Positions 1 through 64,000 of a stretch of 64,000 nt of DNA are shown in pieces. The translations under genes were made by a program, and so were the position numbers. Source of the stretch: Squalus acanthias. Lineage: Eukaryota. Under the pieces are notes generated by a model. That model made no database searches and was not told the DNA's origin. It saw nothing but the letters and a program-made list of their open reading frames with translations. The first letter of the stretch is position 1. Every line of letters begins with the position of its first letter. Location: positions 126,792,001-126,856,000 of the forward strand of contig CM059431.1 in assembly GCA_030390025.1 (NCBI GenBank), given 5' to 3'.

Positions 1-2696
1 CAGGCACTTGTTTACCTGCTATATTAAATTCTGGGACTAGATTTGAATGGTTTGATAACAAATATCATTGGCATGATACAGTTGACAAGTAACAACATTA
101 TGATCCGAGATTATTTGATTTGTAAGTGCGTGTATAGATATATTGCCATGTGTCACCTGTGTTGGGAGTTATTTTATTGAAAAGGATCAGTAACAAAGAA
201 AACTTTCTACCATGAACAGCATCACTTTTAAGACATTTAGATTACGTTTTGCAAGGCTTTACAATTCCACTGTGTAAGAGTCAAAATCAACAGTACACCA
301 AAGCTTACCACAAATTACCGAACAAAATCGCATATTTTCAGACACTTCAAATGTGAGTTTTAATAATAATGTTCAAATTGAATTATTGAAAATTTTGATC
401 AAGAAACAATTGAAAAATTGGAAGGAATGTACCTTTAATTCAAATTGATTATGCGCAATCAAAAACAACACAGCAGGTAGATCAGCATCTGTAGATGGTC
501 TGGGATTGGACCCTTTGTCAGAATTGAGAAATTAACTCTCAGTTCTGGCCCTAAGACAGAATTGAATACTCATATCGGATGAATTGTTCTCAGATGCTCA
601 ATGGCATGGTGTGGATTGCCAGCGTTTTCTCGATTTCCAGCATTTGCAGGTATTTATTTGGTTTTTGATTTATTTTTGTGAACAATGCAATGCATTTAAA
701 GTACATCGATGCGATTATTCAAATATTAACTGCTGTCAATTGCATGGATCAAGCTAGTTTGGGAATATAAAATTAAATTCTGTGACTCACAGCAAGAACG
801 GTTACCTATTCCTGTTTCATTTCGCTAATACTTTAAACCTGGCAGAATTATTGCTCATAATAATAGCATACCAATCATGGATTTAAGCAACATTTTTACA
901 ACTTAAATGGAATTATTTTAGGATTCAGTATTTTAACTAATTATGGGCTTATGTAAATGCAACTAAAAGGACATTAGTCAGTTAATGGAGCAACATATAA
1001 CTTAGATTTTAATATAATAAGTGGTTTCCTGTAATGAAACTCAGAGTTGGTTGTTAATAAGTACTGCACTGGAGTGTCAGCCCAGATTACGCACTCAAGT
1101 CTCTGAAATGGGGCTTGAACCCAAAACCTTCTGATAACTCCAAGAAAGTTAGTGGAAATTTTAACTTATATTGCTGGTTGAAAAATGGATGATAGCGAAT
1201 TGGTAGCCCATTTAACACCTCACCCGATTTTCTTTTCCGTTGACTTCAAAAAGTTAGAATGACCCCCAAGGGATCTTACAAAAAAGGAAATGTTAAGTCT
1301 ACTATCAAAAGTTAATTGTTGAACGATTATGTCTCACTGATTATTTCATGATAAGTGGAATGAAATACAGGCTAAGCTTACGAACCCACATGCATTGCAA
1401 AATAGTGGTGCCAATTTTCTCTTGGGAAAAATCATCATCAGCCAGAAGTATCGAGTTGATGGTCCATTCCCGGCCTCCTGCTGAGGACCCCACCATGAAA
1501 AGACCTGGTAAATTAATCTGCAGGATGTCAAAATCTTTGCATTCTTTGTTCGGAAGTCAGTGATGAAAGGTCATCAATTTAAAATTGTCACTAAGACAGT
1601 GAGAAGAAAAGTTGGGAGAAATATCTTTTTTTAGAGAGTTGTTGATGCATGTAATACTTTGGCACGGGGAGTGGTTGAGGCAGGGAGCATGGCACGTTTT
1701 AAATAAGAAGTGGATCTAATTTTAGGCACAGGAAAAATACAGGGATACAAGGAAAAAGCAGGACTCCTGACAAGGGGAGGTAGTCTATATCTATTCACCC
1801 TATCAAATCCTTCATAATGTAAAAAACCTCAATTAAATCTCCTCTTAACCTTCACCGCTACATTGGAAATAATCCCAGTGTTTCAAATCTCTCCTCATAA
1901 TTATATAATTTTCCATCCCGGGCTTCGTCCTGGTGAGTCTATGCTGAAAGCTCTCTATGCCTTTCTGGTCTGTTAAAATCTGCTTTGACCTCTTTGTCAG
2001 CTTTAATAATTTGTCCTAATCTACTTTATCAATTTCATCAATCTATTTTATCATAATATAAGTATATCTTATAAAGCATCCTACCTCACTTTTAAACTTG
2101 TTTTCATTTGTAGTGCTTTGCCAGTGATCTTGCAGCCTTTTGGATTGTAGTCGATCCATTAGCAACCCTTAGTTATGAAGCAAAACTCACTCACTGATAA
2201 CCATTACTTACAAATCAAAAGTTTCATAATGGCCCAGATTTTGAGGTAAAAATAATGGTGAGGCTATCAGTTGTCCTGCTCCTCCAGAAGGTTCGCTGTA
2301 TTGGCTGTTTTACAAAGAATGTGATTTTTCTGATTTACAAAGTATAACAAAGTATTTACAACACAGAAAAAGGTCATTTGGGCCCAAGAGGTCCATGCCG
2401 ATGTTTAAGCTCCACACGAGCCTCCTCCTACCTTATTTCATCTAAACCCATCAACATATCCTTCTACTCCTTTCTCCCTCATGTGCTTATCTAGCTTCCC
2501 CTTAAATGCATTTGTGCTATTCGCCTCAATTAATCCTTGTGGTAGCAAGTTCCAGATTCTAGCTACTCTCTAAGAAAAGAAGTTTCTCCTGAATTCCCCA
2601 TTGGATTTATCAGTGTCTATCTTATATTTATGGCTCTTAGTTCTGGTCTCACCTGCAAGTGGAAAAATCTTCTCTACATCTACCCTATCAAACGCT

Positions 2697-3933
2697 TTCT
2701 TTTTTTTTGATTTGTTTATGGGATGTGGGCATCACTGGCAAGGCCAGCATTTATTGCCAATCCCTAATTGCCCTTGAGAAGGTGGTGGTGATCCGCCTTC
2801 TTGAACTGCTGCAGTCCGTGTGGTGAAGGTACTCCCACAGTGCTGTTAGGTAGGGAGTTCCAGGAATTTGACCCAGTGATGATGAAGGATCGGCGATATA
2901 TTTCCAAATTAGGATGGTGTGTGACTTGGAGGGGAACTTGGAGGTGGTGGTGTTCCCATGCGCCTGCTGCCCTTGTCCTTCTAGGTGGAAGAGATCGGGT
3001 TTGGGAGGTGCTGCTGAAGAAGCCTTGGCAAGTTGCTGCAGTGCATCTTGTAGATGGTACACACTGCAGCCATGTTGCACCAGTGGTGGAGTGAGTGAAT
3101 GTTTAAGGTGGTGGATGGGGTGCCAATCAAGCGGGCTGCTTTGTCCTGGATGGTGTCGAGCTTCTTGAGTGTTGTTGGAGCTGCACTCATCCAGGCAAGT
3201 GGAGAGTATTCCATCACACTCCTGATTTGTGCCTTGTAGGTGGCGGAAAGGATTTGGGGAGTCAGGAGGTGGGTCATTTGCCAAGAATACTCAGCCTTGT
3301 CGCCACAGTATTTATGTGGCTGGTCCAGTTAAGTTTCTTGTCAATGGTGACCCCCAGGATGTTGATGGTGGGGGATTCGACGAAGGTACTGCCATTGAAT
3401 ATCAAGGGGAGGTGGTTAGACTCTCTCTTGTTGGAGATGGTTGTTGGCTAGCACTTGTGTGGCATGATTGTTACTTGCCACTTATTTGCCCAAGCCTGTA
3501 TGTAGTCCAAGACTTGCTGCATGTGGGCACAGACTGCTTTATTATCTGAGGAATTGCAAATGGAACTCAACACTGTGCAATCATCAGCGAACATCCCAAC
3601 TTCTGAAGGTCATTGATAAAGCAGCTGAAGATGGACTGACCTAGTACACTGCCCTGAGGAACTCCTGCAATGAAGTCCTGGCCATCCAGCAACCACAACC
3701 ATCTTCCTTCATGCTAGGAATGTCTCCAGCCAGTGGAGAGTTTTTCCCTGATCCCCATTGACTTTAATTTTACTAGAGCTCCTTGGTGCCAAATGCTGCC
3801 TTGATGTCAAGGGCAGTCACTCTCACCTCAGCTCTAGAATTCAGCTCTATTGTCCATGTTTGGACCAAGATTGTAATGAGATCTGGAGCCCTGTGGTCCT
3901 GGCGGAACCCAAACTCAGCATCGATGAGCAGGT
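2697..3933 (-). mobile_element. LINE 3' fragment (CR1/L2-superfamily-like RT C-terminus), degenerate
   Basis: ORF 2981-3277 (SVMEYSPLAWMSAAPTTLKKLDTIQDKAARLIG) matches the copies at 22331-23047 and 60636-61586. The T-run at ~2697-2708 is the A-rich tail. Abuts a CR1 3' tail at 3934. Confidence 0.85.
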
Positions 3934-5921
3934 TAGAATCATAGAATCATATAGAATCATAGAATGGTTACAGCATGGAAGAAGGCCATTCGGCCCATTG
4001 AGCCCGTGCTGACTCTCAGCTAGTCCCACCCCCCTGCCTTTTCCCTGCAGCCCTGCAAATTTTGTTCCTTCAGATACTATCCAACTCCCTTTTGAAAAAT
4101 AAGATTGAGTCTGCCTCCACCACCCTCTCAGGCAGTGCATTCCAGATCTTAACCACTCGCTGCATAAAAAAGTTTTTCCTCATGTTGCCTTTGGTTCTTT
4201 TGCCGATCACCTTAAATCTGTGTCCTCTGGTTCTTGACCCTTCCGTCAATGGGAACAGTTTCTCTCTGCCTACTCTGTCCAGACCCCTCATGATTTTGAA
4301 TACCTCTATCAAATCTCCTCTCAATCTTCTCTGCTTCAAGGAGAACAACCCCAGCTACTCCAGTCTATCAATGTAACTGAAGTCCCTCATTCCTGGAATC
4401 ATTCTTGTAAATCTTTTCTGCACCTTCTCTAAGGCCTTCACATCCTTCCTAAAGTGTGGTACCTAGAACTGGACACAATACTCCAGTTTGGACCGAACCA
4501 GTGTTTTATTCAGGTTCATCATAATTTCCACACTTTTGTACTCTATACCTCTATTTATGAAGCCCAGGATCCCGTAAGCCTTTTTAACCGCTTTCTCAAC
4601 CTGCCCTGCCACCTTCCATGATTTGTGCACACATATCTCTGGTACTCTCTGTTCATTAACCCCCTTTAGGATTGTACCATTTAGTTTATATTGCCTCTCC
4701 TCATTCTTTCTAACAAAATGTATCACTTCGCACTTTTCTGTGTTAAATTTCATCTGCCACATGTCCGTCCATTTCACCAGCCTGTCTTATCTTCCTGAAG
4801 TCTATCACTATCCTCCTCACTGTTCACTATACTTCAAAGTTTTGTGTCATCTGCAAATTTTGAAATTGTGCCCTGTACACCCACGTCCAAGTCATTAATA
4901 GATATCAAGAAAAGCAGTGGTCCTAGAACCGACCCCTGGGGAATACCACTGTATACCTTCCTCCAGTCTGAAAAACAACCATTCACCACTACTCTGTTTC
5001 CTGTCACTTAGCCAATTTCGTATCCATGCTGCCACTGTCCCTTTTATTCCATGGCCTTCAACTTTGCTGGCAAGCCTATTCTGTGGCGCTTTGTCGAATG
5101 CCTTTTAGAAACCCATGTACACTACGCCAACCGTATTACCCTCATCAACCCTCTCTGTTACCTCATCAAAAAACTTGATCAAGTTGGTTAAACATGATTT
5201 GCCTTTAACAAATCCGTGCTGGCTTTCCTTCATGAATCCACACCTATCCAAATGACTGCTAGTTTTGTCCCTGATTACTGTTTCTAAAAGCTTCCCCACT
5301 ACCGAGATTAAACTGACTGGCCTGTAGTTCCTGTGTTTATCTTTACACCCTTTTTTGAACAATGGTGTGACACTTTCAATTCTCCAGTCCTCTGGCACCA
5401 CCCCCGTATCTATGGAAGATTGGAATATTATGGCCAGTACCTCCACGATTTCCACCCTCAATTCCATCAGCTTCCAAGGATGCATCCCATCTGCTCCTGG
5501 TGACTTATCTACTTTAAGTACAGCCAGCCTTTCTAATACCAACCTCTTTATCAATTTTTATCCTATCAAGTGTCTCCATGACCTCCTCCTTCACTACGTC
5601 TATGGCAACATCCTCTTCCTTGGTGAAGACAGATGCAAAGTACTCATTTAGTACCTTAGCCATACCCTCAGCCTCCATGCGTAGGTCTCTTTTTGGTCCC
5701 TAATCGGCCCCACCCCTCACCTTACTACCCTTTTATTATTTATATGCCTATAGAAGACTTTTGGATTACCTTTTATGTTGGCTGCCATTCTATTCTCATA
5801 CCCTCTCTTTGCCCCTCTTTTTTTTACACTTCTCCTCTTACCTTTCTATATATAGCCTGGTTCTCAGCTGTATTTGCAACCTGACATCTGTCATTCGCGC
5901 TCTTTTTCTGCTTCATCATAT

Positions 5922-8334
5922 TGTAAGGGGTTACGGTTCGGGGTGCTTGTGCGGGGTTAGGCCTTCGTTGCCTAATACTATTGCTTGCTCTGGTCTCCGG
6001 CCAGCCTTGTTGCAATAAGCACCTGTGAGTGGTTCGACCCACTCGCCCTTACGGTTCTAACACTGGACTTAGGTGCGAGAGCAGTAATGCAGAGAAAAAC
6101 TCAAATAGACCCGGTTGAATAGTACGAAATGGAAATCTTTATTGCATAACGTCCAAAATCATGAAGTACATGTCATAGGCACAAATTAATGACAGTACAA
6201 GTATACATACATTCATAAAACTTGGTCTAGGGTAATGAGGAACGCACGGCACATCGTAAAAAGGGGAACACATTGGCCCAAAAATTCGTGAGGAAGCCTT
6301 CGTGCGAGGGTAAGGCTTCCCCGCGATCTCTCACTGCGCGTTGGCTTTTTCAGTTCCAGCTCGCACGAACTTGATGTTCTGGACAGCTGCTGTGCTGGGC
6401 TTGCGTATCCCACAGGCGCAGTTAATTCGTGCGAGCTGTGGAATCACGTGACTCAGTTAGAGCCAATGGCAGCACACCATCTTCCATTCATAACTTTCAC
6501 ATAAGTGCTGTGAAAGCTATGAATCGAAACCCCCCAAAAGTACAGCTAAACCTCAATTAAATTTAAAAAAAAAACATCGCATTAATAAAATAAGTATAGT
6601 TAAATAAATTAACCATTTTAAATAAAAAATTAAATTTTTGAAAAAATTTAAAATCTTTTAAAAAGTTATAAAAATAAACTTACCTGTCTTTAAAGTCTCT
6701 AAAAAAGATATACCTGTTAAAAAAAATTCAAAATAATACTTAATTCACTACTTACCTTGTTAAAAGTGGGTCTTACTCCTCCTTTTTTTACGTGTAAAAT
6801 CTTCCGTACTTACCTGCGCGTTGAAACCACTAAGTGCACTGCATGCGCGCAGCCTGTAGCGTGCACGCGGTTCAGCTAGGAACCGCCCCCTTTTCCATTC
6901 ACCAAGTGCCGGTTTTCAGCGCAGAAAACCGGCAATTGGAGACAGAATACGCGAGAGTACGCACTGCGGCACTAATTTTTGGGCCATTATATTTATCCTT
7001 AATAAAACCACCCTCCCCTATTAATACCTACACTAATCTAGATTTGTAGGATCGAGGAAACATGCTCACTACTCGTGATACTTCGAAGAATTTTAAAGTA
7101 AGGCACTCGGCTTGTTTCGCTGCAACACCTGACTGTCACGTGTTGGAAGGGGTCTCTGTACCCCACTCGTTTATCTTCTCTGCTGCTGCAAGCAGGCTGG
7201 GCTCCCTGTTGTCATGAAGAACTCGACAGTGCTCGGGCCCGGCTGTAGAACTCAAAGAAAAGTCTTTCTGGACGGACACCAGTTAACCGGTAAAATTCAA
7301 AGAAGGGTCTTCCTGTATTGACACCGGTTGTCGATAGAATTCGAAAGAGAGTCTTCCACTGGTTCGGCAGCAACCTGATAGAGTTCAAAAATGATCTTTA
7401 TATTTACGGGCACGGTCGGGGTTTACTGACCGCGGCGGCACATGGATTCTTCTTCTTCTTTTCTCATCTCGTCTCGTCGGGCCTTCGGGTCCAGAACACC
7501 GTTTACCGACCCTCGGGATGGTGCACCCGGTTACTGGCCTTCGTTGAGGCGGCTTGCTCCAAATTGTGCTCCACCCAACATAGGAGAATAAAAGTTCAGC
7601 CCGCGTCCAGAGTCAGTTCAAACGAATCAGCCCCGGGAGGATCAGCGGAATAAGAGAGTTCAGCAGCCAGCAGCGAGATAAGAGTCAAGAGTCAAGAGAG
7701 CGATGGACATTTGTTCACTATAGTTATAGTGCTGTGTTTTCCTTATCTCCCGCCCAATCTTAATGTTCATCCTTTGTAAAATCTTGGCGCTCAAAATTCT
7801 CAGTATGGGGTGATTTTTGTTTGTAATGGGTTTCGGTAGCACCTTAAACTGGCCAACTACCCGTTAATGTTTTTCCCATTGTCGAACCGGCTAGGAGCCT
7901 CCCTGGCAGGGTTTTGGGGGCCTCTGAATACTTGTGTAAGTACCCGAGAATGGCTCTCTCATTGTAGAGCCGTGGGGAATTTGCGTATTGATGTATCTGG
8001 ATGGGCCTTCGATTGCCCAGTACAATGGTCCTTACTTGTGCATGGAAAATGATTCCAGTACTTATATCTTTGCTATTGTGTCGAATGCAGACAGGTTGCA
8101 TCCTGTCTTTATCAGTGTTTGCTGCGTATTAACCAATCTTATACTGAAATGCTTATTCGAACGCCATTTTGTCTGCCCACTGAAAATTCTGGAAGCTTCT
8201 GCCACGAGGCGCGGTGGCCATTTTACAGGCTTCTGTGTCCTGTTTAATCATGACAGCATTTCGTTGAAATAAAACTGATGAAACGAATCTGCTTTATCTC
8301 GTTATTTCGAATCGCGATAATTGCGAATTTTACA
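5922..8334 (-). mobile_element. Solo LTR family A, copy 1 (~1.7 kb plus a nested MITE)
   Basis: Termini TGTAAG...TTTACA; TSD ATAT at 5918-5921 and 8335-8338. Homologous to three other copies in the window. AATAAA lies on the minus strand. Confidence 0.85.
6275..6985. mobile_element. Harbinger-type MITE, family M, copy 1
   Basis: 12 bp TIR GGCCCAAAAATT/AATTTTTGGGCC; 3 bp TSD ATT. Absent from the other LTR-A copies. Confidence 0.9.
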
Positions 8335-9044
8335 ATATTCTCTATCTGTTTCATCATCCAGGGAGCCCTGACTTTTGTTGCCCTGCCGTTCCCCCTAGTG
8401 GGAATGTACCTCAACTATACCTGAACTATTTCTTCTTTAAAGGCAGCCCATTGTTCCATTACAGTTTTGCCTGCCAATCTTTCATTCCAGTTTACCCGGG
8501 ACAGATCCGTTCTCATCCCACTGAATTAGCTTTCCCCCAGTTAAACATTTGTACTCTAGATTGCTCCCTGTCCTTTTCCATAGCTAATCTAAACCTTATG
8601 ATACTATGATTACTGTTCCCTAAATCTTCACCTACTGACACTTGCTCCACTTGACCTACTTCATTCCCCAGAACCAGATCCAGCAATGCCTCCTCCCTCG
8701 TCGGGCTGAAAAAATACTGATCAAGAAAGTTCTCCTGAACACACTTCAGAAATTCTTCCCCTTCTCTGCCCTTTACACTATTACGATCCCAGTCTTTTCG
8801 GATAGTTGAAGTCCCCCATTTTTACTACTCTATAGTTCTTGCACCTCTCTGTAATTTCTCTGCAATTTTGCTCCTCCATATCTTTCCTACTATTTGGTGG
8901 TCTATAGAATACACTTAGTAGTGCTAATGGCACCTATATTATTTCTTAACTCTAGCAAAAGAGATTCTGTCCTTGACCCCTCCAGGACATCCTCCCTCTC
9001 CAGCACTGTAACATTCTCCTTAACCAATACTGCCACACCACCGC

Positions 9045-9946
9045 CATGAAGTCACAGATTGTGGTGGAATACAATTCTGCTGCAGCTGATGGCCCACAGC
9101 ACCATATGGATGCCCAGTTTTGAGCTGCTAGATCTGTTCTGAATCTATCCCATTTAGCATGGTGGCAGTGTCAAACAACATGATGAAGGGCATTCTCAGT
9201 GTGAAGACGTGACTAAGTCCACACAGGATTTGTGCGGTGGTCACTCCTACCAATACTGTCATGGACAATTGCGTCTGTGACAGTGAGGACGAAGTCAAGT
9301 AGTTTTTTCCCTCATGTTGATTCTCTCACCACCTGCCGTGAACCCAGTCTGGCAGCTATATCCTTCAGGACTTGGCAAGCTCAGTCAGTAGAGGTGCTAC
9401 CGAGCCACTTTTGATGATGGACATTGAAGTCCCCCACCCAGAGTACATTCTGTGCCCTTACTACCCTCAGTGTTTCTTCCAAGTGGTGTTCAACATGGAG
9501 GAGTACTGATTCATCAGCTGAGGGAGGGCGGTAGTTGGTAATCAGCAGGAGGTTTCCTTTGCCCATGTTTGACATCATGGGGCCCGGAGTCAATGTTGAG
9601 GACTCCAAGGACTACTCCCGACTGTATACTGCTAGGCTGCCAACTCTGGTGGGTCTGTCTTGCCGGTGGGACAGGACAAACCCAGGGATGCGGATGGAAG
9701 AGTCTGGGACATTGGCTGAAAGGTATGATTCTGTGAGTATGACTATGTCAGCCTGTTGCTTGACTTGACTGTGGGCCAGATCTCCCAATTTTGGGACATG
9801 TCCCCTAGATTTTAGTGAGGAGGACTTTGCAGGGCCGACTGGGCTGGGTGCACCTTTGTCATGTTCGAATCCGATGCCAGGTGGCCCGACTGTTTTTTTT
9901 CTTATTAGACTTTTTCGTAGCAGTTTGGTACACCATAAGAGTCAAC
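9045..9946 (-). mobile_element. LINE APE-endonuclease region, probably the same family as 2697-3933
   Basis: ORF 9381-9608 has the APE endonuclease motifs YRPPS and GDFNVHH. Confidence 0.8.
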
Positions 9947-12900
9947 GGGCTAAAAATTTGGTTACGTAGCATCCGGTGTTTGAGCGCTACGGGTGCTGAA
10001 CTGGCTCAAAAATGGCGTCCGAGCAGTGCAGGCACATTTCTGGTGCGGGCTGCGCCGGATGCCATTTTGGTGAGGGCATTAGCATTGGCACTGGGAGCGT
10101 GTGCTGTAAGTATGCAGCGTAGGCAGATCGTGACGTCAATCAGCGTGTAAAGGTGATTGGACGCCAGAGCTGCCACTTTCGACCTCAACGCTGGAGCTAA
10201 CGCCCTCTCTTAACCTCACACAGCTGAACATATGTTCAGCAGCAGGAATGACCCCACACCAACACTATTTAAAGGGATAATTAACTAGTTCAGGGAGCAA
10301 TTTTCCTACCTCAACCTCAGCGAGTAACAGTGCATGCAACATCTCCGTTTTACTAGAGGTCCTCACTGAAAACTGCCACCTGCTGCAAGGCAGACCTGCA
10401 AGCCTCAGTCCAGGGCGAGGATGGCATTGCCATTGGTTGTATAGATGACCGTGGCCTTGAACTTCTTCGCGTCGGGCTCCTTCCAGGCTGGAGCAGGCGA
10501 CATCTGTAACATCTCTTAGTTTGCCATTCATTCCTGTATAAGGGAGGTGAGTGAGGCTCTGAAAGAAAAGACAGCTGAATACATTTCATTTTCTTTTGCC
10601 AGATGGAAGCATGCGGAGCAAGCACGTGGCTTTGCCAGGATAGCAGGCTTCCCCATGGTGCGGGGTGTCATTGACTGCACACACATCGCTTTGCGGGCGC
10701 CGCATCTCAATTTGGAGACATACCGCAACCGGAAGGGATTCCATTCCCTCAATTTCCAGCTGGTGTGTGACCACACTCAACGCATCATGCAGGTCAATGC
10801 CCGGTATCCTGGCAACAGCCATGATGCCTTCATTATGTAGCAGTCCGCTGTACCATCAGCATTTGTGCAACCACGACAATTGGGCGACAAGGGCTATCTG
10901 ACCACCTGACTCAGGAGTCCGCTGCACCCCATGCACACGTGGGCAGCATGCATATACTGAAAGCCATGTTGCCACACGAATCTGATTGGCATTCTTAAAC
11001 AACGCTTCCGAGCCCTGCATTACTCAGCAGAGTACGTCTCAAGATTCATCGTGATCTGCTGCATGGTCCACAATCTCGCAATCATGAGGGCACAGCCCTT
11101 GCCAACAGGAAAATGGTGACCAGATGAGGAGGAGGAAGCAGAAGGGAGGAGGCAGCCCAGAAAGCCCAATTATGCCCAGGCTGTCCGTGATTGACTCATC
11201 CAACTGCAATAGCAGTGAAAGCAACCCAAATTTCACATTTACCAATAGTCCCACACCTTACCTTCCCTCTGTTACTAACCATCACAGCGTCCTCTTGGCC
11301 ACAATGCTACAATAAAAGCCACCACAACAGAAACATTCCAAACCAATTTTATGAATCAAACTATTGTAATATTTCATTCTAAAGTCAACTAATCACCTTG
11401 GTGCCTGTCTTCTGTGTGCCTTTGCCTGTCCTAGTGCTCCTAAGCAGTGCTACCCCAGTGCTGCAGCATGGCTGGTGCAAGGCTGCTGTCTTTCAGTTGG
11501 AGAGACTGCAGATGGTCTTGCAGGACGAACGTGAGCAGCTCTGGGCCTGGCAGGCTTGGCTTCAGACTGCACCACCTTGGCGGCAGCAGTCTGGGCTGGC
11601 TGACAGGCAGCAGCAAGGGCACCGGCGGAGTGGCAGTGGTGGGAGAATGAATGTTGTCAACCTGAGAGAGGACAACAGGTTCGTGCTCCAAGGAGCCATT
11701 GCCACTCCCCCGGGGCAGTGCCTCAGCAATCCTAGTAATCTGTTGGAGGACAGACTGCTGGACTGCTGTGAAACCCTGCAAGCCCCTTTCAACACTGGTA
11801 AACCCAGCCATGATGGAAGCAAGCTGAGCTTTGTAGAATTTGCAATATATCGCGATTTTATTAATAAGGAGAAAACACAGAGTTTCGTTCAAACAGCTTT
11901 TATTTCAGCAGAATGCTGTCAGGTTTTTCAAAGTGGACACAAGCAGCCTGTAAAATGGCCGCCGCACCTCGTGACAGAACATTCTAGACTTTTCGACAGG
12001 CAGACAAGATGGCGTTCCAATAAACATTTGTGCAAGATCGATTAAGATTCAGCACATTGAAGATAATACACGAGACATTATGGGTTTGCAGTATACACAT
12101 AAATACTGAAATCGGTCTCCCAGGTACGAATGAAAGCTATTGTACCAAGTAATCAAGGGCCCATCCAAAGACATTAATATGTAAAATCCCAACGACTCTA
12201 CGATGAGAGAGCCGTTAGCGGGTAGTTATACAAAACACTTGGAAGCCCCAAAACCCCTCCAGGGAGAACACCGACCGATTTAACAATGGGAGAAATATTA
12301 ACAGGTACTCAGGCATTTACGAGTAGCCCCGAAACCCATTAAGAACGGAGATCACCCATACAAGACATTTGAGCGCCAAACCCAAACAAAAGAAAGGACA
12401 TTAAGGTTGGGCGGGAAACGGAAGATTTTGTACTATAATTACAAGCTCCAACCGTCCATCTTTCTCTTATTCTCTTATCCGATCGACTCGTATCCTCGTG
12501 GCTGCTCCTATGTTTTGACTCGTAGTCTTGTTCCTGCTTGCCTGGTGCCTCTTTGAAAAAGACTGTTGAACTTTATGATCCGTTCGGATCTACCTCGTGT
12601 CGCGTAACGAAGATCTATGTTGGTAACTGGCATCGGAACCAAAGGCCCGAGATGAGATGAGATGAGATGAGATGAGAAGAGAGGAAGACCATACTCATCG
12701 CCACGGTCAGTAAGCCCCGACCGCGCCTGTAGGTCGAATAGCCAAGTTTCCTTGCCAGGGAGACTTCTTTGAACTTGCAAGAACAGACCTCGGAAGATCC
12801 TCCAAGATGATATTGACTGGTCTGTGAAACCCATCCGGACAGTGCCTGTTAAACCAACCAACACAGATCTTCATCACAGCAGACGTTCCAGCCTGCTAGC

Positions 12901-14100
12901 CGGAGCAGAAGCAAGTAAACAAGTGGGACCAGGAGACCTCCTGATCGACACGTGGGTGCTGTGGTGAAAACATCCGATCAGCTATTCGGAATTTCTCCGA
13001 GTTATCACGAGTGGTGAGCATGAGTCTCGAATCTTACGAATCTAGCTAGGACAGATATTGATAGGGGAGGGTTTAAGTATTAAGGATACTTGTAATGTGT
13101 GCCCCTATTTACGGTGTGTCGTTCGTTCCTCGTTTCCCTAGAATTAGCTATATAACTGCGTGTAAGATTGTACTGTCATTAATCTGTGCTTATGACATGT
13201 ATTTCGTAATCTTAAATATCATGCAATAAAGATTTTCCATTTCGTACCATTCAACCGAGTCTACATGAGTTTCATCTCCATTACTGCTCTCGCATCTAAG
13301 TCCAGTGTCTAGAACCGTAAGGGCGAGTGATTCGAACCACTCACAGGTGTGTCTAGTGCTCCCAGACTGGCTGGAGATCAGAACAGGCAACAAGGCCTAA
13401 ACCCGCACTGACATACAGGCTGCACAGAGCCGCGTGAATCTCACAGGCTGAGAGACACGCACGTCAAATCCCTTACAGCTTGCATGACTTCAGTCTGAGC
13501 TTCCATTGCTGCATTCAGCTATTGGGTGGCTTCTGCTTGAGCTGCAATGGAAACTGAGACATCGGCCATCAAACACTGGATGATGGTTGGGTCCACAAGT
13601 GCATTAATGGATCTGCCCACCCCTTCCACACTGAAAAGGATGGGCTGCAAGCTCTGAGCAAAGCCTTGTGCAAGGTTGGAGCTGGACTTGACATTGCACT
13701 CAGGCTTTCTGGCAGGCCTGCCAATGCACTAAGCATTTTGTTGTGCATACCCATCAGCTTTGTTCTGTAGGCCACCTCATCAAAGTCTTTATCTGAGTTC
13801 TGCACAGAACTCGTGTGCGACCTTGTCCTCCGGGGAGCTGGCACCTGCGCTACCCTTGCCCCCTGCCGTGACTCGTGCCCGGTGACTTACCATGTGCAGA
13901 TCCCACCTCTAAGCTACCCTCTATAGTCCGCACAGTGCCAGTATCTGAGCTGGTGACTGCGACTGTCAGATTGAGTGACGTGTTTCTTCTTCATCATCAC
14001 TCTCCTCTTCCTCTTGCACCACTGCCTGGCCAGGTTGGATTTCTTGGGTCTTGGCAAAGGTACAAGGGTAGGGTTCTGGTGAGGGGGACGGGTGGGGGGG
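9947..14100 (+). mobile_element. Decayed Harbinger element: transposase remnant (+, ~10320-11210) and Myb/MADF gene remnant (-), right end missing
   Basis: Left TIR GGGCTAAAAATT. ORF 10547-10840 has GFPMVRGVIDCTHIAL...NRKGFHSLN...YPGNSHDAFI. Minus ORFs 13569-13844 and 11440-11892 resemble MADF exon 3 of the 51916-56117 element. Confidence 0.85.
11832..13477 (+). mobile_element. Solo LTR family A, copy 2 (more diverged subfamily)
   Basis: TGTAG...TTACA; TSD GCTT at 11828-11831 and 13478-13481; AATAAA near 13225; (GAGAT)n run at ~12648-12677. Confidence 0.85.
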
Positions 14101-14509
14101 AAGGAAATCCAAAGCTGTCCTTTCCCAATATCCACATATATACATTTTGCAAGCAGGGGCTAATAACCAGCAATCAGGAGTGGTAATCACCCTTGGCTCA
14201 GTTCAGGATTCATTGTTCATTTGTAGCACCTCTACTGCTAAATCAGATGACGTCAGCTAATTCAACCCAGACCAGGAATCCAAATGGCCTTATGCTCTGT
14301 GTGACTCATTTATCAACCGAGCAATCAGGGAGCTTAAAGAGCTAAATTCTACAACAAAGTGCAAAAACCTTGTATGTGTTGCAAGCTGTATTTTCATATG
14401 TGGTGCTGGTGCCACATATTAATCTATTTTTCATGAGTTATGTTAGCACATCATACTGATATATAAACAATGCATAGTGAAATTCTCTTCACATTAACTT
14501 GGTTTTAAT

Positions 14510-15253
14510 GGCCCAGAAATTGATCTCGCTCTGTTCCCGCGGGGGTAAGCCTTTCCCGCGATGTCTCACCTCGCTTATGCTTTTTCTGATCCAGCTCGCA
14601 CGAAATTGATGTTCCAGACATCAGCTGTGCTGGGCTTGCGTATCCCAGCGGCGTAGTTAATTCGTGCGAGCTGTGGGATCACGTGACTCAGTTAGAGCCA
14701 ATGGCAGCACACCATCTTCCATTCATAAGTCTCACAGCATGGCTGAGAGACTTATGAATCTTACACCCCCCCAAAATAACAGCTAAACCTCAATTAAATT
14801 AAAAAAAAAAACCATCACATTAATAAAATAAGTATAGTTAATTAAATTAACCATTTTAAATAAAAAATTAAATTTTTGAAAAAATTTAAAATCTTTTAAA
14901 AAGTTATAAAAATAAACTTACCTGTCTTTAAAGTCTATAAAAAAGATATACCTGTAAAAAAAAATTCAAAAAAATACTTAATTCACTACTTACCTTCTTA
15001 AAAGCGGGTCTTACTCCTCCTTTTTACATTTCCAAAATCTTCAGTACTTACCTGCGCGTCCAAAGCATGAAGTGCACAGCGTGCGCGCAGCCTGTAGCGC
15101 ACACGCGATGCACTCCGGCCCCTCCCCCTTTTCGGAAGAGCAATTGCCGGTTTTCAGCGCATGCGCAGGGCATGCAGAAAACCGGCAATTGGAGTGGGAA
15201 TACGCGAGAGTACGCAGTGCGTACTCTCGCGTCCCGGGATCAATTTTCGGCCC
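14510..15253. mobile_element. Harbinger-type MITE, family M, copy 2
   Basis: Imperfect TIRs GGCCCAGAAATTGATC / GATCAATTTTCGGCCC; TSD AAT. Highly similar to 6275-6985. Confidence 0.9.
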
Positions 15254-15614
15254 AATAGCTCCCTTATCTTTTTGATGCAATTCTCACTTTGGCAAGTAAC
15301 AGAGGTCATGGTATGAAATTCTGACTCACAAATACAGTGTCAAATTCCCAAAACTGATCACATGCAGAGGTAGATTAGAGTATAAACAGCTACAAAGATA
15401 ATCATAGAATATATGTTGGAAACCTTAAAAATTCGGTTCACACAATGCAGCTGTAAAAAGATCTGTGAGAATGTTATCTTTTGTAACACAGCATGCTGTT
15501 ACTGTTAATCTGGTACAGAGTAACAATGACAAATAGATGGTGGAGGAGGGTGACCAAGTATGGCCTATTCCTGCTCCGATTTCTTATGTTCTTATTAGAT
15601 TTTTGGACTTTCTG

Positions 15615-15755
15615 GAGAGAGAAACAGAGTTAACGTTTCAGGTTGATGACCTTTCATCAGAACTGAAAAGTAATCGACCCGAAATGTTAAATTTGGGCTT
15701 TCTCTCTGCACAGATGCTGCATGACCTGCTGAGTGTTTTCCAGCAGTTTTTGTAC
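15615..15755. repeat. Penelope-derived short inverted-repeat fragment with a decayed hammerhead core on the minus strand
   Basis: Matches the pLTR sequence at 46228-46704 and 49515-50510 (AGTTAACGTTTCAGG...CTTTCATCAGAACT). Confidence 0.65.
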
Positions 15756-17039
15756 TCTGTTCCTGATTGGTTTAAAGACAGCTTTCGGAGTGTGTTCTTA
15801 GCCATTCTGTTTTCTTGCAGCCTTCATAGTGGCAGCCATCTTGTTGATGACACCTTCCATCTCCTTGCAGGACTACCGAGTGGCCCTCTTGCAGAAGCAC
15901 ATCTAACACAAATAGGAAAGATGGGATTCTCTTCCCAATCGTGATGTATACCAAGTTAAATTAAAGGTGCACTTTTTAAACATGTTAAATAAAATTAGCT
16001 TTTCAAATCTCAATAGATTCAAGTTACAGCTTAAGGCAAATAGATGATCAGTCATAGAATTGTATAACAGTGCACTATAAATTGCAGTAATGGTCCCTTT
16101 CAGCAGCTTGAGTAATATAGCTTTAAATTGTACTTACCTTGGCTCCTGGAGATAGTATGACCTACTTTTATTAGAAAGCAGAAATTCCACTTTTATTACC
16201 TTAGTTCATTTTTCTACAAGTGACATGTACCTTTGGGGTAAATCATTTTAAATATTATGCTCTCCTGGATTGTGATAATATCTAGCACAGACAACTTTCT
16301 AGTTCTGCTCATCGGGCCCTTTGAAGAAAATGTCTTAAGGAGCACAGCATACAGCTTTAAATCCTTCCCACACAGTCGATGGAACTTCCAGCCCACTACA
16401 AGTGGCTGCTGGCTGCGTGTAGCAGTACCCACCAATAGCAGTAACCTAGGTTGCCTACTGCCGATGGTTACTCCAAATGCTTAATGCTGGCTACGCTCAG
16501 CCAACCCGTGTTGCAAACAGTACGTCAGGATGGTCAACACTGGTGGGAATTGTGCAGATCAGGTACTGAAGGGACATCTAATACCTGGCCAACAGCAACC
16601 AAGTCAGCCTTCTTCCTCCTTCATTTTTCTGCTGCAGAGACTCCAACTAAGGTGCTCATGGAGAAAAGATAATTCCCTTGTCCACGGTTACAAGCCTGGT
16701 ATTGTGCACTATGCACAGTTTCTATTATATACCCCTCACTTTCCACTTGCCATCAGTTTTTAGTTGGTGGTTTGTTTCCATCTTTCCCATTGGTCCTAGA
16801 ACTTTATTAAAGACCAAATTAGCCTTTTTAATTCTGAATTTCTCAACATTCTTGTTAATTTTTTGGATCACCTTCGCTCAGGCACTTTAATGGCCAGTGG
16901 CTATGTGTAATTTACGATTGCAGTCTCTTTTCTTTCAATACATTGTTTAACCAAGATATTAAATTCTTGCTTTCTCTGACAAGGCTTCTAACTTTATTTG
17001 AATTTGCACACCATTTTGCCATATTCATTGCCAACATTT

Positions 17040-17345
17040 CCCACTTGTGGGGAGACCAAAACTAGGTGCCATGAATATAAGATAGTTACTAATAAATCCA
17101 ATAGGGAGTTCAGGAGAAACCTCTTTACCCAGAGAGTGGAACTTGCTACCACAAGGAATAGTTCAGGCGAATAGCATAGATGCATTTAAGGGGAAGCTAG
17201 ATAAACACATGAAGGAGAAAGGAATAGAAGATTATGCTGATAGGGTTAGATGAAGAGAGGTGGGAGGAGGCTCGTGTGGAGAATACACCAGCATGGACAA
17301 ATTGGGCTGAATGGCCTGTTTCTGTGCTGTGCAATCTGTGTAATG
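17040..17345 (+). mobile_element. CR1 3' end fragment
   Basis: Similar to 45080-45425 (+) and to the reverse complement of ~2350-2696. Confidence 0.7.
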
Positions 17346-17442
17346 CTGTAAGGAATATTTCATAACAAAGGTCAAACATCTAATTGTTGAACTGCCATAT
17401 TACATGTTGCATTCCATAGTGGCTTAAATTGCCACTGATGGT

Positions 17443-19115
17443 TGTAAAGTTTTGCAATTATCGCGATTCGAAATAACATAAGAGAAGCAGATTCGTTTGA
17501 TCAGTTTTATTAAACGAAATGCTGTCCTGAAAATAAATCTGTTGGACTATAACCTGGTGTTGTGCGACTTCTCATTTCTGAAAATAAAGGACACAGAAGC
17601 CTGTAAAATGGCCGCCGCGCATCGTGGCAGAAGCTTCCAGAAATACAGTGGGCAGACAAGATGGCATCGAATAAACATTCAATATAAGATTGGATCATAC
17701 TCGGTAAATATTGATAAAGACAGGATGCAACCCGTTTGCATTTGGAACAATAGCAAAGATATAAGTGCTGGAATCATTTTCCATGCACAAGCAAGGATCA
17801 TTGTACTGGGCAATCGAAGGCCCATCCAGACACATCAATACACAAATACCCCCCCGGCTCTACAATGAAAGAGACATTGACGGGTGATTAAGTCAGTATT
17901 CGGGGGCCCCCAAAACCAGTCAGGGAGACGATTCATACACATCCTGGCTGGGTCAACAATGGGGAAAACATTAACGGATAGTTGGCCAGTTTCAGGTGCT
18001 ACCGAAACCCGTTAAAGAGAAGAATCGCCCCATGCTGGGAGTTTTGAGCACCAATATTACACAAAGGACAAACATTAAGATTTGAGCGAGAGATAAGGGA
18101 ACACAGCACTATAACTATAGTGAACAAATGTCCATCGCTCTCTCTTTTTGACTCGCTCGATCGCTGGCTGAAGCTCTTCCTTAGGGCTGGACTTTGTTGA
18201 CTCTTGACTTTTAGCCGTACTGGTCGATCATTTCGAATGTTGGGTGGAGCTCAATCGGAACGAGCCGCCCCGACAAGGGCAAGTAACAGGGTGCACCATC
18301 CCGAGTGTCGGTAAACGGTGTCTGGACCCGGAGGCCCGAAGAGACGAGACGAGATGAGAAGAAGAGGAGAAGAATCCACGTGCCGCCACGGTCAGTAAAC
18401 CCCGACCGCGCCCGAAAATATAAGAAAGAAGCTTTTCATTGAAGTCTCCCGACAACCGGTGTCGGGAACAGGAAGACTCTTCTTTGAATTTTACAACTCT
18501 GTCCGAGTTCTGTCGAGTTCTTCATGACAACAGGGAGTCTGGCCTGCTTGTGGCAGCAGCGAAAATAAACAAGTGGGGTACAGAGACCCTTCCAAACACG
18601 TGACAGTCAGGCGTTGCAGCGAAACGAGCCGAGTGCCTCACTTTAAAATTCTCCGAAGTATCACGAGTGGTGAGCATGTTTCACGATCCTACAAATCTAG
18701 ACCTAGTGTAGGTATTGTTAAGGGAGGGTGGTTTTATTAAGGTTAAAGTATAATGTTTTCCCCTTTTTACGATGTGCCGTGCGTTCTTCATTTCCATAGA
18801 CCAAGCTTTATGAATGTATGTATACTTGTACTCTCGTTAATTTGCGCCTATGACATGTACTTCATGATTTTGGACGCTATGCAATAAAGATTTCCATTTT
18901 GTACTATTCAACCGGGTCTATTTGAGTTTTTCTCTGCATTACTGCTCCCTGCATCTAAGTCCAGTGTTAGAACCGTAAGAGCGAGTGGGTCGAACCACTC
19001 ACAGGTGCTTATTGCAATAAGGCTGGCCGGAGACCAGAGCAAGCAATAGTATTAGGCAACGAAGGCCTAACCTCGCACCAGCACCGTCTCTGAGAGACAT
19101 GTCCAAACCCTTACA
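17443..19115 (+). mobile_element. Solo LTR family A, copy 3 (1673 bp)
   Basis: TGTAAAG...CCTTACA; TSD TGGT at 17439-17442 and 19116-19119; AATAAA at ~18883. Confidence 0.85.
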
Positions 19116-19684
19116 TGGTAAATTACCAAGTGAGAATTCAGGAAATAACAATTTTGTTGGTGTCTTTCTCGTCTTTTCCAATTTTGTCCCCTTGTCCTTC
19201 CCATCTGGAAAGTGGTAACATTCTAGCATATGGCTACACAAGCATCCACAGCCCTCCACGCCATCAGTAGTCCTTTTTCATGTGTGAGCCGAGAGATTGA
19301 GTAACAGTAGACATTGTGGGCCATCATTAAAGAAAACTGTATACTGTCCTGGCAAAATGTCTACACAAATACAATTTCCAGCAGGGTTTAGCAGTGGCAA
19401 CCCTGCCTGATTTTTGTTTCCTTAGCCCAGAATTGCTGAGGCTAATTGCAGCACCAGTACTGCGGTATGGCACATGCCAGGGATTTTCCTATCCACATGG
19501 TTCAGCACCACACATACACTTACCAACTGAGCATTGACAGAGCCCTGGAGAAAAGAGCATTTTTACGGTTCATTAACTATTGTGTGAAGTTCATGTGTAA
19601 TTAACAATCAAAAAGCCTTTCTGCCAAAACACAGATTGATTCAGCCTAGTATTCAGCAATCCTTGTTTTAGAAAGGAACTCTCA

Positions 19685-21443
19685 GGGCTAGAAATTCCTG
19701 TACTCACTGCCACTCCGTAGCGCATGAAATAACGATAAAATTGCGGCTGCCGCTCTTTCACCAGCTGGTGGCGGTTCTCGCGGCGGCCGCCATATTCCTC
19801 TTCCCCTTTGCGCTGTCGGTAACTGGCAGCACCCTGCAAAAAAGAATGGCGGCGTGGTGACGTCAATCGGCGCGCAATACTGACTTAACGTCACCAACAC
19901 GGACTTCGACCCCTGCGCTGAATTCAGCGCTGGGTCCTAAGCACGTCAGGTTAACCTGGTGTTCAAGCAGGCTGACAGTGCTGACAGTGGCGATGTCTGC
20001 AGCTCTTAAAGGGACATACACATCATTCAAGTAAGTTTGAATTCAAGGTTTGGACTTTTAAAAAAATATTATTAAAGTGGTGGCTTGCTGCAATAGATGT
20101 GAAAATGTTTATAAGTGTGTAGGGAGTGCTGCTGGATGCTTACAATGGCTCGGAATGTAAATGAAGGCCTTTGAGAAGACAGAACATGCTGCGAATACTC
20201 AGCAGTTCACACAACATCTGTGGAGAGAAAAACAGGGTTCACATCTCAGGTTGACTTGCTGCCTGACCAGCTGAGTATTTCCAGCATCTTATGCTGTCAT
20301 TTCACATTTACAGCATCCGCTTGCAGAGGGAAGAGGAAGACACAGAAGAGGAAGACGCTGAAGAGGAGGAATCAGATGTAAGGATGCATCCCAGGGAGCC
20401 CCTTTGTGGCCGGGGTATCCGGGATGGAATCATCCGCCTGTGGTCCCATTGGCTGGGCAGGCTACCTCTTCATGTTAACCTACTGGCTGGGAAGGCTGCA
20501 TTTCTTGGGTGTGTGAAATGAGGAAGGCACCAGGGTGGAGTTGTGCTGATGGGAGAGCGGGAAAGCAAGAGGTGCATGCCAGAAGGAGGATGACGTATGA
20601 GGATACCCACATCTTGTATCCTTTCAGCCCTGCTGGTAGACAAAGGCTCAACCATGCTCCTCTCAAGAATGGCCTGCACCGTCTCCTCCAAGGGGGTGAG
20701 GTGAGGCTAGGAATGGGAGATGCGCCTCGTCATTGGTGCAGATTGTTGGTAGGTGAGTGATTGGGGGTCGTGCATTGAGCAGTGTGTGAGGCTAGTGGTA
20801 GGAGACGGCTTTTGTAGATGCGTTCACTGACCTTGACCAGTGGTCTGAGGTCATGAAGCTTCTTTGGGCACTGGAGCCAGGTGGTGGGGGCGACACTGCT
20901 GGCAGTGATGGTCTTAGTGATGCACTCCCACATCGTTCTTTCTGGAGTGCTGCATGTGAGACCCTCAGTGCCTCTTCCCTGGCTTGCTGGGCCATTTGTG
21001 TTAGTGCTGAGGCAGTTTTGTTGATGTTAAGAAGGTAATTCAGCTTTAACAGTTGAATATTTACATTTGGAACTTCTTTTAAATGTTGAATATTTCTTAA
21101 AAGGCAGAAAAGGCTGAAAAATGTATTGAATCACTTCATTTTATTTTGTATTGCTTCAGTGTGCATGGCCCCTTTAAATCACAGACCTCTTCATTACCCA
21201 CAATTCCTTGCGAGCTCCACAGCTTCGCCCACAGAGGCTGTGAGAAGCTGCAACGCCGCACCTGGCCAGGATCTTCATCCCGGATCCCTCCAGCAACGCC
21301 ATCAGGACAGCGGTGCATGGAAGGTGAGTACTGCGCCATCTATCTCTATGCCCCCCAGACCAATTTCACTCGGTTAGCATTCCGGCCATTTCCAATGGCC
21401 GTTAACTGCGGCAACTTTGCTGGCGAACACAAATTTTTCCCCC
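19685..21443. mobile_element. Non-autonomous Harbinger deletion derivative, family N, copy 1
   Basis: TIRs GGGCTAGAAATT / AATTTTTCCCCC; flanks TCA/TGA (TSD with one mismatch). MADF exon-1 remnant on minus (WLQCPKKLHDL). Colinear with 36098-38303. Confidence 0.8.
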
Positions 21444-22266
21444 TGAGTGGTCATTTTGAAGATAGTGGCATAAAAACAACTGCTGTGATATTCATAGCTG
21501 TGTTTCTGAAAATTATTAAATGTGTACTTGGAATATAAAAGGCTCCAGATATAGAAGCCGAAAATCGGCAAGGGCAGCATCCTGGTATAAGTGCCAGAAT
21601 GTGGCAGCCTGGTACCACTGGTGCTTACGCTACCATAGTTGGTTGGTTTATGGAAAGTTTCCTTCATTTAAATACCAATTGTGGGCAACTGCGCCACTAA
21701 GAGTGCCTCTTGGCATACGCTCAGATGAGGAAGTTACATAACGTGCTACAGTGTGCTGGTTCTAGGAGGGAGGGGTGCTGGGGTCCCCCCACAAAAATTA
21801 CCGAAGTCGCATCTTGGCCACCATTGTAAGGTGTCTGAAAAGTTTTAAAAACTTTCCTGGCATCTTTGGGGTCCAGGCCACAATCCAGGGCTCTGTTTCC
21901 ACCAGTCAGTAGGCCAGTATGCCAGTTCTTACCTTGTGTACCAACCACCAACTGTTCACCTGGTGAATGAGAGGCCAAGGAGTTGGGAACTGCCAGCATT
22001 GGGTATCCCTGCCAGGCTCCTAGGCTGATGGCCTTGTTTGGAGTGTGTGAAGGCTCAACCCCTTGCAAGAGTATCTGGCAACTGCAACATAAGGCTAAGA
22101 CCCAGTAGATCCAGGTTCCGGCCTAATTTATAACTTTTCCATAACAGTTTTGCATGAGTTACAATGGGAGTGTGCCAGAAAGGCCATGAATTTTTGGCCC
22201 TGTAATATTTTTAAAGATATTTCTTCAGAACATAATTATAGTGAATAACATAAGAACATAAGAATT

Positions 22267-23137
22267 TAAAAAAAAAATGTGTTTATGGGATGTGGGCGTC
22301 GCTGGGAAGGCCAGCATTTATTGCCCATTCCTAATTACCCTCGAGAAGGTGGTGGTGAGCCGCCGCCTTGAACCGCTGCAGTCCATGTGGTGAAGGTACT
22401 CCCACAGTGCTGTTAGGTAGGAAGTTCCAGGATTTTGACCCAGCGACGATGAAGGAACGGCGATATACTTCTAAGTCAGGATGGTGTGTGACTTGGAGGG
22501 GAACTTGGAGGTGGTGGTGTTCCCATGCACCTGCTGCCCTTGCCCTTCTAGCTGGAAGAGGTTGCCGGTTTGGGAGGGGCTGCCGAAGAAGCCTTGGCAA
22601 GTTGCTGCAGTGCATCTTGTAGATGGTACACACTGCAGCCATGGTATGCCGGTGGTGGAGGGAGTGAATGTTTAACGTGGTGGATGGGGTGCCAATCAAG
22701 TGGACTGCTTTGTCCTGGATGGTGTCGAGCTTCTTGAGTGTTGTTGGAGCTGCACTCATCCAGGCAAGTGGAGAGTATTTCATCACACTCCTTACTTGTG
22801 CATTGCAGATGGTGGAAAGGCTTTGGGGAGTCAGGAGGTGAGACACTCGCCAAAGAATACCTAGACTCTGACCTGCTCTTGTTGCCACAGTATTTATGTG
22901 GCTGGTCCAGTTAAGTTTCTGGTCAATGGTAACCCCCAGGATGTTGATGGTAGGGGATTCGGCGATGGTAATGCCGTTGAATGTCAAGGGGAGGTGGTTA
23001 GACTCTCGCTTGTTGGAGATAGTCATTGCCTGGCACTTCTGTGGCACAAATGTTACCTGCCACTTATCAGCCCAAGCCTGAATGTCGTCCAGGTCTTATT
23101 GCATGCGGGCATGGACTGCTTCATTATCTGAGGAGTT
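22267..23137 (-). mobile_element. LINE 3' fragment (same family as 2697-3933)
   Basis: ORF 22331-23047 encodes an RT C-terminus (INILGVTIDQKLNWTSHI). A CR1 3' piece follows at ~23138-23410. Confidence 0.85.
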
Positions 23138-24819
23138 GTGGAGCGGAGTAGGCCATACGGCCCCTCGAACCTGCTCCGCCATTCAATAAGATTGTGGCTG
23201 ATCTTCGACTGCAACTCCACTTTCTCACCCGATCCCCATATCGCTTGATTCCCCATGAGTCCAAAAATCTATCTCAGCCTTCAATATACTCAACAATTCA
23301 GTATTCACAGCCCTTTGGGGTAGAGAATTCCAAAGATTCACAACCCTTGGCGTGAAGAAATTCCTCCTCATCTCAAACTTAAATAGCCGACCCCTTATCC
23401 TAGTTCTAGACTTCTAGACCAAGAACTTTAATTTTTGGAAACCATTTGTAATTGAGTCACATCTTTAGCTGGCAGCACCTGTCATGGGGCTTTATTAGAT
23501 GTTTGAGAATGCAAATTTTCTCTCTAGAAAAGTCACGTGACTTAAATGCATTTTGCATCCATCAAAATTCTTGTATCATATATGTCATGTATAAATTGTG
23601 TAATCATATGAAACAACAAATCTAGAATAAGCAGGTAAGGAACATATGAATCAACAAGCAAGAAGCAATAATGGAAATCAGAACCTAGGTATCAAAAATA
23701 GGCAGACAGCAACATTTACCAATAAATGAAATCAAGTCAATTAAATTCCTCCAAAATTTTTGTGATGTTGATTTGAGCCACTGGGGGTAAAATTCAACTT
23801 TTGTGGGGACCCAAAGTGGGCCAGTTATATACCCTGCCCGATTTTCCTTTCTATTGACTTCAATGACCAATCTGCTGCCACCCATTTTATGACCCCGCCA
23901 AAGTTAAATTGTACCTCCACCATCTTGAATATCACTGAGCTGAAAGTTTAGCAATAAAGGTACCATTTGCATGAAAAATAAATAAGCTATTCTGCATAAA
24001 TGCTTGTTCTTACAAAGGGAGCTGCCTGTATTGTGTTGTAAATCTCAGGAAAATGCCTGGGAGCCTCGTCCTTTGTTGGGTGCCCGAGGTCCAAGTTGGT
24101 CTACTTGGCTGAATCTTGAACTATTGGGTTGTGCTTTGCTGACTGTTTTCTTGTAACTGCCTTGCTTCCTCCTGATTGGCTGCTGTTCGTGTTAATAAAG
24201 ATCGGCTTCCTTCTCTCGTTATATTGGCTCTGGAATGGAATTATGAATAGCTCCTTTCGGAGTTTAATAAACATTCACAGACTGTGCCAGGACTTGCTGT
24301 TTGTAACCCTGTTCAGTCCAGTCGTGAAAATCCCTGTGAGGTAATTGATAATTTTTGTTCAGTATAAAAACCTCAAATCAATGTAAACAATATTTTGGGG
24401 AAATTTTTCCCGCAACCCGGATCTAATAAAGGTAACCGACATGGTTGATGTTGTTATGCCTGGTTCCAGCCAACCAACTGGTGTTGGGGACCCACCTTGG
24501 AATCTAGGTCAAGATTGTGGACTAGAGCCCTGAAGATACCATTTTTAAAAAAAAAAAAGGATGTTAAGGCTGTTGTTTTGTATGGGGTCTACGGGACAGC
24601 TAAATGTTTTCTTATGGGGCTGACTTGATATCCTGGGACTCATCGCTGAACTTTCCAGCCTCTTTGGTGTGTGGGAAGCTCCAGATGTGCTCCTAGCTGA
24701 CCAAAGCGATGCAAATTGTGTGAGCTCCCCCTGACCAGGCGAACCTTGACGGGGTCAGAGACAGACCCATCTCAGTATTCAGGCCAAGTTACGCCGCTCC
24801 ACAGATTTTTCGGGCTGTA

Positions 24820-25671
24820 GGGGGAAAAATTTGGTTCGTTAGCGCCTCCCGTTAGTGCCTCCGGGGGGGGGGGGGGGGGGCGCTAACGGGGCGCTAGGAA
24901 CTTAGCGTCCAAGCGCGGCGATTTTAGTGCCACTAGCGAAATTGACCAGTCGTTTTGCGGCGGCGCTAAACACTACTGCCACGATCTCCTATGCCCGCAG
25001 ATCGTGACGTCAGTCGAGCGTGCAATGCTCCGGTAGCGCCCCGGACCAGAAATTGAGTCGCACCCCCTGCCTTAGCGCCTGCCGCTAGGAACGACAGGTA
25101 GAGGGGAACGTTTTTAAGTCAGGAAGGGGCTGGGGGAGCGCTGTTTAAAGGCGGGCGCTTCCTGCCTTTTCTTGTCGGCAAAATTTTTGGTACACGCAGA
25201 TTGAGAGGGAGAGAGACGTCTGGAGAGATTTAATGCAGTCCTGAGGAGTTTTGGCCCTCAGCACCACTTTTGAGGTTCCTAAGTGCCGAGCTGTTTCCCT
25301 GGGCCTATCCATTAGTGTTTCCAACACATTTGCTTTTGAGGTCTCTCCAGGCCGAGATTCAAGGCTGCAATGAGCAGGGTCTGGCTGGCCATCAAGATGG
25401 CCCCTCCCCTTTAAGAACTGGACGGCGCCAGTCTGCCTGGCTTCCATGGTAACTGACATCGCCTGAGCTTCGGTAGCGTTCTGAGGTAGCGCCACGCTCC
25501 CTGATGTTTGCGCCTTAAGAAAGGTGTGTAGCATCTGATTTAGCGCTCCAATCACCTCCAGGGGCGATAGAGGCGAATTTTGCAGTCGGAGGTGATAATT
25601 AGCGCTGGGCGCTAAACTTTGCACCCGGCCGATATTTGTGCTCCAAAATGGGCGATACCCAATTTTCCCCC
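24820..25671. mobile_element. Harbinger MITE related to the 51916-56117 element
   Basis: TIRs GGGGGAAAAATT / AATTTTCCCCC; flanks GTA/GTG. Shares CTCTCCAGGCCGAGATTCAAGGCTGCAATGAGCAGGGT with the reverse complement of ~52196-52233. Confidence 0.8.
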
Positions 25672-27667
25672 GTGGTGTTTAATATTGTTATGCAATTACA
25701 TGTACATCCAGCAGAGGTAGTCAAATCCTTTATTCCATTAGCTTCTGATTAAAATGTAGAGAAGCAACAAGTAAGAATATGAATGATGAGTATGAAGATG
25801 CATCAGTTATGACATCTGGAAAATCAAAGTACCACTTACACGTAAACTGCTCCCATTTAACCCCGGTGCTATAAACTATCTCATTTTGGAATTTCTGAAT
25901 GAAACTGGTGTAATGAAAACAATGGATTAACTGAACTCAGAAGGCAATGTGGTGGGCAAGGCAGTTAGATGTTAGTAAGCAACAATATTTTCATCAATAT
26001 GTACATTAATATGAATAATTTATCACTTTACTGGTTTTTCCAGGTTCAATAGGCTTTATTTTTTTATTATTATTCGCTCACAGGATGTGGGCGTCGCTGG
26101 CAAGACCGGCATTTATTGTCCATCCCTAGTTGACCTCAAGAAGATGGTGGTGAGCCGCCTTCTTGAACCGCTGCAGTCAGTGACTTCTTTGTAGCGGTTT
26201 TGATACAACTGAGTGGCTTGCTAGGCCATTTTAGAGGGCAGTTAAGAGTCAACCACATTGCTGTGGGTCTGGAGTCACGTGTCAGCCAGGCCGGGTAAGG
26301 ATGGCAGATTTCCTTTCCTAAAGGATATTAGTGAACCTGATGGGTTTTTATGACATTCCGGTAGTTTCATGGGCCATGATTTTGTTGACCTCGGCGGGTC
26401 CGTGGCGGGCGATGTCAGTGGTGGGTCCCGACCCCACTGCTGGCTCCATCCTGCTGCCTGAAATGATTTTATCTTGATTGGGCTTGTTAAGCCCGGCCAG
26501 CCAATTAGAGGAAGCGGGTCTGGTGACGTCATTTGATGACGCGTCATCAGCCGGTTTCCGTTGTAATGGAATAAGCCAGATTCCAAGAAATACATCATCC
26601 TATGAACAGATTTTGATAATATTAATACATGACATACTGAGTTTAAAAGTCTGGAAAGCCTCGGCGACACAGGCTGCAAACACAATACAGGCTTCTGAGA
26701 TAAGGTGAAGTCTTAACAAAAGCTGTAAAACACCACAAGCTTTGAAATGGGAGATGGTTGTAAACACAAAAACAATGCCCCTATTGAAGCAAACCATTGG
26801 CACTTCCAGAAGGTCTGGAGTTTGGGAGAAACATAATGGAATGACCCAAGTAAAGTGTTATAAGCTAACACTCAGGGAAACAGAAACTTAGAACATAAAA
26901 CAACCATATGCCTTCATAAAGTAACATCAAATGAAACAGGAAACACAATTAAATATGCAACCAATTGAGATAGCAAGAAAACAAGTAAACACCCTAAGAG
27001 AAGTGTTTTCAATTTACAAGTTGTAAAAAATACCTACAGAAGACTTTGAAAATATAATATCAATAGATGACACCAAGCAATTACATTGTGTTTGTATTGA
27101 ACTTGGAACACCACGGAGTCACGACGTCTGGCTTACAAGCAGTTAAGTGATATTAAGAATTCAATAGAAAGACTTCCTAAGAATAGCATCAAAAGATAAA
27201 TCTGTAATAACCATTTTATAAGTTTTTGAAACACCTAAAGGTAGAGACAGAAGTCTAAAAGTTGGCAGCTGAAATGACAGTAAGAATAGAAAAGAATTCA
27301 ATAGAGTATCACGAGAGACAATTAGCTTACATCAAAAGAAAACTTCAAAGAATATACCACTAAAAAAAGAGTATAAAAATAAGAGCTTTTCAAATGAGAA
27401 AACAGAAGTTGCTGGGAAGGGACAGAGCGATTCTCGCCTTCAGAACCACTCTGTAGGCCTACAACTCTGAGTCTCGGGTAATCAAGGTATTTGATTTTGG
27501 TGGATATTCTGGATTAAGAAATAAGTAGAAGTGTGGAAATGTAACGAAGTTAAGATTTGAGAATAAGGATCTCTGATAAGAAATGTAAGCTATTTGTATT
27601 TTGAACGGTTAAAGTTGCGATTGCCATACCAGCTGTTAACTAGATGTCAGTTCTTTAATAAATCTAT

Positions 27668-28409
27668 GGGCCAAAAATTCATCCCGCTGCGCGAGAGTAC
27701 GCACTGCGTACTCTCGCGTATTCTCTCTCCAATTGCCGGTTTTCTGCATGCCCTGCGCATGCGCTGAAAACCGGCACTTGGTCTTTTGAAAAGGGGGCGG
27801 TTCCTCGGTGCATCGCGTGCGCGCTACAGGCTGCGCGCACGCTGTGCACTTCATGCTTTGGACGCGCAGGTAAGTACGGAAGATTTTAGAAATGGAAAAA
27901 GGAGGAGTAAGACCCACTTTTAACAAGGTAAGTAGTGAATTAAGTATTTTTTTAAAATTTTTTTAACAGGTATATCTTTTTTAGAGACTTTAAAGACAGG
28001 TAAGTTTATTTTTATAACTTTTTAAAAGATTTTAAATTTTTTCAAAAATGTAATTATTTATTTAAAATGGTTAATTTATTTAACTATACTTATTTTATTA
28101 ATGTGATGGTTTTTTTTTAAATTTAATTGAGGTTTAGCTGTTATTTTGGGGGGGTGTAAGATTCATAGATTTCATAGCACGTATGTGAAACTTATGAATG
28201 GAAGATGGTGTGCTGCCATTGGCTCTAACTGAGTCACGTGATCCCACAGCTCGCACGAATTCACTACGCCGGTGGGATACGCAAGCACTGCCCAGCTGAT
28301 GTCTGGAACATCAAGTTCGTGCAAGCTGGATCTGAAAAATCACAAGCGGAGTGAGAGATCGGGGGAAGCCTTACCCCCGCGGGAACAGAGCGAGATCAAT
28401 TTCTGGGCC
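27668..28409. mobile_element. Harbinger-type MITE, family M, copy 3 (inverted relative to copies 1-2)
   Basis: TIRs GGGCCAAAAATT / AATTTCTGGGCC; TSD TAT. Confidence 0.9.
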
Positions 28410-28618
28410 TATATATTTTTAAAATTGTCTCACAGAGTAATTTCTGTATGAATCTCGCGAACTCAATTTCTGTACACTCTTTTGTGAGGAGTTGCAGAAT
28501 TCTGGGGGGTTTTCCGGACCCTCATAATATCCGGAAGGTTACAATCTAGTTAAACTTGTTAAAAGTGCTATCCAGAGGATGGTAACATCTTCAGGCCATT
28601 CCTTTCCTTTAGGGAGAG

Positions 28619-31481
28619 TGTAAGGGGGATGTGTCTCAGATGGTGCTGGTGCGAGGTTAGGCCTTCGTTCCCTATACTATTGCTTGCTCTGGTCTCCGGC
28701 CAGCCTTTTTGCAATAAGCACCTGTGAGTGGTTCGACCCACTCGCCCTTATGGTTCTGACACCTGGACTTAGATGCAAGGAGCAGTAATGCAGAGAAAAA
28801 CTCAAATAGATCCGGTTGAATAGCACAAAATGAAAATCTTTATTGCATGGCGTCTAAAATCATGAAATACATGTCATAGGCGCAAATCAAAGAGAGTACA
28901 AGTATACATACTATGGTCTATGGAAATGGAGAACACACGGCACATCGTAAAAAGGGGAACACATTATACCTTAACCTTATAAAAACCACCCTCCCTTAAC
29001 AATACCTACACTACGTCTGGATTTGTAGGATCGGAAATCATGCTCACCACTCGTTTTACTTCGGAGATTTTTAAAGTGAGGCACTCAGCTCGTTTCGCTG
29101 CAGCAGCCTGACTGTCACGTGTTTGGAAGGGTTTCTGCACCCCACTTGTTTACTTTCACTGCTGCAAAAAGCAGGCCAGACTCTCTGTTGTCATGAAGAA
29201 ATCGATGGAACTCAAAACGTTGTAAAATTCAAAGAAAAGTCTTCCTGTGTTGCGGTACAGGTAGAAGTCTGTAGAACTCAAAGAAGAGATCTGTACTTAT
29301 ATTTTCGGGCGCGGTTGGGGTTTACTGACCGTGGCGGCACGTGGAATTTCTTCTCGTATTCTTCTCGTCTCGTCTCCTCGGGCCTCCGGGTCCAGACACC
29401 GTTTACCGACACTCGGGATGGTGTACCCTGTTACTTGCCCTTGTCGGGGCGGCTCATACCGATTGAGCTCCACCCAACACTTGAATAACCGACCAGTGCG
29501 GCTAAGAGTCAAGAGTCAACAAAGTCCAGAGAAACACAAGAGGCTGACCGTCCAGGAAAGCGATACCAGAGAATAAGAGTGATGGACATTTGTTCTCTAT
29601 AGTTATAGTGATGTGTCCGTTTTATCTCCCGCTCAAATCTTAATGTTTTTCCTTTGTGTAATATTGGCGCTCAAAACTCCCAGCATGGGGCGATTATCTT
29701 CTTAACGGGTTTCGGTAGCACCTGAAACTGGCCAACTATCCGTTAATGTTTCTCTCATTGTAGAGCCAGCCAGGATGTGTATACATAGATACATAGATAC
29801 ATAGAAGATAGGAGCAGGAGTAGGCCATCCGGCCCTTCGAGCCTGCTCCGCCATTTAATGAGATCATGGCTGATCCTCCAATTCAGTATCCCGTCCCCGC
29901 CTTCTCTCCGTAACCCTTAACCCCTTTTGCCTGTAGAAATATATCTAATTCCCTCTTAAATATATTTAATGAGCTGGCGTACACTGCCCTCTGTGGCAAT
30001 GAGTTCCACAGGTTCACCACCCTCTGAGTGAAGAAATTCCCCCTCATTTCTGTCCTAAATGGTTTAGCCCTTATCTTAAATTATGTCCTCTAGTTCTGTT
30101 CTCACCCGCCAAGGGAAACATTCCTTCTGCATCTAGTCTGTCTAGACCTGTCAGAATTTTATACACTTCTATGAGGTCCCCTCTCAATCTTCTAAACTCC
30201 AGTGTGTACATCCCTAAACTACATAGTCTCTCCTCATAGGTCAATCCCGCCATTCCTGGTATCAGCCTGGTGAATCGCCGCTGCACCCCCTCCATGGCAA
30301 GAACATCTTTCCTCAGATGAGGCGACCAAAACTGTACACAGTACTCGAGGTGTGGTCTCACCAGTGCCCTGTACAGCTGCAGCAAGGTATCCCTGTTCCT
30401 GTATTCCAACCCTTTTGCTATGAAGGCCAGCATACCGTTTGCCTTCTTGATCGCCTGTTGCACCTGCATGCTCGCCTTCAGTGACTGGTGTACAAGAACA
30501 CCCAGGTCTCTCTGTACTTCCCCCTCTCCCAATTTATTGCCATTTAAATAATAATTTGCCCTCCCGTTCCTGCACCCAAGGTGGATAACTTCGCACTTGT
30601 CCACATTATAGTGCATCTGCCATTTATCCGCCCAATCACCCAGTCTGTCCAAATCGCTCTGGAGCTTCCTGGTCTCCTCCTCTGAGCCCACCCCCCCTCC
30701 TAGTTTAGTGTCGTCTGCAAATTTGGAAATGCTGCATCCGACTCCCTGATCCAGGTCATTAATGTAAATTGTGAACAGCTGGGGACCCAGGACAGATCCC
30801 TGTGGTACCCCACTTGTTACTGCCTGCCATTCAGAAAATGAGCCGTTTATTCCAACTCTCTGTTTTCTATCTGACAGCCAGTTCTCTATCCACGTCAATA
30901 CTTTCCCCTTTATCCCATGAGCTTCAATTTTCCCTGCTAATCTTTTATGTGGGACCTTATCGAAGGCCTTTTGGAAGTCCAGGTACACCACATCTACTGG
31001 CTCTCCCCCATCTATTTTACCAGTTACTCCCTCAAAAAATGAATCGTCTCCTCGACTGGTTTTGGGGCCCCCCGAATACTGGCTTAATCACCCGTAAATG
31101 TCTCTCTCATTGTTGAGCCAGGGGGGTATTTGTGTATTGATGTGTCTGGATGGGCCTTCGATTGCCCAGTTCAATGATCCTTACTGTGCATAGGAAAACG
31201 ATTCCAGCACTTATATCATTGCTATTGTTCAAAATGCAAACGGGTTGCATCCTGTCTTTATCAGTGTTTACCAAGTATGATCCAATCTTATACTGAATGT
31301 ATATTCAACGCCATCTTGTCTGCCCACTGTGTTTCTGGAAGCTTCTGCCACGATGCGCGGTGGCCATTTTACAGGCTTCTGTGTCCTTTATTAACAGGAC
31401 AGCATTTCGTTTAATAAAACTGATCAAATGAATCTGCTTCTCTCATGTTATTTTGAATCGCGATAATTGCGAAACTCTACA
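28619..31481 (-). mobile_element. Solo LTR family A, copy 4, with a CR1 insertion
   Basis: TGTAAG...CTACA; TSD AGAG at 28615-28618 and 31482-31485. Confidence 0.85.
29781..31038 (-). mobile_element. Young 5'-truncated CR1 LINE with an open 306 aa RT frame (30071-30991)
   Basis: [42 protein letters not shown]. (CTATGTAT)n tail at 29781-29804. Confidence 0.92.
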
Positions 31482-32234
31482 AGAGATAGTCTGAACCTTT
31501 AGACCCAATTAAGCGTCTCTAGGATTCGGCTACCACTAACTTTAGTTGAAAGTGAACGTCTGGGGAATACGCCTGATCTGGGGTAGCCCGAAAAGAGCTA
31601 GGACTTGTAATTATCCCTTCACCGTAACGGGACCATGTCCAACTTTCTTTTGACATTTGTGCTGTCAGTGTTCTACAGCATTGAGGTGCTGCAAACACTG
31701 ACAATCACTGCACAGAGGTGCAGGGCTACATCCAGGCTCTCCCATGACTCCCTCCATATGATTATGGAGGGAGTCACAGCACACAGGGAGGTCCTATTCC
31801 CTTCCCATGGGTGGAAGAGATCTCCCCAGGAGATCAACACAGCCCACATTGCAGAGTAGGGATGTGGTCAGGAGGACCAGGCTGCAATGCCGCAAACATT
31901 TCAATGATCTCAGCAGATTATGAAACGTTAGTACAAAGCTACACTCAACCTCATCCTGCTGTGCCTCTCATCACATCCCCATCACTCTGCCTTCCCTATC
32001 CTACTCCTGCACATCCTTACTCACACCAACTTACCTTGCACCTCCACCCATCCCTCTCTATCTATATTATCACATCCCCATCTCACTAGCCACCCCTCAC
32101 ACTCACATTCATCCTAGTGCAATATTATCAACTAACAACACACAAGGATAGGAACTTGGATGTTTTATGCAATGTTCATGTAAAGTTTCTCTTAATGTGG
32201 TGTCAAACATTGAAACCTTTATTTTAAGCACTTT

Positions 32235-33007
32235 GGGGGAAAAATTCAGCTGCTTGCGCCTCCCGTTAGCGCCTTAAGAGGGCGCTAATGGGGCGTAAAG
32301 CAGCTAACGCCCGGGCGCAGCGCCGCCCACGCCTCCCGAAAAATTTAGTGGGAGCTTAGCGGCGGCGGCAGCCGGTAGCGCCCTGTGGCGCTGCGCCGCC
32401 GGCGATGACGTCATCGCCGTGCGCAGCACCCCGCTCGCGCCCCGGCCGTGATCTTCAGTCGCGCCCCCTGATTTACCGCCAGACGCTATGTCCGACGGGT
32501 TCAGGGAGGCGTACGTGCGGCCGGGGTGGCGATATTTAAAGGGGAGGTGGCAGGCGGCCATTTTTGTTGCTGGCCGCCTGCCAGCACCTGCCCCCGTTGC
32601 TGTCCCCGGCCCCCGTGAAGCCCCCCCACCGTGAAGTGCCGGCTGCGCTCCAAGAGCCCGGCACTTCTCTTGAGTGCCGGGCTCTTTTGCCGGCACTCCC
32701 GATCCCTGGGGGCCCAGCTGGGCCCCGGTTCGCGCTGCGCAAGGCCCCTCCCCTTTAAGAAGGGGAGGAAGGCCTGCAATACCGCGGCGCGACGTGCCGC
32801 AGCGCGTGGCGCTGCGGCACGTAGCGCCAGGATATTCACTCGCAGCGCCCCAAGAGGGATGCGGGGTGCTTCCAGTTGCGCCCCGCTTCCCTCTTGGGGC
32901 GCAACCACTGAAGTTCCGGCGCGGGGCCGCTAATTTTTTCGGGGCGCTAAAAGTCGCGCCCCGGCGAGGTTAGCGCCCCAAATGGGGCGCGACTCAATTT
33001 TTACCCC
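32235..33007. mobile_element. GC/CpG-rich Harbinger MITE
   Basis: TIRs GGGGGAAAAATT / AATTTTTACCCC; TSD TTT. Left end resembles the right end of 51916-56117. Confidence 0.85.
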
Positions 33008-34152
33008 TTTGTGTTCTAGGACAGATTTGCGTGCACCTTTGGAAGTAGCTTAGTGAGTCGAAGTGAATAGTGAGACAAAACGGTACGCCCTGCAATGGTG
33101 ATGAGTGTGACAGGAATGGCTTGGGCATTGTAGGGATGCTTTATGCTGTTGGTGTGGGGTGGTGCCAACCTGGCGCATCATGTGGTAGCCAGGGTGTACA
33201 GCATCAAGTGAAGTAAATCTGGCCATGGTGAGGCCATCCCTGGCCTCCCGGGCAGCAATGTGGTCGGGTGCTAATGCCCTGTGTCCTGTGCAGCATCAGT
33301 TGACTGCGGAGAAGGTTGGTGTTGCTGCTGGTGCTGCTGGTGTGCCTGGTGCTGCTGGTGTTGGGGCTGATCGTGGTGAGACTCTGAGGACCAAGGTAAG
33401 AGAGTATAAGGGGCACCCATGCTGATGGAATAGATGACAGATGAAGTAGAGATGACAGAAGCGATCTGTCAATGGTGGAGAGGTAATGAGGTCAGACTGG
33501 ATGGAGACTTGTGTAAAGACTTGCAGCATGGTGAATCTGTTGTGGAAATGCAGTGAGGAAGAGTTTGTGGCTGAGGGAAGATATCTCTGTAAGGTGGGAG
33601 CTTTTACTTTACATCTGAAGCTGTCAACTCAACAGCTGATTCAATGGCCACTGAACTCCCGCCTCAGCTTATCAGAAGTGATCCACGACCAGCGAGGACC
33701 CTGTGGGCGAGCACATAAAATCAAAAGTTGAGCTCAAATGTGTTCTTAATGATCTCTAAACAAAGTCATAATGACCTGAATTGGGTCCCCCGCCGCTGCG
33801 TGTCGGGTCTGCTCCACGCTGACAGACCTGACATCAGAGAAAGGCACCTGGCAGCGTGTTCACAACGGGGTCCCGACCCACTGGGGGAAAAAAACACTTT
33901 CCCACCAGACCCGACACCGCTGACCACCCAGAAAATCTCGGACATGGTCACCATTACTGATACTAGCTTTTTTATTCCAGATTTATGTAATTAATTGAAT
34001 TTAAATTCCCCAGGGGTGGGATTTGATCTAATGTCTTATGCAGATTATAACTCCAGGCCGCTAGATTACTAGTCCAGCAACATAACCACTTTGCTACCAT
34101 TCCCTTCAAATAATATTGATATTGGATGACACTGAGCTGAGGCTTATATGAT

Positions 34153-35572
34153 TTCACCGCACGTCAATTACAAGAGAAATGCAGGGAACAGCACCAACCG
34201 CTGTACATGGCCTTCTTTGATCTCACAAAGGCCTTCGACACTGTCAACCATGAGGGATTATGGAGTATCCTCCTCAAATTCGGCTGCCCTCAAAAGTTTG
34301 TCACCATCCTCCGCCTGCTTCACGACGGCCTGCAAGCCGTGATCCTGACCAACAGTTCCACCACAGACCCAATTCACGTACGAACCGGGGTCAAGCAAGG
34401 CTGTGTCATCGCACCAACGCTCTTCTCGATCTTCCTTGCTGCAATGCTCCATCTCACCCTCAGTAAGCTCCCCACTGGAGTGGAGCTATATTACAGAACA
34501 AACGGGAAACTGTTCAACCTCCGTCGCCTCCAGTCCAGATCCAAGGTCGTCCCATCCTCTGTCGTCAAGTTACAGTATGCAGACGACGCTTGCATCTGCG
34601 CTCACTCGGAGGTCGAACTCCAAACCATCGTCAACACCTTCACCGAAGCATACGAGAGCATGGGCCTTACACTAAACATCCGTAAGACAAAGGTCCTCTA
34701 CCAACCTGCCCCCGCCACACAGTACTGCCCCCTGATTATCAAAATCCACGACAAGGCCTTGGACAATGTGGACCACTTTCCATACCTCGGGAGCCTACTG
34801 TCAACAAGGGCAGACGTCGATGATGAAGTCCAACACCGCCTTCAGTGTGCCAGTGCAGCCTTCGGTCGCCTGAGGAAGAGAGTGTTTGAAGGACCTCAAA
34901 CCCGGCACTAAGCTCATGGTCTACAGAGCAGCAGTGATACCCGCCCTGCTGGATGCCTCAGAGACATGGACCATGTACAGCAGGCACCTCAAAGCACTGG
35001 AGAGCTACCACCAACGCTGCCTCCGCAAGATCCTGCAAATCCATTGGCAGGATAGGCGCACCAACGTCAGTGTTTTCGCTCAGGCCAACATCCCCAACAT
35101 CGAAGCTTTGGCCACGCTCGATCAGCTCCGATGGGCGGGTCACATCATCCGCATGCCCAATACGAGACTCCCAAAACAAGCGCTCTACTCGGAGCTCCAA
35201 CACGGCAAGAGAGCCCAAGGTGGGCAGAGGAAATGCTTCAAGGACACCCTCAAAGCCTCCTTGAAAAAGTGCAGCATCCCCACCGACACCTGGGAATCCC
35301 TGGCCCAAGACCGCACAAAGTGGAGGAGAAGCATCCGGGAAGGCGCCGAACACCTCGAGTCTCTTCGCCGGGAGCAAGTGGAAGCCAAGCGCAAGCAGCG
35401 CAAGGAGCGTACGACAACCCAAGCACCCCACCCACCCGCCCCTTCAACCAGCATCTGCCCCACCTGTGACAGAGACTGTAGGTCCCGCATTGGACTCATC
35501 AGTCACCTGAGAACTCATTTTTAATGTGGAAGAAAGTCATCCTCGGTTCCGAGGGACTGCCTAAGAAGAAGG
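34153..35572 (+). mobile_element. RTE-clade LINE, 5'-truncated, one frameshift near 34890
   Basis: ORFs 34207-34911 (FFDLTKAFD, GVKQGCVIAP, QYADD) and 34886-35524 (SETWT, LRWAGH, C-terminal CPTC...H..TH). (AAG)n tail; possible TSD ATATGAT. Confidence 0.92.
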
Positions 35573-35619
35573 ATATGATCAAGCCAACAAGGGTGTTTAG
35601 AGATTTAGTATATGCACAT

Positions 35620-36040
35620 TCAAACAAATTAAATAACACTGAAATAGTTGCTTTTCTATGGTGTCTTATCGTGTCGCAGAGCACCTCACAAAGTGAATTA
35701 CTTTCGAGCATTGTAACTGTTCTGTACATAAACATGACAGCAATTCTGCATCAGCAACTTTTCACAACTGCATTCAGATGAGTTAATATTTGTTTATTTG
35801 GTGCTGTTAGCTGAGGGAGAAATGTTTGGCCAAGATAAGGGGAGAGATCTTTGAAAAGTGGCATGGACAGGCAGTACAGGTTTAACATCCCATCTGAAGG
35901 ACAACACTTACAACAGTACAACATTCCCTCAATACTGCACTGGAACGCCAGCCTAAATTCTAAACTCAGTTCCAGGTATGGGCTCAGACCCACAATCCTC
36001 TGATCCAAGTGTGCTACAAACTGACCCAATCTGACACTGT
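35620..36040 (-). mobile_element. Old SINE (possibly Deu/SacSINE-like); a related fragment lies at ~1055-1140
   Basis: The two segments share TACTGCACTGGA...CAGCC...ATGGG...ACCCA. The family name is from recall, not from a search. Confidence 0.5.
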
Positions 36041-36097
36041 CAAATTAACTTTTAAAACAATGGTTGCAGCACTTATTATGCTAACCACAGAGTGTTT

Positions 36098-38303
36098 GGG
36101 ATAGAAATTCATCTGTTGAGCGCCACTCTGTAGCCCTATGAAAAGGCGATAAAATGGCTCTTTCACCAACTAGTGGTGGGTCCCGCAGTGGTTGCCATAT
36201 TTGTGTACCCATTTGCGCTGCTGCTAACTGGCAGTGCCCTGAAAGAAGAAATGGCGGCTTGGTGACGTCAATCGGCGTGCAACGCCGACTTACCGTCACC
36301 ACGCCAAACTTCAACCCTAGCGCTGAATTCAGCGCTGGGTCCTAAGCATGTCAGGTTAACCCAGCGTGCAAGCAGGCTGACCGTGGCGAGGTCAGCACCT
36401 CTTAAAGGGACACACACATCATTCAGCTAAGTTTGCATTTAAGCTATGGACTGATTTGTTTTTATTTTATTGAAGTAGTGGCTTGCTGCAGTCGATGGTA
36501 AAAGTTTTTTAAGTGTGTACGGAGTGCAGCTGGACACTTGCAAGGCCTCAGATGGTAAAGGAATGTCTTTGAGAAAACAGAAAATGCTGCAAATACTCAG
36601 CAGGTCAGGCAACATCCGTAGAGAGAGAAACAGAGTTCACGTCTCAGGTTAAGATGCTGCCTGGCCTGCTGAGTATTTCCAGAATTTTATTCTATAATTT
36701 CAGATTTACAGCATCTGCTCACAGAGAGAAGAAGACACAGAAGAGTAAGAAGCCAAAGAGGAGGAAGCAGAAGGAAGGATGCTACCCAGACATCCCTTTG
36801 CTGGCTGGGACATCCGGGATGGAAACAGCCGCCTGCGGTACCAGTGACCATATCCCCAATTCCCCTTTCAACATTTGTTCCACCCCTTACGTTCCCTCTG
36901 TTACTGACCATCGCAGCATCCTATTGGCCACGATGCTGAAATAAAAGCCACCACAAAGCAAAATTTCCAATCCAACTTTATACATCTATCCATCCAATAT
37001 GACATCAAGAAATCAACACACTGCCCTTAAGCATTCTTTTAGTGACTGTCTTGTGTGTGCCTTTGCCTATCCTGCTGCAGTCACACAGTGCTCCCCCAGT
37101 GGCTACAGCATGGCTGGTGGAAGGCTGCTGACTTTCAGTGGGGGAAACTGGAAATGTCCTTGATGGTGGACCATGAGAAGCTGGTGGCTGGGAGTGTCAA
37201 ATTAATCTTCTTCTTCTTCTTCTGCTTCTTCTTCTTCACTCTCCTCTCCCTCTTCTTGGTCAACCATTGGTGGGTTAGGCTGCATTTCTTTGGTGTGTGA
37301 AATGAGGAAGGCACAAGGGTGGAGTTGTGGTGAGGGGAAGGCGGGAAAGCAAGAGGTGCATGCCAGAAGGAGGATAACGTATGAGGATAACAGCATCTTT
37401 TATCCTTACTGCCCCACCGCTGGCCAAGGGCTCAGCCAATAATGGCCTGCACCATCTCCTCCAAGGAGGTGAGTTGAGGCTAGGAATGGGAGATGTGCCT
37501 CGTGATTGGTGCAGATTGTTGTTAGGTGAGTGATTAGGGGTGGGGGTCGTGGATTGAGCAGTGTGTGAGGCTAATGATTCACTTGGTAGGAGACGACTTT
37601 TGAAGATGCTTTCACTGACCTTGACCAGTGGTCTGATGTCATGAAGCTTCTTTGGGCACTGGAGCCAGGTGGTGGGGGCAACACTGCTGGCAGTGACAGT
37701 CTCGGTGATGTACTCCCACATCATTGTTTCTGGAGGGCCTCCTGGCCCTGTGTGTTGAGGACCTGTCTTGCAGTGTTGACCCCTGCACAAAGCTGGAGTG
37801 CTGCGAGAGAGACCCTGGGTGCCCTTTCCCTGGCTTGCTGAGCCATTTGTGTTAGTGCTGAAGAACTTTTACCATTTATTGAGGTTCAGAAAGGAATTTA
37901 GCTTTAAGAGCTGAATAATCCCATTTGGGACTTCTTTTTAATGTTAAAATTTTTTTTGAAAGGCAGTAAGAGCTGAAAACTTAATTTTTTAACTGCATTT
38001 TAATTTGTATTACTTCTGATTGCATTGCCCCTTTAATTCATAGCCCTTTAATTACCCACAATTCTTGCGAGCTCCACAGCCTCACTCCCAGCGGCTGTGC
38101 GAAGCTCGAACGCCACTTCAGGACGGGAACTTTGCCTCGGAGGTCTCCACTAACGCCGCCATGAAGGCGCTGCACGCAAGGTAAGCGCTGCGCCACCATG
38201 CTCCAGCCCCCAGACAAATTTACTCGGCTTAGCATTGCGGCCATTTTCGGCGGCTGTTAACTCCACACCGGCAACTTTCTTCACCAACGCAAATTTTTAG
38301 CCC
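36098..38303. mobile_element. Non-autonomous Harbinger derivative, family N, copy 2
   Basis: TIRs GGGATAGAAATT / AATTTTTAGCCC; TSD TTT. Colinear with 19685-21443. Confidence 0.85.
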
Positions 38304-39275
38304 TTTTGTATTTAGTTGTTCACCATCTCATGAGTGTTGAATGAGATTCCAACCTTTTTCTCTTTGCAGTTCATAAACAATAACACAAGTAACTAGGATT
38401 GTTAATTCATATAAGTATTGGGCTGTATGAACCAATTAAAGTGGTATAGTGCATGTGTGGCATATTGGGGTTTTAGCAGTGCATTTATTAAACAGCTCAA
38501 AGCATTTAATCTGTAATATCCCCAAAGCAAAAGATTAGCAGCAATTAAATCCTCTGAAACTTTCAACTCACCTGCTCATAAAATGTCCTGTCTCCATCAT
38601 TCTTAATCAGACACATAACAAATGGCCTATGCATTTAAAGACCCATTTTCATAGATTACTTCTTTAATGGACAAGATTTAAAAGGAAGGGTCGCAGACCT
38701 GAAACGTTAACTCTGTCTCTCTCTCCACGGATGCTGCCTGGCCTGCTGAGTGCTTCCAGCATTTTCTATTGTTATTTAAGATTTAAAAAGGCTCTGGCTC
38801 CATAGAATAAGCTGTGTTTTTCTTCTATTTAACTTCATATTTCTGGATTGTGAAAAAACAGACAAGACGCAACTTATTCTCTAATGAAGTACAAAGGTCT
38901 GACTTACCATTTAAAGATAAATCGATAGCTATAAAATAGTTGAATATGGCAGACTCCACTGCAATAGCCATATCCATTAGAAATCCATAAGGAGAATAAA
39001 TCTCAGTGTTATGCTATATTAAAAGACAACAAGCAGGCAGTAAATTCAGGTGTAAATGCCAGCATTAAATATGCTTGGCCAATTTCAACTGTTTAAATCT
39101 TGCACCGTTCCATTTATGTTAAAATATCGAGAAGTCTGTAGAGATGAGTCACATAACTCATGTCTCCAAAATCAATCAAGCTGCCCTGTGACAAAATGTA
39201 AAATTCTCTCAGCAGGAAATAAGAAGGTCATTCCTTTAACAAAGTGAGGCGTCAGTTGGCAGTGCAATAGATATT

Positions 39276-40909
39276 GGACCGGATTTTGCGGTCAGCGGCG
39301 AAGGGATGGCACTCGCCGCTGAGCTCAAAGAAAGCTGCCCACAAAGATTTAGCGATCTCTGTGGCGTTGATTTTCCCTATTCTGACATGAATTTTAATCT
39401 GGCACCAGCTAGAAGGGATATGTAGGCCGGAATTTTGCTGGTGCTCAGGGGGTGGGTTTGGAGGTGGGACATCCGGCAAAATCGCAAAGATTGACAGCAG
39501 GTCGGAAACCCGCTGTCAAACCACCTCCAATCAATCTTCCCAGGTGTCGGGTCCCTGATTTGTGCATGGACCCGACATCTAATGATGGGAAGAGGATGAT
39601 AGGCACTTAAGTATCTGTTAACAGGTTGTTAACAGGCAGTTAAGAGGCTTTCTGCTATTTTGACAGGTCCACTGGGAGCTTCCTGATGTCCGGACACCAT
39701 GCCAGGTAAGTGTGGCGTGGTGTGGGTCTGCTGTAATGTTTCTGCATTGATGACAGCTGCCGAAGTGGTGTGAAGGGTCCAATGGTACACTGGTGAGTTT
39801 CAGAGGTAAGAAAATGTTGGGAAAATCATTTGTAATGCATTTATACTTTTCTGTGGGTGACAAGTTTTGGATTGTGTGTGTAGTCCCACCTCATTGGGAG
39901 AACCTCTCTCACCAGTGACAGATCGCTTCTGTAACCTCACCTGCAGCTGCCATCTGTTCTAGCCTAAGGAGGGAGTCACTGGAGAGCCTGGAAGCAAGGG
40001 CTCACCTTTGTACAGTGATTGTCAGTGTTTGCAGCACCTCAATGCTGTCAAACACTGAAAAATCAGCTGTCAAAAAAAAATGTGCGTGGCCCCTTTAAGA
40101 AAACTGGCAGATGACGCATCATCAACTGACGTCATCTGACACCGGCTTCCTCTTAATTGTCCGGCAAGCTCGCAGGATGGGCTTAACAAGGCCAATTGAC
40201 GTAAAATTGCATCTGTGCATCTGATGTCGTTGGAAGTGGGACTGGAACCCGGAAGGCAGCTGTCCCGCCCCCAAGCCGCATCGATAGGAAAAATCACGGC
40301 TGTGGTGTCAGTGAATAGTGAAGTCACCAAGCAAGCTGAGCAGCCAATCAGATTGAAGAATTCACACAGACAGCAAACCATGAAGTAAAAAGCACTGATT
40401 ATCATTCACTTTTAAATCATTTTACAGAAAGCAAAATAAAGATTGGGACATGCACATGGGATTAAGGTAGAAACTGAAATATCATAAACAAACTTAATTT
40501 TTTTTTTTTTTAATCTATGGAATTTTTATTATGGAATGGAAGGAATGACACTCCACACTTATAAAATTAGTTTTCCAGACCCAGAGAGGTTGCTCAACAG
40601 TAAATATGACTTAGTACACCATTAAAAACTCAGTTACACCTCATTCAATACGGTTTAACCTTTTCAATGGTTTTTACAGTGAAAATAGCAAGTAAAAAGT
40701 TGAAGTTCACGTCAAATCACTGATTCTGTGTTGATTGCATCTGTGAGCAACAGCGCACCCTGTGGAGGAACAGGGTATCACTGACAGCAACTTCCGGATT
40801 TCTGAGTTTAACTGCGCATGTGCGGACACCAGAATTTGCTTCAGTTTTACACAATAATGATGGTGAGCGCTGACAGTTTTGCCGTCATTACAATCGCAAA
40901 TTCTGTGGC
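39276..40909. mobile_element. Harbinger-type MITE containing a second MITE (39424-40300)
   Basis: Outer TSD ATT, inner TSD TGT; short degenerate TIRs. The outer left end resembles 47522-47705. Confidence 0.65.
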
Positions 40910-41047
40910 ATTGTTTTCCAACAGTACACTATTAGATTTTTAACCTCACAAATATGTGGGTGATTATTATGACAATTTGAACGCTCTATTTTTAAGAATG
41001 GATTGGTTTTATATTAAACTCCTATGAATGTCCGCTGGCAGGTCTTT

Positions 41048-42823
41048 GGGGGGAAATTTCCAGGGGGTCAGCAGGTGTGGTCGAGGGCAGGTCAGGTGGG
41101 AAAACATTTTTTTGACAGCGGGTAGGGAATCAGCTGTCAACCCTCCTCTGCACTACTCTCCCAGATGTCAGGTCTGTCAGTGTGGAACAGACCTGACACC
41201 AAGCGGCGGGGGAGGCAATTTAGATCATTAAGAGATTGGTAAGAGGCACTTAAATATCATTTTAAGCTTACCTTTCAATTTTACGAGTTACCCCTTGGGT
41301 TATATGCTGCTCGGGAATCACATCAGCTCAGCAGGTTGTGAGTGGATTCAGCATTGAATTATCTGATTACTTGACAGCTGGAAAAGTAGTATAAAATCTC
41401 CCATCTCACAGCTGTTCACTTTCCAAGCTCAGAAACTGTTGATTACTGCATTTGGAGGACAGATTGAGCTTTACGCAGCTTGCAAGTGTTTGGAGCCAAC
41501 TCTCTATCCACTGTCACCTCACTGGAACAACCTCTCTCACCATTGACAGATCGCTTCAGTCATCTCAACTTCACTTGCCATCTATTACATCAGCATCGGT
41601 GCCCTTGAAACGATCTCACCTTGGTCCTCAGAATCCCACCATGATCAGCCCCAACACCTGCAGCACCAGGCACACCAGCAGCACCAACAACAACACCAAC
41701 CTTCTCCACAATCAACTGATGCTGCAAAGGACACAGGGCATCAGCACCTGACCACAATGTTGGCCGGGAGGCCAGGAATGGTCTCACCATGGCCAGATTT
41801 ACTTCACTTGATGCTGTAGACCCTGGCTGCTACATGATGCGCCAGGTTGGCACCACCCCACACCAACACCATAAAGCATCCCTACAAATCCCGAGCCATT
41901 CCTTTCACACTCATCGTCATTGCGTGGGGTACCGTTATGTCTCACCATTCACTGCAACTCACTGAGCCACTTCCAAAGGTGCACACAAATCTGTCCAAGA
42001 ACGCAACGTGTTGAAAATAAAGATTTCAATGTTTGACAGCACATTAACAGAAACTTCACATGAACATTGGCTAAAACATCCAAGTGCCTACCCTTGTGTG
42101 TTGTTAGTTGATATGATTAGACTAGGATGAGGGCGAGTGTGAGGGGTGGCTAGTGAGATGGCGAAGTGATAATGTAGATAGCGAGAGATGGGTGGAGGTG
42201 CAAGGTAAGTTGGTGTTAGTAATGAAGTGCAGGAGTAGGGTAGGGAAGGCAGAGTGATGGGGATGTGATGAGTGGCACAGCAGGATGAGGTTGAATGTGG
42301 CTTTGCAGTAACGTTTCGTGATCTACTGAGATCATTGAAAGGTTTGCGTCACTACAGCCTAGTCCTCCTAACGACATCCCTGCTTGTGTTGTCCTGTGCA
42401 AGGTTCAACCAGGCTGCGTTGATCTCCTGGGGAGGTCTCTTCCGCCCGTGGAAAGGAAAGAGGACCTCCCTGTGTGCTGTGACTCCTTCCATAAACATAT
42501 GGAGGGAGTCCTGGGAGAGCGTTGGTGCAGCCCTGCACCTCTGTGCAGTGCTTGTCAGTGTTTGCAGCACCTCAATGCTGTAGAACAGTAACAGCACAAC
42601 TGTCAAAATCAATTTGCGCATGGTCCCTTTAAGGAAACCGGCTGATGACGCGTCATCAAGTGAAGTCACCAAATCCGCTTCCTTTAATTGGCTGGGGAAC
42701 ATGCTGGGTGGGCTTACCAAGCCCAAGTAATGTAAGATCACTCTACAGAGCGGGCTGGAGCCAGCAGCGTGGTCGCACCCCACCACCGACCCCGGCCGCA
42801 CCTCGGTAGGTGAAATTGCAGCC
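41048..42823. mobile_element. Non-autonomous Harbinger derivative
   Basis: Left terminus GGGGGGAAATTT. MADF exon remnant on minus (VTAHREVLFPFHGRKRPPQEINAAWLNLAQ). Inverted homolog of 26371-33942. Confidence 0.75.
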
Positions 42824-42831
42824 TTAGAATC

Positions 42832-43753
42832 TGATTATCATAAAATCCAACTTTTCACTGTAACTTTGAGTGTCCATGCACTCACTACCATCTAACAATG
42901 GAATAAATAGGAAAAATATCATGTAATTGTGTACTATCATTCTACTATATAGGCAGTAAACATATATAAAATACTGGCTGTAATGTAACAATAGTTACAA
43001 CATTGTCATGATGAGATATTTTTGCTGCATGAGAGTTTTTGGAAGTTAGAGATCTCTTCCACCTTAAGGTATAAAATCCCACAATGTATCTCTTTAAATT
43101 TCCAACCTGAATGAGTAGCATTAAATCAACAAGATTAATATTTATTACATAATTGTGAATACGATGAAGCTTTTCATTTAATTCTATCACACTGTTTCAT
43201 TTTTTTTTTGTCCTTGCCGATTGCTTGTCACCATACATCTACTTTCAGTCAGGAACAGGATTAGCTGGTACAAGCCTCCTTGATGACTTCCAGTATGCTA
43301 TATATAATTTAATTTGCACCCACCGAAGGAGCAAGAATGTAATCTCAGGCAGTGGTGCATGAAAAATACAGTAAGGTATTTTTTTTTACAAGTGCTTGTT
43401 TGATATATAACAACCTCAGATCTCTGAAGAGTAAATGTATCATTTTTTACAAAAGCTTTCAACTTCCAATGCCATCACGCGATGTACATTTCTTTAAAGG
43501 GATAGTTTATTGAATTTTATACCTCCAGATGGAAGAGAATTCTATCTTCCAAATACTTGAATACAGAATTAATATCTCATCATGACAATATTATAATTAT
43601 TATTATAATATGCTCTGTATTTTATATGTATTCGCCCTCATCTTACACAATTATATGACATTGTTATTGTTTTCTCATTTATTCCATTGATAAATGGTAA
43701 TAAGTGCATAAATACTCAAAGTTATAATTAGAAGCTCAATTTTATGATAATCA
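42832..43753. repeat. Long, diverged AT-rich inverted repeat (arms ~270 bp, spacer ~390 bp)
   Basis: Perfectly complementary blocks: 42832-42846/43739-43753, 42896-42908/43677-43689, 43002-43020/43571-43589 and 43067-43077/43514-43524. Confidence 0.85.
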
Positions 43754-44199
43754 CATTACTGGCTGGTGTAAGCAGTGTAGCTTGTATAAAAATGTGGTTT
43801 GCAGTAGGTACAATTGTAGTTGGTTTCAAAAAATAATAAAAGTAAGCTCAGCCCATAATAGTGCTCTCATGTGGTCTAACCAAGAATTAACAAATGTCAT
43901 CCAAAAACCTAGCGATCTGGAACGCCAGGTATCCCTTAACCGAGACACCTGACCTCTTGGTTGGGAGTCTATCCCTCAATTATTAATGTCATCAGTTCTT
44001 TTCTTTATTTGCTTTCATTTTTATGCTTTCTCACAGTTATGTTTTTTTTGCAGAGGTAGACTTTCTCATTAGCAAGGCCTATCTGAAAATGATGAAACAT
44101 TAATGTCATGCAATATTCTCTTTGTAACTAAAATACAAGCCATAGGGGTAGAAATGGGAGGTTTAAAGCAGAGATATGCTGCAAGAGGAAGGATGCTGA

Positions 44200-45425
44200 T
44201 AGAAGCAACATTTCAAAAAGATAGACAAGGGTAAAGAGTAGATGACATATACTTGGATTTTCAAAAGACCTTCGATAAGGTACCACACGGATAGACAAAG
44301 GTTAGAGCATATGGAGTCAAGGGACAAATAGCTGAATGGATAGCAAATTGGCTAAAAAATAGAAAGCAGAGAGGATGAATAAAGAACAGTTATTCAGATT
44401 AGAGGAAGGTAGAAAGTGAAGTTTCACAAGGATCAATGCTAGGACCACTGTTATTCTTAATTTACTTTAATGATTTGGATTTAGAAACAAGTAACTCAAT
44501 ATCAAATTGGGGGGTGGTGGGCAGGGGCAGGGGTAGGTATAGCTAACACTGAGGAAGAATCCAACATAATACAGTTAAGAATGAAGCAAAGTGGCAAACG
44601 AACTTTAACAGATAAATGTGAAGTGATGCACCAGGAAAATAGAAACATCACCTACACCTTAGAAAATAAGAAATTGAATGGGGTAGAAGAGCAAAGGGAT
44701 CCAGGAATACAGGTGAGCAAATCATTAAAAGCAGCACTGAAGGTTAGCAAAGAAATTAAAAATGCTAACAAAGAAACTGGGATTCTTTTCTAGGGGTATA
44801 GAATTCAAAAGTAGTGAAGTTATGTTAAACTTGTATAGGACCCTGGTTAGGCCACACTTAGAGTACTGTGCACAGTTGTGGTCCCCGTACTATAAAAAGG
44901 ACGTAGAAGCACTGGAGAAAGTGCAAAAACAATTTACAAGGAAGGTACCAGAACTGAGAGATTACAGCTGTCGGGAAAGATTGAACAGGTTGGGGCTTTT
45001 TTCTTTAGAAAAGTAGAGACTCAAAAGTGACCTGATAGAGGTCTTAAAAATTATGAATGGGTTGGACAGGGTAGATGTGGAGAGAATGGTTCCACTTGTG
45101 GGAGAATCCAAAACTAGGGACCATAAATACAAGATTGATACTAATAAATCTAATAGGAAAATAAGGAGTAATTTCTTTACTCAGGGAGTGGTTAGAATGA
45201 GGAACTCGCTATCAGAGAAAGTGGTTGAGATAAATAGCTTAGAAGCTTTCAAAAGGAAAGTAGATGAGTACATGAGAGAAAAGGGAATAGAAAGATATGT
45301 TGAAAGGCTGAGATGAGGTAGACCGAATGGGAGGAGATTTGCGTGGAGTTTAAACACCAGCACAGACTATTTGGGCCAAATGGCTTGTTTCCGTGCTGTA
45401 TATTCTGTGTAATTCTATGTAATTT
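44200..45425 (+). mobile_element. Degenerate CR1 LINE
   Basis: ORF pieces YRTLVRPHLEYCAQLWSP and RSNFFTQGVV; ATTCTRTG-type tail. Confidence 0.85.
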
Positions 45426-46227
45426 GAGGGCTATGGGCCCCTTGCATATGCTAATGAGGGGCCTAATGCCTGCTTGAAGACCCCACATGGAAATTGGGCA
45501 GCCTTGAGCGAAGCAGGCGCCGGACCTGCTCGCCCATATTTTCCAGGCATGGATGCGGCCAAGTAAGTGGCCGCCTCCAAAAAGATATTTTTTTTAGGAT
45601 GATGTGGATACAGTAAATGTGGTCCAGCAATTTGTAGGACAATTTTTGTATTCTTCAAAAAATTTCCATGTGCATTAAACATTTTATGAAGCCGATGGCT
45701 TTTAGGCTTCTGCAGTGTTGCCCTTACTTAACATTTTCAGGTTTGATCATTTTTTGGCTAAATATTTCTTAAGTTTAAAATCTGACCTGCAAAGTAATAC
45801 ATAGTGGGTCCCAACTTAATATTTGGCTGGTGAGCTACAATGATGTGAATAACTCTTAACAGACCACTCAATTGTTTTAAATGTATCTTTTGAATATGTA
45901 TGATTTGAGAAAAAAATGTTGATGCTGTTGAGAATAACATTCATATTTTGCTGTTTCAAAATCAGCAATGCAAATGCAGTTTATTCCAAAAATAGCAGCA
46001 AAGCATCAACCGTTGAGAATTAAGCATTTATTATTTTAGGTATGAAGTTTTGGCACCACAGTATCTGATAAATGTTTTATTCAGTACAGAATAACTATGC
46101 TTGATGCTTACATTATTATCTCTAGAGTAGTCATCTTGTTATTAATGATTAAGTGCCTGAATTATATTGTGAAAAATGAATTAAACTCAAAATTTATTTT
46201 AAGTCATTCCATCTTCAATTCAGTTCA

Positions 46228-46704
46228 AAAAGAAAATACTGCAGAAGCTGGAAATCTGAAATAAAAACAGAAAATGCTGGAGATACTCAGCAGGTCAGGC
46301 AGCATCTGTGAAGAGAGAAACAAAGTTAACGTTTCAGGTCAATGACCTTTCATCAGAACTGGAAAAAAGCAGGAAATGGCACAGATTTTTAAGCAAGTGT
46401 AGGGGCTGGGAAAGGGGGGAGGGGATGAAAGAACAAAAGGGAAGGTCTGTGATAGGATAGAAGGCCTTGAATATCTCTTAATGTCTCTTAACCTCTCCTG
46501 CCTTCTATCCTATCACAGACCTTCCCTTTTGTTCTTTCATCCCTTCCCCCCTTTCCCAGCCCCTACACTTGCTTAAAAATCTGTTCCATTTCCTGCTTTT
46601 GTCCAGTTCTGACGAAAGGTCATCGACCTGAAACGTTAACTCTGTTTCTCTCTTCACAGATGCTGCCTGACCTGCTGAGTATCTCCAGCATTTTCTGTTT
46701 TTAT
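46228..46704. mobile_element. Non-autonomous Penelope-like element made of two inverted pLTRs (~210 bp hairpin arms)
   Basis: ~46257-46466 is nearly perfectly complementary to ~46500-46708. Flanking duplication TTCAATTC(A/C)GTTCA. Same pLTR family as the GIY-YIG-bearing element at 49515. Confidence 0.85.
46605..46641 (+). ncRNA. Minimal type I hammerhead ribozyme motif (mirror copy on minus at 46324-46360)
   Basis: AGTT-CTGACGA-A-AGGTC(ATC)GACCT-GAAA-CG-TTA-ACT: CUGANGA and GAAA boxes, stem II and a palindromic short stem III, as described for Penelope pLTRs. Confidence 0.75.
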
Positions 46705-47704
46705 TTCAATTCCGTTCAGTTATACTTGTAGCTACTGGGAAAACTGGTAGGTATTGTCACACTATAGTGTCACTGCAAAGAAATGCATAATTACCAGAGC
46801 AAGGAAAAGCACTGTCACTTGGCCTTCACATAGCAAATATTTAACTCAGCAAGATAGCTGCAGACAAGGCTAGAATCCATCAGGAAAATGAGGAAAAGTA
46901 CAATGCCTGATTTTCTTCTTTGTGGCTGGATTTGACATCTAATATACACATTTGTGCATTGGCCACGCCCCATGTGCTCCTGTGGGCATAAACTATTTTC
47001 TTGCCTTTGGCAAATCGCAGTCATTAATATAATACATTGTGCTGTGAACAACAGCTCTGCATTTTTGGGAGGAAGCGCTTTTTAATTTATATTCTTAATG
47101 AACTTTTTTTGCCTGTCAGTGCTGGGGACTGAAACATTTTTAAATGTTGGTGTCCAATATAATATCTTCAAGCAAAGATAGGTACTCTAGACAATGTGCC
47201 TTAAAGCTAAACACAAAAGAGCATTATATTGAAGTAATTTAATAATTTTCCCCCCCATATTTTTCATGTTAACCATTGCTTTTCTGGGTGAGATTGCTAA
47301 TGATGCGCAATTGCAGTTCAATTCTGAGCGGTTTTGTGTAGTAGACATTTGCCTAACAGGAAGTGGATTGGGACAAACCAAATTCAAGTGGTACTCCAAC
47401 AACTGGCAAAAAATACATGTTCAACCTAATAATCTGTGCAAAATTAAAACTCAGTTACTGGCAGTTTTAATATGGCATGCAAATCCATCTCATTTACTAA
47501 AGTCGCTTGTGTTCATTTAATGGGCAAAATTTTGCGGTCAGTGGTTTCTTACACTTGCCCTTGCCCACAGACTTTCTATGGGATTTTGCACTAGAACATA
47601 TGTGATTAGGAAGCTATTTCGGCGTGCCGCCCTCTACAGGGGATCTGGGACCTGTGTGAACAAGGCAAGCAATTGTGTATCTCATTAACCAATCAGATTG
47701 AAGA

Positions 47705-48273
47705 ATCAACTATTCACTGTATTTATTCGTGACTTGGATGACGGGATAGAGAGCCACATATCCTTGTTTGCCAATGACACAAAGATAGGTGGCATTGTCA
47801 GCAGTGTAGATGGAAGCACAAAATTACAAAGAGATATTAATAGATTAAGTGAATGGGCAAAACTGTGGCAAATGGATTTCAATGTAGGCAAGTGTGAGAT
47901 CATCCACTTTGAACCAAAAAGGATAGATCAGAGTATTTTCTAAATGGTGAAAAGCTAGAAACAGTGGAGGTCCAAAGAGACTTAGGGTTCCATGTACACA
48001 GATCATTAAAATGTCATGGAAAGGTGCAGAAAATAATCAAAAAGGCTAATGGAATGATGGCCTTTATTTCTAGAGGACGAGAATACAAGGGGGGTAGAAT
48101 CATGCTGCAGCTCTATAAAGCCCTGGTTAGACCACACCTGGAGTACTGTGAGCAGTTCTGGGCACTACACCTTAGGAAGGATATATTGGCTGTGGAGGGA
48201 GTGCAGCGTAGGTTTTCTAGAAGGTTACCTGGACTTCGAACGTTAAATTACAAGGAGAGGTTACACAAACTAG
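47705..48273 (+). mobile_element. CR1 LINE fragment, left part (continues at 63776)
   Basis: SLFANDTKIGG and RPHLEYCEQFW. Removing the Harbinger restores ERLHKLGLYSLEF. Confidence 0.9.
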
Positions 48274-49514
48274 GGGGGAGAAATTCAGTTGGTTAGCACC
48301 TCCCGTTAGCGCCTGGCAGGGCCGCTAACGAGGCGCTAATGCAGTAGCGCCAGGCCGAGGAGAATCCAGCGCCGCATGCCAGGGAGAGGAGGCGCCTTCT
48401 CAAGCAGCCGGATGGTGGCTCCAGGGGCGATATTTAAAGGGATCAGTCGCAGCTTTCAGGTCAGTGCTGTTTCATTGCTTCCTTGTCAGTTTGAGATTGT
48501 GCAACAGTTTCATTCAGTCATTTCAAGGATTTTTTTACTTTCAAGAGTGGCTACTCAAATTTAGTGACATTTATTCTGACAAGGTATCAAAGTGCTACAC
48601 TTGGTAACATTAACGGGGGCTGTACTGGCAGTCGACCTCGCCCTCCAGGATCTACGGCGGAGGGAGCGGAGGCAGCGAGAAAGACTGGAACATGTGGCCA
48701 GAGGGAGGAGGAGGGCCATCAGGGCTCTTAACAGGAGGCCTTACCCTCCAAGGGTATGCCCAGAGCACTTCTCCAACCTCCAATTAAATGAGGAGCAGTG
48801 TATTAGAAGGCTCTGCTTCACCAAGGAGGTGGTCACAGAGCTCTGCCACCTCCTGCAACCAGACCTTGAGCCTCAGATCAGGTCGACCACGGCTCTCCCA
48901 GTAGCAGTCAAGGTCACCGTCGCCCTCAATTTCTTCGCCAGTGGATCCTTCCAGTCTGCAACAGGAGATATAGCTAACATCTCGCAGTTCGACGTCTATC
49001 GCTGCATCCGGGAGGTCACAGAGGCTCTCTGCAGTAGGAGAAGCGACTATATTTCCTTCCCCATCACCAGAGAGAACCAGGACGAACATGCATGTGGCTT
49101 TGCCAGGATAGCGGGCTTCCCCATGGTGCAGGGCACCATTGACTGCACTCACGTCACTTTGCGAGCACCGCATAACAATCCTGAGATCTTCCGTAACCAC
49201 AAAGATTACCACTCACTTAATGTGCAGTTGGTGTGTGACCACAGACAGCGAATCCACACTGTCAATGCTCGCTATCCTGGCAGCAGCCACGATGCCTTCA
49301 TCCTGCGCCAGACAGGTGTGCCAGCAGTCTTCCAGCCACCACGTCAAGCTCGGTGCTGGCTGGTCAGAGACAATGGCTGTCCGCTCTCCACCTGACTCAT
49401 GACTCTCTTCCGCAACCCCAACACTCCTGCTCAGCACTCATATAATGAGAGCCATCCCGTCACCAGGAACATGATCGAGCAGACCATGGGGGTGCTCAAG
49501 CAATGTTTCCACTG

Positions 49515-50510
49515 TAACAGAAAACGCTGGAAAACTCAGCAGGCGAGGCAGCATCCGTGGAGAGAGAAACAGAGTTAACGTTTCAGGTCGAAGACCTTTC
49601 ATCAGAACTGGAGACAGCAGGAAATCAAATAGATTTAAAGCAAGGATAAAGCTGGGAAAAGGGGGAGGGAATGAAAGAACAAAAGGAGAGATTAAGAGAC
49701 ATTAAGAGACATTAAGAGATATTCAAGGCATGAGGTGGTATTAATGTGACAGGTTAAGGCTGAAAGAAGTGTGAAATGCAATGGCAGAATGAAGGACAGC
49801 TGCCAGCTTCTAGGAGGAAAAAAAAAGGGGGGGGGCAAATAAAAGGGTGGATGAGAAAATAAAATATAAATGTGATGGGGCTAAGGTTATGATCTAAAAT
49901 TGTTGAACTCGATATTGAGTCCAGAGGGCTGTAGCGTGCCTAAACGAAAGATGAGGTGCTGTTCCTCGAGCTTACGCTGCGCTTCCGTGGAACAGTGTAA
50001 TAGGCCGAGGACGGTAAGGTCAGAGTGGGAGTGAAGCGGTGAATTAAAGTGACAGGCGACCGGGAGCTCGGGGTCCCCCTTACGGACTGAATGGAGGTGT
50101 TCCGCAAAGCGGTCACCCAATCTGCGTTTGGTCTCCCCAATGTAGAGGAGACCACATCGTGAGCAGCGAATACAGTATACTAAATTGGCAGCTGTCCTTA
50201 ATTCTGCCATTGCATTTCACACTTCTTTCAGCCTTAACCTGTCACATTAACACCACCTCTTGCCTTGAATATCTCTTAATGTCTCTTAATCTCTCCTTTT
50301 GTTCTTTCATCCCCTCCCCCTTTTCCCAGCTTTATCCTTGCTTTAAATCTATTTGATTTCCTGCTGTCTCCAGTTCTGATGAAAGGTCTTCGACCTGAAA
50401 CGTTAACTCTGTTTCTCTCTCCACGGATGCTGCCTCGCCTGCTGAGTTTTTCCAGCGTTTTCTGTTGTTATTTCGGATTTCCAGCATCTGCAGTATTTTG
50501 CTATCGTATT
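49515..50510 (-). mobile_element. Penelope-like element: GIY-YIG endonuclease 3' fragment plus pLTR, with an inverted pLTR at the 5' truncation
   Basis: ORF 49887-50210 NLVYCIRCSRCGLLYIGETKRRLGDRFAEH...PSGLN. ~49515-49805 is inverted at ~50187-50467. 13 bp TSD AATGTTTCCACTG at 49502-49514 and 50511-50523. Confidence 0.92.
50372..50408 (+). ncRNA. Minimal hammerhead ribozyme motif (mirror copy on minus at 49573-49609)
   Basis: AGTT-CTGATGA-A-AGGTC(TTC)GACCT-GAAA-CG-TTA-ACT. Confidence 0.78.
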
Positions 50511-50700
50511 AATGTTTCCACTGCCTTGACTGCTCGGGAGGAGCCCTCCAGTATTCGACTGAGCGGGTGTCCCATTTCGTCGTGGTCTGCTGCATGCTCC
50601 ACAACTTGGCCATCATGAGGGCGCAGCCCTTGCCAGCAGGGATTGCGGGACCACCTCAGGAGGAGGAAGAGGGACAGGAGGAGGAGGATGAGGATGAAGA

Positions 50701-50733
<33 letters not shown>

Positions 50734-51182
50734 GGAGGGACAAGAATGAGGGAGGAGGCAGCCACTCAATCGGCCTTCTAGAAGGGTAGTCTGTGACTGC
50801 CTCATCAGACTGCGGTTCCAATAATTAAACCCCAGATCCCTGTTGCTCAACACATCCCCATCATTCCATTCCTGTTGCAGGCCATATCACAGCACAAAGC
50901 TGAAATGAGAGACACCACAAAATCATCCAAAGCCAATTAATACATTTATCAATAATCAGTGAACAAATATTTATAACAACAATATTGGCTATTCACCCTT
51001 GTGCAATCTCTTAGTGCCCCTCGTTACAGTGCCTTTGCCTACTCTAGTGCTCGATGAAGTGTTGGCACAGTGGCTGCAGCACGGCTGGTGGAAGGCTGGT
51101 GAGTGACTGTGCGGGAGACTTCAGATGGCCTTGTAGGACGCCCTCAACCAGCTGAAGACCTGGAAGGCCCAGCTGTAGACTG

Positions 51183-51376
51183 TGTGGTAACACAATACAG
51201 CTTCCTGTGACTCGAACTTTATTGCATCACTTCCTGTGATTAGTCCAGGATAAATACTGGACTGATCAGTTGGATCCTGGAGAGGCATAGAGTAAGACCT
51301 CTTTTGTATGTAGCACCTTTTTAGTTGATTAAAGCTTACTTTAAGTTCACCACGCGTAAGGCTCATTCTTACGACA
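51183..51376 (+). repeat. Gypsy 5' LTR
   Basis: Identical by eye to 59638-59831. ATAAATA at 51250-51256; ATTAAA at 51328-51333. Confidence 0.95.
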
Positions 51377-51454
51377 ATTTAATCAACTTTGGAAAACTTC
51401 GCACTCAAACTTTTTGGACGAACTCGGAACTGAGGATCCAGGGAATCACCCATC

Positions 51455-51915
51455 ATGGAAAACATCCTTAAACCATCACGTCTTGACTTGGACCCAAACA
51501 CCCCAGCAGCCGGTAAGGTGTGGAAACACTGGTATCGCACGTTTGACAATTTTCTTGAATATTGCAAGGCTGATGATGACTCAAAGTTGCGGATACTCAT
51601 CAGCTGTGTCACCCCGAATGTATTTCAGTATGTGGAGGAATGGGGCAGTTACGAGGAGGCAATTCGGATGCTTAAGAGACTATATACTAAGACACCGAAT
51701 GAGGTCTATGCCAGACATCTACTAGCTACAGCCCAACAAGGGCCGGAGGAATCCATTGATAAATTCCTCCAAGAGCTTCGCAGACTTAGTATGGACTGTA
51801 ACTTTCAGGCAGGCCTCAGCTGAGCTGTACCGTGAAGAAATTATCCATGATGCTTTCATCTGCGGGCTTGCCTCCCCATTTATACGCCAGCGTCTACTGG
51901 AAAGTAAGACACTTG
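51455..51915 (+). pseudogene. gag: Gypsy gag N-terminal part, frameshifted at ~51810 and interrupted by Harbinger B
   Basis: MENILKPSRLDLDP...ARHLLATAQQGPEESIDKFLQELRRLSMDCNF. A shifted frame continues SAELYREEIIHDAFICGL...RQRLLESKTL and rejoins ELQRAYDMACSLD after the Harbinger TSD (~56120). Confidence 0.88.
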
Positions 51916-52260
51916 GGGGGGAAAATTAGGTCACGCCCATTTGGGGCGCAAATATCGTCTGGACGCAAATATTAGCGCCTGGCGCTAATTATCGGCACTG
52001 ACTGGAAACTTCACTTTTACCGCCCCGGGAGGTGAGTGGAGCGCTAAATCAGGCGCTGCACACCTGTCTTAAGGCGCAAAGGCCGAGCAGTGAGGCGCGA
52101 GCGCAGCGCAGCTGCTGCCAGTTAGCGAGGGAACACAGACACACTGGCGCCGGCCACTTCTTAAAGCGGGGGGGGCCAACTTGCTCCCCAGCCACACCCT
52201 GCTCATTGCAGCCTTGAATCTCGGCCTGGAGAGACCTGTGAATCCATTTTGCTGCCAAGG

Positions 52261-54133
52261 ATGGAGAGGGTGAGAGAACGAGCTCATCGCTTCACCGAGC
52301 GGGCCTTGGATGCTCTGGTTGGCGCGGTGGAGTGCAGAAGATGTATACTCTTCCCTGAGAGTGGCAGGAGGCCTTTGCCACGCGAGTTCAGAAGAGTGTG
52401 GAGGGAGGTGGCTCAGAGCGTCTCCTCCAGGAGCATGGTGCCCAGGACCCATACTCAATGCCGCAAAAAGCTCAACGACCTCACTCGGGTCGTCAGGGTG
52501 AGTGGCTTTTTCTCAATACCTCTCCATCCCTCCATCTCAACCTCACTCTATGGCCAGAGGGTCTTAAAACCCCAATGCACAACACTCATCCAACACCTAT
52601 GGCCCTTTCATGAAACACATACGCACATTCCACACTTTGCATACAGTAAGGGCTATTCACCTATGGGAGGCACATCAGGCAAGACCATGGCTGCATACAG
52701 TAAGGGCTATTCACCTATGGGAGGCACATCAGGCAAGACCATGGCTGCATACAGTAAGGGCTATTCACCTATGGGAGGCACATCAGGCAAGACCATGGCT
52801 GTATATTTACTCAGATGCTGTCCTTTTTCTTACAGGCCAAGCTGGCGCATAATCAGAGACAGCAGCAATGGACAGGTGGAGGGCGGCCTCAGCTGCAACC
52901 CCTCAGCGATCTTGAGGAGCGCGTCCACAGGATTGTGGCAAGCCGGGTGATCGGTCCCGTCGCCACTGGAGACGCCGACCCCGTTCTGGACAGCAATGGT
53001 AAGGTCATCACCTTTTTGTCCTCTGTCCTTCCACTTGTCCCTCACAACACCAGCCTTTGACACTTTCAATCCAACTTGCTAACTCGCTGCACTTATTCCT
53101 CCCTTACTGCCACCCTGTCCTCACGCTAAAGACACTCTTGTACCTCCCTGCTTTCAGATGGTGATTCACCAGCTGAGGAGACGGGCCCTGAATCTGCCAC
53201 TGGGAGTGATGCTGCAGCTGAGGAGGAAGAGGAAGCCGGAGCATCAGTGCCACCCTCTCCCGAGGAGCCCATGCCCACACTGGGAACACGCCTTCCCTGG
53301 AGGGGAGCAGGGGGGAAGGGTCTGATGAGGGTGAAGCTCCAGGACCCAGCGGGCTGCAGCAACGCCATGGGGGTAGGGAAGAACGGGGGCCTTCTCCCCA
53401 GAGGGAGAGTATGCCAGACACTCCTACTGCAATGGACGCAGAGGAGGAGCGGCTGATCGCAGATATGAACACCCAGGCGGTGGGCATGCACACTGAGCTC
53501 ATGGGTGCAGTGGGAAGGGTGCCCGAATGCATTGAGTCACTGACAAGGAGTGTGGAGCACTTCGCTGTAGCACAGGCAGATGCCACACTAACGCTTAGTG
53601 CTGCAATTCAGTCACTGGCTGCCGTGATCCCATCTCTGACTGCTCTCATGCAGACTCATATTGAGGCCACGCGAGCACAGACTGCTGCCAACCTCGATGG
53701 TTCGTTCACATGTCCCTGGGGCTGTCACCGCGCCGCAGCAGGCCAGCAATCTGTTCTCCAGCAGATTGCTCCGGATGCTGAAGTGCTGCCCCGTGGGAGT
53801 GCCAGTGTGTCGGGCGAGCAGGGAGTTGCTGTCCTCTCTCACGATGACAGCATTCCTGCTGCCAACACTGTCACTTCTCCACTGCACTTGCCACCGCCTG
53901 TAGGACAGACTGCTGCCGCCCATGCAGACTTGGTGCAGTCTGCAGCCGGGCCCTCCAGGCCCAGAACTGGTCGAGGCCGTCCTTCAGGGGCATCTGCAGT
54001 GTCAGGGTTTGACGAGCAGCAGCCTTCCACCAGTCTTGCTGCAGCCACTGAGGTCCCATTACGGAGGAGCAGTAGGGTTAGAAGGGGGGAAGTGCGCAAG
54101 GGAAGGAGATCACCCTCGAAGGGCAAAAAGTAG
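52261..54133 (+). CDS. Myb/SANT-like (MADF) DNA-binding protein of Harbinger B; exons 52261-52497, 52836-52998 and 53158-54133; one frameshift near 53265
   Basis: RFTERALDALV...WREVAQSV...RTHTQCRKKLNDL trihelix motif. Canonical GT-AG sites with compatible phases (0, then 1); basic C-terminus. Confidence 0.85.
52639..52800 (+). repeat. 54 bp tandem repeat, three perfect copies, in MADF intron 1
   Basis: Unit GCATACAGTAAGGGCTATTCACCTATGGGAGGCACATCAGGCAAGACCATGGCT. Confidence 0.95.
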
Positions 54134-54445
54134 GAGGTGTGACAAAATGCTGGTCATTTTTTTATTAAAGGTCGAGGTTCATGGTCCAACTTTTGTTTAG
54201 TGTTTTGGACATTATCTCCAGGTTGTGAGAACCAGTTATGTTATTGACTGTTTTTTTGTGTTTATTTCTATGAGTTTGTCATGAGGAATTGACACACACA
54301 GAGTTTGTAAAATAAATAAGTTTCTGTATTCAAAATATACATGGTTGGTGGTTGGAATTATTGGTGCCTTGGCCGGCTTAGGGGTTGCGTGCTGGGTTCA
54401 TTAATGTTGTTAGCAATGGCAGAAGCCATTTCCACAGCAGGGGCC

Positions 54446-55606
54446 CTAGAAGCGGCTTGCTATTAGCCGTTGACGGACGGCCCTTGCAGTTTCACCTTTG
54501 TGGGCCGCCCTCCCGCCTTGGTGCTGCTGATGATCATCCTCCTCGTCCTCTTCCTCCTCTTCCTCCTCCTCCTCTAGTGGTGCTCCAAGGCCTGGTGGCA
54601 TTGGCTGGGTCCTGAGGATTGCCATGTTATGCAACATGCAGCACACGACTACGAAGTTGGATACTCACTCAGGCGAGTACTGCAGGGCTCCTCCAGAATG
54701 GTCGAGACAGCGGAACCGTTGCTTCAGCACGCCGATTGTGCGCTCAATTATGTTCCTGGTAGCTTGATGGCTCTCATTGTACTGCAGCTCAGCAGGGGTG
54801 TTGGGCGTACGGAGCGGTGTCATCAGCCAGGTGCTCAATGCATACCCCTTGTCCCCGAGAAGCCAACCAACTGGCTGATGCGGTGCCTCGAAATGTTCTG
54901 CCACAGTAGTCTGGCGCAGGATAAAAGCATCGTGGCAGCTGCCAGGATAGTGGGCATTGACAGCGAGTATCAGCTGTCTGTGGTCACAGACCAACTGAAC
55001 ATTCAAGGAATGGAACCCCTTTCTGTTCCGGAATTCCTCGGCATTCTCATGCGGAGCACGCAAAGCCACATGCGTGCAGTCAATGGCGCCCTGCACCATG
55101 GGGAAGCCCGCAACCCTCGCAAAGCCCAGAGCGCGGTCACGCTGCTTGTCTGGGGTCATGGGGAAAGAGATGAACTCTCGTCTCCTTTTAAAGAGGGCAT
55201 TTGTGACCTGCCGGATGCAGCAATGCACCGCGAACTGGGAGATATTGGCGAGGTCCCCAGCAGCAGCTTGAAATGAGCCAGTAGCGTAAAAGTTGAGAGC
55301 CACTGTGACCTTCACTGCCACCGACAGAGACGTCCTGGACCTCAGTTGAGGCTGCAGATCTGGCTGCAGCAGGTGGCAGAGCTCAGTGACCACCTCCTTG
55401 CTGAATCGCAGCCTTCGCAAACACAGCTCCTCAGACATATGAATGTAGGAGAGCTGTTCATGATATACCCTGGGAGGGTAAGCTCTCCTGTACATACGCC
55501 TGTTGGCCCTCCTCCGTCTGGCCATCATTGCCACTCTCTCTCTGCGTCTCTGTATAATCCGATTCAGCTGGAGCAGGACGACGCCCCAAATCAGTGCAGC
55601 CCCCAT
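54446..55606 (-). CDS. Harbinger DDE transposase of element B, one premature TGA at 54665-54667
   Basis: Catalytic motifs GAIDCTH, LGDKGY and RNIIERTIG are intact. The same frame continues VSNFVVVCCMLHNMAI...IASRF* after the stop. Confidence 0.9.
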
Positions 55607-56140
55607 AGTCTCTTTGCAAGCAAAGTAATGAAGGACAGCAACTAAAGTACTAGCAAAGTTAGGATCAATAGGCAAAACTACCTCACAAAGCGTTGAGTCA
55701 ATGCAGAAGTCTCTCTTTCTCTCTCTCCGAATCTCTCTCTCTCTCTCAGAACGAGTGGTGCAAAAATGTCGACCACAGAAAAAGACAGGAAGAGGCCCCC
55801 TTTAAATAGCGCCCCCCCCAGCCCCACAGCGATTGATAGCGTTCCAGTCTTCCGGTCGTTGGATGCGCCAGGCGGTAAGGCAGGGGGCGCCACTCAATTT
55901 CCGCTCCGGGGCGCCACAAGGGCGTTGCACCATGGAATGACGTCACAATCTGCGCGCGCAGGTGGTCGCAGCGGTAAGTTTTAGCGCCGCCGCACAATGT
56001 CTAGTTAAGTTCCCGAGCGGTTCAAACATCGCTGCGCCCGGGCGTTAGCGGCTTTGCGCCCCATTAGTGCCCTCTTAAGGCGCTAACGGGATGCGCAACC
56101 AACTGAATTTTTAACCCTTGAGCTTCAGAGAGCTTATGAC

Positions 56141-59100
56141 ATGGCTTGCTCTCTAGATCTGGCAAATAGAAATGCAGACCTTTATGCAGTGCCCAGACCT
56201 CAGTCTACTGCCTTAACTACAGTCAGGCAATTTAAGAGGCCACAGGTGAACTCTATTAGGGAGGACTTTATCCCTGACGATCAATCTGATAACTTCACTG
56301 ATGAAGAGGATGATGACCCCACTGTGGCAGCCTCTTGGCAATCTAAGAAATGCTTCTTTTGTGGTGATGAGTTTCACCCTCGGAAATTCTGCCCTGCTCG
56401 CAATGCGTTTTGCAGTCATTGCAACAAAAAGGGTCATTTTGCAAAGGTTTGCCTATCAAGAGCCTCTACGAGGGCTTATCAAGCTAAGTCCTACCGAATT
56501 GCCCCGGTAAGGGCCTATCAAGATGTTCCGGCTAAAATCTATCGTGCTTCCTCTCGGGTTTCCTCTCGAAGAAACACAACTAGAGTTTCAGCCACTCTTT
56601 GTGCAACGACACCAATTACAGCTGCTTGTCCTCAGAACCTATTCCATGCAGCGACAAAAGCATCAATTAATGGACATACTTTAGATGCCTTAATTGACTC
56701 AGGTAGCTCTGATAGTTTCATTAGGGAACAGATTGTTGCAGAGTTAAAGCGACATGTTTTCCCATCGGACCAGGCAATTGCGATGGCTCAGTCATCACTT
56801 AATACCAGAATTTCTGGCTTTTGTATGGTTGAAATAAAACTTAATGGTCACAGGTATCCCTCCACCCGGCTTTCGGTGCTCAAGGACTTATGTAGTGATC
56901 TTATCTTAGGGCTGGATTTTCAAAAGCAGCATAAGAAGCTCACCATTGAGTTCGGCGGATCCAAACCTGAACTCACTATTTCTAATATACTACCTCGATT
57001 ACCGTTCTGTGCATTGTCAGCAGCTTCACTGGATGAACCCTCACTGTTTACCAGTATCCCTCCTCGATGCAAACCGATTATAACAAAGTCACGACGTTTC
57101 AGTCAGGAAGACCAGTCTTTTATTGCGGCTGAGATTTCTTGGCTTTTAGCAGAGGATATCATCGAGCCTTGTTCGTCGCCATGGCGCGCCCAGGTCGTTA
57201 TTGTTAAGAACCCTCTACAACCTCACAAGAAACGGCTGTGCATTGACTATTCACAGACCATCAATCAATATACGGACTTGGACGCATACCCATTGCCGCG
57301 CATCGATGATATGGTTAATAAACTGGCTGAGTACACGGTGTTCTCAACATATGATCTGAAAAGTGCCTATCATCAGGTACCCTTGAAGGTCTCAGACAAG
57401 CAGTATACGGCCTTTGAAGCCAATGGACGGCTGTATCAATTTCGTCGCCTCCCCTTTGGGGTCACTAATGGAGTGGCTGTCTTCCAGCGAGCAATGGATG
57501 ACCTGGTCAAACAGGAAGACTTGAAGGATACGTTTCCTTATCTGGACAATATTACTGTCGCAGGTCGCAATCAGCGGGAACATGACGCCAATCTCCAACG
57601 ATTTTGGGATGCACTCCAGCACCGTAATTTGACATTAAATGCGGCTAAATCCATTGAGTCACAACCAACCATCAACATCCTTGGCTATTGTGTGGGCAAT
57701 GGCATCATTAAACCTGACCCTGAAAGGCTTCGCACACTCCAAGAACTCCCGCCACCTCAGAATCCGGCCTCCTTGCGCCGGGCCCTCGGCCTGTTTGCAT
57801 ACTATGCTAAATGGATTCCTAACTTCTCGGACCGAATCCAACCTCTACTGAAGGCCAGCACATTCCCACTAGACACAGCGGCTGTTGCAGCCTTTAACCT
57901 CCTGAAAAAACAGTTGGAGAAAGCGGGTCTTCACTCCATCGATGAGAGTCTTCCTTTTGTTGTTGAGTGTGATGCCTCGGAGGTGGCAATCTCGGCCACT
58001 CTGAATCAGGAAGGTCGTCCGGTGGCATTTTTGTCCAGGACTTTTCAAGGGGCTGAGCTACATTATCCTCCAGTCGAAAAAGAAGCTACAGCCATCATAG
58101 AGGCAGTATGGAAGTGGAGTCATCTCCTAGCTAGCCAGCACTTTACCTTAATCACGGACCAGCGATCGGTCGCCTACATGCTCGATAATCGAAAACGGAC
58201 CAAAATTAAAAATAATAAAATCCAGCTTTGGCGGCTGGAATTGGCCTCTTTTGGTTACACCGTCCACTATCGACCTGGCAAGGAGAATGTGGCTCCGGAT
58301 ACCCTCACACGAGCATTCTGCTCCGCCATGGCACCCTCTACGCTCGTAGACATCCATGATGGGTTGTGTCATCCGGGCGTTACTCGCATGCTACACTTCG
58401 TGCGGTCCCGAAATCTCCCATTCTCTACCGGGGATGTAAAGAAGATGTGCTCGGACTGCAGAGTCTGTGCGGAATTGAAACCTCAGTTTTTCCGCCCCTC
58501 GGGTGGTATACTCATACATGCGACCCAGCCAATGCAACGGCTTAGCATCGATTTTAAGGGGCCGTTGCCCTCTTCAACTCGCAACACTTATCTATTGACC
58601 ATGGTCGATGAGTATTCCCGTTTTCCATTTGCCTTTCCCTGTCCCAATATGCTGACGACCACGGTTATCAGCTGCCTTGAGCAGGTATTTGCTTTCTGTG
58701 GCATGGCATCCTATGTTCATTCGGATCGGGGCCCTTCTTTTATGTCAGGAGAACTCAAGGCCTATCTCTCGGAACGGGGTATTGCTGCCAGCAAAACGAC
58801 GCCTTATCATCCGGTCGGGAATGGGCAAGTCGAACGTTTTAACGCTATCATCTGGAATGCGGTACGTCTGGCTTTGAGATCTCGGGGCCTACCCAACCAG
58901 CAATGGGAAGCAGTACTTCCAGACGCATTACACTCCACACGGTCCCTCCTTTCGACCGCCACAAATACGACGCCTCATGAACGGTTCTTCCGATTTCAGC
59001 ATCACTCATCCTATGGGATATCTCTCCCGTCGTGGCTGACTGCACCGGGACCAGTGCTACTCCGAAGATATGTCTGGGCGTCTAAGAATGACCCCCTGGT

Positions 59101-59590
59101 AGATGAGGTTGAGCTCACTGACGTCAACCCTACCTACGCCTATATTCGGTATCCTGACGGTCGGGAATCTACCGTGTCATTGCGGGATCTGGCTCCCTGC
59201 CCGCCGAAACATAGAGGGACACCAGGGGATGATATTGTACCAGGCACATCTCTGGGCTCGCCAGGTGCCTCTCATCACGATCTGGATCTGACGCCGGCTG
59301 GTACCTCACTCCAGCGTGCCGACCTGGGGCAGACTGACTATGAGCCCGTCGGGGCTCGCACGCGCAGCCACGATCCACCCTGTACCGTACGCTCGGAAAC
59401 GGATCTGCCACAGCCCTGCCCGACACCCGTTCGGGCACCAGTACACAGTCAGGATCGTCCTGACCCCTCACAGAGCGGGCTGGATCACTCGGACTCTGGT
59501 CCACGGCCTGCGGCGGGTAAACGGGCTAGGGGCCCTCTACCGCTACGAGAATCCAAACGGGTGCGGCTCTCCCTCGTCCAGCGGCTATGA
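56141..59590 (+). CDS. pol: Gypsy gag C-terminus (two Cys-His knuckles) fused in frame to pol: protease, RT, RNase H, integrase
   Basis: CFFCG...HPRKFC and CSHCNKKGHFAKVC; LIDSGS; LPFGV and YLDN; ECDASE, EKEA, ITDQ; HDGLCH...CRVC, SIDFKGP, HSDRG, QVERFN. Uninterrupted 1149 aa. Confidence 0.95.
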   Translation: MACSLDLANRNADLYAVPRPQSTALTTVRQFKRPQVNSIREDFIPDDQSDNFTDEEDDDPTVAASWQSKKCFFCGDEFHPRKFCPARNAFCSHCNKKGHFAKVCLSRASTRAYQAKSYRIAPVRAYQDVPAKIYRASSRVSSRRNTTRVSATLCATTPITAACPQNLFHAATKASINGHTLDALIDSGSSDSFIREQIVAELKRHVFPSDQAIAMAQSSLNTRISGFCMVEIKLNGHRYPSTRLSVLKDLCSDLILGLDFQKQHKKLTIEFGGSKPELTISNILPRLPFCALSAASLDEPSLFTSIPPRCKPIITKSRRFSQEDQSFIAAEISWLLAEDIIEPCSSPWRAQVVIVKNPLQPHKKRLCIDYSQTINQYTDLDAYPLPRIDDMVNKLAEYTVFSTYDLKSAYHQVPLKVSDKQYTAFEANGRLYQFRRLPFGVTNGVAVFQRAMDDLVKQEDLKDTFPYLDNITVAGRNQREHDANLQRFWDALQHRNLTLNAAKSIESQPTINILGYCVGNGIIKPDPERLRTLQELPPPQNPASLRRALGLFAYYAKWIPNFSDRIQPLLKASTFPLDTAAVAAFNLLKKQLEKAGLHSIDESLPFVVECDASEVAISATLNQEGRPVAFLSRTFQGAELHYPPVEKEATAIIEAVWKWSHLLASQHFTLITDQRSVAYMLDNRKRTKIKNNKIQLWRLELASFGYTVHYRPGKENVAPDTLTRAFCSAMAPSTLVDIHDGLCHPGVTRMLHFVRSRNLPFSTGDVKKMCSDCRVCAELKPQFFRPSGGILIHATQPMQRLSIDFKGPLPSSTRNTYLLTMVDEYSRFPFAFPCPNMLTTTVISCLEQVFAFCGMASYVHSDRGPSFMSGELKAYLSERGIAASKTTPYHPVGNGQVERFNAIIWNAVRLALRSRGLPNQQWEAVLPDALHSTRSLLSTATNTTPHERFFRFQHHSSYGISLPSWLTAPGPVLLRRYVWASKNDPLVDEVELTDVNPTYAYIRYPDGRESTVSLRDLAPCPPKHRGTPGDDIVPGTSLGSPGASHHDLDLTPAGTSLQRADLGQTDYEPVGARTRSHDPPCTVRSETDLPQPCPTPVRAPVHSQDRPDPSQSGLDHSDSGPRPAAGKRARGPLPLRESKRVRLSLVQRL

Positions 59591-59623
59591 AATGGAGGGA
59601 GCATCCCGGCCTCCTAATCTTTT

Positions 59624-59637
59624 GGGGGGGGGGAGAA
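59624..59637 (+). promoter_or_regulatory. Polypurine tract
   Basis: G-run followed by AGAA immediately before the 3' LTR, preceded by a T-run. Confidence 0.9.
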
Positions 59638-59831
59638 TGTGGTAACACAATACAGCTTCCTGTGACTCGAACTTTATTGCATCACTTCCTGTGATTAGTC
59701 CAGGATAAATACTGGACTGATCAGTTGGATCCTGGAGAGGCATAGAGTAAGACCTCTTTTGTATGTAGCACCTTTTTAGTTGATTAAAGCTTACTTTAAG
59801 TTCACCACGCGTAAGGCTCATTCTTACGACA
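59638..59831 (+). repeat. Gypsy 3' LTR
   Basis: Identical by eye to the 5' LTR. Confidence 0.95.
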
Positions 59832-59836
59832 GACTG

Positions 59837-62800
59837 CACCACCTCAGCATGGGCAGCAGCAGTCAGGGCTGGCTGGATGACAGGCAGCAACAAGGGCAAT
59901 GGCGGAGTGGCAGCAGTAGGAGCAGGAATGCTGTCATCCTGAGAGAGGGCAGCAGGTTCCTGCTCCACTGACCACTGCCACTCCCCCGGGGCAGCACCTC
60001 AGCATCACTACCAATCTGTTGGAGAACAGATTGCTGGCCTGCTGTGACACTGTGAAAGCCCCGGTGGATGGTGGTCGACCCAGCCATGGTGGCAGCAGTC
60101 AGAGCTTGCGTGGCATCAAGCTGAGACTGCATGAGAGCAGTCTGAGAATCGATGGCACCAACCATAGATTGCAGTACAGCACTAAGACATTGCGTGGCTT
60201 CCGCCTGTGCTGAAAAGGAAGCTGCGACATGGCCCATCACATGTGGCATGAGGTCTTTTTTTTATTTGTTCATGGGACCTGGGCATCGCTGGAAATGCCA
60301 GCATTTATTGCCCATCCCTAGTTGCCCTTGAGAAGGTGGTGGTGAGCCACCTTCTTGAACCACTGCAGTCCGTGTGGTGAAGGTACTCCCACAGTGCTGT
60401 TAGGGAGGGAGTTCCAGGATTTTGACCCAGTGATGATGAAGTAACAGCGATATACTTCCAAGTCAGCATGGTGTGTGAATTGGAGGGGAACTTGGAGGTG
60501 ATGGTGTTCCCATGCGCTTGCAGCCCTTCTCCTTCTAGGTGGCAGAGGTCGCGGGTTTGGGAGGTGCTGCCGAAGAAGCCTTGGTGAGTTGCTGCAGTGC
60601 ATCTTGTAGATGGTACACACTGCAGCCACGGTACGTCAGTGGTAGAGGGAGTGAATGTTTAAGGTGGTGGATGGGGTGCCAATCAAGTGGACTGCTTTGT
60701 CCTGGATGGTATACATATTCTTGAGTGTTGTTGGAGCTGCACTCATCCAGGCAAGTGGATAGTATTCAATCACACTCCTTACTTGTGCCTTGGAAAGGCT
60801 ATGGGGAGTCAGGAGGTGAGACACTCGCCGCAGAATACCCAGCCTCTGACCTGCTCTTGTTGCCACAGTATTTATGTGGCTGGTCCAGTTAAGTTTCTGG
60901 TTAATGGTGACCCCCAGGATGTCGAAAGTGGGGGATTCGCTGATGGTAATGCCGTTGAACGTCAAGGGGCGATGGTTAGACTCTCGCTTGTTGGAGATAG
61001 TTATTACCTGGCACTTGTGTGGCACGAATGTAATCTGCCACTTATCAGCCCAAGCCTGAATGTCGTCCAGGTCTTGTTGCATGCGAGCATGGACTGCTTC
61101 ATTATCTGAGGAGTTGCGAATGGCACTGAAAACTGTGCAGTCATCAGCGAACATCCCCATTTTTGACCTTATGTTGGAAGGAAGGTCATTGATGAAGCAG
61201 CTAAAGATGGTTGGGCCTAGGACACTGCCCTGAGGAACTCCTGCAGCGATGCCCTGGTTCTGTGATGATTGACCACCAACCACCACAACCATCTTCCTTT
61301 GAACTAGGTATGACTCCAGCCACTGGAGAGTTTTCCCCCCGATTCTCATTGGCTTCTGTTTTACTAGGGCTCCTTGATGCCACACTTGGTCAAATGATGC
61401 CTTGATGTCAATGGCAGTCACTCTCACCTCAACTCTGGAATTCAGCTCTTTTGTCCATGTTTGGACCAAGGCTGTAATGAGGTCTGGAGTCAAGTGGTCC
61501 TGGCGGAACCAAAACTGGGCATCAGTGAGCAGGTTATTGGTGAGTATGTGCTGCTTGATAGCACTGCCGATGACACCTTCCATCACTTTGCTGATGATTG
61601 AGACGAGACTGATGGGATATGTAATTGGCCGGATTGGATTTGTCCTGCTTTTTGTGGACAGGACATACCTGGGCAGGTTTCCACATTGTCGGATAGATGC
61701 CCGTGTTGTAGCTGTACTGGAACAGTTTGGCTAGAGGTGCGACTAGTTCTGGAGCACAAGTCTTCAGCACGACAGCCGGGATGTTGCCGGGGCTGATAGC
61801 CTTTGCTGTATCCAGTGCGCTCAGCCGTTTCTTGATATCATGTCTGGGTCGCCACAGTCTCTCTGGGAGTTCACCATCCTTTGCAGACTGCTAATGATGG
61901 GCCCCATGGTGTGCGCAGAGCTCTGTGCAATGTTGGACGCGGACTCCTCCACGCTCCTCACCATTGCCGACAGGCTCTCGGGCACCCTTGCCATTGCTCC
62001 TATCATCTCCGTGTGCATGCCCATCACTCTTCTTCTGAAGGCCTCCCCATCGGGGTCCTCATCTGAGTTCTGTGCAGCAGAAATCGAGCTCAAACTCACC
62101 CTCCGGGGAGCTGGATCCCGAGTTACCCTTCCCCCCTGGCCTTGCTGCAGCCCGCTCATCCCCGGTGCATCACCCTGTGCAGATCCCGCTACTATACTAG
62201 CCTCTAAAGAACACGTAGTGCCAGTATCTGAGCTGGTGCCTGTGGGTGAGACATGCAGTGACATGGTGTCTTTTTCCTCCTCCTCTTCTTCCACCTCACT
62301 CTCAAAGGTGCCCTCAGGGACAGGCTGCTCAGCTTCTTGCTCATTATCTGAAAACATAAGGGCACAAGAGTTGGGTTAAGGTGAGGGGAGGGGGGCAGGA
62401 AGGGAGAAATGCATGCATGCAGCATGATTATCTGGAAATTGGGAAAGGCTTGTGGGTGAGTGGGAAGTGGGATGTGAGAAGAAGGAGTAGGGATGAACAT
62501 ACCGTTTTTGTCCCCAAGGGTTCAACATCACCGGTGGCCATGGCGCCCACCACCTGGCGCCCAATGATTTGCAGCATCCTTTCCTCCAGCGCAGACAGTG
62601 GTTGGGTGTCAGGTTGTCCCCTGCCTGTGCATTCCTGCTCCCTCCTGTTGTGAGCCACCTTGGCCTGCAAGAGAGAGGAAAGTGTGTGAATGAGTGTGGA
62701 GCAATGGGTTTGGGAGATGTGCCTTCTATAGTTGAATAGCTGTCACTGTGTGCAAGGTGTGAGATGTGGGTGTGAGTGTTGGTAGGTAGAGATTGTTGGT

Positions 62801-63135
62801 GGGTGAGTGCTGAGGGTGTGGAGCTTTGGGCAGTGTGTGCAGACTGAGGTTCAGATGGTGGTATGTAGCATTTGTTGAGGCATTGACTCACCCTGACCAC
62901 CTGCGTGAGGTTGTTTAATTTCTTCCTGCACTGTGTGTGGGTCCTGGGGACCACAGAGCTGCCCGAGACCTGCTGGGCTACCTCTCCCCACATGGCGCGG
63001 AAGACTTGCGGCGAGGGCCTCCTGCCACTTGCCGGGTACAGCACCGCCCTCCGTCTCTCCACAGCGAAGACCAAGGCCTCCAATGCCTGATCACAGAATC
63101 TGCGAGCTCTCTCCCTGGGTCAATGATCTGCTATA
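59837..63135 (-). pseudogene. Myb/MADF pseudogene of Harbinger A (exons ~63135-62892, 62664-62503 and 62347 downward; 3' end at ~51010-51182)
   Basis: WGEVAQQV...RTHTQCRKKLNNL. Same exon structure as element B; split by the LINE and the Gypsy. Confidence 0.85.
60256..61841 (-). mobile_element. LINE RT fragment (family of 2697 and 22267) inserted in MADF exon 3 of Harbinger A
   Basis: ORF 60636-61586 with [11 protein letters not shown] and MFADD. T-run tail at ~60256. Confidence 0.9.
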
Positions 63136-63324
63136 ATGACACCTCCTTCAGTGGTCCGGTTCCTTCTCCTTGGCCTTCTGATGCTTGCTGAGACAGCTGC
63201 AGAACCAGCAATGCTGAGAATGAGGTTCTGCAGCATGATTGAACCTCCCCTTTAAGAACTGGAAAGAGCCTGTGGCAATGATGACTAGTGATTAGACTGC
63301 ACCTGAAATTGCTTAACGCTTTGA

Positions 63325-63592
63325 GTGTACTCTTTTGGGCAACCCATGAACAAATAAACTGTACCTTAACAAAAATACCTTAAATGAAACTTAACAAATT
63401 AAATTAAAATTTGATTGGCCAGGGTGATGATGCACTCCAGTCCCTGCGGTGCCCATCAGTCACGGAAGGCCTTTAGCGTGCCGGCGGACACCGCGTGCTC
63501 CATCTCCAGGGCCACCTGGGCGTGAACGTGGCTGCGGAAGAGAGGCAGGCAGCCGGGCCGAACTACCCCCTCGACCGCCCGCTGCCTAGACC
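63325..63592 (-). mobile_element. Tx1/L1-like LINE extreme 3' fragment
   Basis: SRQRAVEGVVRPGCLPLFRSHVHAQVALEMEHAVSAGTLKAFRD*WAPQGLECII followed by a T-rich 3' UTR. The clade assignment is from recall. Confidence 0.6.
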
Positions 63593-63775
63593 AGCGCTTT
63601 TCAGAGTAATGCCACTGAGCTAGGTCATTCACGCTTGATTTAATGTTCCAGTCCTTGCTTTGAGCGCTAACAGTTAATTTTGCGTGCACTCTGAATCATT
63701 AGCGCCTGGTGCTAAATCTCTAACTTTTCAAAAGTTAGCACCCAATCCTGGGCTATAATGAATTTCTCCCCCTAG

Positions 63776-64000
63776 GGTTGTATTCCCTGGAATTTAAATG
63801 GTTAAGGGGTGATTTACTCTAAGCTTTCAAGATGTTAAGAAAAACTGATAGGGTATATAGATAGAAACTATTTCCGCTGGATGGGGAGTCTCGGACTAGG
63901 GGATATAGCCTATAAATTAGAGCCAGGCCTTTCTGGAGTGAAGTTAGGAAACACTTCCACACACAAAAGGTGGTAGAAGTTTGGAACTCTCTTCCACAAA
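63776..64000 (+). mobile_element. CR1 LINE, right part
   Basis: Continues the frame from 48273 (LYSLEFKWLRGDLL). Confidence 0.88.

Follow-up and report, generated by a model that had tools for sequence, protein, structure and literature searches.

A Ty3/Gypsy retrotransposon in the window (the whole 64,000-nucleotide stretch of DNA that was analysed) raises the question of how its reverse transcription could begin, as its 5′ long terminal repeat (LTR) is followed by the bases ATTTAATC, without TGG, which excludes a tRNA 3′ end as the primer. The only TGG nearby lies 14 nt further on (51390-51392) and is TGA in most copies (51392 G>A; contigs from four runs). In the position where a primer would anneal, bases 51378-51388 (TTTAATCAACT) are the exact reverse complement of bases 51323-51333 (AGTTGATTAAA) of the LTR itself. 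Considering how this pairing recurs across families, we regard it as likely that minus-strand DNA synthesis in this lineage is started by the element's own RNA instead of a tRNA. The features of the window copy are the following.

51178..51182, + strand: left target-site duplication GACTG, 5 bases repeated at 59832-59836.
51183..51376, + strand: 5′ LTR, 194 nt, TGTGG...CGACA, 100% identical to 59638-59831.
51323..51333, + strand: tract in the LTR, the proposed self-primer; exact complement of the presumed primer-binding site (PBS), with covariation in relatives.
51334..51346, + strand: hairpin 1, GCTTA CTT TAAGT, adjoining the 3′ end of the tract (RNA fold).
51355..51373, + strand: hairpin 2, CGTAAG(G)...CTTACG, in presumed U5 (sequence and RNA fold).
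51377, + strand: a lone A that separates the LTR end (CA) from the PBS; CA plus 1 nt in 21 of 21 loci with the helix.
51378..51388, + strand: putative PBS, exact complement of 51323-51333.
51455..51914, + strand: first part of the gag-pol frame (MENILKPSRLDLDPN...), shifted by an insertion of 1 nt near 51811.
51915..56116, strand not assigned: nested 4.2-kb Harbinger-like insertion in gag, with CTT flanks at 51912-51914 and 56117-56119.
52261-52950, + strand: Myb/SANT ORF inside the nested insertion (domain match).
54665-55606, − strand: DDE_Tnp_4 ORF inside the nested insertion (domain match).
56120..59590, + strand: remainder of gag-pol, with knuckles, protease, reverse transcriptase (RT), RNase H and integrase, without a chromodomain.
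About 56351-56452, + strand: two zinc knuckles, within the gag-pol remainder.
About 57539-57550, + strand: RT motif YLDN, within the gag-pol remainder.
59624..59637, + strand: polypurine tract GGGGGGGGGGAGAA, abutting the 3′ LTR.
59638..59831, + strand: 3′ LTR (LTR identity), with the second copy of the tract at 59778-59788.
59832..59836, + strand: right target-site duplication GACTG, repeat of 51178-51182.

The two terminal LTRs have TG..CA ends, and the coding order between them is that of Ty3/Gypsy elements: protease, RT, RNase H, zinc-binding domain and integrase core, with two CX2CX4HX4C knuckles upstream of the protease. Ty3 was the best solved relative of the coding part in the window (E = 1.7e-58). 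Gag and pol form one frame of 1315 amino acids in intact copies, and the window copy is defective, carrying both the 1-nt frameshift insertion and the nested Harbinger-like transposon, which is specific to this copy and missing from the others compared. Within the nested insertion, three repeats of a 54-nt unit lie at 52638-52805.

This is a very young family, and an abundant one in the host genome. Among 822 first-look candidates in this 3.7-Gb genome, the LTR and leader (278 nt) were about 100% identical in all 40 places scored, the interior of the window copy was 97.1-98.8% identical to copy L001, and the 1315-amino-acid frame was unbroken at 33 of the 38 places scored elsewhere in the genome. 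The element is a young, defective copy of a high-copy Ty3/Gypsy retrotransposon without a chromodomain. We also looked at runs under five coded organism labels (A-E), which contained 44-64% of the sampled 31-mers of window positions 51183-51800; near-identical copies are thus present under several species labels.

In a family that is multiplying, the RT active-site box was surprising. It reads YLDN, not YxDD, in the window and in 19 of the 22 aligned polyproteins, and among the stored protein hits P0001-P0120 it ended in N in 86 and in D in 10, with the pattern unmatched in 24. The string 'YLDN' together with 'reverse transcriptase' was not found in the literature searched.

Several other repeats lie around the Gypsy copy. 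Older Harbinger-like sequence seems to surround it (48580-49392, 59863-60249 and 62379-63119), with part of a DDE_Tnp_4 gene on the upstream side and an ORF of Myb/SANT type on the downstream side, and the ORF right after the 3′ LTR resembles an ORF inside the nested insertion. The repeats at 46285-46707 and 49534-50474 match at 91%, and a simple GAGGAG repeat is found at 50700-50745, about 440 nt upstream of the element. Three RVT_1 ORFs, at 30074-31087 (−), 34141-34908 (+) and 60639-61730 (−), have no RNase H or integrase partners and are probably fragments of non-LTR retrotransposons.

We asked how specific the complementarity is in the window copy. The helix is exactly 11 bp long, as the bases on either side (T51322/T51389 and G51334/A51377) do not pair, and the 11-mer occurs three times in the window, at the site and in both LTR copies, against 0.01 expected from shuffles. 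The tract starts within an initiator-like TTAGTT (51321-51326) and ends in ATTAAA (51328-51333). When the RNA from 51323 to 51392 (70 nt) was folded, it gave a three-way structure whose outermost stem is formed by tract and PBS (−15.4 kcal/mol, z = −3.14), and 2 of 200 shuffles folded as well. The first-pass annotation had already described, from the letters, a 5′ LTR that ends at 51376 with no TGG after it, the perfect complementarity of the two arms, the position of the tract start inside TTAGTT, the ATTAAA in the tract and a loop hairpin CGTAAG/CTTACG. All of these are present, the LTR end being borne out by the LTR comparison as well and the hairpin arms lying at 51355-51360 and 51368-51373.

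We then looked at relatives. With the RT-RNase H-integrase region, about 1,450 relatives at E <= 1e-10 were found among the candidates scored, the best of them 57-88% identical, and the named hosts of the protein relatives include cnidarians (sea anemones, a soft coral and stony corals), molluscs (mussels), crustaceans (a shrimp and a copepod), a tunicate and a nematode. Metagenome contigs scanned with an aligned set of 22 polyproteins gave 79 loci with 43-69% identity. True LTR pairs in the relatives measured 164-231 nt and mostly ended in ...AACA. In three of the metagenome contigs (L031, L041 and L053), the terminal direct repeats fall in coding sequence; these are circularly permuted assemblies with one LTR, as would be expected from LTR collapse by the assembler or from tandem or circular source forms.

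The helix was scored in 27 loci (26 metagenome loci and the window) in which the gag start was detected and at least 80 nt lay upstream. Results showed a helix score of at least 10, with the 3′ arm one base after CA, in 21 of the 27, window included, over a length of 10-19 nt. In every locus with definable LTR pairs, the CA before the PBS is the end of the LTR. This constant position agrees with the claim of the first-pass annotation that the 3′ end of the tract pairs beside U5, which is the geometry of a primer. The pol identity of the helix carriers to the window was 44-68%, and the 21 loci contain 19 distinct tract/PBS pairs. The six loci without a clear helix are L044, where merely 92 nt of upstream sequence was available, L083, which has a 10-of-11 helix of different sequence, L091, L096 and L103, which look decayed, and L102. 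Helices were also found in two extra loci, L040 and L077, from a motif-blind scan without gag, and in L155, a second, distinct family in the same genome as the window, giving a total of 24. In L155 (contig C6, minus strand), the helix is 12 bp long (CAGTTGATTAAA) and a clear TATAAATA box lies 90 nt upstream of the tract. A variant subfamily, seen in contigs from four runs, also has a 12-bp helix, owing to an extra A before the tract.

If the two arms pair with each other, they should change together, and covariation across relatives, the comparison to which the first-pass annotation had pointed, was positive: tracts differ by family, and each is paired with its own PBS. Tracts such as AAGCTGTTAAAA, AAGTTTATTAAA, GAGTCGTTTAAA, AGCTAGTTAAA, TTGCTGATTAAA and GTGGATTAAA are all matched in this way. 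In a MAFFT alignment of 17 sequences, 92.3% of the cells were paired, against 20-49% when the partner was slid by 1-3 columns; changes on both sides were found at 10 of the 14 helix pairs, and none of 500 shuffles reached the observed covariation scores. RNAalifold recovered the same helix unprompted, with 9 of 13 pairs compensatory. Over the first 11 positions (209 cells) there were 200 Watson-Crick pairs, 8 mismatches and a single G-U. Moreover, at positions 6-13 a tract made on average 7.6 of 8 possible Watson-Crick pairs with its own PBS, compared to 4.7 with the PBS of another family.

The family-specific matching is as expected under self-priming, and the near absence of G-U pairs is better explained by templated recopying than by selection acting on RNA structure alone. 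If each cycle recopies the PBS from the tract used as primer, young copies should have a perfect Watson-Crick match whatever the sequence. Perfect helices were in fact found in most copies whose LTRs are 99-100% identical (the window, L084, L036, L037 and L038). Mismatched helices were found in L033, L064, L078 and L035, with LTRs 92.7-99.1% identical, and no helix was recovered in L091 and L096, with LTRs 93.6-96.8% identical.

From these comparisons, we infer a course of events in which the helix forms in the RNA, the RNA is cut, the tract is the RNA 5′ end and cDNA synthesis starts there. The tract 51323-51333, at or near the 5′ end of the genomic RNA, would fold back onto 51378-51388, and this pairing would close a three-way structure whose loop contains two small hairpins. 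The RNase H of the element would then cut after the last A of the tract, as in Tf1, whose first 11 RNA bases pair with its PBS and are separated by RNase H between bases 11 and 12 (PMC7175516). The freed 3′-OH would copy A51377 and then U5 and R. Plus-strand synthesis would recopy the PBS from the primer, so that tract and PBS would be made identical in every cycle, whatever the sequence of the tract. In addition, should plus-strand synthesis run to the very end of the primer, the RNA start would be expected at the helix's outer edge, which in the window would be A51323, within TTAGTT.

Some observations count against self-priming. Depending on the family, helices measure between 10 and 19 bp; their inner end is fixed and they are lengthened on the outer side. 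The five inner pairs (TTAAA/TTTAA) are nearly invariant, and the G at position 10 is invariant. Under a simple rule of the "first 11 bases", the start site would thus have to differ from family to family. TATA-like boxes are distant from the tract, lying 72 nt upstream in the window (51251) and 90 nt upstream in L155, distances too great for transcription to begin at the tract, and a TATA box was not consistently present at about 30 nt upstream. To these are added the six loci without a clear helix and the reports of tRNA sites in two possible relatives, Steamer, the nearest named element in the literature, and MchSLE1, to which we return below.

Among other explanations, the one that survives best is that the helix is RNA structure only, hiding ATTAAA in the 5′ R or controlling packaging or translation, while another molecule is the true primer. 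We consider this unlikely. In its favour, the tract closes with AATAAA or ATTAAA in 12 of 22 distinct families and with one-base variants in most of the others, and 13 of 18 loci have a predicted hairpin that begins directly behind the tract, some of them with matched changes (GCCTA/TAGGC, ACCTA/TAGGT, GCTTA/TAAGT). The two loop hairpins are predicted in the window copy; over whole loops, folding across loci was no better than in shuffles (mean z = −0.55). A purely structural role does not agree with a 3′ arm placed exactly where a primer would anneal in all 21 helix loci, none of which shows another visible primer site, nor with a single G-U in 209 cells, unusual for a helix kept by folding alone. 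Moreover, a poly(A) signal 6-11 nt from the cap would not need masking, and the canonical hexamer is missing in 10 of the 22 families. The first-pass annotation had also suggested that the duplex masks a poly(A) signal: the ATTAAA is indeed inside the tract, and the masking idea is weakened by these hexamer counts, leaving it as a possible second role. A poly(A) function of the hexamer is plausible across these families and not universal. No poly(A) tails were found on the ends of metagenome loci L031-L109.

Still less probable is priming by a fragment of a tRNA, or by some other small RNA of the host, with a chance resemblance to the LTR tract, a reading to which we give very little weight. 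The mussel element MchSLE1, Steamer-like and of similar architecture, has been described with a 'putative PBS for the Asn tRNA' (PMC11046912), and the screen of host tRNAs, in which the longest match was 4-6 nt, covered two isoacceptors, Lys(TTT) and Cys(GCA), too few to exclude a match. Against such a primer, there is no TGG at the PBS, and the 19 PBS sequences in 21 loci each match their own LTR, which metazoan tRNAs could not track. A site that differs by family and yet always matches its own LTR excludes one conserved tRNA or tRNA-fragment primer. No tRNA genes were found within the window, and a search of 51100-51500 against Rfam, with E up to 1, gave no family match, which also counts against a small-RNA primer. 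Finally, that the complementarity arose by chance or as a low-complexity A/T-rich by-product can be put aside as hardly credible: the inner five pairs are A/T only and, being nearly invariant, give no covariation signal, but only 0.01 matches are expected per window, and this reading is already contradicted by the recurrence in 24 loci, by the covariation of the outer positions and by a strand-flipped scan under the same flanking rule, which gave L084 alone, a genuine element in reverse orientation.

Priming by the element's own RNA remains the preferred reading. We also asked to which lineage the element belongs. The Tf1/sushi group, where such priming is best known, is treated as chromoviral (PMC6317226, PMC3601003). 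Searches for the Chromo domain (Pfam, E up to 0.01-0.05) found it in none of the 4 polyproteins searched (window, P0003, P0031 and P0070), bearing out the first-pass annotation on this point. When chromoviral references were sought by a Chromo-domain search of the genome of the window, host CBX-like genes were obtained and no chromoviruses. The missing chromodomain and the two zinc knuckles suggest that the element does not fit the chromoviral Tf1/sushi group.

By architecture and by literature descriptions, the lineage resembles the Mag C-clade (SURL/Steamer-like). It has a short LTR, TGTGG...CGACA ends, a single gag-pol frame and two knuckles, traits that are typical of this clade and not defining. 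Mag C contains SURL, is found in metazoans including vertebrates, and has a mean LTR of 174 nt with an LTR 3′ motif AYANAACA (PMC3601003), while Steamer and Steamer-like elements of the C-clade have LTRs of 177-187 nt, a single ORF and two zinc fingers (PMC8905726, PMC11046912). More generally, C-clade elements are described as about 4.4-5 kb long, with LTRs of about 174-187 nt and TGT...AACA-type ends, and as widespread in marine metazoans and vertebrates (PMC3601003, PMC8905726, PMC11046912). Steamer-like relatives have been annotated 'K02A2.6-like' (PMC8905726, PMC11046912), and the nearest named Atlas clusters include this same label, which we take as a lead only. The double-knuckle gag that the first-pass annotation had called Mag-like does contain two CX2CX4HX4C knuckles; the name Mag-like comes from architecture and literature descriptions. 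Its further suggestion of a separate tRNA-independent lineage is supported by own-LTR pairing across families in elements without a chromodomain.

To our knowledge, experimental proof of self-priming exists for fission-yeast Tf1-type elements only, and elsewhere, in chromoviruses and one plant copia lineage, it is inferred. According to the sections consulted of PMC7175516, PMC4600332 and PMC6317226, self-priming is known for Tf1, Tf2 and Tj1, and proposals extend it to further Tf1/sushi elements, to Tcn1 and to the TAR lineage of plant copia elements; the proposal for Tj1 of S. japonicus is that of PMC4600332. A printed report of self-priming was not found for Mag, SURL, Jule or Steamer-type elements in the full text searched, a coverage that leaves out most subscription journals. 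What appears new here is that the Tf1 principle would be at work in another Gypsy lineage, one that is very widespread and has a conserved module of its own. We put forward tentatively, as a possibility that falls somewhat short of being the probable one, that self-priming arose or was kept in a second major Ty3/Gypsy branch, pan-metazoan and chromodomain-less, probably the Mag C-clade/Steamer-like group in a wide sense, where one module of 10-19 nt would combine the initiator region, the primer and often a poly(A) hexamer.

If this is true, the range of self-priming would be widened by its signature in chromodomain-less Gypsy elements to cnidarians, molluscs, crustaceans, tunicates and a vertebrate-sized genome, and tRNA-independent priming would be neither a peculiarity of chromoviruses nor one of fungi and plants. 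Elements independent of host tRNA would not be exposed to silencing by tRNA fragments directed at the PBS (reviewed in PMC7472051), and freedom from both could help them to become established in very different hosts. On the practical side, LTR-element finders that require a tRNA PBS will mis-score such elements, and the tRNAs assigned in print to some of their relatives may have to be checked again. The many natural variants of one primer/PBS module, together with a near relative said to use tRNA-Leu, could also provide a system for studying switches of priming mode.

Within the Mag C-clade, we compared the lineage by description with SURL (M75723.1), Steamer (KF319019) and MchSLE1 (OR712106). 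Unlike the window lineage, Steamer is reported to have a 12-nt tRNA-Leu PBS directly after its LTR (PMC8905726) and MchSLE1 a putative tRNA-Asn PBS (PMC11046912). The Steamer tRNA-Leu PBS motif was absent from all 154 loci examined, and the start of the MchSLE1 5′UTR had no match, with up to 3 mismatches, in 155 loci. The Steamer motif was matched 11 times in viral contigs, without pol similarity, and these matches were set aside as chance. If the lineage lies in or beside the C-clade, the tRNA-Leu site reported for Steamer means that the priming mode differs between near relatives and would have switched between them.

The Tcn1 clade and the Ty1/copia TAR lineage of plants (Houba, Osr-1) are similar to the window lineage in that self-priming is inferred from sequence and no tRNA-type PBS is described in the sections consulted of PMC6317226. 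They differ from it in belonging to other superfamilies or clades with plant or fungal hosts, none being a metazoan chromodomain-less Gypsy.

The closest parallel is with Tf1 and its relatives. Like Tf1 and Tf2 of S. pombe, Tj1 and the Tf1/sushi group, for which the consulted sections of PMC7175516 and PMC4600332 describe no tRNA PBS, the window lineage has a site after the 5′ LTR that is not of the tRNA type. As in Tf1, this site complements the element's own LTR, over 11 nt in Tf1 and 11 nt in the window copy (PMC7175516), and the stem-loops between the two arms, described for Tf1 and Tj1 (PMC7175516, PMC4600332), may have a counterpart in the two hairpins predicted in the window copy. The lineage differs from Tf1/sushi in the missing chromodomain and in its gag with two zinc knuckles, and its LTR measures 194 nt in the window, where LTRs of the Sushi training set average 572 nt (PMC3601003). 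Moreover, unlike Tf1, it has a helix whose length varies between families and a tract whose 3′ end is a conserved TTAAA, often within a poly(A)-type hexamer.
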